Assembly: GCA_964016885.1 (NCBI GenBank)
Contig: OZ024741.1
Location: forward strand, 307,768,001 to 307,832,000
DNA: 64,000 bases
Reading direction: 5' to 3'
Origin: Eledone cirrhosa
Taxonomy: Eukaryota
In this document: positions 1-64,000 of the stretch, one piece after another
Layout: every line of letters starts with the position of its first letter
Numbering within the stretch: the stretch's first letter is position 1
Translations under genes and position numbers: made by a program
Notes under the pieces: model-generated
Told to the model about the DNA's origin: nothing
What the model saw: only the letters and a program-made list of their open reading frames with translations
The model's database searches: none

Positions 1-509
1 AGTACATGTGTTTGGTGTGGATGATAGCTCGTGGTACTGCATTTGTGAAGCCAATTTGCGCAACAGATCGAATGATCGATCTGTTGGTGGGATGCATCTG
101 AGACAATAGCAAAGCCTCCTCCCTCCAAAATAAAATGTTCATATATGTGTGCAACACGTGACGCCAGAAGCAACGAAAATGTGACCTTTATCGGTGAGAT
201 GTAGCGCGAAGAAAATGCATGACCGGCACATACCAATGGTAGGGCGAGGCAGGCAGGTGAGAGATAGAGGGAGAATTAAGGAAAAATTTGGGGAGAAAGG
301 ATATATATTTATATACAAACACATATGTTCAAAAACGCGTAAGATGCGGTTTTTTTCTTTACTGTTAAATTATGTTTTTCTTGCAGTTGTTGCTTATTAG
401 CAGTTAGACCTGACAGGCCAGACTTGAGATCAAAAGCATTCCAGCAATAAGCGGCTCGTTTCTTTAGCTTTCAGGTATCATGTTTCTAATACTGTAACAA
501 AGGCAACAA

Positions 510-660
510 ATTGGTAGAGTCGTTAGAATGTCAGATAGAAGACTTTGTAGTATTCGTTTTGACTCTCCGCGAATCTGTGATCAAAACCGCCGAGTTTTAC
601 TTTGCCTTGCATCATTTCCAGGTCGATAAAAAAAAGTACCAGTCCGGTACCAAGGTTAAT
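510..660 (+). mobile_element. Diverged copy of tRNA-derived SINE family A
   Basis: TTGGTAGAGTCGTTAGAATGTCAGA ... CCGCCGAGTTTTACTTTGCCTTGCATCATTTCCAGGTCGATAAAAAAAAGTACCAGT aligns by eye with the full copy at 57960-58150. Confidence 0.7.
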
Positions 661-1129
661 ATTTTCTCACTTCCACTCTCTCACGATCCCTCCGCTGAGA
701 TCAGATCTGGAGAGCAATAAGCTCCACCAGGTTTAAATTTCACAAATATGTAACAACGGTACCCCTACGACTACATTAAGTGCCACGGATCTATGCCTGC
801 AATACTGTACTATCCAATGCCGAAGTAGCAGATAACTTCTGATTTCAAAATATGGTGTTCTATCATCTTTTTTTTTTTCCTTGGTTCAAGTGTAGAGCGG
901 TGATTTAGAGCATAAGATTTACTAATGTCGATTGGAAGGTAGAAACGTAATGTGTATGTAAGGAGAATTTGAGTATGCTGAAGTTATATTATATATTAAT
1001 TTGTATGAGGACATTTCAGTTGTGAACTGCTGCTGCTGTGGTTGGCATGTTATAGGCGGTGTTGATGTTGATATTGGCGGTGTTAAGAGTATTGATGTTG
1101 AAGACATACAACTCATGCATATACACACT

Positions 1130-2430
<1,301 letters not shown>

Positions 2431-2779
2431 ACACAATTATAATGAGAGAGTGCATTGGGCTGGCTAAACAGAGTAGAGAAGACAGAGGAGCGTTCGTAAA
2501 AGACAAAACAATGTAAGGGCAGTAAAATTATGCAGCCGCAGTAATTATCTTGGCAGACATCTTATTTATGTCGTCATTGCAATGGTGGTTGTAAAGAGCC
2601 ATAATGATTATAATCATTACCGTCATCATTATAGTCTCCAGCATCATCATTGTCATCGTCACCATTGTCACCATGAGCGTCATCACCATCACCATTACCA
2701 TCATCAATTTCAACACCACCAGCTTACACACGCACACATATACACACACATATATATATATATATACACACGCACACAA

Positions 2780-2893
<114 letters not shown>

Positions 2894-2896
2894 TTT

Positions 2897-2927
<31 letters not shown>

Positions 2928-3009
2928 ATATATATATATAAACAAATAACGAAACAAAATTAAATTTCGTTTCGTTTGTAACTCACTTTTGTATGACTGA
3001 CGCTTAAAC

Positions 3010-3334
3010 AATTAAGTTAAAAATGTACATCCACATATGTATACTGAAATACTAGTATGCATATGAATACACACACGTGTACATATGTAGATGTACCGAG
3101 TTTTTCACTGGACACTTTACTGTGAGTGTCCAGCTATTCTGTATGTAAACACACAGACAAACCGGTTTTTAGAGTCATACTGGTTTTCGAGGAAACACCT
3201 TTCCTCTATTCTCCAGAAAGCCAGACACAGTAAAGTGTCCAGTGAAAAACTCGGTACATCTACATATGTACACGTGTGTGTATTCATATGCATACTAGTA
3301 TTTCAGTATACATATGTGGATGTACATTTTTAAC

Positions 3335-3340
<6 letters not shown>
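3010..3340. repeat. Fold-back element: perfect 115-bp inverted arms around a 101-bp spacer
   Basis: 3010-3124 (AATTAAGTTAAAAATGTACATCC...CACTTTACTGTG) is the reverse complement of 3226-3340. Confidence 0.9.
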
Positions 3341-3378
<38 letters not shown>

Positions 3379-3407
3379 TTTCTTTATGTTTACACACACT
3401 CACACAC

Positions 3408-3499
<92 letters not shown>

Positions 3500-3597
3500 G
3501 TATTTATATATTTATCCCCGACTCAACCCGGGACCTACGTATATATATATAAAATAAAATAAATAAGTCAAATATTTAAAATGTGGCTTCGTTTATT

Positions 3598-3652
3598 ACT
3601 GCTATATATATTTCGGTGACAGCCATCTTTGGCTGTGACCTCTTCAGGCAGT
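3598..3652 (-). ncRNA. Type I minimal hammerhead ribozyme motif
   Basis: Minus strand: ACUGC-CUGAAGA-GGUCACAGCCA-AAGA-UGGCUGUCACC-GAAA-UAUAUA-UA-GCAGU. 5-bp stem I, ~10-bp stem II, palindromic stem III, intact core. Confidence 0.85.
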
Positions 3653-3711
3653 CCGAATTGGTGTGGTAGAGACGGGTACACATGTTGTTCAGGTGTCTAA
3701 CTCCGTATTTC

Positions 3712-4432
3712 GGGTTGAATCGGAGGTAACCACAGTAAGTAAGGTACTCAATACAAAGCAGAGTGTAAAAGTTTTCAAATAGAAGAGCTTCTACAGGACT
3801 AGAACTGTTTCATTCGTGAGAAATCATCAGGAAGCTGCTGTTCAAGTAAATGGTAGTATTTATGTCTTTCCTTATCTGGTGGTAGGAGAGGGTGGGGATT
3901 GGGATGGGTGTAGGTCATTGGTTGAAGGATTTAAAGAAAGGGATTCATTAAAAGCTAATTCTTTAAAGCTATAATATTAACAAAGGCAGAAAGAAAACTG
4001 TAAACAAGTTCAAAATTGGAATACCACTCCTTGTTTATCTCTTAAACTAACAATGCCTGTAAGACAGGTGTCTACAGGATGGGTGGGGTTCAATGGTTTA
4101 AAGAAAAGGGAAATTCTTTAGAAGCTAATTCTTTAAGGCTAAAATGAGGGTGACAATGAGGGTGATGTATTTGTATGTATGTATGTGTTTATGTGTGTAT
4201 GTGTGTATGTACCTTTATGTATGCTTGTTGTGTGTGCGTACGTGTAAGTGTGTGTGCGTACGTGTAAGTGTGTGTACGTGTGTAAGTGGGCGCATGTGTG
4301 AATGTGTTTGTCGACACCTGGAATATATATTAAGAGAAACTTCACTATAGGGGGTTCACCCCAACACTTGAATCTATTGATGGAACCTTCTCTGCCTTTG
4401 TCACCCTCACTTTAGCCTTAAAGAATTAGCTT
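3712..4432 (-). mobile_element. Non-autonomous hammerhead-bearing repeat, copy 1, distal part inverted
   Basis: 3712-4156 is a close direct match to 11770-12190; 4262-4432 is the reverse complement of ~12150-12320. Hammerhead-like motif at 3786-3836. Confidence 0.75.
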
Positions 4433-5615
4433 ATATTCTGTTACCGGTTTCAGTCATTCGACACCGAACATGCTGGAGCAGCGCCTTCATTTAGTTGGTC
4501 ATATCGACCGCAGTTTTGGGAGCTTATTGTATTGATTGCTTTGCAAACCGCTATATTGCGGGACATAATCATAATCGAAAAACCTCACGCACACACACAC
4601 ACACACACACAAACACAAACACACACACACAAACACACTCACACACAAACACACTCACACACACACATACATACATACATAAATACATATATTTTTGATT
4701 ATATATATATATGTGGTTAACGAATACACTTCACATCCACTTGGATCAAAATTCACTCTCAATCTGCGACACCTTGGACAAGCTCGAGTTGACCACTACC
4801 TTGTGGTTGGACTATAATATATACATATATGACACGGCTATACAATTGAGGCTTGTTTGCATAATTTCAAGCGAATCGAATGTTATTATTAATATTCGAA
4901 AAACTCAGATTACATTTATTGTATTCAGCCATGTAGAGCGAAATTTTCTTTTATATATGGCCCAGGGTGTCGCACAGTGAGGATGAAACTAGATCCAAGT
5001 GCATGTGAAGTGTATTTGTTAACCACACACCCATGCCTGCGCCTATGTGTGTGTATCCGTGAGTGTTTGTTTGTATCTGTGTGTGTGTGTTTTCGTGGGT
5101 CTACGTACATATATATATATGTTAACCTAATATATTCCTTCCATATACTGTACCGATTGCGTTGTTATTTCTGTTTACCTTTTGTATATATATATATATG
5201 TGTGTGTGTGTGTATGTATATGTGTGTGAGTGTGTATGTGTGTGTATGTGTCGCGTGTGTGTGTATACCAAATGTTTTATTCAAATTTTGTAAAAATTAC
5301 AATGAAATACGAATTAACTACTGAATTTTTATTATCATTACAAAATTCTTATTAAAACAATCGTAATATAGAGAGAGCAATAACTTTAGAATTTTAATAT
5401 ATAAGCCAGAATTTGATTAAGTTCTACATAAGCTTAAAAAAAGAATTATATTATATCGATTGTATATATAATTATGAGAAAGTTAGACCATAAATTAATT
5501 AATTAATACTAATTGGTTATTATTTATTTATCAAAATCGTGTGAAAAAGCACGTTTGAACAGCATGTTTGTAATCCCATATGCACACAAATAATATACAC
5601 ATTTGTATATATACG

Positions 5616-5663
<48 letters not shown>

Positions 5664-5727
5664 CTCACAGTTGTGTGCATATGAATATATCCCTGCATAT
5701 GTATATATATGTGTGTGTATGTATGTA

Positions 5728-5825
<98 letters not shown>

Positions 5826-6797
5826 CGCACATATATGTATATACATACGCACATATATATATATATATACACATATATTTATATATATACCTACATCTAT
5901 ATATCTGTATCTGCATCTCTCTGTCTATATATACATGCATACATACATGCATACATACATATATACATACATAGTTACCTACATACATACATACATACAT
6001 ACATACATACATACATACATACATACATACATACATACATACATACACTTACCTACACTGGATTACTTGCAGCAAATAGGGAAGAGTGAACCTCAACATT
6101 TATAGCTAGTTTTATATGTTTTTGTGTAACGCTTATCAAATTCACATTCGCATTCAGATTTCTTATAAGAGTGCACTGTGCACCTACATCGCCTTTGTCT
6201 TCCTATTAAAAACCTTCAGACCCTCCAAATATTTGTTATGTTCCCTCGTAAACGCGTTCCATTCTCGTGCTCCCTTCTTTTTATGGTGTTAAAGCGTTTA
6301 ATGCTATTTTCGTGTGTTCATAGTGTTTATGGTCTTAACGGTGTTATGACGGCGTTCCTGCTCTTGGTTTAATAACACCGCAAAGCACAGAGCTTTTCTT
6401 TCTAGGTGTGTTAGAATTTGTTTGTATGTTCGTTCGTTTGTTTGTTTGTTTATATAGTATTGTCTGTTCTTTTACTTTATGCTTATTTATTTATATATTT
6501 ATTTATCGATTTATTTATTTATCTATATATTTATTGATTTATTTATATATTTATGTTTTTCTGTACGTTCAGTTTCACTTCGCGTTTTATTTTATTTGAT
6601 TTTTTTTTCTGATATACCATCATTGTTCTTTGTTCAAAGAATACAAGAAACATATATAGATCCACTTAGGAGACAGAAACGTCCGCTTGGAGGTGATGGT
6701 GGTGGTGGTGGCAGCAGTTGTAGCAGGTATGGGTGTATTTAGCATAATGGGAAAGTATTGTGTGTCTGTGAGTGGAAGCATGTGTACAACAGACACT

Positions 6798-6902
<105 letters not shown>

Positions 6903-7944
6903 ATAAATACATACATACATACATACACACATACATACGTACATAAATACATACACACATACATACGTACATAAATACATACACACATACATACGTACAT
7001 AAATACATACACACATACATACATACACGCACACGCACACATACATTTAGGTACTGAAAGTAAAATACGATGTTATCAGAAATACTAAAGCCGTCACTCG
7101 CAATTGAAGAAGTCTTGGTAACATGTACCTTGATTTCGCTAATCCATTTAGGTGACCACGTGGTTGCGAGCTGATACAGACATCCTCTTGGCCCTCTCAC
7201 TATCAATCTAGTAGAACATCTACCAGGTGACACTATTATACAACCATTGCGCTGGTAATTTTTTAAGGAGCCCCAAAAGGATTAATGGCAAGGTAGATTC
7301 TGGAGGGTGGGGGAGACAGAGCACAGAGTGTATGGATGAATTTGGCTACGTATTCTTTCCGACTCCCTAACGACTCTGCCCTCAGCTACCTTAATTGTGT
7401 CACAGAACCATATATTTTTCATCCTAACTGTAGCGAAAGTCGGCGAAGAGGCTCATTGATTAGAAGACCTCAGTATGTGTTCCAAACCTCTGCACCCTGA
7501 GTTTAAATCCGGACGAAATCAACTTTATTTTTCAACCTTTCATGGTCGATAAATAAATTACCATTCCAGTACTGTGGGTCAGTTCCTGTATACCCTGTTT
7601 GCATCTCGCATCTCTCTCCCCTCCCATATCTATCTATCTACCTTTTATCTCATCCTATCTAGCTATCTAATAATCTCTATCTCATTATTTTTGAACTGAA
7701 GAAAGATGCAGCCTACAAAGTTTTAAATGACAAACGCCTCGTCTCCATGTCGCTCCTATGACTCGTTCAGAAGCTAAGGAACACAGCATGGCAACTGTCG
7801 TTGACTTCACCATACCAATAACTTGTTTTGTACTATTCTCAACAGTGTAATGGTGATTGACTCCATTCTCCTGATCATTAGTGTTGCATATTTCTTCTGT
7901 GCGATCTCGTAATGGTGATCTGATTATTATTCTTACACTTCTAA

Positions 7945-8550
7945 GTGCGGTGGTTTGGCAGTATTAGTAGAGCGTCAGACGCCATACTTTTCAGCATAGA
8001 GTTATGACCCTTTACGCTCTGAGTTCAAATACCGCTGAGGTTAGCTTTGCCTTTCATCCTTACAGTGGAGATTGGGAGGGCGAGAGAGATGGAGGCGATG
8101 TCAGTGGGAGTTCGGCTCTTCTGTGTTCGGACCAGGTGTGCAGCCTCAGTTGTCCGTAAGGGGGTAGTGATTCATCTTTCTAATATCTAGGACACTGTAA
8201 GAAGTGCTATATACTTGTCATATTCACCAAGTGCGACAATCGGCCACACATCACAGGGGTCAACGGAAATTTATAAACAAATTTAATATTGCACATCTTA
8301 TACAAACTCTTTTGTCTGCCACTTTTTCTCTTTTTCACTTCTCATCAGTTTTCATTCTTTCTTTTTCTCATTTTTATTATTTTATCGACCCCGTAAGGAT
8401 GAAAGGCAAAGTTAATCCTGCCGAGGTTAACTTTGCTTACATCCTTACGGGGTCGATAAAATAAAGTACCAGTAACGTACTGGAATCGATTTAATCGACT
8501 TTCCCCTCCCTCCTAATTACTGGCCTTGTGCCTATATAAGAAATCATTTT
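7945..8550 (+). mobile_element. SINE family A copy, interrupted, with an inverted-duplication junction
   Basis: Head with A/B boxes (TGGCAGTATTAG, GAGTTCAAATAC) at 7945-8063. Body resumes at ~8416-8550, preceded by an inverted copy of itself (8377-8415). Confidence 0.75.
8067..8175 (+). mobile_element. 3' UTR fragment of a CRE-clade retrotransposon
   Basis: Close match to 43945-44054, which follows the CRE-type C-terminal coding remnant. Confidence 0.65.
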
Positions 8551-8700
8551 TATTACTTTGTCTTTTACTGTGTTTCTCTCTCTCTCTGTACCACCAGATA
8601 AGAGCTATTGTGGTACAATACACACTCTTTTCCCCTTCTCTCTCCCTCACTATTTCTCTCTCTATCTCTCCCCTTCTACCACCAGAAGATATGCACACAC

Positions 8701-8815
<115 letters not shown>

Positions 8816-8894
8816 GCAGAGCTCAAGCCGTTTCGACGGCTATTTCTGGACTGGTGCGCTATGGCCCATCTGGTTCCTTACCACACTTCCTTCG

Positions 8895-8925
<31 letters not shown>

Positions 8926-8926
<1 letters not shown>

Positions 8927-11750
8927 TGGAACTGCCATTTTCCTGCATGATTCCTTTACAGCAGATGGTAACACAACATTCTCCAATGGCTACTGTGAAT
9001 CAGTCACTGTGCACAACAAAGCCAATGACCTGATATTAGTTGGGCTCTATAGGCCACCACAAGCACCCATAATCTGCTTCAAAGAATGCCTCAACAGCAT
9101 TAAATGCTCTATTCAACAGTGCCATTCTAGCAACATTCTTTTGATGGGAGTCTTTAATCTACCCTGTGTCGATTGGTCTACAAACAGTTTGAAACCAGGC
9201 ACTCCAACCTCAACCATTGACAAAAAAGCAGTCGAGTCACTTCTTGACTTTATGAATGAATGAGTATTTCTTGTCCCAACTTGTCCTTGCACCCACAAGG
9301 CATCAGAAGAACATTCTGGATCTAGTTTTTAGTAACCACACTAACACTATACATAATATTACAGTGGAAAAAACCCTTCTCTCATACCATGACATGGTTC
9401 TTTGTAACCTGAGATTCCACCAGCCGAAAGCTAATCCTAGGGACTCCTTTCCAGCCCACCCGTTTGATAACATGGAACTCTATAATGCCAACTGGGATGC
9501 AATTATGAACGAACTATAACATGTTGACTGGTCTTTTACACACGCACACATTTCCACCAACATCAAAACATATTAGCAGATCTTTGCAGACACTGTCACA
9601 AATATATGTACAAAACGCACCCCGCCAAAACCTGTGAATAAAACTAAGTGCAGTATCCCCAAAAACAGAAAAACAATTATCAGAAAAATAAAAGGAACAA
9701 ACAAAAAAATTAACACACTAAAATACTGCCAACAGCAACACACACATTCGACGGCTATCACCCTGCTTGAGTAAAAAAAATATAACCTCCAGAAATGCAT
9801 GATGACCATCATCAATAACCAGAGAACAGCTGAAGAGAGGTGGGCCATTGAGAAAATCAAACTCAACCCCAAAGTGTTCTTTTCATTTGCTAAAAAACAC
9901 AAGGTCACCGTCTCCACTGTTGGTTCTCTAGTTGATGAAAATGGCACACTCCAAGACAATGCCTAAACCATGGGCGAGATACTGCAGAAACAATATTGCT
10001 CTGTTTTCAGCAATCCTGATATGGCCGATCTGGGCTGTATCAGTGATGTTAATCCCCAACACACTATATCAGACATAACGTTTGGCGCCCTTGATGTCTT
10101 AGCGGCAATAAACGAAATTAAACACAATTCAGGAGTAGGCCCCGACAGGTTCCCTGCTTGTGTCCTGAAGGTGGGTCGACACCAACTTGCATCTCCTCTT
10201 GCTAATCTGTGGAGGAACTCACTGGACACTGGCTATATTCCTGAAAACTTTCTGTCCCAGTCCGTTGTCCCAGTCTTCAAAAAGGGAAATAAGTCCCTTG
10301 CAGTGAACTACCGTCCTATCTCACTCACCTCCCTTATTATCAAGGTATTTGAGAGGGTTGTGAGATCACGAATAACCCACTTTCTTGAAAGCAACGGCCT
10401 GCTGAACTCCAACCAACATGGGTTTTGTGATGGAAAAGACTGCCTAACGCAGCTCCTACATCACTTTGACGATGTTTTGAGAGCCTTGGGAGAGGGCGCC
10501 AACACTGATGTCATCTATCTTGATGTCAGCAAGGCCTTTGACAGGGTTGATCATAAGATTCTACTGAAAAAAACTATCCAATATTGGTGTCTCTGGAAGG
10601 TTAATACAGTGGATCAAATGTTTCCTGACAGACAGACCCAACATGTAGTCGAAGGAGTAAAATCAAGCGCTGCCAAAGTCAGCAGTGGCGTCCCACAAGG
10701 CACTGTGTTGGGCCAACTTCTTTTCATCATCTACATTAATGACATTACTGACATCATCAAGCACAGCAACATATGAATCTTCGCAGATGATTCCAAGCTC
10801 CAAAGGGTCCTCAATTAGGTGGGTGACCGGCTTTGCCTTCAGTCAGATCTACTGGCTGTTAAGGCAGAGATGAATAATATGCTGTTGAATGAGGATAAAT
10901 TTGAATTAATTCACTTTGGAAAAAAGGATGCCCTGAAACTACCATACTCTCTTCCTTCGGGTGGAACTGTAGTGGCATCCAACATCAGAGACCTGGGACT
11001 AATTGAGGACAACAACATAAGCTGGGCCACTCATATAAACAGCAAAATTGACATGTCCCGCAGAATGTGTTCTTGGATTCTCAGAACATTCCAGTCGAGA
11101 GATATCCACACTGTTATCATTCTCTTCTCCACTTTTGCCCGACCCCCATCTTGAATACTGTTGTCCACTGTGGTCTCCCCACACGAAACAAAGTATCATG
11201 AAAGTTGAAGTATCCCAAAGATCGATTACAAAAAAGATAGATGGCATGACAGGCCTTGACTATTGGAGTCGATTAGAAAAGCTCAACCTTTATTCTCTCC
11301 AACGTCGCCGTGAGCGCTATATTATCTGCATGATGTGGAAAATATTCCATCAGCTTTGCCAAAATGATGTTGGCATCACTTTTAATGTACACCCAAGGCT
11401 TGAGCCCCGTGCTAACCGCCCACGACAAAAATCTCACTCACATTTCATAACAACAATACGGCACAATTATTTCACCTCAATTGCCCCTGCTTTCTTTAAC
11501 ATTAAAACACACCAAAACACATCAAAACAGAAACAGACTCCATCAAGTTCAAGTAGTCTTTGGACAAATTCCTTCAAGAAATCCCGGATAAACCTCCTAC
11601 ACCCGGATATGCCTCCGTAAACAATAACTCTCTGCTCGAGTAGGCCATGGTGCCCAAACCCTGATTTGTAAGACTTCGCCAGGTAGTGCTATTAAATTAA
11701 ACATGGCCTGGGCCAATACTGGCCGAAACCTATCAAAGTTATCAAAGTTA
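8926..11750 (+). mobile_element. Decayed, 5'-truncated CR1-group LINE (APE endonuclease plus reverse transcriptase pseudogene)
   Basis: APE motifs [18 protein letters not shown]...ILDLVFSN, LSYHDMV. RT motifs YRPISLTS, NQHGF, IYLDVSKAFDRVDH, SGVPQGTVLG, FADDSK; C-terminal LEYCCPLWSP and SLQRRRERY. Several stops and frameshifts. Tail (TATCAAAGT)x2, with (TA)n on both sides. Confidence 0.92.
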
Positions 11751-11769
11751 TATATATATAAGTTATTCT

Positions 11770-12320
11770 GGGTTGAATCAGGGGTAACCACAGTAAGTAA
11801 GGAGCTCAATACCTAGCAGAGTATAAATGTTTTAATATAGAAAAGCTTCTACAGGACTACAACTGTTTCATTCGTGAGAAATCATCAGGAAGCTGACTGT
11901 CCAAGTAAATATGGTGGTATTTATATCTTTTCTTTTCTGGTGGTAGGAGAGGGTGGGGATTGGGATGGGTGTAGGTCATTGGTTGAAGGATTTAAAGAAA
12001 AGGGAGTTCCTTAAAAGCTAATTCTTTAAAGCTATAATAATAACAAAAGCAGAAAGAATACTATAAACAAATTCAAATTGGAATACCAATCCTTGGTCAG
12101 GTATCTACAGGATGGGTGGGGTTCATTGGTATAAAGGAAAGGGAAATTATTTAGAAGCTAATCCTTTAAGGCTGAAATAAGGGTGACAAAGGCAGAAGGG
12201 GTTTTATAAGCAGGTTCAAGTGTTGGGGTGCTTCCTCTTATTGTGAAGTTTCTCTTAATTTATATTCCGGGTGTCAACAAGCACATTCACACACGCGCCC
12301 ACTTACACACGTACACACAC
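11770..12320 (-). mobile_element. Non-autonomous hammerhead-bearing repeat, copy 2
   Basis: Direct homologue of 3712-4156 and collinear version of 4262-4432. Confidence 0.75.
11844..11894 (-). ncRNA. Hammerhead ribozyme-like motif (paralogue at 3786-3836)
   Basis: Minus strand: AGCUUC-CUGAUGA-UUUC-UCAC-GAAU-GAAA-CAGUUG-UA-GUCCUGUA-GAAGCU. Core intact; stem I pairs only across an 8-nt bulge. Confidence 0.55.
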
Positions 12321-12801
12321 AAGCACACACTCACACACAGCAGGCACATACACATACAAACAAATGTGTGTTTGTATGTGTATGTCTGTGTATGTGTGTG
12401 TTCGTATGTATGTATGTTTGTGCGTGTGTGTGTATATGTGTGTATGTTTGTGTGTGAATGTATATGTGTGTATGTATGTGTGTGTCTGTATATATGTGTG
12501 TTTGTTTGTGTGTGTATATGTGTGTATATATGTGTGTCTGTATATATGTATGTTTGTCCGTGTCTGTTTGTATGCATGCGTGTATGTGTGTGTTTGTGTT
12601 GTTGCTGTTGTTGTAAACTTACATTCTCTTTGTACGCTGAACGGCGAAGTTATTTGTCTTTTTGTATTTAACTATTTAGCTGTGGAACCTGCAGACACAA
12701 TCCTTATATTACATATGTTTATGTTTCTACAGGAAAAATTATAAGTCCGAACTAAAATTATATTCTTTTAATTAATCATCCTCTTCTGTTCATTATTTTC
12801 A

Positions 12802-12839
12802 CTAGCAGAAAAACCACCCCTCGCGTGGTTTTCTGCTAG
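12802..12839. other. Short strong hairpin
   Basis: CTAGCAGAAAAACCAC-CCCTCGC-GTGGTTTTCTGCTAG: 15-bp stem with one bulge. Confidence 0.7.
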
Positions 12840-13289
12840 CATGTGTATTTTTTTATATTGATATTATACGCAAATATATATACATGTAGATATGATACAA
12901 CAAATATAATCGTAATTGACAATATACACAGAAATTGAACGAAGACTGCGTTACACTCTCTTATGTAATCAGTAACGTAATCCATGATACATAAAAAAGA
13001 GACGATATTATATATAAACAGCATTAGGAGAAAATTAGTGACAGAAATATATGAATATGTATTTAAGCGATCGTTACCGGAAGTGTTGACATTTGAAAAT
13101 GTTAAAGAAGTGAATCTTTAAATAAGTAATAAAATATATTTAATGAACAGCCACGAAATTTAGTAGATAAATTATGTAATATTCATTAATTATTTATTCA
13201 AAGTAATCCAACTTATTTTACTAAGGGGATAAAACATTATAAACCGTACGCAGTCCCGCGCTTCCTACTTTATTATAGTTTTGATTAGC

Positions 13290-13416
13290 AGCATTGACAT
13301 GCGCAGTCGGGTTGGAAGTGGTATCACGACTGGCAGTAGTAAAATCAGTCGGTTGGAGTTTGCAGACGACATGGCGTTACTTAACTCGATAGAAGGTGAT
13401 CTCCGACTTGCACTTA
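13290..13416 (+). pseudogene. Reverse transcriptase fragment of a non-LTR retrotransposon (RTE-like)
   Basis: GITTGSSKISRLEFADDMALLNSIEGDLRLAL contains the catalytic FADD motif in RTE-type context. Confidence 0.75.
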
Positions 13417-13739
13417 AAAGAGAAAAAGAAGATCTAATTGGTTTTTACTTCAGGCACAGAGTCAGTAATTTGGGGAGAGGAAAAATTTTGAATTATCCCC
13501 AGAACTTGAGTTCTACCTACTTTATTTTAACGACCCCCCCCCCCCCCCTCCCCGCCAAGGATGAATGAGAAAGTTTGATCTCGGAGGGATACGACCTCAT
13601 TTGTAAAGATCCGGAACAAATATCACAAAGCATTTGGCCCGACGCTCTAACAATTCTGCCAATCAACCTCCACCCTCTCTATTGTTATTGCTGTATTTCC
13701 GCCATTTCTCTCAAATACCCACGCTCTTTCACAGATGTC

Positions 13740-15195
13740 TTTGCGCTGCCCCCTCTCGTTCTCTACCTCTTTCTATCTGTTTCTCCTTTTCTTTCTGTCT
13801 ACTCTTCTCATTCTCTTTCTCTCCCCGCTTCTCTCTTTCTCACTCTCAACTCCTCTCATTCCCTTTTTCTCTCTGCTTCTTTCTTTTTCTCTTTTTCTAC
13901 TTCTCTCTCGGTCATTATTGATGTCACACACACACACACACACACATACACACATACACACATACACACACACTCTCTCTCTCTCTCTCTATATATATAA
14001 CTCCCTCCCTTCTCTCACATTGCCTTCCTTCTTTTCGTTCTTGCCTCGTTCCTGTCATTCTTCCAATCATTATTGTTTTTATTTAATTGATTTTTTTCTA
14101 TCATATATTGATTTCATTTCTTTTCTTTTCTTTCCTTCTTTTCTTTCTTTCTTTTCTTTTCTTTCTTTTCTTTTCTTTCTTTCTATCTTTCTTTCTTTTT
14201 TCCATCTTTATTCTTCTTTCTCTATTCACTTCTTCACTTGTCTGCGTATTTATTCGTTTCCTTCAGTCGTACTTTTATTTTATTTATTTCATTCCTTCCT
14301 TCTTTCATTTATTATTTTTTTTCAAATTATTTACAAATTTTCATTCAGTGTATCTTCCTTTCAAAAATTATTTCTTTTCTTTTCATTCATTTTCTCCTTT
14401 CGTTCATTCATTTTATTTATTCTTCCCCTCTATTCTTTCATTCTTCATTTGCTTTATTTTCTTTCATCTTTTCCTTTTTAAGTTATTCACATATTTCCTT
14501 TATTCGATCTTTCTTTCCTTTTCTACCTTTCATTCTTCCTGTCATTTCTTCATTTATTCACTCTCTCTTTACTTATTTATTTATTTCAACCTTTCTTTTT
14601 GTTCAATTTTCCTTCTTATTAATCTGTAATTCCTGTTTTCCTTCATTCTCTCTTCTATTCATTCATTTGTTTTTTCATTCTTTCATTATTTCTATAATTT
14701 ATTTAATCTTTCTTTCAATTATTCACTTTCTCTTTCATTCTTTCATTCGTATATGTTTCTTTTACTCATTAATCCTTTCTTTCATTCTTTCTCCACCTCT
14801 TTCATTGATTCATTAATCCCTTATTTCTTTTATTCTTTCTTTTGTTTATTTTTTCATTCGTTTATTCTTTAAATCCCCTATTCTAGCTTTCTATCTTCCA
14901 TTATTTCTTTCGTTCTATCATTCATTCAGTCGTTCTTTCTTTCTTTCCTTCTTTCCAATCTCTTTTTCACATCTTTACTCTCATTCATTATTTCCTTCAT
15001 TCATTCATTCAATCTTTCATTCATTCATTATTTCTGGCTATTCACTCATCCTTTCATCATTCATTCTTTCTTTCATCCATTTATTCATTCTTTCGTTATT
15101 TATTTAATTTATCCTTCCTTTCATTACCTTTCTTCTCTCTTATTCTCTGTCTTCTTCTATTTTCTTCCTCTGTCGCCTTTCTAGCCTGTCATTCT
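13740..15195. repeat. Pyrimidine-rich low-complexity tract (degenerate TTTC/TTCA)
   Basis: About 1.4 kb of TTTC/TTCA/TTTA variants; the F/S/L-rich ORFs here are artefacts. Confidence 0.9.
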
Positions 15196-15197
15196 CT

Positions 15198-18100
15198 TAC
15201 ACAAACACACAACACAAACACACAACACAAACACACAACACAAATTCACAACACAAACTCACAACACAAACATACAACACAATCACACAACACAAACACA
15301 CAACACAATCAAACATCACAATCACACAACACAAACTCACAACACAAACTCACAACACAAACATACAACACAAACACACAACACAAAGACACAACACAAA
15401 CACGCAACATAAACCCACAACATTAACACACAACACAAACACACAACACAAACACACGACACAATGACACAATACAAACACACAACGCAAACACACAACA
15501 CAAACACACAACACAATCACACAAACACACAACACAATCACACAAACACACAACACAATCACACAAGACACCAACAACACAAACACACAAAACAATCACA
15601 CAACAAACACACAACACAAACACACAACAAAAACATACAACACAAACTCACAATCACACAAACACACATACAACACAAACACACAACACAAACATACAAC
15701 ACAAACTCACAACACAAACTCACAACACAACACAATCACATAAAAAACACAAACATACAACACAAACACACAACACAATCACACAACACAATCCCACAAC
15801 ACAGACACACAACACAAACACACAACACAATCACACAACACAAACACACAACACAAACTCACAACACAAACACACAACGCAAACATAAAACACAAACGCA
15901 CAAAACAAACACACAACACACAACACAATCACATAAAAAACACACAACACAAACACACAACACAAACTCACAACACAAACATACAACACAATCACACAAC
16001 ACAAACACACAACACAATCAAACATCACAATCACACAACACAAACTCACAACACAAACTCACAACACAAACATACAACACAAACACACAACACAAAGACA
16101 CAACACAAACACGCAACATAAACCCACAACATTAACACACAACACAAACACACAACACAAACACACGACACAATGACACAATACAAACACACAACGCAAA
16201 CACACAACACAAACACACAACACAATCACACAAACACACAACACAATCACACAAACACACAACACAATCACACAAGACACCAACAACACAAATACACAAA
16301 ACAATCACACAACAAACACACAACACAAACACACAACAAAAACATACAACACAAACTCACAATCACACAAACACACATACAACACAAACACACAACACAA
16401 ACATACAACACAAACTCACAACACAAACTCACAACACAACACAATCACATAAAAAACACAAACATACAACACAAACACACAACACAATCACACAACACAA
16501 TCCCACAACACAGACACACAACACAAACACACAACACAATCACACAACACAAACACACAACACAAACTCACAACACAAACACACAACGCAAACATAAAAC
16601 ACAAACGCACAAAACAAACACACAACACACAACACAATCACATAAAAAACACACAACACAAACACACAACACAAACTCACAACACAAACTCACAACACGA
16701 ACACACAACACAAACACACAACACAAACACACAACACAATCACACAACACAAACACCCAACACAAACAAACAACACAAACACACAACACAAACACACAAC
16801 ACAATCACACAACACAAACACCCAACACAAACACACAACACAAACACACAACACAAACGCGCAACACAATCACATAACACAATCACACAACACAAACACA
16901 CAACAAAAACTCACAAGACAAACACACAAGACAAACACACAACACAATCACACAAAAATACACACAACACAAACACACAACACAATCACCCAACACAAAC
17001 ACACAACACAAACACACAACACAAACACACAACACAATCACACAACACAAACACAAACTCACAACACAAACACACAACACAAACATAAAACACAAACTAA
17101 CAACACATACACACAACACACAAGACAATCACATAAAAAAACAGACACCACAAACTCACAACACAAACTCACAAAACAATGACACAACACAAACACACAA
17201 CACAGACATAAAACACAATCACACAACAGAAACACACAACACAATCACACAATAATACACACAACACAAACACACAACACAAACGCACAATACAAACACA
17301 CAACAGAAACACACAACACAAAATCACAACACAAACTCACAACACAAACATACAACACAATCACACAACACAAACACACAACACAATCACACATCACAAT
17401 CACACAACACAAACTCACAACACAAACTCACAACACAAACATACAACACAAACACACAACACAAACACACAACACAAATACACAACACAAACACACAACA
17501 CAAACACGCAACATAAACACACAACATTAACACACAACACAAACACACAATACAATCAAACAACACAAACACACAACACAAACACACAACACAATGACAC
17601 AATACAAACACACAACGCAAACACACAACACAAACACAACACAATCACACAAACACACAACACAATCACACAAAACACACACAACACAAACACACAAAAC
17701 AATCACACAACAAACACACAACACAAACACACAACACAAACACACAACACAAACACACAACACAAACACACAACACAAACTCACAATCACACAAGAACAC
17801 ACAACACAAACACACAACACAAACATACAACAAAAACTCAGAACACAAACACACAACTCACAACACAATCACATAAAAAATACACACAACATAAACGCAC
17901 TACACACAACAAAAACTCACAAAACAAACACACAACACAAACACACAACACAATCAAACAACACAAACATACAACACAATCACACAACACAAACACACAA
18001 CACAATCAAACAACACAAACACACAACAGAAACTCACAATACAAACACACAACACAATCAAACAACACAAACATACAACACAATCACACAACACAAACAC

Positions 18101-21100
18101 ACAACACAATCAAACAACACAAACACACAACAGAAACTCACAACACAATCACACAACACAATCACACAACACAAACACACAACACAAACATACAACACAA
18201 TCACACAACACAAATACACAACACAAACTCACAACACAAACTCACAACACGAACACACAACACAAACACACAACACAAACACACAACACAATCACACAAC
18301 ACAAACACCCAACACAAACAAACAACACAAACACACAACACAAACACACAACACAATCACACAACACAAACACCCAACACAAACACACAACACAAACACA
18401 CAACACAAACGCGCAACACAATCACACAACACAATCACACAACACAAACACACAACAAAAACTCACAAGACAAACACACAACACAAACAAACAACACAAT
18501 CACACATCACAATCACACAACACAAAGTCACAAGACAAACACACAAGACAAACACACAACACAATCACACAAAAATACACACAACACAAACACACAACAC
18601 AATCACCCAACACAAACACACAACACAAACACACAACACAAACACACAACACAATCACACAACACAAACACTAACTCACAACACAAACACACAACACAAA
18701 CATAAAACACAAACTAACAACACAAACTAACAACACAAACACACAACACACAAGACAATCACATAAAAAAACAGACAACACAAACTCACAACACAAACTC
18801 ACAAAACAATGACACAACACAAACACACAACACAGACATAAAACACAATCACACAACACAAACACACAACACAATCACACAAAAATACACACAACGCAAA
18901 CACACAACACAAACGCACAACACAAACACACAACAGAAACACACAACACAAACTCACAACACAAACTCACAACACAAACATACAACACAATCACACAACA
19001 TAAACACACAACACAATCACACATCACAATCACACAACACAAACTCACAACACAAACTCACAACACAAACACACAACACAAACACACAACACAAACACAC
19101 AACACAAACACACAACACAAACACGCAACATAAACACACAACATTAACACACAACACAAACACACAACACAATCACACAAAACACACACAACACAAACAC
19201 ACAAAACAATCACACAACAAACACACAACACAAACACACAACACAAACACACAACACAAACTCACAATCACACAAAAACACATACAACACAAACACACAA
19301 CACAAACATACAACTCACAACACAATCACATAAAAAACACACACAACATAAACGCACTACACACAACAAAAACTCACAAAACAAACACACAACACAGACA
19401 CACAACACAAACACACAACACAATCAAACAACACAAACATACAACACAATCACACAACACAAACACACAACACAATCAAACAACACAAACACACAACAGA
19501 AACTCACAACACAATCACACAACACAATCACACAACACAAACACACAACACAAACACACAACTCAATCACACAATACAAACACACAACACAAACACACAA
19601 CACAAACACACAACACAATCAAACAACACAAACATACAACACAATCACACAACACAAACACACAACACAATCAAACAACACAAACACACAACAGAAACTC
19701 ACAACACAATCACAAAACACAATCACACAACACAAACACACAACACAAACACACAACACAATCACACAACACAAACACACAACACACACTCACAACACAA
19801 ACATACAACACAAACATAAAACACAAACTCACAAAACAAAAACACAACACACAACACAATCACATAAAAAACACACAACACAAACACACAACACAAACTC
19901 ACAACACAAACTCACAACACAAACACACAACACAAACACACAACACAAACACACAACACAATTACACAACACAAACACCCAACACAAACATACAACACAA
20001 ACACACAACACAAACACACAGCACAATCACACAACACAAACACCCAACACAAACACACAACACAAACACACAACACAATCACACAACTCAAAGTCACAAG
20101 ACAAACACACGACACAAACACACAACACAACCACACAACACAAACACACAACACAATCACACAAAAATACACACAACACAAACACACAACACAATGACAC
20201 AACACAAACACACAACGCAAACACACAACACAAACACACAACACAAACACACAAACACACAACACAATCACACAGAAACACACACAACACAAACACAAGC
20301 ACACAACACAATCACCCAACACAAACACACAACACAAACACACAACACAAACACACAACACAATGACACAATACAAACACACAACGCAAACACACAACAC
20401 AAACACACAACACAATCACACAAAACACACACAACACAAACACACAAAACAATCACACAACAAACACACAACACAAACACACAACACAAACACACAACAC
20501 AAACTCACAATCACATAAAAACACATACAACACAAACACACAACACAAACATACAACAAAAACTCACAACACTAACACACAACTCACAACACAATCACAT
20601 AAAAAAACACACACAACATAAACTCACTACACACAACAAAAACTCACAACACAAACACACAACACAAACATAGAATACAAACACACAACACAAACACACA
20701 AACACACAACACAATCACACAAACACACAATACAATCACACAATACAAACACACAACACAATCACACAAAAATACACACAACACAAACACACAACACAAA
20801 CACACAACACAATGACACAACACAAACACACAACGCAAACACACAACACAAACACACAACACAATCACACAAACACACAACACAATCACACAAACACACA
20901 ACACAATCACACAAACACACAACACAATCACACAATACAAACACACAACACAATCACACAGAAACACACACAACACAAACACACAACACAATGACACAAC
21001 ACAATCACACAACACAATCACCCAACACAAACACACAACACAAACACACAACACAAACACACAACACAATCACACAACACAAACACACAACACAAACACA

Positions 21101-24100
21101 CAACACAATCACACAAACACACAACACAATCACACAATACAAACACACAACACAATCACACAGAAACACACACAACACAAACACACAACACAATGACACA
21201 ACACAATCACACAACACAATCACCCAACACAAACACACAACACAATCACACAACACAAACACACAACGCAATCACACAACACAAACACCCAACACAAACA
21301 CACAACACAATCACACAACACAAACACCCAACACAAACAAACAACACAAACACACAACACAAACACACAACACAATCACACAACACAAACACCCAACACA
21401 AACACACAACACAAACACACAACACAAACGCGCAACACAATCACACAACACAATCACACAACACAAACACACAACAAAAACTCACAAGACAAACACACAA
21501 CACAAACAAACAACACAATCACACATCACAATCACACAACACAAAGTCACAAGACAAACACACAAGACAAACACACAACACAATCACACAAAAATACACA
21601 CAACACAAACACACAACACAATCACCCAACACAAACACACAACACAAACACACAACACAAACACACAACACAATCACACAACACAAACACTAACTCACAA
21701 CACAAACACACAACACAAACATAAAACACAAACTAACAACACAAACTAACAACACAAACACACAACACACAAGACAATCACATAAAAAAACAGACAACAC
21801 AAACTCACAACACAAACTCACAAAACAATGACACAACACAAACACACAACACAGACATAAAACACAATCACACAACACAAACACACAACACAATCACACA
21901 AAAATACACACAACGCAAACACACAACACAAACGCACAACACAAACACACAACAGAAACACACAACACAAACTCACAACACAAACTCACAACACAAACAT
22001 ACAACACAATCACACAACATAAACACACAACACAATCACACATCACAATCACACAACACAAACTCACAACACAAACTCACAACACAAACACACAACACAA
22101 ACACACAACACAAACACACAACACAAACACACAACACAAACACGCAACATAAACACACAACATTAACACACAACACAAACACACAACACAATCACACAAA
22201 ACACACACAACACAAACACACAAAACAATCACACAACAAACACACAACACAAACACACAACACAAACACACAACACAAACTCACAATCACACAAAAACAC
22301 ATACAACACAAACACACAACACAAACATACAACTCACAACACAATCACATAAAAAACACACACAACATAAACGCACTACACACAACAAAAACTCACAAAA
22401 CAAACACACAACACAGACACACAACACAAACACACAACACAATCAAACAACACAAACATACAACACAATCACACAACACAAACACACAACACAATCAAAC
22501 AACACAAACACACAACAGAAACTCACAACACAATCACACAACACAATCACACAACACAAACACACAACACAAACACACAACTCAATCACACAATACAAAC
22601 ACACAACACAAACACACAACACAAACACACAACACAATCAAACAACACAAACATACAACACAATCACACAACACAAACACACAACACAATCAAACAACAC
22701 AAACACACAACAGAAACTCACAACACAATCACAAAACACAATCACACAACACAAACACACAACACAAACACACAACACAATCACACAACACAAACACACA
22801 ACACACACTCACAACACAAACATACAACACAAACATAAAACACAAACTCACAAAACAAAAACACAACACACAACACAATCACATAAAAAACACACAACAC
22901 AAACACACAACACAAACTCACAACACAAACTCACAACACAAACACACAACACAAACACACAACACAAACACACAACACAATTACACAACACAAACACCCA
23001 ACACAAACATACAACACAAACACACAACACAAACACACAGCACAATCACACAACACAAACACCCAACACAAACACACAACACAAACACACAACACAATCA
23101 CACAACTCAAAGTCACAAGACAAACACACGACACAAACACACAACACAACCACACAACACAAACACACAACACAATCACACAAAAATACACACAACACAA
23201 ACACACAACACAATGACACAACACAAACACACAACGCAAACACACAACACAAACACACAACACAAACACACAAACACACAACACAATCACACAGAAACAC
23301 ACACAACACAAACACAAGCACACAACACAATCACCCAACACAAACACACAACACAAACACACAACACAAACACACAACACAATGACACAATACAAACACA
23401 CAACGCAAACACACAACACAAACACACAACACAATCACACAAAACACACACAACACAAACACACAAAACAATCACACAACAAACACACAACACAAACACA
23501 CAACACAAACACACAACACAAACTCACAATCACATAAAAACACATACAACACAAACACACAACACAAACATACAACAAAAACTCACAACACTAACACACA
23601 ACTCACAACACAATCACATAAAAAAACACACACAACATAAACTCACTACACACAACAAAAACTCACAACACAAACACACAACACAAACATAGAATACAAA
23701 CACACAACACAAACACACAAACACACAACACAATCACACAAACACACAATACAATCACACAATACAAACACACAACACAATCACACAAAAATACACACAA
23801 CACAAACACACAACACAAACACACAACACAATGACACAACACAAACACACAACGCAAACACACAACACAAACACACAACACAATCACACAAACACACAAC
23901 ACAATCACACAAACACACAACACAATCACACAAACACACAACACAATCACACAATACAAACACACAACACAATCACACAGAAACACACACAACACAAACA
24001 CACAACACAATGACACAACACAATCACACAACACAATCACCCAACACAAACACACAACACAAACACACAACACAAACACACAACACAATCACACAACACA

Positions 24101-27100
24101 AACACACAACACAAACACACAACACAATCACACAAACACACAACACAATCACACAATACAAACACACAACACAATCACACAGAAACACACACAACACAAA
24201 CACACAACACAATGACACAACACAATCACACAACACAATCACCCAACACAAACACACAACACAATCACACAACACAAACACACAACGCAATCACACAACA
24301 CAAACACCCAACACAAACACACAACACAAACACACAACACAAACACACAAAACAATCACACAACACAAACACCCAACACAAACACACAACACAAACACAC
24401 AACACAAACACACAACACAAACACACAACACAAACATAAAACACAAACTCACAAAACAATCACACAGCACACAACACAATCACATAAAAAACACACAACA
24501 CAAACACACAACACAAACTCACAACACAAACTCACAACACAAACACACAACACAAACACACAACACAGACACACAACACAATCACACAACACAAACACAC
24601 AACACAAACACACAAGCACAATCACACAACACAAACACCCAACACAAACACACAACACAAACACACAACACAAACGCGCAACACAATCACACAACACAAT
24701 CACACAACACAAACACACAACAAAAACTCACAACACAATCACACAAACACACAACACAATCACACAATACAAACACACAACACAAACACAACACAATCAG
24801 ACAAACACACAACACAATCACACAAAACACACACAACACAAACACACAAAAGAATCACACAACAAACACACAACACAAACACACAACACAAACACACAAC
24901 ACAAACACACAACACAAACACACAACACAAACTCACAATCACACAAAAACACACAACACAAACACACAACACAAACATACAACAAAAACTCAGAACACAA
25001 ACACACAACTCACAACACAATCACATAAAAAATACACACAACATAAACGCACTACACACAACAAAAACTCACAAAACAAACACACAACACAAACACACAA
25101 CACAATCAAACAACACAAACATACAACACAATCACACAACACAAACACACAACACAATCAAACAACACAAACACACAACAGAAACTCACAATACAAACAC
25201 ACAACACAATCAAACAACACAAACATACAACACAATCACACAACACAAACACACAACACAATCAAACAACACAAACACACAACAGAAACTCACAACACAA
25301 TCACACAACACAATCACACAACACAAACACACAACACAAACATACAACACAATCACACAACACAAACACACAACACAAACTCACAACACAAACTCACAAC
25401 ACAAACTCACAACACGAACAAACAACACAAACACACAACACAAACACACAACACAATCACACAACACAATCACACAACACAAACACACAACACAAACACA
25501 CAACACAAACGCGCAACACAATCACACAACACAATCACACAACACAAACACACAACAAAAACTCACAAGACAAACACACAACACAAACAAACAACACAAT
25601 CACACATCACAATCACACAACACAAAGTCACAAGACAAACACACAAGACAAACACACAACACAATCACACAAAAATACACACAACACAAACACACAACAC
25701 AATCACCCAACACAAACACACAACACAAACACACAACACAAACACACAACACAATCACACAACACAAACACAAACTCACAACACAAACACACAACACAAA
25801 CATAAAACACAAACTAACAACACAAACTAACAACACAAACACACAACACACAAGACAATCACATAAAAAAACAGACAACACAAACTCACAACACAAACTC
25901 ACAAAACAATGACACAACACAAACACACAACACAGACATAAAACACAATCACACAACACAAACACACAACACAATCACACAAAAATACACACAACACAAA
26001 CACACAACACAAACGCACAACACAAACACACAACAGAAACACACAACACAAACTCACAACACAAACTCACAACACAAACATACAACACAATCACACAACA
26101 TAAACACACAACACAATCACACATCACAATCACACAACACAAACTCACAACACAAACTCACAACACAAACACACAACACAAACACACAACACAAACACAC
26201 AACACAAACACACAACACAAACACGCAACATAAACACACAACATTAACACACAACACAAACACACAACACAATCACACAAAACACACACAACACAAACAC
26301 ACAAAACAATCACACAACAAACACACAACACAAACACACAACACAAACACACAACACAAACTCACAATCACACAAAAACACATACAACACAAACACACAA
26401 CACAAACATACAACTCACAACACAATCACATAAAAAACACACACAACATAAACGCACTACACACAACAAAAACTCACAAAACAAACACACAACACAGACA
26501 CACAACACAAACACACAACACAATCAAACAACACAAACATACAACACAATCACACAACACAAACACACAACACAATCAAACAACACAAACACACAACAGA
26601 AACTCACAACACAATCACACAACACAATCACACAACACAAACACACAACACAAACACACAACTCAATCACACAACACAAACACACAACACAAACACACAA
26701 CACAAACACACAACACAATCAAACAACACAAACATACAACACAATCACACAACACAAACACACAACACAATCAAACAACACAAACACACAACAGAAACTC
26801 ACAACACAATCACACAACACAATCACACAACACAAACACACAACACAAACACACAACACAATCACACAACACAAACACACAACACAAACTCACAACACAA
26901 ACATACAACACAAACATAAAACACAAACTCACAAAACAAAAACACAACACACAACACAATCACATAAAAAACACACAACACAAACACACAACACAAACTC
27001 ACAACACAAACTCACAACACAAACACACAACACAAACACACAACACAAACACACAACACAATTACACAACACAAACACCCAACACAAACACACAACACAA

Positions 27101-30100
27101 ACACACAACACAAACACACAGCACAATCACACAACACAAACACCCAACACAAACACACAACACAAACACACAACACAATCACACAACTCAAAGTCACAAG
27201 ACAAACACACGACACAAACACACAACACAACCACACAACACAAACACACAACACAATCACACAAAAATACACACAACACAAACACACAACACAATGACAC
27301 AACACAAACATACAACGCAAACACACAACACAAACACACAACACAAACACACAAACACACAACACAATCACACAGAAACACACACAACACAAACACAAAC
27401 ACACAACACAATCACCCAACACAAACACACAACACAAACACACAACACAAACACACAACACAATGACACAATACAAACACAAAACGCAAACACACAACAC
27501 AAACACACAACACAATCACACAAAACACACACAACACAAACACACAAAACAATCACACAACAAACACACAACACAAACACACAACACAAACACACAACAC
27601 AAACTCACAATCACATAAAAGCACATACAACACAAACACACAACACAAACATACAACAAAAACTCACAACACTAACACACAACTCACAACACAATCACAT
27701 AAAAAAACACACACAACATAAACGCACTACACACAACAAAAACTCACAACACAAACACACAACACAAACATAGAATACAAACACACAACACAAACACACA
27801 AACACACAACACAATCACACAAACACACAATACAATCACACAATACAAACACACAACACAATCACACAAAAATACACACAACACAAACACACAACACAAT
27901 GACACAACACAAACACACAACGCAAACACACAACACAAACACACAACACAATCACACAAACACACAACACAATCACACAAACACACAACACAATCACACA
28001 AACACACAACACAATCACACAATACAAACACACAACACAATCACACAGAAACACACACAACACAAACACACAACACAATGACACAACACAATCACACAAC
28101 ACAATCACCCAACACAAACACACAACACAAACACACAACACAAACACACAACACAAACACACAACACAAACACACAACACAAACACACAACCCAATCACA
28201 CAAACACACAACACAATCACACAAACACACAACACAATCACACAAACACACAACACAATCACACAATACAAACACACAACACAATCACACAGAAACACAC
28301 ACAACACAAACACACAACACAATGACACAACACAATGACACAACACAATCACCCAACACAAACACACAACACAATCACACAACACAAACACACAACACAA
28401 TCACACAACACAAACACCCAACACAAACACACAACACAAACACACAACACAAACACACAAAACAATCACACAACACAAACACCCAACACAAACACACAAC
28501 ACAAACACACAACACAAACACACAACACAAACACACAACACAAACATAAAACACAAACTCACAAAACAATCACACAGCACACAACACAATCACATAAAAA
28601 ACACACAACACAAACACACAACACAAACTCACAACACAAACTCACAACACAAACACACAACACAAACACACAACACAGACACACAACACAATCACACAAC
28701 ACAAACACACAACTCAAACACAGAACACAAACACACAACACAAACACACAAGCACAATCACACAACACAAACACCCAACACAAACACACAACACAAACAC
28801 ACAACACAAACGCGCAACACAATCACACAACACAATCACACAACACAAACACACAACAAAAACTCACAACACAATCACACAAACACACAACACAATCACA
28901 CAATACAAACACACAACACAATCACACAGAAACACACACAACACAAACACAAACACACAACACAATCACCCAACACAAGCACACAACACAAACTCACAAC
29001 ACAAACTCACAACACAGTGACACAACACAAACACACAACACAAACTCACAACACAATGACACAACACAAACACACAACACAAACATAAAACACAATCACA
29101 CAACACAAACACACAACACAATCACACAACACAAACACACAACACAAACACACAACACAATCACACAACACAAACACCCAACACAAACACACAACACAAA
29201 CACACAACACAAACGCGCAACACAATCACACAACACAATCACACAACACAAACACAAAAGACAAACTCACAAGACAAACACACAACAGAAACAAACAACA
29301 CAATCACACATCACAATCACACAACACAAAGTCACAAGACAAACACACAAGACAAACACACAACACACAAGACAATCACATAAAAAAACAGACAACACAA
29401 ACTCACAACACAAACTCACAAAACAATGACACAACACAAACACACAACACAAACATAAAACACAATCACACAACAGAAACAGACAACACAATCACACAAA
29501 AATACACACAACACAAACACAAACGCACAACACAAACACACAATAGAAACACACAACACAAACTCACAACACAAACTCACAACACAAACATACAACACAA
29601 TCACACAACACAAACACACAACACAATCACACATCACAATCACACAACACAAGCTCACAACACAAACACACAACACAAACATACAACACAAACACACAAC
29701 ACAAACACACAACACAAACACACAACACAAACACACAACACAAATACGCAACATAAACACACAACATTAACACACAATACAAACACACAACACAAACACA
29801 CAACACAAACACACAACACAATGACACAATACAAACACACAACGCAAACACACAACACAAACACACAAACACACAACACAATCACACAAATCACACACAA
29901 TACAAACACACAAAACAATCACACAACAAACACACAACACAAACACACAACACAAACACACAACACAAACTACAATCACACAAAAACACATATAACACAA
30001 ACACACAACACAAACATACAACACAAACTCACAACACAAACACACAACTCGCAACACAAACATACAACACAAACACACAACACAATAACACAACACAATC

Positions 30101-31050
30101 ACACAACACAGACAGACAACACAAACACACAACACAATCACAGAACACAAACACACAACACAATCACGCAAACACACAACGCAATCACAGAAACGCACAA
30201 CACAATCACACAATACAAACACACAACACAATCACACAGAAACACACACAACACAAACACAAACACACAACACAATCACCCAACACAAACACACAACACA
30301 AATACACAACACAAACACACAACACAATCACACAACACAAACATAAAACACAAACTAACAACACAAACACACAACACACAAGACAATCACATAAAAAAAC
30401 AGACAACACAATCTCACAACATAAACTCACAAAACAATGACACAACACAAACACACAACACAGACATAAAACACAATCACACAACAGAAACACACAACAC
30501 AAACTCACAACACAAACTCACAACACAAACATACAACACAAACTCTCAACACAAACTCACAACACAATCACACAAAAATACACACAACACAAACACACAA
30601 CACAAACGCACAACACAAACACACAACAGAAACACACAACACAAACTCACAACACAAACTCACAACACAAACATACAACACAAACACACAACACAATCAC
30701 ACAACAGAATCACAGAACACAAACTCACAAAAAAACACACAACCCAAACACACAACACAAACACACAACACAAACTCACAAAAAAACACACAACACAAAC
30801 ACACAACACAAACACACAACACAATCACACAACAGAAACACACAACACAATCACACAAAAAAACACACAACACAAACACACAACACAAACTCACCAAACA
30901 AACATACAACACAAACACAAACACACAATACAAACACACAACACAATCACACAACAGAAACACAACACAATCATACAAAAAACACACAACACAAACACAC
31001 AACACAAACTCACAAAAAAAAAACAATGTAAAACATACCACACACTAAAT
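15198..31050. repeat. ~15.8-kb satellite, 13-bp monomer AACACAAACACAC, with higher-order duplications
   Basis: Monomer variants AACACAATCACAC, AACACAAACTCAC, AACACAAACATAC. Identical or near-identical ORF-track translations recur at offsets of 709 (15350/16059), 3019 (19058/22077, 20194/23213) and 4081 (22077/26158, 23213/27294). Confidence 0.95.
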
Positions 31051-31660
31051 AGGCGCACATTCATACACACACATACACACACATACATATAAACACACAA
31101 GTAGAAACACACACATACAAATACACAAATACAAACATACAACTAAAAACCCATGCATACACAGACACACATACAAATACACACGTACAAATAGACACAT
31201 ACAAACACACACTTACACAGACATCCCAACACACACACATCCAAACAAACACATACACAGACACACATACAAACACACACATACACATATGCACACATAC
31301 ACAAACACACACGTACACACACATTCAAACACATGTACAAATCCCCACAAACACACATACAAACACACACACGTACAAACACACACATACACAGACATAC
31401 ACATTCAAACTTTCCTCCTGTCACTCAGTCTATTACTTTCTCCTACACCGTTTATTTCTTTTTCCACATCTCTCTGTCTATCACTTTCTACCCTCTCTCT
31501 TTATCTCTTGAACGCTTTATCCACCACTTCTCCTATCACTCAATCTGACTATTTCTTCCTCTTTCTCTATCCATTACTTTCTCACCTCTCTATCTTTTCC
31601 TCCTTTCTCTATCCACCATTTTCACCCAGGTTCTCACTCACTCTTTATCTCTCCCCCTCT

Positions 31661-31710
<50 letters not shown>

Positions 31711-31879
31711 TCTCGCTCTCTCATTCACTTTCTCTCTCTCTCTCGCTCTCACTCTCGCTCTCTAGCCAGTGTCTCACTGCAACGATATTCGCCCAAAGAG
31801 GCAACTTCAAAGAAAGAGTGTTTTAAAAGTTTTATTAGCTGTTCAGCTAAACTAAGTGTTTATGGTCGAATGTTTGCAA

Positions 31880-32380
31880 CATTGTGACCGTTCTCATTTC
31901 ACTTAGCCAGTAATGGCGGCCGTTTTCATTCCGCAGCCATCTTGTAAATGTGCAAGTAGCGATCGTGTTTGTGTTGGTGAGGTATGTGTGTGTATGTGAA
32001 TGTGTGTGTGTGTTTGTCATTATATGAAGCAGAGTATATGTAAGAGGGAATGTGTGTGCGAGTGTGCACTTATGATAGAAACTGGGTGTGTGAAAGAGAG
32101 GGAGAATCTAAGATAGATAGTATGTGTGTGTGTATGTGTGTGAGTCTATGTGTATGTGTGTGTTAGCAGCAATGTGACTGTCTCCGTTTCACTTAGGCAG
32201 TAATGGCGACGGTCCTGGTGTCGCAGCCATCTTGAACAGGGCAAGTAGACATTGCGTTAGCGTGTGCTTGTGTGTGAGTGTTGTTTACCTGTGTGTGTGT
32301 GTATGTTGTAGCATTGGGACTCTCTTCATTCCACTTCGGTTATAATAGCGGCCATCCTTATGTCGCAGCCATCTTCTACT
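31880..32380. promoter_or_regulatory. Three diverged ~75-bp modules, each with an opposed pair of YY1-like motifs
   Basis: TAATGGCGGC...GCAGCCATCTT at ~31911-31943; TAATGGCGAC...GCAGCCATCTT at ~32201-32233; TAATAGCGGC...GCAGCCATCTT at ~32343-32375. Separated by degenerate (TG)n. Confidence 0.4.
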
Positions 32381-33300
32381 GTAAAACAAACGACCACGAC
32401 TGTGTGTGTGTGTGTGTGTAAGAAGATGTGTGTATAGGCGCATTTGTGTAAGTATGTGCGCGTGTAACCGTGTTTCTAGTCGTTTTAACTGAAGAGCGCA
32501 GAATAAGTAGGTGGGGTGTGTGTAAGTGTAGGTCCTTGTGTCTATGTCTGTTTGTTCATAGAGCTATTGTATTTTCTCATATGCATTTATCTATCTCTGG
32601 TGTATTGTAATATATCATATATACTTATATAGTGGTGTGTGTTTGCGTGTGAGCGTATATGATCGGGTATGTGTGTATATTTGAGTTCATATGAACACAC
32701 ACATACACACACATACCCACACATGCACATACACACATATATATATATGTGTGTGTGTGTATGCGTGTGTATTTATATAAACTCAAATATACACATACAC
32801 CCGACCACATACACATTTCGACGGCATGTGTAAATGTCTAAGAATATATTTGTTTGTGCACACTCTTAATGTGCTAGTATCAAGAGAATCAATTTATCTA
32901 AAAATTTGCCTTTGAAATTTCCTGCAAAAAATGTTGTGATATGCTCCAAAGGCCAGCTAAATAATGGGAAAGTTAGTTATATTGCTAAATCCCACGAAAT
33001 TCTTGATTATTTTCAAAAGGATTTGAAAATTATTGAGCAGTTATTTTCATTAAAAATATGGTAGGAAAGGCGAATATATGTATTCCTAAGTGAAGGAAAC
33101 AGAATTAGTCCTGGAAATGACACATTCCTCTGAATTTATATAGGCTCTTTATTCGATATAGTATTGACAACCTTGTTATAAATGTAGTTCTTTACGTCTT
33201 AGCAGAATATTTTCAGCAGTTTATACATGTACACACGCATGTAAAAACACACACACACATACACACATATGTGTATACATACACACACACACACACGTGC

Positions 33301-33332
<32 letters not shown>

Positions 33333-33424
33333 TGTTTAATGGTTTGTAACTTTACGTTGCTATTGGTTCACTAACTTGAGCATTCGATGCATAGGTATTA
33401 TTTATATATATATATATATATATA

Positions 33425-33640
33425 TCATCATCATCATCATCATCTTCGTTTAATGTCCATCTTCCACGCTAGCATGGGTTAGAGGGGAGTTGTCCCACTT
33501 GAGACAAGGTTGGTCGGATGACCGTGTCTCGCTCATATCGGACTATCTGGCAGGTTTTCTACGGCTGGATGCCCCTCCTAACACCAACCACATTTACAGT
33601 GTGGAACTGGGAACTTTTTACCGTGTTACCTACACGACCA
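33425..33640 (-). mobile_element. Short retroposon with a (GAT)n tail (RTE-type 3' end)
   Basis: (CAT)n run followed by CGTTTAATGTCCATCTTCCACGCTAGCATGGGTT ... CTACGGCTGGATGCCCCTCCTAACACCAACC; resembles a common cephalopod repeat (from memory, not searched). Confidence 0.5.
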
Positions 33641-34013
33641 CATTACAGCGTGGATTGTGTTTTGTTTTGTTTTTTGTCGTGACACCTACACGATCTCGAT
33701 CTTGATCTGATTATCTCATTTATTTGGACTGGATGTTGTGGTACCAACTTTACAGAGAGAGTGGTGTTGGTGAGAGTGGGAGGATAGGGTAGGGGTAGTG
33801 GATTGTGGTGTATATTTGGTTAAGAGGTGCCTACTGACTGTATATATATATATAACAAATAGTTTATCGCTCTACATGGCTGAATACAAGAAATGTAAAT
33901 CTGAGTTTTTCGAATATTAATACTGATATTCGATTCATTTGCAATTATGCAAACAGCCTCTTAAGCCATGTCAGTACAATGACTCCGTCATTCTTGCTTT
34001 TGTGTTGGCATAT

Positions 34014-34076
34014 AAACAGAACGGCAAACACTAATGTTTCTGGATTATTAGCCTTCATCAGTACCGTATACTGTTT
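34014..34076 (-). ncRNA. Type I hammerhead ribozyme motif
   Basis: Minus strand: AAACAG-UAU-ACGGUA-CUGAUGA-AGGCUAAUAAUCCA-GAAAC-AUUAGU-GUU-UGCCGU-U-CUGUUU. Extended stem I, weak stem II, GUU cleavage triplet. Confidence 0.7.
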
Positions 34077-34499
34077 ACCTGCTAACTACCAGAGCTAGTG
34101 AAAATATATGATATTTTCTGGAATATCAGGGTGATTTGCATATTAACAGACTGCCTGTTCAGTCAGATCTGCACACACACACATATATATTGTCACAACA
34201 CCTTTCTAGGAGAGGGAAACTCTAAAAAAGAACCTGCGGCTTCGTAAGCATCCGATGATATCGACTAATTCTCCTTTTCGAGGAGTGTTTTCGATGCTCA
34301 GAGTGGGATTGGTCGAGTGCAAGGCCTTTCCCCACTTAGAAACCTTCAAAGCACAGGCATTGCTTGTTCAGGATATGTTACAGATTTGTGTGGCTGGCGG
34401 TAGCCTAAGAGTGTATCAAACTCTATAATCTGACAGGCGATTGCAATACTCTTAGCAGAATCAAACGTCGTCCAATTGTATCTTTTTTTTTTTTTAGTT

Positions 34500-34823
34500 T
34501 TAGGGGCACTCCGTCGGTTACGACGATGAATTTTCCAGTTGATCCGATCAACGGAACAAGCTTCTCGTGAAATTAACGGGCAGGTGGCCGAGTATTCCAC
34601 AAACACGTGTACCCTTAACGTAGTTTTCAGGAAGATTCGGCGTGACACAGAATGTGACGTGGCTGGCCCTTCGAATTACAGTTACACCTCACTTTTGCCA
34701 GCTGAGTGGACTGGAGCAACGTGAAACAAAGTGTCTTGTTCAAGGACACAGCGCGCCACCAGGAATCGAACTCATGACCTTACGATCGTGATCCGAATTC
34801 CCTAACAACAAAGCCACGCGCCT
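34500..34823 (-). mobile_element. tRNA-derived CORE-type SINE (family B), near full length
   Basis: Minus strand: GGCGCGTGGCTTTGTTGTTAGG (A box), GAGTTCGATTCC (B box), then GTGTCCTTGAACAAGACACTTTGTTTCAC...CAGCTGGCAAAAGTGAG resembling the CORE domain. Confidence 0.8.
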
Positions 34824-35063
34824 TCTCAATTGTAAATAACAATAAAAATAATCGATCAATATTAATAATAGTTGAGAAAATCACCTGGAGACGAAAAAAC
34901 AGGTGAGAGAGGTTTACTTCCCTGGCAAGCGTCTCTGTCCTATTCTGTCCGTCTCTAGGTATTCTTTACACTATTTTCTCAACTATTAGTTATGATGATC
35001 GACATTTTCTCCATTTTTGTTATAATTACATATATTAGGACATTTCAGAAATATGTATAAATA

Positions 35064-35180
<117 letters not shown>

Positions 35181-35240
35181 GCATGCATGTATATATGTAT
35201 ATGCATGTATATATATATGTATATATGTATATATGTATGT

Positions 35241-35395
35241 AGGCGGTGATTTGACAGTCGTTAGAATGTCAGATAGAATGCTTTATGTTATTTGTTCCGG
35301 CTCTCTGCTCTCTGAGTTCAAATCCCGCCGAGCTCAACTTTGCTTTTCATCCTTTCGAGGTCGATAAAAAAGTACCAGTCTAGTACTGGGGTCCA
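35241..35395 (+). mobile_element. SINE family A copy
   Basis: GGCGGTGATTTGACAGTCGTTAG ... GAGTTCAAATCCCGCCGAG ... GTCGATAAAAAAGTACCAGT. Confidence 0.8.
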
Positions 35396-36248
35396 TTCTT
35401 CCTCCATATCTCTTTTTCATCTCCTCTTTCTCACTTTCTATCTTTATCCGGAAGAAATCTGCTGGTGAGGGATGGGTTCCGCCTGGCTTAAAATGCCCAT
35501 GAAACACCATCAATATGGCGCCCCTACAACTATATCAGGAGTTCCAGGCCCATACAGACACCCATATATATGTGTAATGCAGCAATGAACACACATAAAA
35601 AAAGAAAGTGTATGGGAAAGAAGAGAAAGAGCTGGGCAAATATATCTGTCGGCCGAAGTAAATATTCTTTTCTTCTGATTGTGGTGTCAGTTATCGAACT
35701 GTGACAACACACTATCAATTATATTTCGACCTCAGAACTTGATTGGTTTTGGTATTTCAATTATTGATCTAGGAATGATGAAAGGAAATATTGACAAGAT
35801 TTGAACGCAGTGCAAATCAGAAAGACATGTAACCGAATAATGTAAGGCGTTTTATCCATCCCTCCACCGAAATATTGACTCATCAGGTATGAAGTTTGTA
35901 GAAATTTGCAGAAAAAAAAACAAATTTCTACAAATTGTATATTTGACCACCCAATATAATTCTATGTGTACCTATTATGGTTTAATTTCTGTAAGTTATT
36001 GTTTTGTCTTGGCTTTTGGCTTGTTTTTCAGATGCTGTGACATCGAGTAGACCAGCAGTATCACTGTCAGTGGTCGAAGCTGCCAAAATCGATCTATCTC
36101 TACGGCAAAAGACCTTGGACTTCTATCATCAGTTTGTCTCTTTATCTTCAAATACATTTTTTTAAAGGTTTCCCCTTTAAAAAATGTTTTTCGTTCTACT
36201 TTATTTCCGTTTGTTGTCTTCTCTTTGTTAATTATCCTTATTTTACGA

Positions 36249-36326
<78 letters not shown>

Positions 36327-36786
36327 CGAAAGTGCACACCACCAGGTGATTGACGAGGTACAGATGCAATTGCCTGTTTCTCTTCTGTTACTGTTTTTCT
36401 TTGTAGATTTTCTGCTGATACTATATACTGTATATATAAATTGTATATAGTTTCTCTATATAGATGTCTATTGTTGTATACTGCAATAGGCATTCATCAT
36501 GTGACTATGCCCGAGCTGTTTATGCGTGTGTAATGCATGTATATATGTGCCTGTGTCTTTGTGAGGGTGTGTAGATGTGTCTATGTGTACATATTAGGAG
36601 ATCAAGTGCAGTTGGTGTGAATATGAATGCTAGAAGGAATGTACACCCGGGGAAAACAGCAATGACAGCAACAATCGAAATAATTCAATTGAAGTTGTTC
36701 TCGTTGCCATGAGGACGGTATAACGTATAAGATGGTGAGCAATAGATAAATATCGGTCCATCTTTCTATCTTATCTATCTACTTAC

Positions 36787-36846
<60 letters not shown>

Positions 36847-36873
36847 ATCTATATCTATATATTTACACACACA

Positions 36874-36934
<61 letters not shown>

Positions 36935-36944
36935 ACACACACTA

Positions 36945-36982
<38 letters not shown>

Positions 36983-36986
<4 letters not shown>

Positions 36987-37200
36987 AAGTATGACCCCGA
37001 CAGCAGAGCTCAAGCCGTTTCGACGGCTATTTCTGAAACTAAAAAAGCTCTTACTTTAGTCCAGAAATAGCCGCCGAAACGGCTTCAGCTCTACCGTCGG
37101 GGTCATACTTTCTCCTATTACCCACTCTACTACCCAAAGTATTGAGTACTCTGGTGCGTTATGGTCCATCTAGTTCCTTATCACAACTCCTTCGTTATAT
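36983..37200. mobile_element. Fold-back, MITE-like repeat with ~60-bp imperfect arms
   Basis: 36983-37043 is the imperfect reverse complement of 37055-37114. Relatives at 8812-8900 and 48722-48870; all abut (TA)n. Confidence 0.7.
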
Positions 37201-37389
37201 ATATATAGTATAAAAGAGAAAACACAGGTAAGCATTAAGAGAAGGATTTTATCCAGGTATTTACGACCGTTTCATTGGTAAGTGCAACCTTATATTGCTA
37301 CACTGCAAATAGCAGTCACTCAATTATAATTGTTGTTCACGTCCAAAGTTTCAAAATAGTGGATCACAATAAGCAATTCTCTGCTTCCC

Positions 37390-37440
<51 letters not shown>

Positions 37441-37739
37441 TGGCTACCAACTCGTTTTCGAGTACGGCCACTACTTTATATCCATGTAGGAGAACCCCTA
37501 CCGATGCGCTGAACGAGTGTGACTTTTCGGTCCGGCCAGCGACTTGAAAACTTTGGTACAAACACTACACTTGTGACAATTATTGACACATAGTGCTGGG
37601 CCCATGGTACCATGTGACGACAAGTGCAGAGAGATCTCCAGATATAAAGCAATGCCTGTGCCGTGAAGCTTTTATAGTGAGCAAAGGCACTGCACAAAGC
37701 CAGTCCCACTCTCTTAACCAAGATGATATTTACCAAAAA

Positions 37740-38043
37740 GAAGAACAAGTCAACACCATTAGATATCATCAGGGTTGCAGGTGTTATATCAGAGTTTTCC
37801 TTCTCCTAGAATTCTGCCTTGACAAAGGCTAAGGGGTCATCTCTCCCAGTGATTTTGGATGGCCATTGACTCTTAAGAGCTCCATTGCCCTTTGACAGGT
37901 TTTGTTTTTAGTCCTGCAGGATGTCCAAAGTCACCCTCCTCACCAAGAAACCTTGGTGGGGTTGCCAGTTTAGTCGCCAACGACCCGACCATGGGACAGG
38001 TTGTACTGGGATACATGTTACCAGTAGCACCAACTGGTGACCT

Positions 38044-38047
<4 letters not shown>
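37740..38047 (-). mobile_element. Probable 5' UTR segment of an RTE-type LINE or a derivative
   Basis: AGAGTTTTCCTTCTCCTAGA...TGCCTTGACAAAGGCT resembles the reverse complement of RTE/Expander 5' regions (recognised from memory only). Confidence 0.35.
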
Positions 38048-38099
<52 letters not shown>

Positions 38100-38139
38100 C
38101 ATACACACATACATATATATATATATATAAATATATGAA

Positions 38140-38420
38140 AAAATGGCGTGCTGCGTGGTTGCAAATGGGTTACATATGAATAAAATTAGTCCTTCATCAG
38201 TGATCTTCCAGCCTTCATTGGTATTTCATCGCTTTAAAAATCATATATCTCTGGTTGGTGCGAAAACGGCTAAAGAAAGTCGTTGGGACACGTAAAATAG
38301 GATGAAACGAGCGAGAGGTGTATACAAACAAAGATGGTATTGCAACGAAATCGATGAACTTAAGTTCTGTGAAATCGTAGACGAGAGATAAAGACCATCC
38401 GACCTGGGTGAAATCTGAGC
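38140..38420 (-). repeat. Dispersed repeat; inverted paralogue at 60655-60935
   Basis: Shares GTCCTTCATCAGTGA, GGTTGGTGC, ACGGCTAAA and GTCGTTGGGACACGTAAA with the reverse complement of 60655-60935; both abut (TA)n. Confidence 0.75.
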
Positions 38421-38626
38421 GAGAAAAGGAGTTCACACAGGTCAAATGGGAGGAAGTGAGGGAGAGGGAATAACAGAGAGTGAGTGAGTGAAAGTGTGAG
38501 GAAGAGGCTAACCGAGAGAGTGACTGGCAGAAGGGGTAAAAAGAAAGTGAGAGAGAGAGCGAGGGAGAAAAAGAGGGAGGGATAGTGAGAGACAGAGCAA
38601 GAAGCAGTCAGAGAAAGAGAGAGAGA

Positions 38627-38709
<83 letters not shown>

Positions 38710-39306
38710 TGTGTGTGTGTGTGTAAGTGGTTGGAATAGAGTGGTTTAATAGAAGAATATGTGACAACTATTTCTAGCATGTTTATCGTCCACTCGGATG
38801 TTCCCTCATTGGCTCGCTGTATATATTATAGACAGAATGAATACTTAAGAAGAACCTAATAATGTTTGGCGAGACGGGTGTAACAAAGTGGTATGGGTGT
38901 AATATGAAGCTAGGTGTCTGTAGAAGGGCCAGGCTAGTGCGTGAGTGTTGGGGATGGAAGAAGAAGAGAGAAATTGGGGAGAAGTCAGGGAAAGGGAACA
39001 GTGAATAATGCTGTATATTTGTGTATAAACTATATATATGCAGCCGTGTATGTAGAGCAGTTTATGGTGCCGGTGGAGATAGGGTTTTGGTGGTGCTGTT
39101 GGTGCAGTGGGTTTTGTATGTCTGCATAATAGTGTATATAAATCTAAAGGGTAAACAAATATATTTATATACAAATACCTCTTCAATATGTGTATAAGTG
39201 TACATATTTATATACATATATACATATACATATATACGAATTCATATGTGCGTGTGTTTGTATGTATCTTGTGTGCGAAAATGTGGTTGCCGGTGTGTAT
39301 AGTCTG

Positions 39307-39412
<106 letters not shown>

Positions 39413-39504
39413 CGTGTGTGGTTTCATGCGAATTCTCGTGGCATCATTTACACATCTTGTGTTCTTTGATGATACTTTAAAGCTATAAAGGCTGATTGAA
39501 TATA

Positions 39505-39538
<34 letters not shown>

Positions 39539-39975
39539 ATGCGCACATACACACACATACACACATATACACACACGCACACAGACGCAGACGTAATCAT
39601 ATGCACAAACACACACGAACATTCACACAGAAATACATACAAATACGTATACACACACACATTCCTAGTCCCTCGCTTTTCCACCCTTTTTCTCTGGCAT
39701 AGACACACCGTTGCAAACATACACACAACTACATTCATAAAAGATACGAACAAGAACAACAATAACCACAACAGCAATAAAAACAGCTACAACCACCACA
39801 ACAACAACAACATACCAAAACCACAAACATGATAACAATATCGATACCAACAATAACAATACACAAACTGAAAGTGTATAATGAAGAAAAATCAAAGAAA
39901 ATTCTTTATAACAATCAACAAAAAACATATACTTATGTTTAAACATATATATGTACACGTATATTTATACATGTC

Positions 39976-40031
<56 letters not shown>

Positions 40032-40049
40032 TACATATATATATATAGT

Positions 40050-40152
40050 AATAATTGTTTCTACTTTTGGCACAAGGCCAGCAATACCCAGTGTATTACT
40101 GGTACTTTATTTTATCGACTCTGTAAGAATGAAAGGCAAAGTTAACCTCGGC
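40050..40152 (-). mobile_element. Truncated SINE family A copy
   Basis: AATAATTGTTTCTACTTTTGGCACAAGGCCAGC...GAAAGGCAAAGTTAACCTCGGC. Confidence 0.85.
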
Positions 40153-40279
40153 ATAGTAATAATAAATGTGAAGACTAAAATCCGAAGAGGGCTCGATAAG
40201 GATTATATATATATAATCTGTACATATAATGAATGTATACATATATATTATGTGTTTGTGTGTATATGTTTAAGTATTT

Positions 40280-40582
40280 GTTTTGCAAGAATCTTCATGT
40301 GAAATCGTGTGTTGAGACCGATATTGTTATACTTGGTGAAGGTTATGTTGCCAGTATTGCCAATAATAAGAAAAATATGGACCATATGATATCTATTTTT
40401 TCACTTATTTTTATTACTAGTTATTCGTTAGTTTGTGGAAGTTCTTTCGTCACCCACTGACAAAACAAAAGATGGACTAATAGATTAAGGTTAGAAAGAG
40501 GAGAAGTCACGAAACATAACAGATAATCAATGAGTAGGTCACAGAATGTGTGACGAAAGACCTTTGACGAACTATATATATA
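40280..40582 (+). mobile_element. Short relic of the Penelope-like family with a decayed hammerhead
   Basis: 40280-40370 matches 54972-55073. 40527-40582 (UCA-AUGAGUA-GGUCAC-AGAAUGU-GUGAC-GAAAGACCUU-UGA...AACTATATATA) matches the PLE hammerhead region 57619-57675. Confidence 0.6.
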
Positions 40583-41219
40583 ACTAAAAAACACAGACAA
40601 TGCGTATGATGAATCATAAATCATGGTTTTTATTCATTTTTTTTTGTTTTTAGACGTAACATACTTTTTTCAATAAATCACCATTTAAGGCTTCTTTCAT
40701 GCCGGAGAAATTGTAGTGTTGTCTCGTGGCCAAAGGACGGATATAAGAATGTTAGAGGAATAGAATGCAATAGTGTTTGTTCGCCACCAGTAGAAATCAG
40801 TGGCAGTACATTCCCGCAAGTTTAACCCTGGGTCAGTGTTACCGTTCATTCTAGAAGTTTAATATCTTTTCAGTATTAGAAAAGAAAAAGAAAAAAAGAA
40901 GAAACTTGTTTTCTTTCATCACATGCATTGTCTGGGATTTCAAGTAATTTCTAAATCTAATATTGTTTCAATATCCTTAAAATTTTTCCTGAGTAAATTA
41001 GAGTTCATGGTGCCCTACAAAGTATGAAATTGTATGAAATGACGCTATAAGTCGCGTTAAAAAAATGAACGAAATTAAATGTAATGGGTGAGCATTGGTT
41101 ACGGAGCAAACATTATTGCTAAAATATTCCATATAGATTTAAAAAAAAACATAATAATTGATTAAAGGAGCTTGACAGTCGATCGACTTTCGTCAAATCG
41201 GACCAAGGGAACAATGTTT

Positions 41220-41800
41220 CTGCAAGATATCCTTGGTAATTTCTAACTGAAACATCATTTAGACTAGATTTAACGGATGAAATTTCCCTGAGTCTTTATA
41301 GTCTGAAGATTGTGGAATTTTGAATGAAAAGGACTGATGTTACTAAATTTCTTTTCATATTACCATGTAAATATGCCAAAATAGTTTTAATGCTAAATTA
41401 GAAAGCAGTGCTTTTTACGGCAGAATCTCAGTACAAAGACAATTCAATTCAAAATGAAATGGTATTCGACATTTCAACCCAGAGTACATTCTGTAGCCAC
41501 TTCCTTTGGAGGTCTATTTTGGTTATTGCTTCGGTATCTTCATTTACACAATTATTCTGTAATGTCTAAAATTGCAGGTTTGATAGGTTTAAGGCACTCA
41601 AGCATACCAAATATTTCATGGACTCTAAAACGTTGAAATTAGCTGGTAATAATTACTGAGGTTGCTCAATGCATCTTTCATGCATTTAACTTTCTGAAAT
41701 TTACATTGGCAGAATTCATTCTTAGCTGGAAAAAATCCCTTTGTCAAGAGTTTTGCCAACAGACACGCTGGCAAATACCTAGTATTGCCACTCTGTCGCA
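41220..41800 (-). pseudogene. Highly decayed hAT-like transposase C-terminus
   Basis: Minus-strand pieces FGMLECLKP, KIDLQRKWLQNVLWVEMSNTISF*IELSLY*DSA and LHGNMKRKFSNISPFHSKFHN follow the order of hAT dimerisation-region motifs (FW.E...Y, LPHSNAE.ER.FS.M...KSK.RN). Many stops. Confidence 0.45.
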
Positions 41801-42645
41801 TTGGAATCATACGATACTTTTTCCATACAAAATTTAATCAAGAAACAATTGTACTCAAACACGCATAATTTGCATAATATTGATTAAACATTGTTTCTTA
41901 AGACTTCCCCTGCACATACACACACAAGCACACACACACGACAACATACACAAGCACACACACGGCAACAGACACAAGCACACACACGGCAACAGACACA
42001 AGCACACACACACGTCCACTTTAATGCGGAGCCACGTGAAAGTCATTGCTTAGCAGTTTTCGTGGTCTGGAGTGGACAAAGTAGAAATTTCCTTTTGATA
42101 GAATGCCAGTCTATCTCAGACATTACCACATGATATAGTATGTCTTGTGAGCAGTTACGTAATGTGAAGCGAAGTAGACGAAAATGGAAGCAGCCATTTC
42201 TGCATGGCTAAAGATGGCCATATCACAAATAAATGGTCCCAGGTTCAAACCCACTTCACATCACATTGGGGAAGTACATGCGATTGTAACAAAATTTTGA
42301 CCAATAAATCGTGAATAGCTGCTAGAGAGGAAACTGATATTATGCTCCGCACCACACCACACAACGCTACATAACACCAAATTAAGCAATTCTAGATCCC
42401 ATCTCATCCCAAAACAACACAGAAGACAGCCCAACACCACACTACATCATACCTTCTCTCAATACACAACATCACATTATACCACGCTACAACCCACAAC
42501 ACCACACAAAACAACACAGCACCACAACACACTATACTAATTCTCCTCATACTTTCCCTCTCACCACACAAAGTCTCACCAGAGCACACCACTACACAGT
42601 ACCACAACACCATTACTCTACATCACACAACACCACTAAAACCCA

Positions 42646-43127
42646 CATAACACCACGCAAAACCACACAAACACACAGCATAACACCACGCAAAGCCACA
42701 CAAACACACAGCATAACACCACGCAAAACCACACAAACACACAGCATAACACCACGCAAAACCACACAAACACACAGCATAACACCACGCAAAACCACAC
42801 AAACACACAGCATAACACCACGCAAAACCACACAAACACACAGCATAACACCACGCAAAACCACACAAACACACAGCATAACACCACGCAAAACCACACA
42901 AACACACAGCATAACACCACGCAAAACCACACAAACACACAGCATAACACCACGCAAAGCCACAGAAACACACAGCATAACACCACGCAAAACCACACAA
43001 ACACACAGCATAACACCACGCAAAACCACACAAACACACAGCATAACACCACGCAAAACCACACAAACACACAGCATAACACCACGCAAAACCACACAAA
43101 CACACAGCATAACACCACGCAAAGCCA
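42646..43127. repeat. 33-bp minisatellite, ~14.6 copies
   Basis: Unit CATAACACCACGCAAAACCACACAAACACACAG, almost invariant. Confidence 0.95.
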
Positions 43128-43560
43128 CGCCACTCGTTAAGATACCTTACCCAAAAAACAAAGGGGGAGAGGGAGAGAGAGATAGAAAGAGAGGGAGGGA
43201 GAAATAAAGAGAGAGAGGGAGATAGGAAAGAGAGGAAGACTCACGAGGTGAAGTATATCTGTCAATCAAGCATGTATTTCCAATTCATTAATCCCCATTT
43301 CCGTCAAATTGCTCCCTTTCTTGCACTCTCCTCCCTGCTCGCCGCAGTCTTTCGTTTCTGCTCCTTGTTTGCTTTTTTTTTTCAAACTTCTATTCCATTC
43401 TTGATTAATATTTGCTTTTGTTGTTGTTTGTTGTTGTTTGCTGTTGGTTGTTGTTGTTTATTGTTGAAAACAGCGATCTACCTGATATGATTCCCCTTCT
43501 TTTACGTTTCCTTTCCCTACAAGACCCCCTCCTCCTCTCATCCTCCTTCAGCGCCATCTT

Positions 43561-43615
<55 letters not shown>

Positions 43616-43783
43616 ACTTCTTGCTGCTCTTGGTGTTGTACCGACAACACCGCCATAACTGCTAAATCCACATTACGACCACCATCACTATCAACTTCAG
43701 CACTACCGACAAGAAAAACAACCATTACCATTACAGGTGACACCACCATCACAACCACAGCTACCAACAACACCAGCTCTACC

Positions 43784-44054
43784 ATAAGCGCTGAGCTGGT
43801 TAGACGCAGGTGTGAGCCTCGCGAGATGGAATGGCTCTTCCAGCGCATCTCCCTTACCATCCTCCGGGGAAACGCCATCTCCATTCTGTGACCGCCGGGG
43901 CCGTGGGGCGGCCAGCACGTGGGACCCCATTTTCTCGTGATAGAGAGAGATGGGGAGGGTGAGAGAGATGGAGGTGATGGCAGTGGGAGTTCGGCTCTTC
44001 TGCGTTTGGACCTGGTGTGCAGTGTCAGTTGTCCGTAAGGAAGTAGTGATTCAT
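43784..44054 (+). mobile_element. 5'-truncated CRE-clade non-LTR retrotransposon (end of restriction-like endonuclease domain plus 3' UTR)
   Basis: ISAELVRRRCEPREMEWLFQRISLTILRGNAISIL* matches the CRE C-terminal signature (GDPRE..FLFQRISLAIQRGNA). Ends in a (TA) tract. Confidence 0.75.
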
Positions 44055-44224
44055 ATATATACATATATACATACAGACACACGAGCACAGAGTGGTTGTG
44101 GTGGTGGTGGTAATGGTGATAGTGGTGGTGGTGGGGTGGAGAGGATGACGTTGTGTGAACAATACTTTGTTTTATGCACCCTCCCCCTCTTTTTCATCTT
44201 TATCTTCAGCATCTTTAACTTTAT

Positions 44225-44267
<43 letters not shown>

Positions 44268-44409
44268 CATATATATAAAATTATAGGGTTAGAAACTCAC
44301 AATAAATCCCCTATGATCAAGGGAGAGCTCAAGGGAGAGAGACCGAGCTCTTTATAAATCATAGCAATGAGAGAAGGCACATAATGAATTATGTCAGATA
44401 ATCTATCTA

Positions 44410-44575
44410 TCTATATAATACTAAAAGTCTGTGGTTGCTTGTTTCCTTGTCTGTAATGTAATACAGCCTAAAGAGCTCATAATGGGAAATACTTTGAAAT
44501 ACTTTGCTCCTGAAACGGGAATACAAATGGAATAAAACAAGTTTCGCGTAAATCGAAGCACGGGTTCCCGAGATA
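44410..44575 (+). mobile_element. Possible non-autonomous Helitron-like fragment
   Basis: Starts A|TCTATATAATACTAAAA and contains CGAAGCACGGG near the end; no terminal CTAG seen. Confidence 0.3.
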
Positions 44576-44967
44576 TGGGTTTTTTTCGGGTACTTTCATA
44601 AATAGTCAAAACGGTGCATAATGGAAAAATACTCCGAAAGTATTTAGAAATATTTTTTAAGTGAATGTCATTAATACAAGTACAGTAACTATTTATATTT
44701 TAGCTTTCTTTATACAGAAAATATTTTAATTTTTTTTAAAATTATTTTCAAGTGAATACGATTAAAAAAATGTTTTGGTATATTTAAAAAGTATTCTTAA
44801 GAGAGAATGACTTCAAAAATCCAAATTGTTTGTACACTGAGTATTTATATTTCAGCTTTCTTTATTTTAATCATTAAAAAGTACTTTTAAGTAAATATGA
44901 TTTGAAAAATACGAGTGGAAGAAAAAATATAATAATGACATTATAAGTAAAAAGAGATGGAAATATA

Positions 44968-45132
44968 ATAATTGTTTCTACGTTAGGCACAAGGCCAGCA
45001 AATACCCAGTGCATTACTGGTACTTTATTTTATCAACTCCGTAAGGATGAAAGGCAAAGTTAACCTCGGCGGGATTTGAACTCAGAATGGCAAAGCATGG
45101 CGTCCGACCCTCTACCAATACTACCAATCCAC
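44968..45132 (-). mobile_element. SINE family A copy with an internal deletion
   Basis: ATAATTGTTTCTACGTTAGGCACAAGGCC...GGGATTTGAACTCAG...CTACCAATCCAC. Confidence 0.85.
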
Positions 45133-45275
45133 ATATAATAATGATTTCGTTTATTGGCCACAAGGGCCGACATGTAGCGGACAATACAAAGACAGGGACA
45201 GTGGAGGGTTGCAATAGCAAAACCAATTTAACAATGAGAAAATATAAAATAAACTAAGTGTGTTTGTATGTGTGT

Positions 45276-45336
<61 letters not shown>

Positions 45337-45520
45337 TGTGGTGTGTGTGAGTGTGTGTGTGTGTGTGTGGTGTGGGTGTGTGTGTGTGTGTGGGCCTTCC
45401 AATTTCATTTTACATTATATACATGTCTATGTATATAATGTAAAATGAATGTAATGTAATATATATATATTTTTTTTCAACTGTTGAAAATTGCAAACTT
45501 GACTGTCACCACTGAATATA

Positions 45521-45555
45521 AACCTGAAGATTGCGAAAGCATGAAAGTACTTGTT
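45521..45555 (+). ncRNA. Type I minimal hammerhead ribozyme motif
   Basis: AAC-CUGAAGA-UUGC-GAAA-GCAU-GAAA-GUAC-UU-GUU. GNRA-capped stem II, AGUACU palindromic stem III, 3-bp stem I. Confidence 0.7.
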
Positions 45556-45679
45556 CAATTAACACTTAAGTTTTAATATTCTACCATACTATTTCATTAT
45601 AATATCATTATAATATCATTATAATTTTAAAGGATTGTAAATAAAACGAGTAAATCAGACAAAGGTGGAATACCTTCTA

Positions 45680-45716
<37 letters not shown>

Positions 45717-45945
45717 AGTTTTCGCTATAAAAATTGCGAAGAATCATAATACGCACAGAAGTTTCTCAACAGCTGTACCTGCTTCTTATGAACCTCACAT
45801 ACTAGAAAGAGAGAGAGAGAGAGAGGGGAGAGAGAGAGAGAGGGGAGATAGAGAGAGAGAGAGAGAGAGATGAGAGATAGAGAGAGAGAGAGAGAGAGAG
45901 GGGAGAGAGAGAGAGGAGAGAGAGAGAGAGTAGAGAGAGAGAGAG

Positions 45946-45978
<33 letters not shown>

Positions 45979-46269
45979 ATATAATTAATCTCCGAAAGCA
46001 CATGTTTCCAACTGGCTGAATTCGAGGCCCTTCCATTCAGTCACTCTCGCCTCACTCGTCTCTTCTACCATCACCAATTTTCTATTCACCCTCATCCCTA
46101 GTCCCCGCACTAGCCACTACATCCAATACTAATTCCCCTGAATTCTTCCCTGCGCTTATCTTCTTTGTGGAAGTCGAACTTGCATCAATTTAAGCGGAAC
46201 ATCAGTAGCATCAATCCTCCTTGATTCCGGAGAGCCTGAAATATGGCATGGGGCACAGCTATTTCCTCG

Positions 46270-46860
46270 GTCTGAAATAAAAGTAGGCGAAAACTCTCTG
46301 AGAAGAAAAGGTCATCAGTGTACTACCAAACTGATGAAATGCTCAGACAGATTAAGGAAGCGACACACAATAGGTTGTAAGCCCAAACTCAATAGAAAGC
46401 ATGAATTGAAAAACAACACCACGACTTAATGACTAAGGACAATATAAGAACACACAAAACCAAAGCTAAACCGATATTCAGACAGAGCCCACATCCACCC
46501 GCAAAAAGAATACAAGAAAGAAATAGACTAACAAATACATCGTCAGAAGAAAGGGAGACAAGAAAGAAATAAGACACACACATATACACAAAAACTTGGA
46601 TGAGAAACAAGAAATAAAGACATATATCCAATGACAGACACACACACATGTCAAACAAAATCTCGTAGACATATTATAGCAGCACACACATACACACATA
46701 CAGAGCGACGCAAATGCACACGCATGCGCAGACCATATATACACCTCCTAAAGACAAGAATGAGCAAATAGAATTGGATCAGAACAAAGATGAAACAGAG
46801 AGAAGCGAAACTTGTCATTGATAAAGTCACATGATGGATGACAAAAGAACTTTGACAATT
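46270..46860 (+). mobile_element. Decayed 3' end of a Penelope-like element (GIY-YIG tail plus dead hammerhead)
   Basis: DEMLRQIKEATH..RL/KPKLNRKHELKNN (46333-46420) aligns with DPADRQIREATEIELRKPRLNRKNEWNNN of the 56782-57366 ORF. 46812-46858 reads UUGUCA-UUGAUAA-AGUCA..UGAC-AAAAGAACUU-UGACAA. Confidence 0.7.
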
Positions 46861-46905
46861 AACAATTAAACAAACACCTGCTTACTAAACTAACTAATAA
46901 AGGGA

Positions 46906-47300
46906 TTAGTTACTCTAATAATGGTTTCTTAAATAGGCACAAGGCCAGTAATTTGGAGGGGGAGGTAAAAGTTGATTTATATCGACTCCAGTGCGTGACT
47001 GGTACTTTATTTTATCAACCCCATAAGGATGAAAGGCAAAGTTAACCTCGGCGGGATTTGCGCTCAGACCATAAAGGGCCGTAACTCTATGTTGCAAAGC
47101 ATGGCGTCCGACCCTCTACCGATACTGGCAATCCACCGCCCTCGTTAGTTACTCTAATAATTGTTTCTACTTTTGGCACAAGGCCAGCAATTACCCAGTG
47201 CATTACTGGAACTTTATTTATCGAACCCGTAAGGATGAAAGGCAAAGTCAACCTCGGCGGGATTTGAACTCAGATCGTTAAGGGACGTAACTATCCTGGA
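46906..47300 (-). mobile_element. Two adjacent SINE family A copies; the first is flanked by a target-site duplication
   Basis: Full copy at ~46923-47144 lies between TTAGTTACTCTAATAAT repeats (46906-46922 and 47145-47161). Truncated copy at ~47157-47300. Confidence 0.85.
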
Positions 47301-47330
47301 AAGCTCTAATAATGAAGAGAAGTGAAACTT

Positions 47331-47378
47331 ATTACTGTTGGAAGCTCCCGGATAGTCCCGGGAGCTTCCAACAGTAAT
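47331..47378. other. Perfect 21-bp-stem hairpin
   Basis: ATTACTGTTGGAAGCTCCCGG-ATAGTC-CCGGGAGCTTCCAACAGTAAT. Confidence 0.9.
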
Positions 47379-47434
47379 GGTTGCATTTTTTAAGGGTATG
47401 TCAATATTTATTTATTAAACTGATCTATATTGTA

Positions 47435-47495
47435 TTTTATCTGATGAAAGCACACCATAATTTAACTTGGTGTCCTTGAAATATGTATAATGAAA
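47435..47495 (+). ncRNA. Type I minimal hammerhead ribozyme motif
   Basis: UUUUAU-CUGAUGA-AAGCACACCA-loop-UGGUGUCCUU-GAAA-UAUGUA-UA-AUGAAA. Confidence 0.8.
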
Positions 47496-47624
47496 TAAAT
47501 ATGGTTTTATAAATATAGTTTCCATTTGTTAATATCGTATGTTTACTCCAAATATTTGTTGAGTGCTTTATATCAGTTATAAAAATATTTGCTTGTTGTA
47601 TCCCAACAATTTAAATAGAACTTT

Positions 47625-47658
<34 letters not shown>

Positions 47659-47716
47659 TGTATATATATTCATATTCATATGTAAATGAGGGGAGGCTGC
47701 TTGTTATATTCATGTA

Positions 47717-47835
<119 letters not shown>

Positions 47836-48120
47836 CTTCCTTGATCTTTGACATATTAATCGCATTTCTGAAATATAAGCTGGTGTCAAACGTAGAGAAG
47901 CAGGCAAGAAGTAATGAAAGACACAACACAGCTGCTATCTACTCAAATTATTTGTGTGACACTCTTATGAAGGTTAATGATATGAATAACTAATTGTGCT
48001 TGCCTATATCTGTGTGTGAGTGTGTAATTTTAAACAATGATAAACATGCTTATATAAAGAAAATATACATGAGAAACAATAACACATGATTTATCTGTCT
48101 CTCCACGTTCATTAACTCTC

Positions 48121-48168
<48 letters not shown>

Positions 48169-48435
48169 CTTATGCATATACATATATGTAAATACATATA
48201 CATATATACATACAAGCTTAAATACATAATATAAATTCTCGCCACACACACTCAAACTACACGAGCAAGTTCGGCAATACACATTTCTCAGATGCACAGT
48301 GTTGACTTTAAGACCTAGTTTATCTCACCTTTGTAATCCTGGGTGCCAACCATAAATATACTACACACATATATGTATATACATAGATAGATAAATATAG
48401 ATATAGATATAGATATAGATATAGATATAGATATA

Positions 48436-48730
48436 CAGTTGTCCCTCGGTTTTAGCGGTGTTACGTTCATAGAGCACTCGCGTACATTGGACGAGGTCTA
48501 TAAAAATGCCTATAAACGTCAAAATATAACATATAATATATTATGCGAAGGAGCGCCTAATAGGCCGGCAAATACGGTATATTGTTATTAATAAGTTAAC
48601 GTTGAAAAATATATATTGTCACAAAAAAAGACATGAAAAATCGCAAAAGTCTTTTACGATTCAGCGAATATGCGGTGGTTTCCACGAATAATTATTTGTT
48701 AGGTTCTAAGGAAAATTCCGCGAATAGCCG
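48436..48730 (+). mobile_element. Tigger/pogo-like DNA transposon end
   Basis: TA|CAGTTGTCCCTCGGTTTAGCGG start plus repeated CGCGAA-like subterminal motifs; no matching right end found. Confidence 0.5.
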
Positions 48731-48858
48731 TTCGAAACTGGTTAGACTATTACTCAACACTGTACTCGATACTTGGGGTAGTAGAGTATGGTTATATTAT
48801 AAAGAGTCGGGAACTAGCTTTTGAAACGGCTAAAGCTCAGCCGTTGGGGCTCTAGTCT

Positions 48859-48914
<56 letters not shown>

Positions 48915-48919
<5 letters not shown>

Positions 48920-49721
48920 GTTTACATATATATATAAAGTCATAAATATATATGTGTTTTGCAACGGGTCACTTTGTGGCTCAATGAAGAATTAATAAAT
49001 TAAATAATCAGAGCTATATATCATAAAACATGTCTATAGAATCGCCAGATAAAACATATACCGTTTCCTCTCCCAATTAGTATAATTAACCATATAAAAA
49101 ATCAATTAGACCAAGCTATAAGAATAAAGGCTCCTATGAAGAAATCTGTGACAAATAACCGAAAGCAGCCCCTTCGCGGCGGTTACGACAGATTATTTAT
49201 CGAATATTTCTACAGCATGTATAAATCGACCAGATATACAGTCAACTAAACAGAATTAGGTGTAAAATAAACTAGAAGAAAAGTGTACATATTTAATTAC
49301 CTCTACCATGGTTTCATCCGCATTTTAAGACATCCGATAACATTGGAAATCTAGAGCTTCGGATTCTTCAGGAAGTTAGCTAAAATTTAGACAATTAATT
49401 TTCCAAAGTGATCGCGCCAAGAATACATTAAAAAATGGCTAAGAATCGTGACGTGGCAGCGGTCAAGTTAGAAAGGATGTGATTAATTGCTTACGGCTGG
49501 TAGGCTTTTTGCTAGAAAGCACAGCCCAATACAGCCAAAATTGTATCTCAACCTAACGGAAGGTTATTACATATAAAGGTTTACATATATATATAAAGTC
49601 ATATAGACATGTTTTATGATATATATAGTTCTGATTATTTAATTTATTAATTCTTCATTGAACCACAAAGTGACCCGTTGCAAAACACGTATATATTTAT
49701 GACTTTATATATATATGTAAA
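48915..49721. mobile_element. Inverted-repeat-bounded unit containing a hammerhead
   Basis: 48921-49038 is the near-perfect reverse complement of 49602-49721. A 30-bp direct copy of 48915-48944 lies at 49574-49603. Confidence 0.75.
49299..49376 (-). ncRNA. Type I hammerhead ribozyme motif with a large stem II loop
   Basis: Minus strand: ACUUC-CUGAAGA-AUCCG-(39 nt)-CGGAU-GAAA-CCAUGG-UA-GAGGU. Stem III is the palindrome ACCAUGGU; GUA cleavage triplet. Confidence 0.8.
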
Positions 49722-49722
49722 T

Positions 49723-49985
49723 CACACGCTGGCCACAACGACCCCCAGTTGCACCGTGCTGAGTTGCTCGCCTAGCACAGGTGCAATAGACTTACAGATC
49801 ATTTGGGCTTTGAGCCTCCGGAAAATGTTACCATCGACTTTCTTCCTGAGAGCGGTGAGGCGGGCCTAAAAAGAAAAATTGCCTCGGGTATTAGGGTCCA
49901 GGTCGCCGTGAATGAATCTGTTGGTGAGGGCTCAGCAGGCTGTACCCAGCTTCGGCAGTTTTGTCCTTTAGCTCATTTCCTTGTA
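49723..49985 (-). pseudogene. CRE-clade reverse transcriptase N-terminal fragment
   Basis: KTAEAGYSLLS/NRFIHGDLDPNTRGNFSF*ARLTALRKKVDGNIFRRLKAQMICKSIAPVLGEQLSTVQLGVVV matches the CRE pattern GARLTALRKKDGG.RPIAVG..FRRL...QLGVG, with RPIA deleted. Confidence 0.75.
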
Positions 49986-50071
49986 GGAGATTATTGAGAG
50001 TTTTTAACTTGAACTTTTGATTTTCTATATATATATGAGTGTGTGTGTGTGAAAAATATAGTTATATATAA

Positions 50072-50118
<47 letters not shown>

Positions 50119-50227
50119 TGTATGTAGAGTATATTTGGCTATATACTGTATGTTTAATTAAAAACATTTAGAAGACCGTTCGCTATCATTTTTAAAGTAG
50201 TGACTATGTCACTTACTTATATTTCCA

Positions 50228-50313
50228 GCAAAGGCTGGTAGAGTGGCTGACAGCTGTTTCTCGCTGCTTGGCGTTTATCAAATTATCAAAGCTACGCACT
50301 CACCAGCCTTTGC
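50228..50313 (-). ncRNA. Decayed hammerhead with a long stem I
   Basis: GCAAAGGCUGGUGAGUG...GCU-UUGAUAA-...-GAAA-CAGCUG-UC-AGC-CACUCUACCAGCCUUUGC. The first core segment is mutated relative to CUGAUGA. Confidence 0.55.
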
Positions 50314-50403
50314 CGAAAATTATAGAAGCTGGATTCTTATAGAATTCCAGTAATATTCAGGAGCTGATTACACAGAGCGATTGCCGGTCCAGCAAAAATA
50401 AGG

Positions 50404-50471
<68 letters not shown>

Positions 50472-50504
50472 CAAATCTATTTATCTATAAAACTGTCTAT
50501 ACTG

Positions 50505-50570
50505 TATTTTGTCTGAGGAAGGCATAGCATATTGTTAATATGATATCCCTGAAATATATATAATGAAATA
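50505..50570 (+). ncRNA. Type I minimal hammerhead ribozyme motif (same family as 47435)
   Basis: UAUUUUGU-CUGAGGA-AGGCAUAGCAUAUU-GUU-AAUAUGAUAUCCCU-GAAA-UAUAUA-UA-AUGAAAUA. The downstream ~45 bp is shared with 47490-47540. Confidence 0.8.
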
Positions 50571-50610
50571 AATATGGTTTTATAAATATAGTTTCCATTT
50601 ATTTAATATC

Positions 50611-50730
<120 letters not shown>

Positions 50731-50849
50731 TAAAATGGTCAGTATTTATATTTTGAGCTTGTTAATTACAGGGTATCAGTATGAGTTATTAACTCTGCCT
50801 TTTATTTGTACATATATATACGTATGTATATGTATATATATATATATAC

Positions 50850-51170
50850 GGGATAACAGGTTATGGTTATAGGCAGTCCACTTAGAGGTAGTCAAGTTAG
50901 AGCACTCCGTGTAGTGGATAGTATTAACGTGTGGCTTAGTTTGAGTCAACAAGACGTTTCCATAGTGATGCTGCGAGTTCGCGGTGATTTCTATGTAGTT
51001 TACACTTGGAGTAATAATAAATCAAGAGAGAAGAGTGACATGGTTCGTTATACAATAAGGGCTTTATTCACATTGCTGACAATTGTTTCTTTGATCTGGT
51101 AGGTCTAGAGTTCGCTACCCGCCTGATTTTGCGTCAATCGATCTCCAATACTTTGTTTATAACCAGTCGT
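50850..51170 (+). repeat. Dispersed repeat family inserted in (TA)n; paralogue at 58418-58660
   Basis: Shared GGGATAAC..GTTAT.GTTATAGG, GTGGATAGT.TTAACGT, TCAACAAG..GTTTCCATAGT and AGTAATAATA. Confidence 0.75.
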
Positions 51171-51171
51171 T

Positions 51172-51234
<63 letters not shown>

Positions 51235-51467
51235 TTGACAGATTCGTTAGGCCATCGGCATTTGTTCCGGTTCATTGCGATCACTGTTCAAATCGTTTCA
51301 TCATCAAGGTCTTTAAATGAATTACCAGTTCAGTACTGGCTTTCATCCACCATCTGTCTTACTCTCTAGAAGAAATCGGCTCCGCCATTTTTTAAACGCT
51401 CAAAATATGTCTTGCTTCATGACGGTGACCCGAAGTGTCCATTAATATTCAGAGCTGATATATATGT

Positions 51468-51582
<115 letters not shown>

Positions 51583-51779
51583 AGTATTTGTGCGTGTGTT
51601 TATATGAATTGTATATACGAATATATGTATTGCTTGTATATATGTGAATATATGAATATATATATATATGTGTGTGTGTTTGTGTGAATATATATATATA
51701 TATATTCACATATATGAATATGAATATATATATATATATATCTTGCAAGCAGGGAAAAGCGAACGTAAAATGATGATGA

Positions 51780-51855
<76 letters not shown>

Positions 51856-52023
51856 ATTATTCGGTTATTTCTTTATAACACAGTCCAGTCCATCTCTAAA
51901 TAAACATAGCACTCAAATTAACAAACTATTCGGTACATTTTCTTGTCCATATGCCACTTGCGTCACATGAATACGTTTATGGCAGTTACAGTTGTCCAGG
52001 TGGCGTTACTGAAGTGTTAAATG

Positions 52024-52058
52024 AGAAGAAGAAGAAGAAGAAGAAGAAGAAGAAGAAG

Positions 52059-52088
<30 letters not shown>
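52024..52088. repeat. (GAA)n microsatellite
   Basis: Pure trinucleotide run that gives the poly-K/R/S ORFs. A (CTA)n run at 43561-43613 behaves likewise. Confidence 0.95.
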
Positions 52089-52089
<1 letters not shown>

Positions 52090-52374
52090 TGTATGTTTTT
52101 CTTTTTTTTTTTTACTTTCCTTTTTTGTTCGTTTGTGTGTAAACGGAGTAACATCGTGGGAAGAAGCGACGAGAGTATGGAGCGTTATTTGACATTGTCG
52201 TGAGAACAATAAACCAAACTATGACACTCATGTTCGTGGTGGCAATATTCTTCACACTTTACTTGACCTCTATTGTGTTTGAGGAAGGGATCCATATTGT
52301 CGTTGTTTCAAGTTCTTTTCTCTTTCAAATTGCGTCTTCTTTTATTTTTGTTGTATCTATCTCTATGAGTGTGG

Positions 52375-52439
<65 letters not shown>

Positions 52440-52451
52440 TTCTCCACTCTC

Positions 52452-52657
<206 letters not shown>

Positions 52658-52715
52658 TATGTATATATATATATATATATACATATATATGTATATATAT
52701 ATATATATATACATA

Positions 52716-52819
<104 letters not shown>

Positions 52820-52823
52820 TATA

Positions 52824-53027
52824 TAAAATAAAGTTAAATAAAAGTCAAATGATTAAAATTTAGCTTCGTTTATTACTGCTATATATATTTCAGTGACAGC
52901 CATCTTTGGCTGTGACCTCTTCAGGCCTGAAGAGGTCACAGCCAAAGATGGCTGTCACTGAAATATATATAGCAGTAATAAACGAAGCTAAATTTTAATC
53001 ATTTGACTTTTATTTAACTTTATTTTA
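52824..53027. repeat. Perfect 204-bp spacerless palindrome made of two head-to-head hammerhead motifs
   Basis: Centre TCAGG|CCTGA at 52925/52926. Each arm reads GC-CUGAAGA-GGUCACAGCCA-AAGA-UGGCUGUCACU-GAAA-UAUAUA-UA-GCAGU outward. Same family as 3598-3652. Confidence 0.92.
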
Positions 53028-54179
53028 CACTACTCCGGAGTAACCAAACCAACCTGCGCACTTCGTCGAGTGCTCCAGCCTGCATACTGAGGTGTTGGTA
53101 TACAACCAACATAAACTCAAAATCTACATATATATATATATATATATAACCTTGTAATTATAAGTATTTATATATTTTATGCCAATTTTTAAAATATATT
53201 ACATTATGATATAGATCCTTATTACTTACCGTGTATTATATATAACATTATGATATTTAAACTTTATATATCATGTAAGATGTCTGGATTTTTTTATATT
53301 TTAATATTGTAATATGTAACATTATGATATTTAGACTTTACATATTATGTTAGATGTCTGTATATTTTTTTCTGTAACATCATATTTTTTCTGTAACATC
53401 ATAATTGTTCCCTGTACCAATATAGTTTTTTTTAGTATTATTGTATTATATTATATGATTTATATTTCCTCATTTATTATGTAACCCAGTATGAATCATT
53501 TTGTACATATTGTTTATGGTAATTGTTAATATAATGTTAACATTTTATCATTGTATTTCACTGTGACATCTATATTGTTTCTGTAAATTAACCGGGGATT
53601 ATCTATTCTACTTTATTATATTGTATTGAATTATATAATTTTGTTGTTTATTATTTGTTATAAGTGTTTCTTGTAATTATATCATATTATTGCCTCATGT
53701 ATATTGGGTAGATGTATTAGTATTATTTTCACTATTACCATGCTTACTTTTAATATTCAAACTTCTAATAGGGCTTAATTTTCTGTGTAATAGAAAATAG
53801 ATATGCGTATTGTAATATGTGTGTGTGTGTGTGTGTGTGTGTGCGCACATATATACATGTATATATTGTACCTTTTGATTTTTAATTTGGAATTTTAATG
53901 TTGGTATAAATATATTATTATTATAATGTATTATATTGTGTTATATATAATTCCTGCTTTATATAACCAAATTTGTTTAGATTTAAGTTGGTGGCTTTGG
54001 ACTATATTTGTAATATGGTTCTTAATGTTATCTACATCCTTAGTTATTATAATTTTATTATTTTTATCTTTATTTTCATTTTTATTATCGTATATCTTTG
54101 CAAGACATTAGTGTATGTACACTCCATATTCTTCAGGGTTTCTGGCTTGTATCTGCCGAAATTACCTCTTGTTGTTTTG

Positions 54180-54224
54180 ATTGCCCTGATGAGTCCTTAA
54201 TAGGACGAAACATTGTCGGCTAAT
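54180..54224 (+). ncRNA. Type I minimal hammerhead ribozyme motif (canonical GUC site)
   Basis: AUU-GCC-CUGAUGA-GUCCU-UAAU-AGGAC-GAAAC-AUU-GUC-GGC-U-AAU, followed by AATAAA. Confidence 0.9.
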
Positions 54225-54367
54225 AAAAACTTTTGATGTATTAAAGGATTCTTTGTTTTACTCTCTTAATTTTTTGGCTCTGTTTAACTGCATTGAGCTA
54301 TACCTTTTACTGTCATTTCTATAATACGAAGAGGGTGTTTGACTCAAACACGCTCCAGTATTCTAAT

Positions 54368-54417
<50 letters not shown>

Positions 54418-54928
54418 ATATTGTATATGCTCTACTATGCATTGAGTACCTTACTTACTGTTGTTTCCCCCGATTGAACACGGGATACACACACACATAC
54501 ACACATATATATGTATGCATGTATGTATGTGTTAGTGTACGTGTGTTCAGCTTCTATTACAACTATAGTGGAGTTAAGTTTGGTCTCTGCTGGTATCACG
54601 GACTTGTTCCATCACTGGAATTTAAGACTGAACTAATTCGCTACGTCAGTCCTGATTACGTAGACTTTCTTCATTTTTTTTTTTTTCGGAAATAACACTT
54701 GGTTTCTGTAAGTGATGTTTTGGTAATGCTCACAGGGCGTAGCGACGAAACTGTACGGTTCGGAGCATTCTTTGCGTCCCCACACAAATCCCTTCAACCC
54801 CTATATAACTTATTGTGTACATCTGATATACAAATTCGTATTTACAACATAGGATTTTTGTAAAATCATTGAGAGAATGGTTAGGGACGATCTTAGACTA
54901 AATCTAATTTTCTGGCTCGTTATAATTA

Positions 54929-54971
<43 letters not shown>

Positions 54972-55075
54972 TTTTGCGAGGTTTGTGATATGAAATCGTG
55001 TGTCGAAACAAATATTGTTATACTTGGAGAGGGTCATATTTGTGTAATAATATTGCCAGAATTAATAACAGAAGA

Positions 55076-55153
55076 CATCGTTCAGCAGTTTTGGCACCAT
55101 CTTCGCTCAGACTTTCCGCATGTCCAAATCTTCAGTGAGAATCTTCCAGACGC
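55076..55153 (-). other. 78-bp exact inverted copy of the mariner segment 59471-59548
   Basis: Base-for-base reverse complement, including the in-frame TGA of GTCTGAGCG. Confidence 0.92.
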
Positions 55154-55154
55154 A

Positions 55155-57366
55155 GACCAGAGGTCCAACAACTTGGGAGGAAACCTGTAGAAGGCTTGGT
55201 TAGCCTCAAGCAGCGCACAAAGGATGGTGAGGTAGTATGTCTACCCACGGATAAGTCTGGTAGGATGTCAATACACAGCATGCCGAACTACATCAAGGCT
55301 ATGCAACCCCACATCACCAACACGAGCGAAATTGCACAGCAAATACATGATGGGAGAGAGAAAATCCTCATCGCTCACATGATGATGTGGACCGACATCA
55401 TAAAGCCAAGCAGACGCACTGCCAACAACTTCCAGGCGTCTAACAATGACATATCACCCTTGTATGGGCTCCGCAAAGACCACAAGACAGTCGACGACCC
55501 GACAAAAGGACCACCAACAAGATCTGTATGCGGAGCAAATATAGCTAGCGACTACAGGATCTCCTACTTCCTCTCAATGACTATACGCCCCATAATCAAG
55601 ATGTCCCCAGATGTATGTGACAGTACAGAGGCCTCCTCAGCAGAATCAGTGAGTGCAACAAAAACAGGAATCTATCCAACTGCATATTAGGCAGCATGGA
55701 TGTGGTATCACTGTACCCATCCATTAACATTGATTTTGCTGTGGGAAAATGTGTGGAGATGATCATTGAGAGTGAGGTGGAGTTCTGCGACGTCGACACA
55801 GACGAACTGGGCCTCCTACTTAGACTTACCTACGACACTGACTACCTAGACAGCCATGACCTTAGACGTTTCTGCCCCAGTAGACCCATAAGGGGTAGAC
55901 CCCCACCATAACCTCAATGGCAAAAAATACTCCCATGGGAAGGTGGATTGGGTGGACCAAAACTATACGGATCCCCAAAACAATGATCAGGTAAGAAAAA
56001 TGGTCGCACATGCAATAGGGGCTAGTATCAAAACTACCCTAAAGGGCCACATATTCAAGTTCAACGAGAAGATCTACACCCAAAATGAGGGAGCAGCCAT
56101 TGGCGTCAGCATAGCTGGTGACGTTGCCAACCTTTTTATGGTATGGTGGGAAAGGAGACTCAAAGATCCCCTTCATGAGAGCTCCATAGACCTCATCATG
56201 TACTCTCGTTACGTAGACGACATCAATATAGTAATAAGGACATCCCCACAAGAGAGCACTAACAAGTTTGATTTAGAACGTAGAACAATGGAAAGCATCC
56301 AGCAGATAGCTAATTCCATACACCAGAGTATAACTGTAACTATCGACTACCCTTCCAAACACCCTAACTATAGACTACCTGTATTAGACACGGAACTCTG
56401 GATTAACACTATAGACGAGAGAGCCCAAATTCTCCACTCACGCTATGATAAACCCATGGCCTCCAAATACCTGATACTCAAAAACTCAGCAATGTCCAGT
56501 AGTGCTAAGTTTAATATTCTGATCGCAGACATGGTACGAATGATGAAGAACGTGTCCCGCATGTGCGACCCAACAGAAATGGAAAGACACATCCAACACT
56601 TCATCAACCGCATGCAGTTCTCTGGCTACAACCAAAGAGACAGAATCAGAGTACACGAAAGAGCCACGGAGAAGTATAAGACCCTCATAGAACTGGACAT
56701 GAAAGGAATTTGCCCATTATACAGGAGCAAATCATGGAATAGCTTAGATAGGACTAAACATAAGATAGGGAAAGCCACCTCATGGTACGAAACCAGAGAT
56801 ACCAGAGTGTCATGTTTGTGGACGCTACCCCTGGAGGGAAATTAGCTAACCAGTGTATAAAGGCCCCGAGAAAGACTCACTTAAACATTAAGGTGGTAGA
56901 AAAGCCAGGAACCACCATAAAATCCCTGATCAGCAAAACCTACCCTTTTAAGAAAACCCACTGTACCAATAGGAAATGTATCATATGTAAAGTAAACCCC
57001 CGGATAAACTGTAAAACTAGAAACGTAGTCTATAGCATAAGATTTACAGAGGGTACTTGCAGAAACATGACAACAACATACATAGGTGAGACAGCTCGTA
57101 GCATAGGTGAAAGGATAGAGCACCACTGGGAGGAACTAAAAGGACGAAAAAACGGTTCTGTCCTATACGAACATGCTAGACAACAACATGACGGTAACAT
57201 AGACAACATAGAAATTAAAATAATATCTAAACATAGAAATGACCCAGCAGATAGGCAAATCAGAGAGGCCACCGAAATAGAACTTAGAAAGCCAAGGCTA
57301 AACAGAAAAAATGAATGGAATAACAACAACACCCAAACAAACAACACTGACCTAAGAGAAGTATAA
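55155..57366 (+). pseudogene. PLE polyprotein: reverse transcriptase plus GIY-YIG endonuclease, frameshifted
   Basis: PTDKSGR, LYGLRKDHK, GSMDVVSLYPSI, QNEGAAIG, RYVDDI, LPVLD, a C-x4-C-x2-C linker, VVYSI...YIGETARSIGERIEHH and RQIREATEI..KPRLN. Split over four ORFs by frameshifts near 55630, 55905-55970 and 56797. Confidence 0.92.
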
Positions 57367-57618
57367 ATAAATAAATAAATACATACATACACAAGCACAA
57401 TAACAAGAAACACATATAAACACACACTAGTAAACTAAGATAGAATACAATAACCAATACAGTCACCCAAACACGAACACACATCAATCAAAACACTATA
57501 CACACACGCAAACGCATGCGCAAAGAAGACAAAAAAAAAACAAATAAATAAATAAATAAATAAACAGACTAAATAAAGATGGCGTAGGCATACAATGCAA
57601 CGGGAGGAAACATAATAG

Positions 57619-57662
57619 CACCACTGACGATGTTGCAGATGTGCAACGAAAGAACTTTGTTG
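57619..57662 (+). ncRNA. Minimal hammerhead in the PLE 3' terminal region
   Basis: CACCA-CUGACGA-U-GUUGCA-GAUG-UGCAAC-GAAA-GAAC-UU-UGUUG; stem I has one mismatch. Confidence 0.8.
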
Positions 57663-57859
57663 GAACTATATATATGTATTTGTGTCTATATTGTATCTGT
57701 ATTTTTTACCGTTGGTCAGTCAATGGTAACATTGAGGACCGAATAAATTAAATTAACCGATATAAAGGACACAGAAGCGAAAACCAGCCAAACAGTGAGT
57801 GTGTTCTGTTATTAATTCTGGCAATATTATTACACAAATATGACCCTCCCCAAGTATAG

Positions 57860-57921
<62 letters not shown>

Positions 57922-57959
57922 CGACGGGGCATTATAACAACATTATAACAACATACAAG

Positions 57960-58150
57960 GGCGGTGAATTGGCAGTATCGGTAGAGGGTTGGACGCCATG
58001 CTTTGACGCATAGAGTTACGGCCCTTTGCATTCTGAGTTCAAATCCCGCCGAGGTTAACTTTGCCTTTCATCCTTATGGGGTCGATAAAATAAAGTACCA
58101 GTAATGTACTGGGTAATTGCTGGCCTTGTGCCAAAAGTAGAAACAATTAT
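57960..58150 (+). mobile_element. Full-length tRNA-derived SINE family A
   Basis: A box TGGCAGTATCGG, B box GAGTTCAAATCC, body TTTGCCTTTCATCCTTATGGGGTCGATAAAATAAAGTACCAG, tail GAAACAATTAT. At least ten related copies in the window. Confidence 0.9.
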
Positions 58151-58279
58151 AACAACATACTGCTTCGTTCGTCTCTGGTTCAAAACCATAAACACACTTT
58201 TTTTCTTCTCTGTTTTTTCTTTGCTTGTTTCCTTAAAGTTTACCATCATTCAAGTTGGTATAGATATATTATGCAATTC

Positions 58280-58335
58280 ACACCTGAAGATGTCACCGGG
58301 TTCTTACGCAACCTGGCCACTGAAATGTGCAGTGT
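58280..58335 (+). ncRNA. Hammerhead-like motif with a mutated cleavage site
   Basis: ACAC-CUGAAGA-(stem II with GGGUU/AACCU)-GAAA-UGUG-CA-GUGU; U16.1 is replaced by C. Confidence 0.5.
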
Positions 58336-59013
58336 TTGCAAAAATAAATAATTAAGGAAATTCAACATATTTGGCCTATTGTCAATTTAGTATATATATA
58401 TATACATATATGGTATGGGATAACTAGTTATCGTTATAGGTAATCCAGTTAGAGGGTATGAGTACCCTGTGTCGTGGATAGTTTTAACGTACGGCTTTGT
58501 TTGACTCAACAAGCTGTTTCCATAGTTAGGCCTCAAGTTCGCGAGAATTCCTATGCAGGTTATACTTGCAGTAATAATAGTGAAAGATTGAAGAGTAACA
58601 TGGTCGGCTGTACACATATTACTCTTCAATCTTTCCCTATATATGTCAGACGTCTGTCTTTTCTCTCGCCCACACAATCTTGAACTTAAGTTCTCTCATC
58701 GTGTGGTCTTGGATTTTCTTACCTTAAGTTGCTCGCACATTGCTCGATTTGTTTGTTTTTTTCGTTGTTTGTTCGCTGTTTTCTCTTTTCTTCCCTTTTG
58801 TTTTCCTTCCCTCCTCCGTTTTCCCAATAACTTATCCAGTTATTGACGCTCTGGGTGGTAGCTATATTGTCTTTAAAGCCTAGAAATATCCGAGACCCAA
58901 GTAGACAACTGATGAGGAACCCCCCTCCCATACTTGCTTTTTTCTTATTCCCACTCCATTTTAAGCTACCTTAAATAGCAACTACACAGCCATTTCTATT
59001 CTCCATATATATA

Positions 59014-59897
59014 CGAGGTGTGTCAGAAAAGTTCCAGGACTGATGTCACAAAAGATTTATTTCAAACCCAAACTTCACACGAAGAGTTTTCTCCTTCAAA
59101 GTAATCCCCCTGGAGCATGTAACTGTAATCTTAGCTCTCTGCAGCGATCAAACTTTTTTCTTCATAATTTCATATACATGTCTCCTGTTTCAGGTCGTCA
59201 AGCAATGAGCACAGAGCAACTAACAAACTTGAAGTTTCTGGTACGGTTGGGGAAAACTCCGTCAGAAGCACTGGGATTGCTGCAGCAAGTGTATGGAGAT
59301 GAGACGATGTCACGCTCACGTGTTTTTGAGTGGTGCAAGATGACCCGGGAGCAGAAGGCCCTCAACAACCAGGACTGAGGTCAACGTTGAGCTCGTCAGG
59401 CAGATGGTGCGTAGCGATCGTCGGCTGACTGTTTGACTGATAGCAAATGAGCTGGGCATGAATCTGGACAGCGTCTGGAAGATTCTCACTGAAGATTTGG
59501 ACATGCGGAAAGTCTGAGCGAAGATGGTGCCAAAACTGCTGAACGATGACCAGAAAGGTCGACGCATGCAAGTGTGCCAGGACATCCTCGAGCCTCTTGA
59601 AACCGAACCAGACTTGCTAGGGACAGTCATCACCGGTGATGAGTCATGGATCTTCGAGTACGACCCGGAGGGGACCCGTTTTGAAGACGTGGACGACATA
59701 AAAAAGGCCCTGACGACGGAACTGCGGAGGATCCCAGAAGAATCCTTCCAAGAGTGCATGCAAGCGTGGCAGAACAGGATGGAAAAGTGCATTAGATTCC
59801 AGGTGGATTACTTTGAAGGAGAAAACGCTTGGTTTGAAATTTGAGTTTGAAATAAATCTTTTGTGACATCAGTCCTGGAACCTTTCTGACACACCTC

Positions 59898-59898
<1 letters not shown>
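59014..59898 (+). mobile_element. Internally deleted mariner transposon (885 bp) with a TA target-site duplication
   Basis: TA|CGAGGTGTGTCAGAAAAGTTCCAGGACTGATGTCACAAAAGATTTATTTCAAAC and its near-perfect inverse ending CACACCTCG|TA. Transposase MSTEQLTNLKFLVRLGKTPSEA...MVPKLL...ITGDESWIFEYDPE is joined directly to GTRFEDVDDIK...DYFEG, so most of the catalytic domain is lost. Confidence 0.95.
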
Positions 59899-59940
<42 letters not shown>

Positions 59941-59946
<6 letters not shown>

Positions 59947-60492
59947 TTTCAAAATATTAATAAATATAGACATTCATGTGATCAAATATATTTTATTATA
60001 TATATTTCAGAGGTACTGTGCTGTTTCCTCAGTACGTCCTCATCAGATAAAATAAATTGATGTCTGACACACCTGTGCTGATGGTTCAAATCAGTGACTC
60101 CCAAGACTGGAATTGAACCATCAGATAAAATAAATTGATGTCTGACATACCTGTGCTGATGGTTCAAATCAGTGACTGCCAAGACTGGAATTGAACCATC
60201 AGATAAAATAAATTGATGTCTGACACACCTGTGCTGATGGTTCAAATCAGTGACTCCCAAGACTGGAATTGAACCATCAGATAAAATAAATTGATGTCTG
60301 ACATACCTGTGCTGATGGTTCAAATCAGTGACTGCCAAGACTGGAATTGAACCATCAGATAAAATAAATTGATGTCTGACATACCTCAACTGAGGACGTA
60401 CTGAGGAAACAGCACAGTACCTCTGAAATATATATAATAAAATATATTTGATCACATGAATGTCTATATTTATTAATATTTTGAAATAATAT
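59941..60492. repeat. Fold-back cassette: 102-bp perfect inverted arms around 4.4 tandem 78-bp hairpin units
   Basis: 59941-60042 is the reverse complement of 60391-60492. Units start at 60041, 60119, 60197, 60275 and 60353, alternating between two variants. Confidence 0.92.
59990..60053 (-). ncRNA. Type I minimal hammerhead ribozyme motif
   Basis: Minus strand: AUUUUAU-CUGAUGA-GGACGUACUG-loop-CAGUACCUCU-GAAA-UAUAUA-UA-AUAAAAU; 7-bp stem I. Confidence 0.85.
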
Positions 60493-60566
60493 TAATAACT
60501 CCAGAAAACTTATCTATTGTAAAACTATATTCATTGATTAATCAATGAACCTTGTTTAACTTTCGG

Positions 60567-60655
<89 letters not shown>

Positions 60656-60945
60656 ATGGTCTTTTGTCTCTTGTTCACGATTTCACCGAGTTTATATTCA
60701 TAGATATCTGGGACTTGTCTATTTCTTCTCACTTTCCGTTGCTTAAACCATTTTGTTTGTTACCCTAACGTCCCCTTTATTTACGTGTCCCAACGACTTT
60801 TTTTAGCCGTTGTTTGCACCAACCTGAGGCATATGGCCCTTAAAGCAATGAAATGCCTGGGACGGTTGGGGGGTCACTGATGAAGGACTCACTTTTTCAT
60901 ATGCACCACCATTTGCAACAGGCAGCCATCATTATTATCATATTT

Positions 60946-60982
<37 letters not shown>

Positions 60983-61456
60983 TGGGTACATCACAGAGAA
61001 ATCGTCTGAAAAACAAGCAATGTCTTTTCAGTCAACCTCTGGATATCTTGGTAGTTTCATTCCCGTACACATTGGGATGCAATAAAGCATGGGACAGGTG
61101 GCAAGTTGTGCCTTTCGGAGAATTACACAAATGAAGACGAAAAAATAAAGGTATGCTACAAACAAATGTACTTCTACTGAAAAGAAAGACATAGAAACGC
61201 GGTGCAGGGGAGCTTAGTCAAAAAGAATAGAAATGGACAGAAGAAAAATAGAAAACATATTTTTGACTAATGTTCTACATGGGTAAAGAAAGCAAAATTA
61301 CAAGGAGGTAGCGGAAAGGTTGTTTTTATAAATGTTAAATTTAAAAAGACTCGCCTGGCCAAATTTATATCGAATATGAATAAAGACCAAGCCATATATA
61401 TATATTTATATTTTTCATGGTGCAATACTTGTTTATATTATATACACACACATACG

Positions 61457-61523
<67 letters not shown>

Positions 61524-61669
61524 TACGTAATTCCAAAGGAAAAGCAAAAGAAAAAAGAGTGCTGTATGTATAGAACAGAGCTATTTAATTAGAAAGTGAA
61601 CCTTTTGTTCCAGAAACCTTTGGTAATGGAGTAGTTATATTTTGTGTTGTTTACTTTCTAACTAAATAT

Positions 61670-61791
61670 ATATCACCTTGATCACCTTGACCGACCAGTC
61701 TGTCGGGCGCCACTCGCCGCCGCTGGTCACAGCACGTGCTGTTTTAACCATACGATGACGCCATCTCACTGGCTGGGCGGGCAGGCCGTAA

Positions 61792-61792
<1 letters not shown>
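61670..61792 (-). mobile_element. Extreme 3' end of a CR1-type LINE
   Basis: Minus strand ends GACCAGCGGCGGCGAGTGGCGCCCGACAGACTGGTCGGTCAAGGTGATCAAGGTGAT: a stem-loop plus 9-bp tandem tail, like that at 11700-11750. Confidence 0.55.
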
Positions 61793-61865
<73 letters not shown>

Positions 61866-62008
61866 AGAGAGCGAGAGAGAGAGAGACATAGAGATAGATA
61901 GGTAGGTAAATAGGATTTATTTTTCAAGTCTGGTACTTATGATATTGATCTTTAATTGTCGAATCGTTAGATTAGAGTACATAAAGAGACAGTAAGTACA
62001 TAAATACG

Positions 62009-62060
<52 letters not shown>

Positions 62061-62272
62061 GAAATATATATTTGAACAGTTCTTTGATTCTTATATTTCA
62101 TATAACTGCTCTGTAAATCATCTGATGTTTTTACATTGAGCTACTTAACTTACTGGTAATAAGGTAGTAATACATTACTGTCTACCACTATTTAGGGTGT
62201 GTGTAAAATACTTATAACTGCATAAGGTTTCGTATTTACATAACCATAAATAGTATAACTAATACTAACTAA

Positions 62273-62346
<74 letters not shown>

Positions 62347-63628
62347 TAGTGTGTGTGTGTGTATGACAAGATGTGTATATGAAGACATATACGATATGTT
62401 TATATATATCAAACATACATATGTCTCACAATGAATGTGATCATGTCATAGTTAACTGAGTAGTCGTTTGCGTACACCCAACACGTTTTTCTAGGTTTTT
62501 ATTCGTCGTCGGTGACATTTAACCACTCGGTACTAAGACAAGAATAAGCTATATCTTATATATATTTTGTATAGGAAATATCGGGTGTAATTTGCATATA
62601 GTGCAAGTTTGACAGTTTCGGATTAATTAGGATAAATTTGTAGTAGCACTAACATGGTGTGGCTCACAATAGAAGTGTATATGAAGACATATTTCTTCTT
62701 TAAACGTCCATTCTCAAGACGTTTAGCCTTCCAACAGAACTAGTAACTGGGGTCTAGCCGAAAATGGTGCCGAAGTAAGAAATGAGAGTCGGGTGAAAAC
62801 CAGTGTATCGACTCGCTCCTAAGAATGCCACTGCTGGAGATCAAATATTTTCTCTACTCGAACAACCCGTTCTTAAGAAAACTGTTTCTTTACATCCTAT
62901 ATAACTGTATGTATGGTATTATATAATGTTTCTTTAGATCACTTCATTCTATTTCCAATGGAACATTAAATAATACTTTATCCAGCATCGAAACAACGTT
63001 TCTTTCAATGTTTTCACTCAGTGATATAACGGTATGTCCGGTTTTTAAATAATGACTATAAAGAAACTATTTTTCTTCTTTAAGTAAATGGTATCTTCTT
63101 ATCTCATTTCAGTAACAACTAGCCAGCATTTTATCCCTTGAAACCATTCCTCCCGAAACCCCTTCCGTATAGTCTAATTGAAAAAATGTTTGTTAAGTAC
63201 TATTCCAAGCATCAGATTACTGAAGAAAAAGTTACTTATTTAATAAAATACCTTCAATTACAAGATTATTTTCAAAATTAATTGAAGCACATAGTGTATT
63301 TCATTAACAATAGATTAAACGAAAGAGTTAAGTTTCAAACACGTATACAATCGGAATATAGCTTAAGAATAATCACTATCCAGAAAGAACCTTCTGTTAA
63401 TATCGACAAGTTTGTCGCATACTTTAAAATCTTTTTGAAATCATTCTGAAGAAATGCAATATTTAATGTATTGCTAATCAATGGGCATAAAAATAATAGA
63501 TTATTATGCAACCAGCAGTATGTAGACTTATATTGTATTGAAACATATGTTAAAAAACGAACTTTTGTTAAAATTTTTCATATTTCTATACTTCACGCCT
63601 AGCGTTTGTTTTCCTATACATTTAATAT

Positions 63629-63663
<35 letters not shown>

Positions 63664-63665
63664 CA

Positions 63666-63986
63666 ATAATTGTTTCTACTTTAGGCACAAGGCCAGCAAT
63701 TACCCAGTAATGTACTGGTACTTTATTTTATCGACCCCGTAAGGATGAAAGGCAAAGTTAACCTCGGCGGGATTTGAACTCAGAAATATATATATACATT
63801 AATTGTTTCTATTTTAGGCACAAGGCCAGCAATTACCCAGTACATTACTGGTACTTTATTTTATCGACCCGTAAGGATGAAAGGCAAAGTTAACCTCGGC
63901 GGGATTTGAACTCAGATCATAAAGGGACGTAACTCTATGCTTCAAAGCATGGTGTCCGACTCTCTACCGATACTGCCAATCCACCA
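63666..63986 (-). mobile_element. Two tandem SINE family A copies
   Basis: 63666-63785 (truncated) and 63800-63986 (near full length), reverse complements of 57960-58150. Confidence 0.9.
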
Positions 63987-64000
63987 ATAATGAGAGGTAT

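Follow-up and report, generated by a model that had tools for sequence, protein, structure and literature searches.

A four-unit junction array within a head-to-head pair of Penelope-like end repeats in Eledone cirrhosa

Features of the locus

The window, by which we mean the whole 64,000-nucleotide stretch of Eledone cirrhosa DNA that was analysed (assembly GCA_964016885.1, contig OZ024741.1, positions 307,768,001 to 307,832,000, forward strand), contains an insert of about 630 bp that spans approximately 59940 to 60568 and is flanked on both sides by (TA)n tracts. Its parts are listed below in window coordinates; "reference" is the natural pLTR copy L093:3501-3975, to which all pLTR positions refer.

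59899..59940, no strand: left half of the (TA)n target, from repeat analysis
59939..60042, minus strand: left arm, a pLTR copy (reference positions 380-277) ending at the family's short 3' end; putative first cDNA
59988..60055, minus strand: complete type I hammerhead motif with an 8-bp stem I, CUGAUGA from 60046, a long stem II, GAAA and a palindromic stem III
60041..60352, plus strand: four 78-bp units in the order A-B-A-B, from a parse against the pLTR reference
60078..60124, plus strand: junction hairpin of unit 1 (12+5 bp), recurring each 78 bp, from folding
60353..60391, plus strand: terminal partial unit, undeleted antisense pLTR 278-240, from the parse against the reference
60391..60494, plus strand: right arm, sense pLTR from position 277, its hammerhead cut off within the core
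60492..60568, plus strand: tail confined to the right arm, made of pLTR 379-475 less 18 bp and ending at the family's long 3' end
60568..60652, no strand: right half of the (TA)n target, from repeat analysis

All 104 positions of the two arms (59939-60042 and 60391-60494) are complementary, and the insert pairs a short-end arm on the left with a long-end arm on the right; it carries the pLTR end repeat only, without a coding body, and the locus is likely to have no function. A sequence-only reading of this DNA had described two perfect inverted arms of 102 bp and had ended the cassette at 60492; the arms are indeed perfect, at a length of 104 bp, and the insert runs on to 60568, with its tail on the right arm only. 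The left side of the cassette adjoins, in the same (TA)n tract, an internally deleted mariner-type relic (59005-59907) with 110-bp inverted repeats (94%) and a weak Mos1 HTH match (E 1e-4), and positions 15199-31311 of the window are a 16-kb satellite with a 13-bp unit, about 1235 copies and extreme strand skew.

The parent element

A genome search with the arm gave 54 matches (40 of 998 candidates scored), the best of them 98-99% identical. A walk upstream from the repeat found RT (YRDD) and GIY-YIG (YIG) frames at loci L092, L093, L096, L099 and L127, and in L092 and L093 the order is inverted end repeat, coding body, second end repeat, which is the focal layout on a larger scale. The arm is the hammerhead-bearing pLTR of a young retroelement of Penelope-like type. 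It lies in (TA)n, the sequence that flanks the focal insert and most sampled loci. The frame is broken in every copy read of the arm's own subfamily; a sister subfamily, whose DNA is 74-75% identical to the parent body, has a 750-amino-acid frame, for which 189 of 8000 scored candidates are homologues at E<=1e-20. Pfam gave only a weak RVT_1 match (E 0.016) in one of five parent fragments and nothing relevant on the two long parent frames.

The Hydra clade of C-terminal-endonuclease Penelope-like elements was defined in PMC8557442 and includes Hydra-1_Obim of Octopus bimaculoides; the clade has RT followed by GIY-YIG, DKT, CxCX5C, CxxC/CxH around a conserved E and N, (TA)n targets and an end-repeat hammerhead. 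The present family reads DKT instead of DKG (as KSDKTNN) in L126, L133 and L135, all of the sister subfamily, the arm's own being unread at that point. The CxCX5C linker is present in L096, L099, L127 and L129-L135; there is no CCHH, and the GIY-YIG core has a single cysteine, with CLH at the end; CNLC was read by eye from L093, where L126 and L133 have YNLC. From its sequence the parent appears to match the Hydra clade in DKT, CxCX5C, a terminal CxH, (TA)n targets and the hammerhead, and its protein is collinear with that of Hydra-1_Obim when compared by eye with the supplement text. It is a different family, with another hammerhead sequence, an asparagine-rich linker and an N-terminal RWR for RWK, the last seen in the one N-terminus read (L133). 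Hydra-like elements are very abundant in the genome. A 124-amino-acid RT fragment drew 23625 first-look candidates, and most of the 150 that were scored are 77-93% identical.

Layout of the family inserts

The sample of family loci was picked by likeness to the arm, the unit or a 23-mer of the pLTR, and 148 loci reduce to 140 distinct inserts. Among these, 72 are head-to-head, 68 are single-armed and none is tail-to-tail; given how the loci were picked, 72 of 140 is not a genome-wide rate, and the head-to-head layout is the usual form among this family's sampled inserts. The 72 head-to-head inserts comprise 56 that pair a short end (378) with a long end (475), one that is long-long, none that is short-short and 15 with some other end, where the classifier also placed the focal right end on account of the 18-bp deletion there. 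In published accounts, a tail confined to one end marks Penelope-like elements (PMC8557442, PMC3846280). The Penelope protein has been reported in vitro to cut and extend both strands, with two reverse-transcription start sites defining the tail (PMC11167929), and the short and long ends of the family inserts match those two sites.

An array at the junction like the focal one is present in one of the 140 inserts, by a count whose tandem-repeat filter missed a 12-bp x5 array in L072. That array (L072:1418-1477) lies inside an arm, where a 12-bp piece (reference 387-398) is repeated five times. The focal events have milder counterparts in a 79-bp tandem duplication (x2) at the junction in L063:1401-1645 and a local inversion of reference 242-272 at the junction in L164. 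Two loci 70.21 and 71.01 Mb along C2 (L154 and L155) share an identical head-to-head junction, either by segmental duplication or because the cassette moved as a unit.

The hammerhead motif

The minus-strand hammerhead, which the sequence-only reading had called complete, is so at 59988-60055 and is supported by covariation; its predicted cut is 3' of 59997, equivalent to reference position 322. A hammerhead descriptor yielded 136 variants, and in an alignment of 13 distinct ones chosen from them the core does not vary, 96.6% of cells are paired and stem III is palindromic throughout, although the descriptor itself favours the core and stem I. It does not favour stem II, where five of the six pairs show compensatory change and the covariation score of the 13 variants was reached in none of 500 shuffles. 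Rfam gave no match in the whole window at gathering score, and up to E 10 the region 59900-60560 gave 13 chance-level matches, none of them a hammerhead.

The right arm does hold a truncated hammerhead, as had been noted, but its CUGAGGA is not a retained core: it consists of an antisense C joined to the sense TGAGGAC at the junction, and since the right arm begins inside the core, this CUGAGGA is an accidental product of the junction. The first stem II pair of the focal hammerhead is G-U and its monomer stem III has a predicted cost of 3.5 kcal/mol; a costly monomer stem III is expected of dimer-type hammerhead motifs (PMC4209133), and the focal motif is the known pLTR hammerhead, which likely works as a dimer. 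In the folded cassette the hammerhead stems have a probability of 0.0, and read-through RNA is predicted to bury the intact hammerhead in the 104-bp arm duplex. The L093 copy has a change in stem II, so that the fold of a short RNA from L093 is no guide here. Further hammerhead subfamilies with other stem II sequences lie near family copies in the same tracts (L069:2602-2674, L090:2210-2282, L022:1779-1846, L117:2962-3026 and L166:700-767).

The 78-bp array

Tandem-repeat analysis finds an array of period 78, with 4.4 copies and 97% matches, at 60041-60386. Units 1 and 3 are exactly alike, as are units 2 and 4, and A and B differ at two sites (60070 and 60100), which bears out the 4.4 alternating A/B units of the sequence-only reading. 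Each unit is made of antisense pLTR 278-209 (minus 5 bp and 10 bp), one extra G and sense pLTR 209-236, and the strand change in each falls at the pLTR's own 6-bp inverted repeat CATCAG/CTGATG. The terminal partial unit is without the 5-bp deletion; its first 34 bp are the start of every unit, and the array sits between 34-bp direct repeats.

The unit is chimeric, with pLTR pieces of antisense and sense orientation fused across the junction, and is unique to the focal locus. A search of the 3.0-Gb genome with the unit dimer gave 77 matches (40 of 818 candidates scored), of which the best other locus is 79% identical over its length, and the strand-switch junction, allowing one mismatch or fewer, has four matches genome-wide, all of them within the focal array. 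The A/B alternation fits a 1-2-4 doubling, and not rolling-circle copying of a small RNA. CUGANGA occurs on neither strand of the array apart from the left arm's own core, and no unit has a cleavage site.

Every unit has its own hairpin of 12+5 bp, as the earlier reading stated; as RNA it is predicted at -22.1 kcal/mol (z -5.4, equalled by none of 200 shuffles), and as DNA its z is -5.5. That reading also foresaw a transcript forming long double-stranded RNA with nested pre-miRNA-like hairpins. A long duplex is predicted in read-through RNA; a 47-nt hairpin with 17 bp, on the other hand, is below pre-miRNA size, and the best miRNA matches of the region 59900-60560 have E values of 3-9, so the unit hairpin finds no support as a miRNA precursor.

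Unit A is exact over 103 nt, both odd junctions included, in one short-read contig (run X1), while among the contigs listed for runs X1-X3 none spans the array and none is B-specific; the three runs come from one sample, possibly the source of the assembly, and their contigs drop variants and have a depth unsuitable for copy number. Among the sequencing runs listed for the sequence none is of RNA.

A fixed start at base 209

The exact 23-mer at reference 209-231 has 503 copies, and the base before it is the templated C in 216, G in 148 and A or T in 139. Among the first 30 loci per class, the native upstream sequence is absent from 59 of 60 non-C loci, compared with 4 of 30 C loci. With 287 of the 503 copies in the non-C classes, where that upstream sequence is missing, more than half of all copies begin at base 209. 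A TATA box stands 32 nt upstream of this base, which itself falls within TCACT; a promoter-like pair of this kind was noted in rotifer pLTRs (PMC3846280). Ribozyme cleavage was rejected as the origin of the sharp 5' end; the cut is at reference 322 and the start at 209.

The G occurs before base 209 in 148 of the 287 non-C copies and in roughly three in ten solo copies (scaled from 7-9/30 and 17-18/30, the assignment to solo or head-to-head varying slightly by script, with 9 versus 7 solos among 30 G loci); for comparison, the share of G is 5% in the flanks of solo copies and 13% on the antisense strand. At head-to-head loci the partner arm itself templates many of the extra Gs too, and three of seven solo G cases end in CAG and may be snap-back. 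The extra G is present in all four focal units. Untemplated G in L1 and SVA has been attributed to cap copying (PMC3287187), and the extra G of this family is likely a copied cap as well. A literature search, which most subscription papers lay outside, returned no report of a cap-like G or a fixed start in Penelope short copies.

Of 60 loci that start at 209 (two of which are one insert), 35 are head-to-head. In 22 of these 35 the arm starting at 209 ends short and its partner has the tail, seven without any overlap; because the partner holds the tail that is missing from the other arm, it is not a fold-back copy of that arm. Over 14 inserts, arm divergence is 2.2% within an insert and 7.8% between inserts, and the own partner is the closest arm in only nine of the 14. 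Antisense self-priming was proposed for head-to-head Penelope copies in PMC3846280. The arms described here speak for two cDNAs that were each presumably primed on a short sense RNA bearing a cap, rather than for fold-back or antisense self-priming.

Origin of the cassette

The cassette is probably a head-to-head pair of short pLTRs of a Hydra-motif Penelope-like element in (TA)n, whose one-off junction chimera was doubled twice as DNA after insertion. We infer this from the parent, the layout, the two fixed 3' ends and the make-up and uniqueness of the unit, all of which were observed directly, and the steps might have been as follows. The TATA/initiator promoter in the pLTR would make a short capped RNA from reference base 209; the element endonuclease would cut both (TA)n strands, and each end would prime a cDNA, one from the short start site and one from the long. 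One cDNA would then switch strand at the 6-bp inverted repeat and invert 39 bp, which would cut the hammerhead and leave a hairpin between two direct repeats of 34 bp that stand 78 bp apart, and the two cDNAs would be joined with small deletions at the joint. Slippage or unequal exchange between the 34-bp repeats would give one unit and then two; two substitutions would mark one of them, and doubling of the pair would give A-B-A-B. Against this history stand two features of the array. The terminal partial unit is without the 5-bp deletion, which means that at least that switch was made while an intact template was present. One 78-bp unit has two substitutions beside no differences in the 104-bp arms; substitutions next to flawless arms are a hint of error-prone synthesis at insertion and sit better with it than with slow ageing of DNA.

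It is conceivable, and we think rather unlikely, that the whole set of four units arose during integration, the element RT or a repair polymerase of the polymerase theta type having slipped or switched template repeatedly as the cDNAs were joined. The perfect arms beside a unit with two substitutions and two deletions speak for such an origin, as do short duplications and inversions at other junctions (L063, with 79 bp x2, L074, L161 and L164). However, the same deletions and extra G four times over, with A identical to A and B to B, need block copying of an existing junction, twice, and only one insert in 140 carries such a junction array. It is improbable that the insertion is real but its unit number was inflated or mixed by the assembler, for instance if A and B were two alleles. 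No listed contig spans the array or is specific to B, and structures of this kind trouble assemblies (PMC8557442); on the other side, a short-read contig reproduces unit A exactly, both odd junctions included, an absent B proves nothing when contigs drop variants, and the insert accounts for only 630 bp of a 416-Mb contig.

The sequence-only reading had favoured rolling-circle or iterative reverse transcription of a small structured RNA. Its reverse-transcription origin holds in so far as the source is a retroelement and strands were switched at the junction, although the identity of the pLTR and the routine fold-back layout had been missed. Rolling-circle copying of a small circular RNA into a retrozyme-like tandem is, in contrast, very improbable: tandem units do lie beside a type I hammerhead, and retrozymes are proposed to derive from pLTRs (10.64898/2026.07.22.740005), but with no CUGANGA or cleavage site in any unit it already fails its defining test, both strands are mixed in the units, the units do not begin or end at the cut site 59997 and there is no second locus. 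It seems scarcely credible that the cassette is a DNA transposon of fold-back or MITE type, with its arms as terminal inverted repeats of 104 bp and its array as an internal satellite. Perfect inverted arms and TA flanks would suit such an element; asymmetric ends with a tail on one side, junctions that differ at each locus, 68 of 140 inserts that are single-armed, and an arm joined to RT and GIY-YIG coding sequence would not. The reading that we prefer remains a head-to-head pLTR pair with later doubling of its junction.

A wider reading, for which we would put the chances as about even, takes the family as a natural record of Penelope integration. A SINE-like short capped RNA would be mobilised alone, two (TA)n ends would prime from two fixed sites on one sense RNA, and copying of the cap would add a base from which the joint is seeded. 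In its boldest extension, (TA)n would restore a TATA box 30 nt above promoterless copies, so that short copies could spread themselves.

Relation to known systems

Inverted pLTR insertion units with an optional tail are described in PMC3846280, PMC8557442 and PMC11167929, and the inserts studied here share with them the head-to-head arms, the junction palindrome, the one-end tail and, in the pLTR, TATA with a TCACT initiator-like motif. The differences are a tail of about 97 bp here, against 30-40 bp there, and, in the focal insert, arms that are both below 300 bp and a junction expanded to a four-unit array. The minimal hammerheads of metazoan Penelope-like elements (PMC4209133) are likewise type I, with a long stem II and a palindromic stem III, and are reported as pairs 100-700 bp apart on opposite strands; here, in contrast, one member of the pair is incomplete, stem I has 8 bp and the first stem II pair is G-U.

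The tandem repeat derived from a hammerhead-bearing pLTR recalls non-LTR retrozymes (PMC7229834; 10.64898/2026.07.22.740005). Retrozyme units are head-to-tail with a whole ribozyme each, and the latter source requires two or more units in uninterrupted tandem, every one of them with a complete hammerhead; the focal units hold none and mix strands. A non-LTR retrozyme was rejected for the cassette, array units having no CUGANGA on either strand. The cassette is best read as the scar of an insertion, marked by a rare stutter, and not as a new kind of RNA element.

As one scar among hundreds the cassette itself is of little weight, and patterns of a hammerhead with tandem repeats need a check for pLTRs before they are labelled as retrozymes. 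Greater weight belongs to the family. Mechanistic work on how head-to-head Penelope copies form is called for in PMC8557442, and PMC11167929 showed two start sites and two-strand extension in vitro and stopped short of the later steps. The genome offers a way to test the integration mechanism through hundreds of young copies that have a single sharp 5' start and two fixed 3' ends and whose arms cannot be mutual copies; if true, the short-capped-RNA reading would settle between sense priming and antisense self-priming for head-to-head copies. The parent linker is asparagine-rich (L093:1580-2120), which recalls the N-rich inserts of rotifer Penelopes (PMC3846280), and the linker of L100 contains a long expanded 6-bp repeat (L100:4180-4600).
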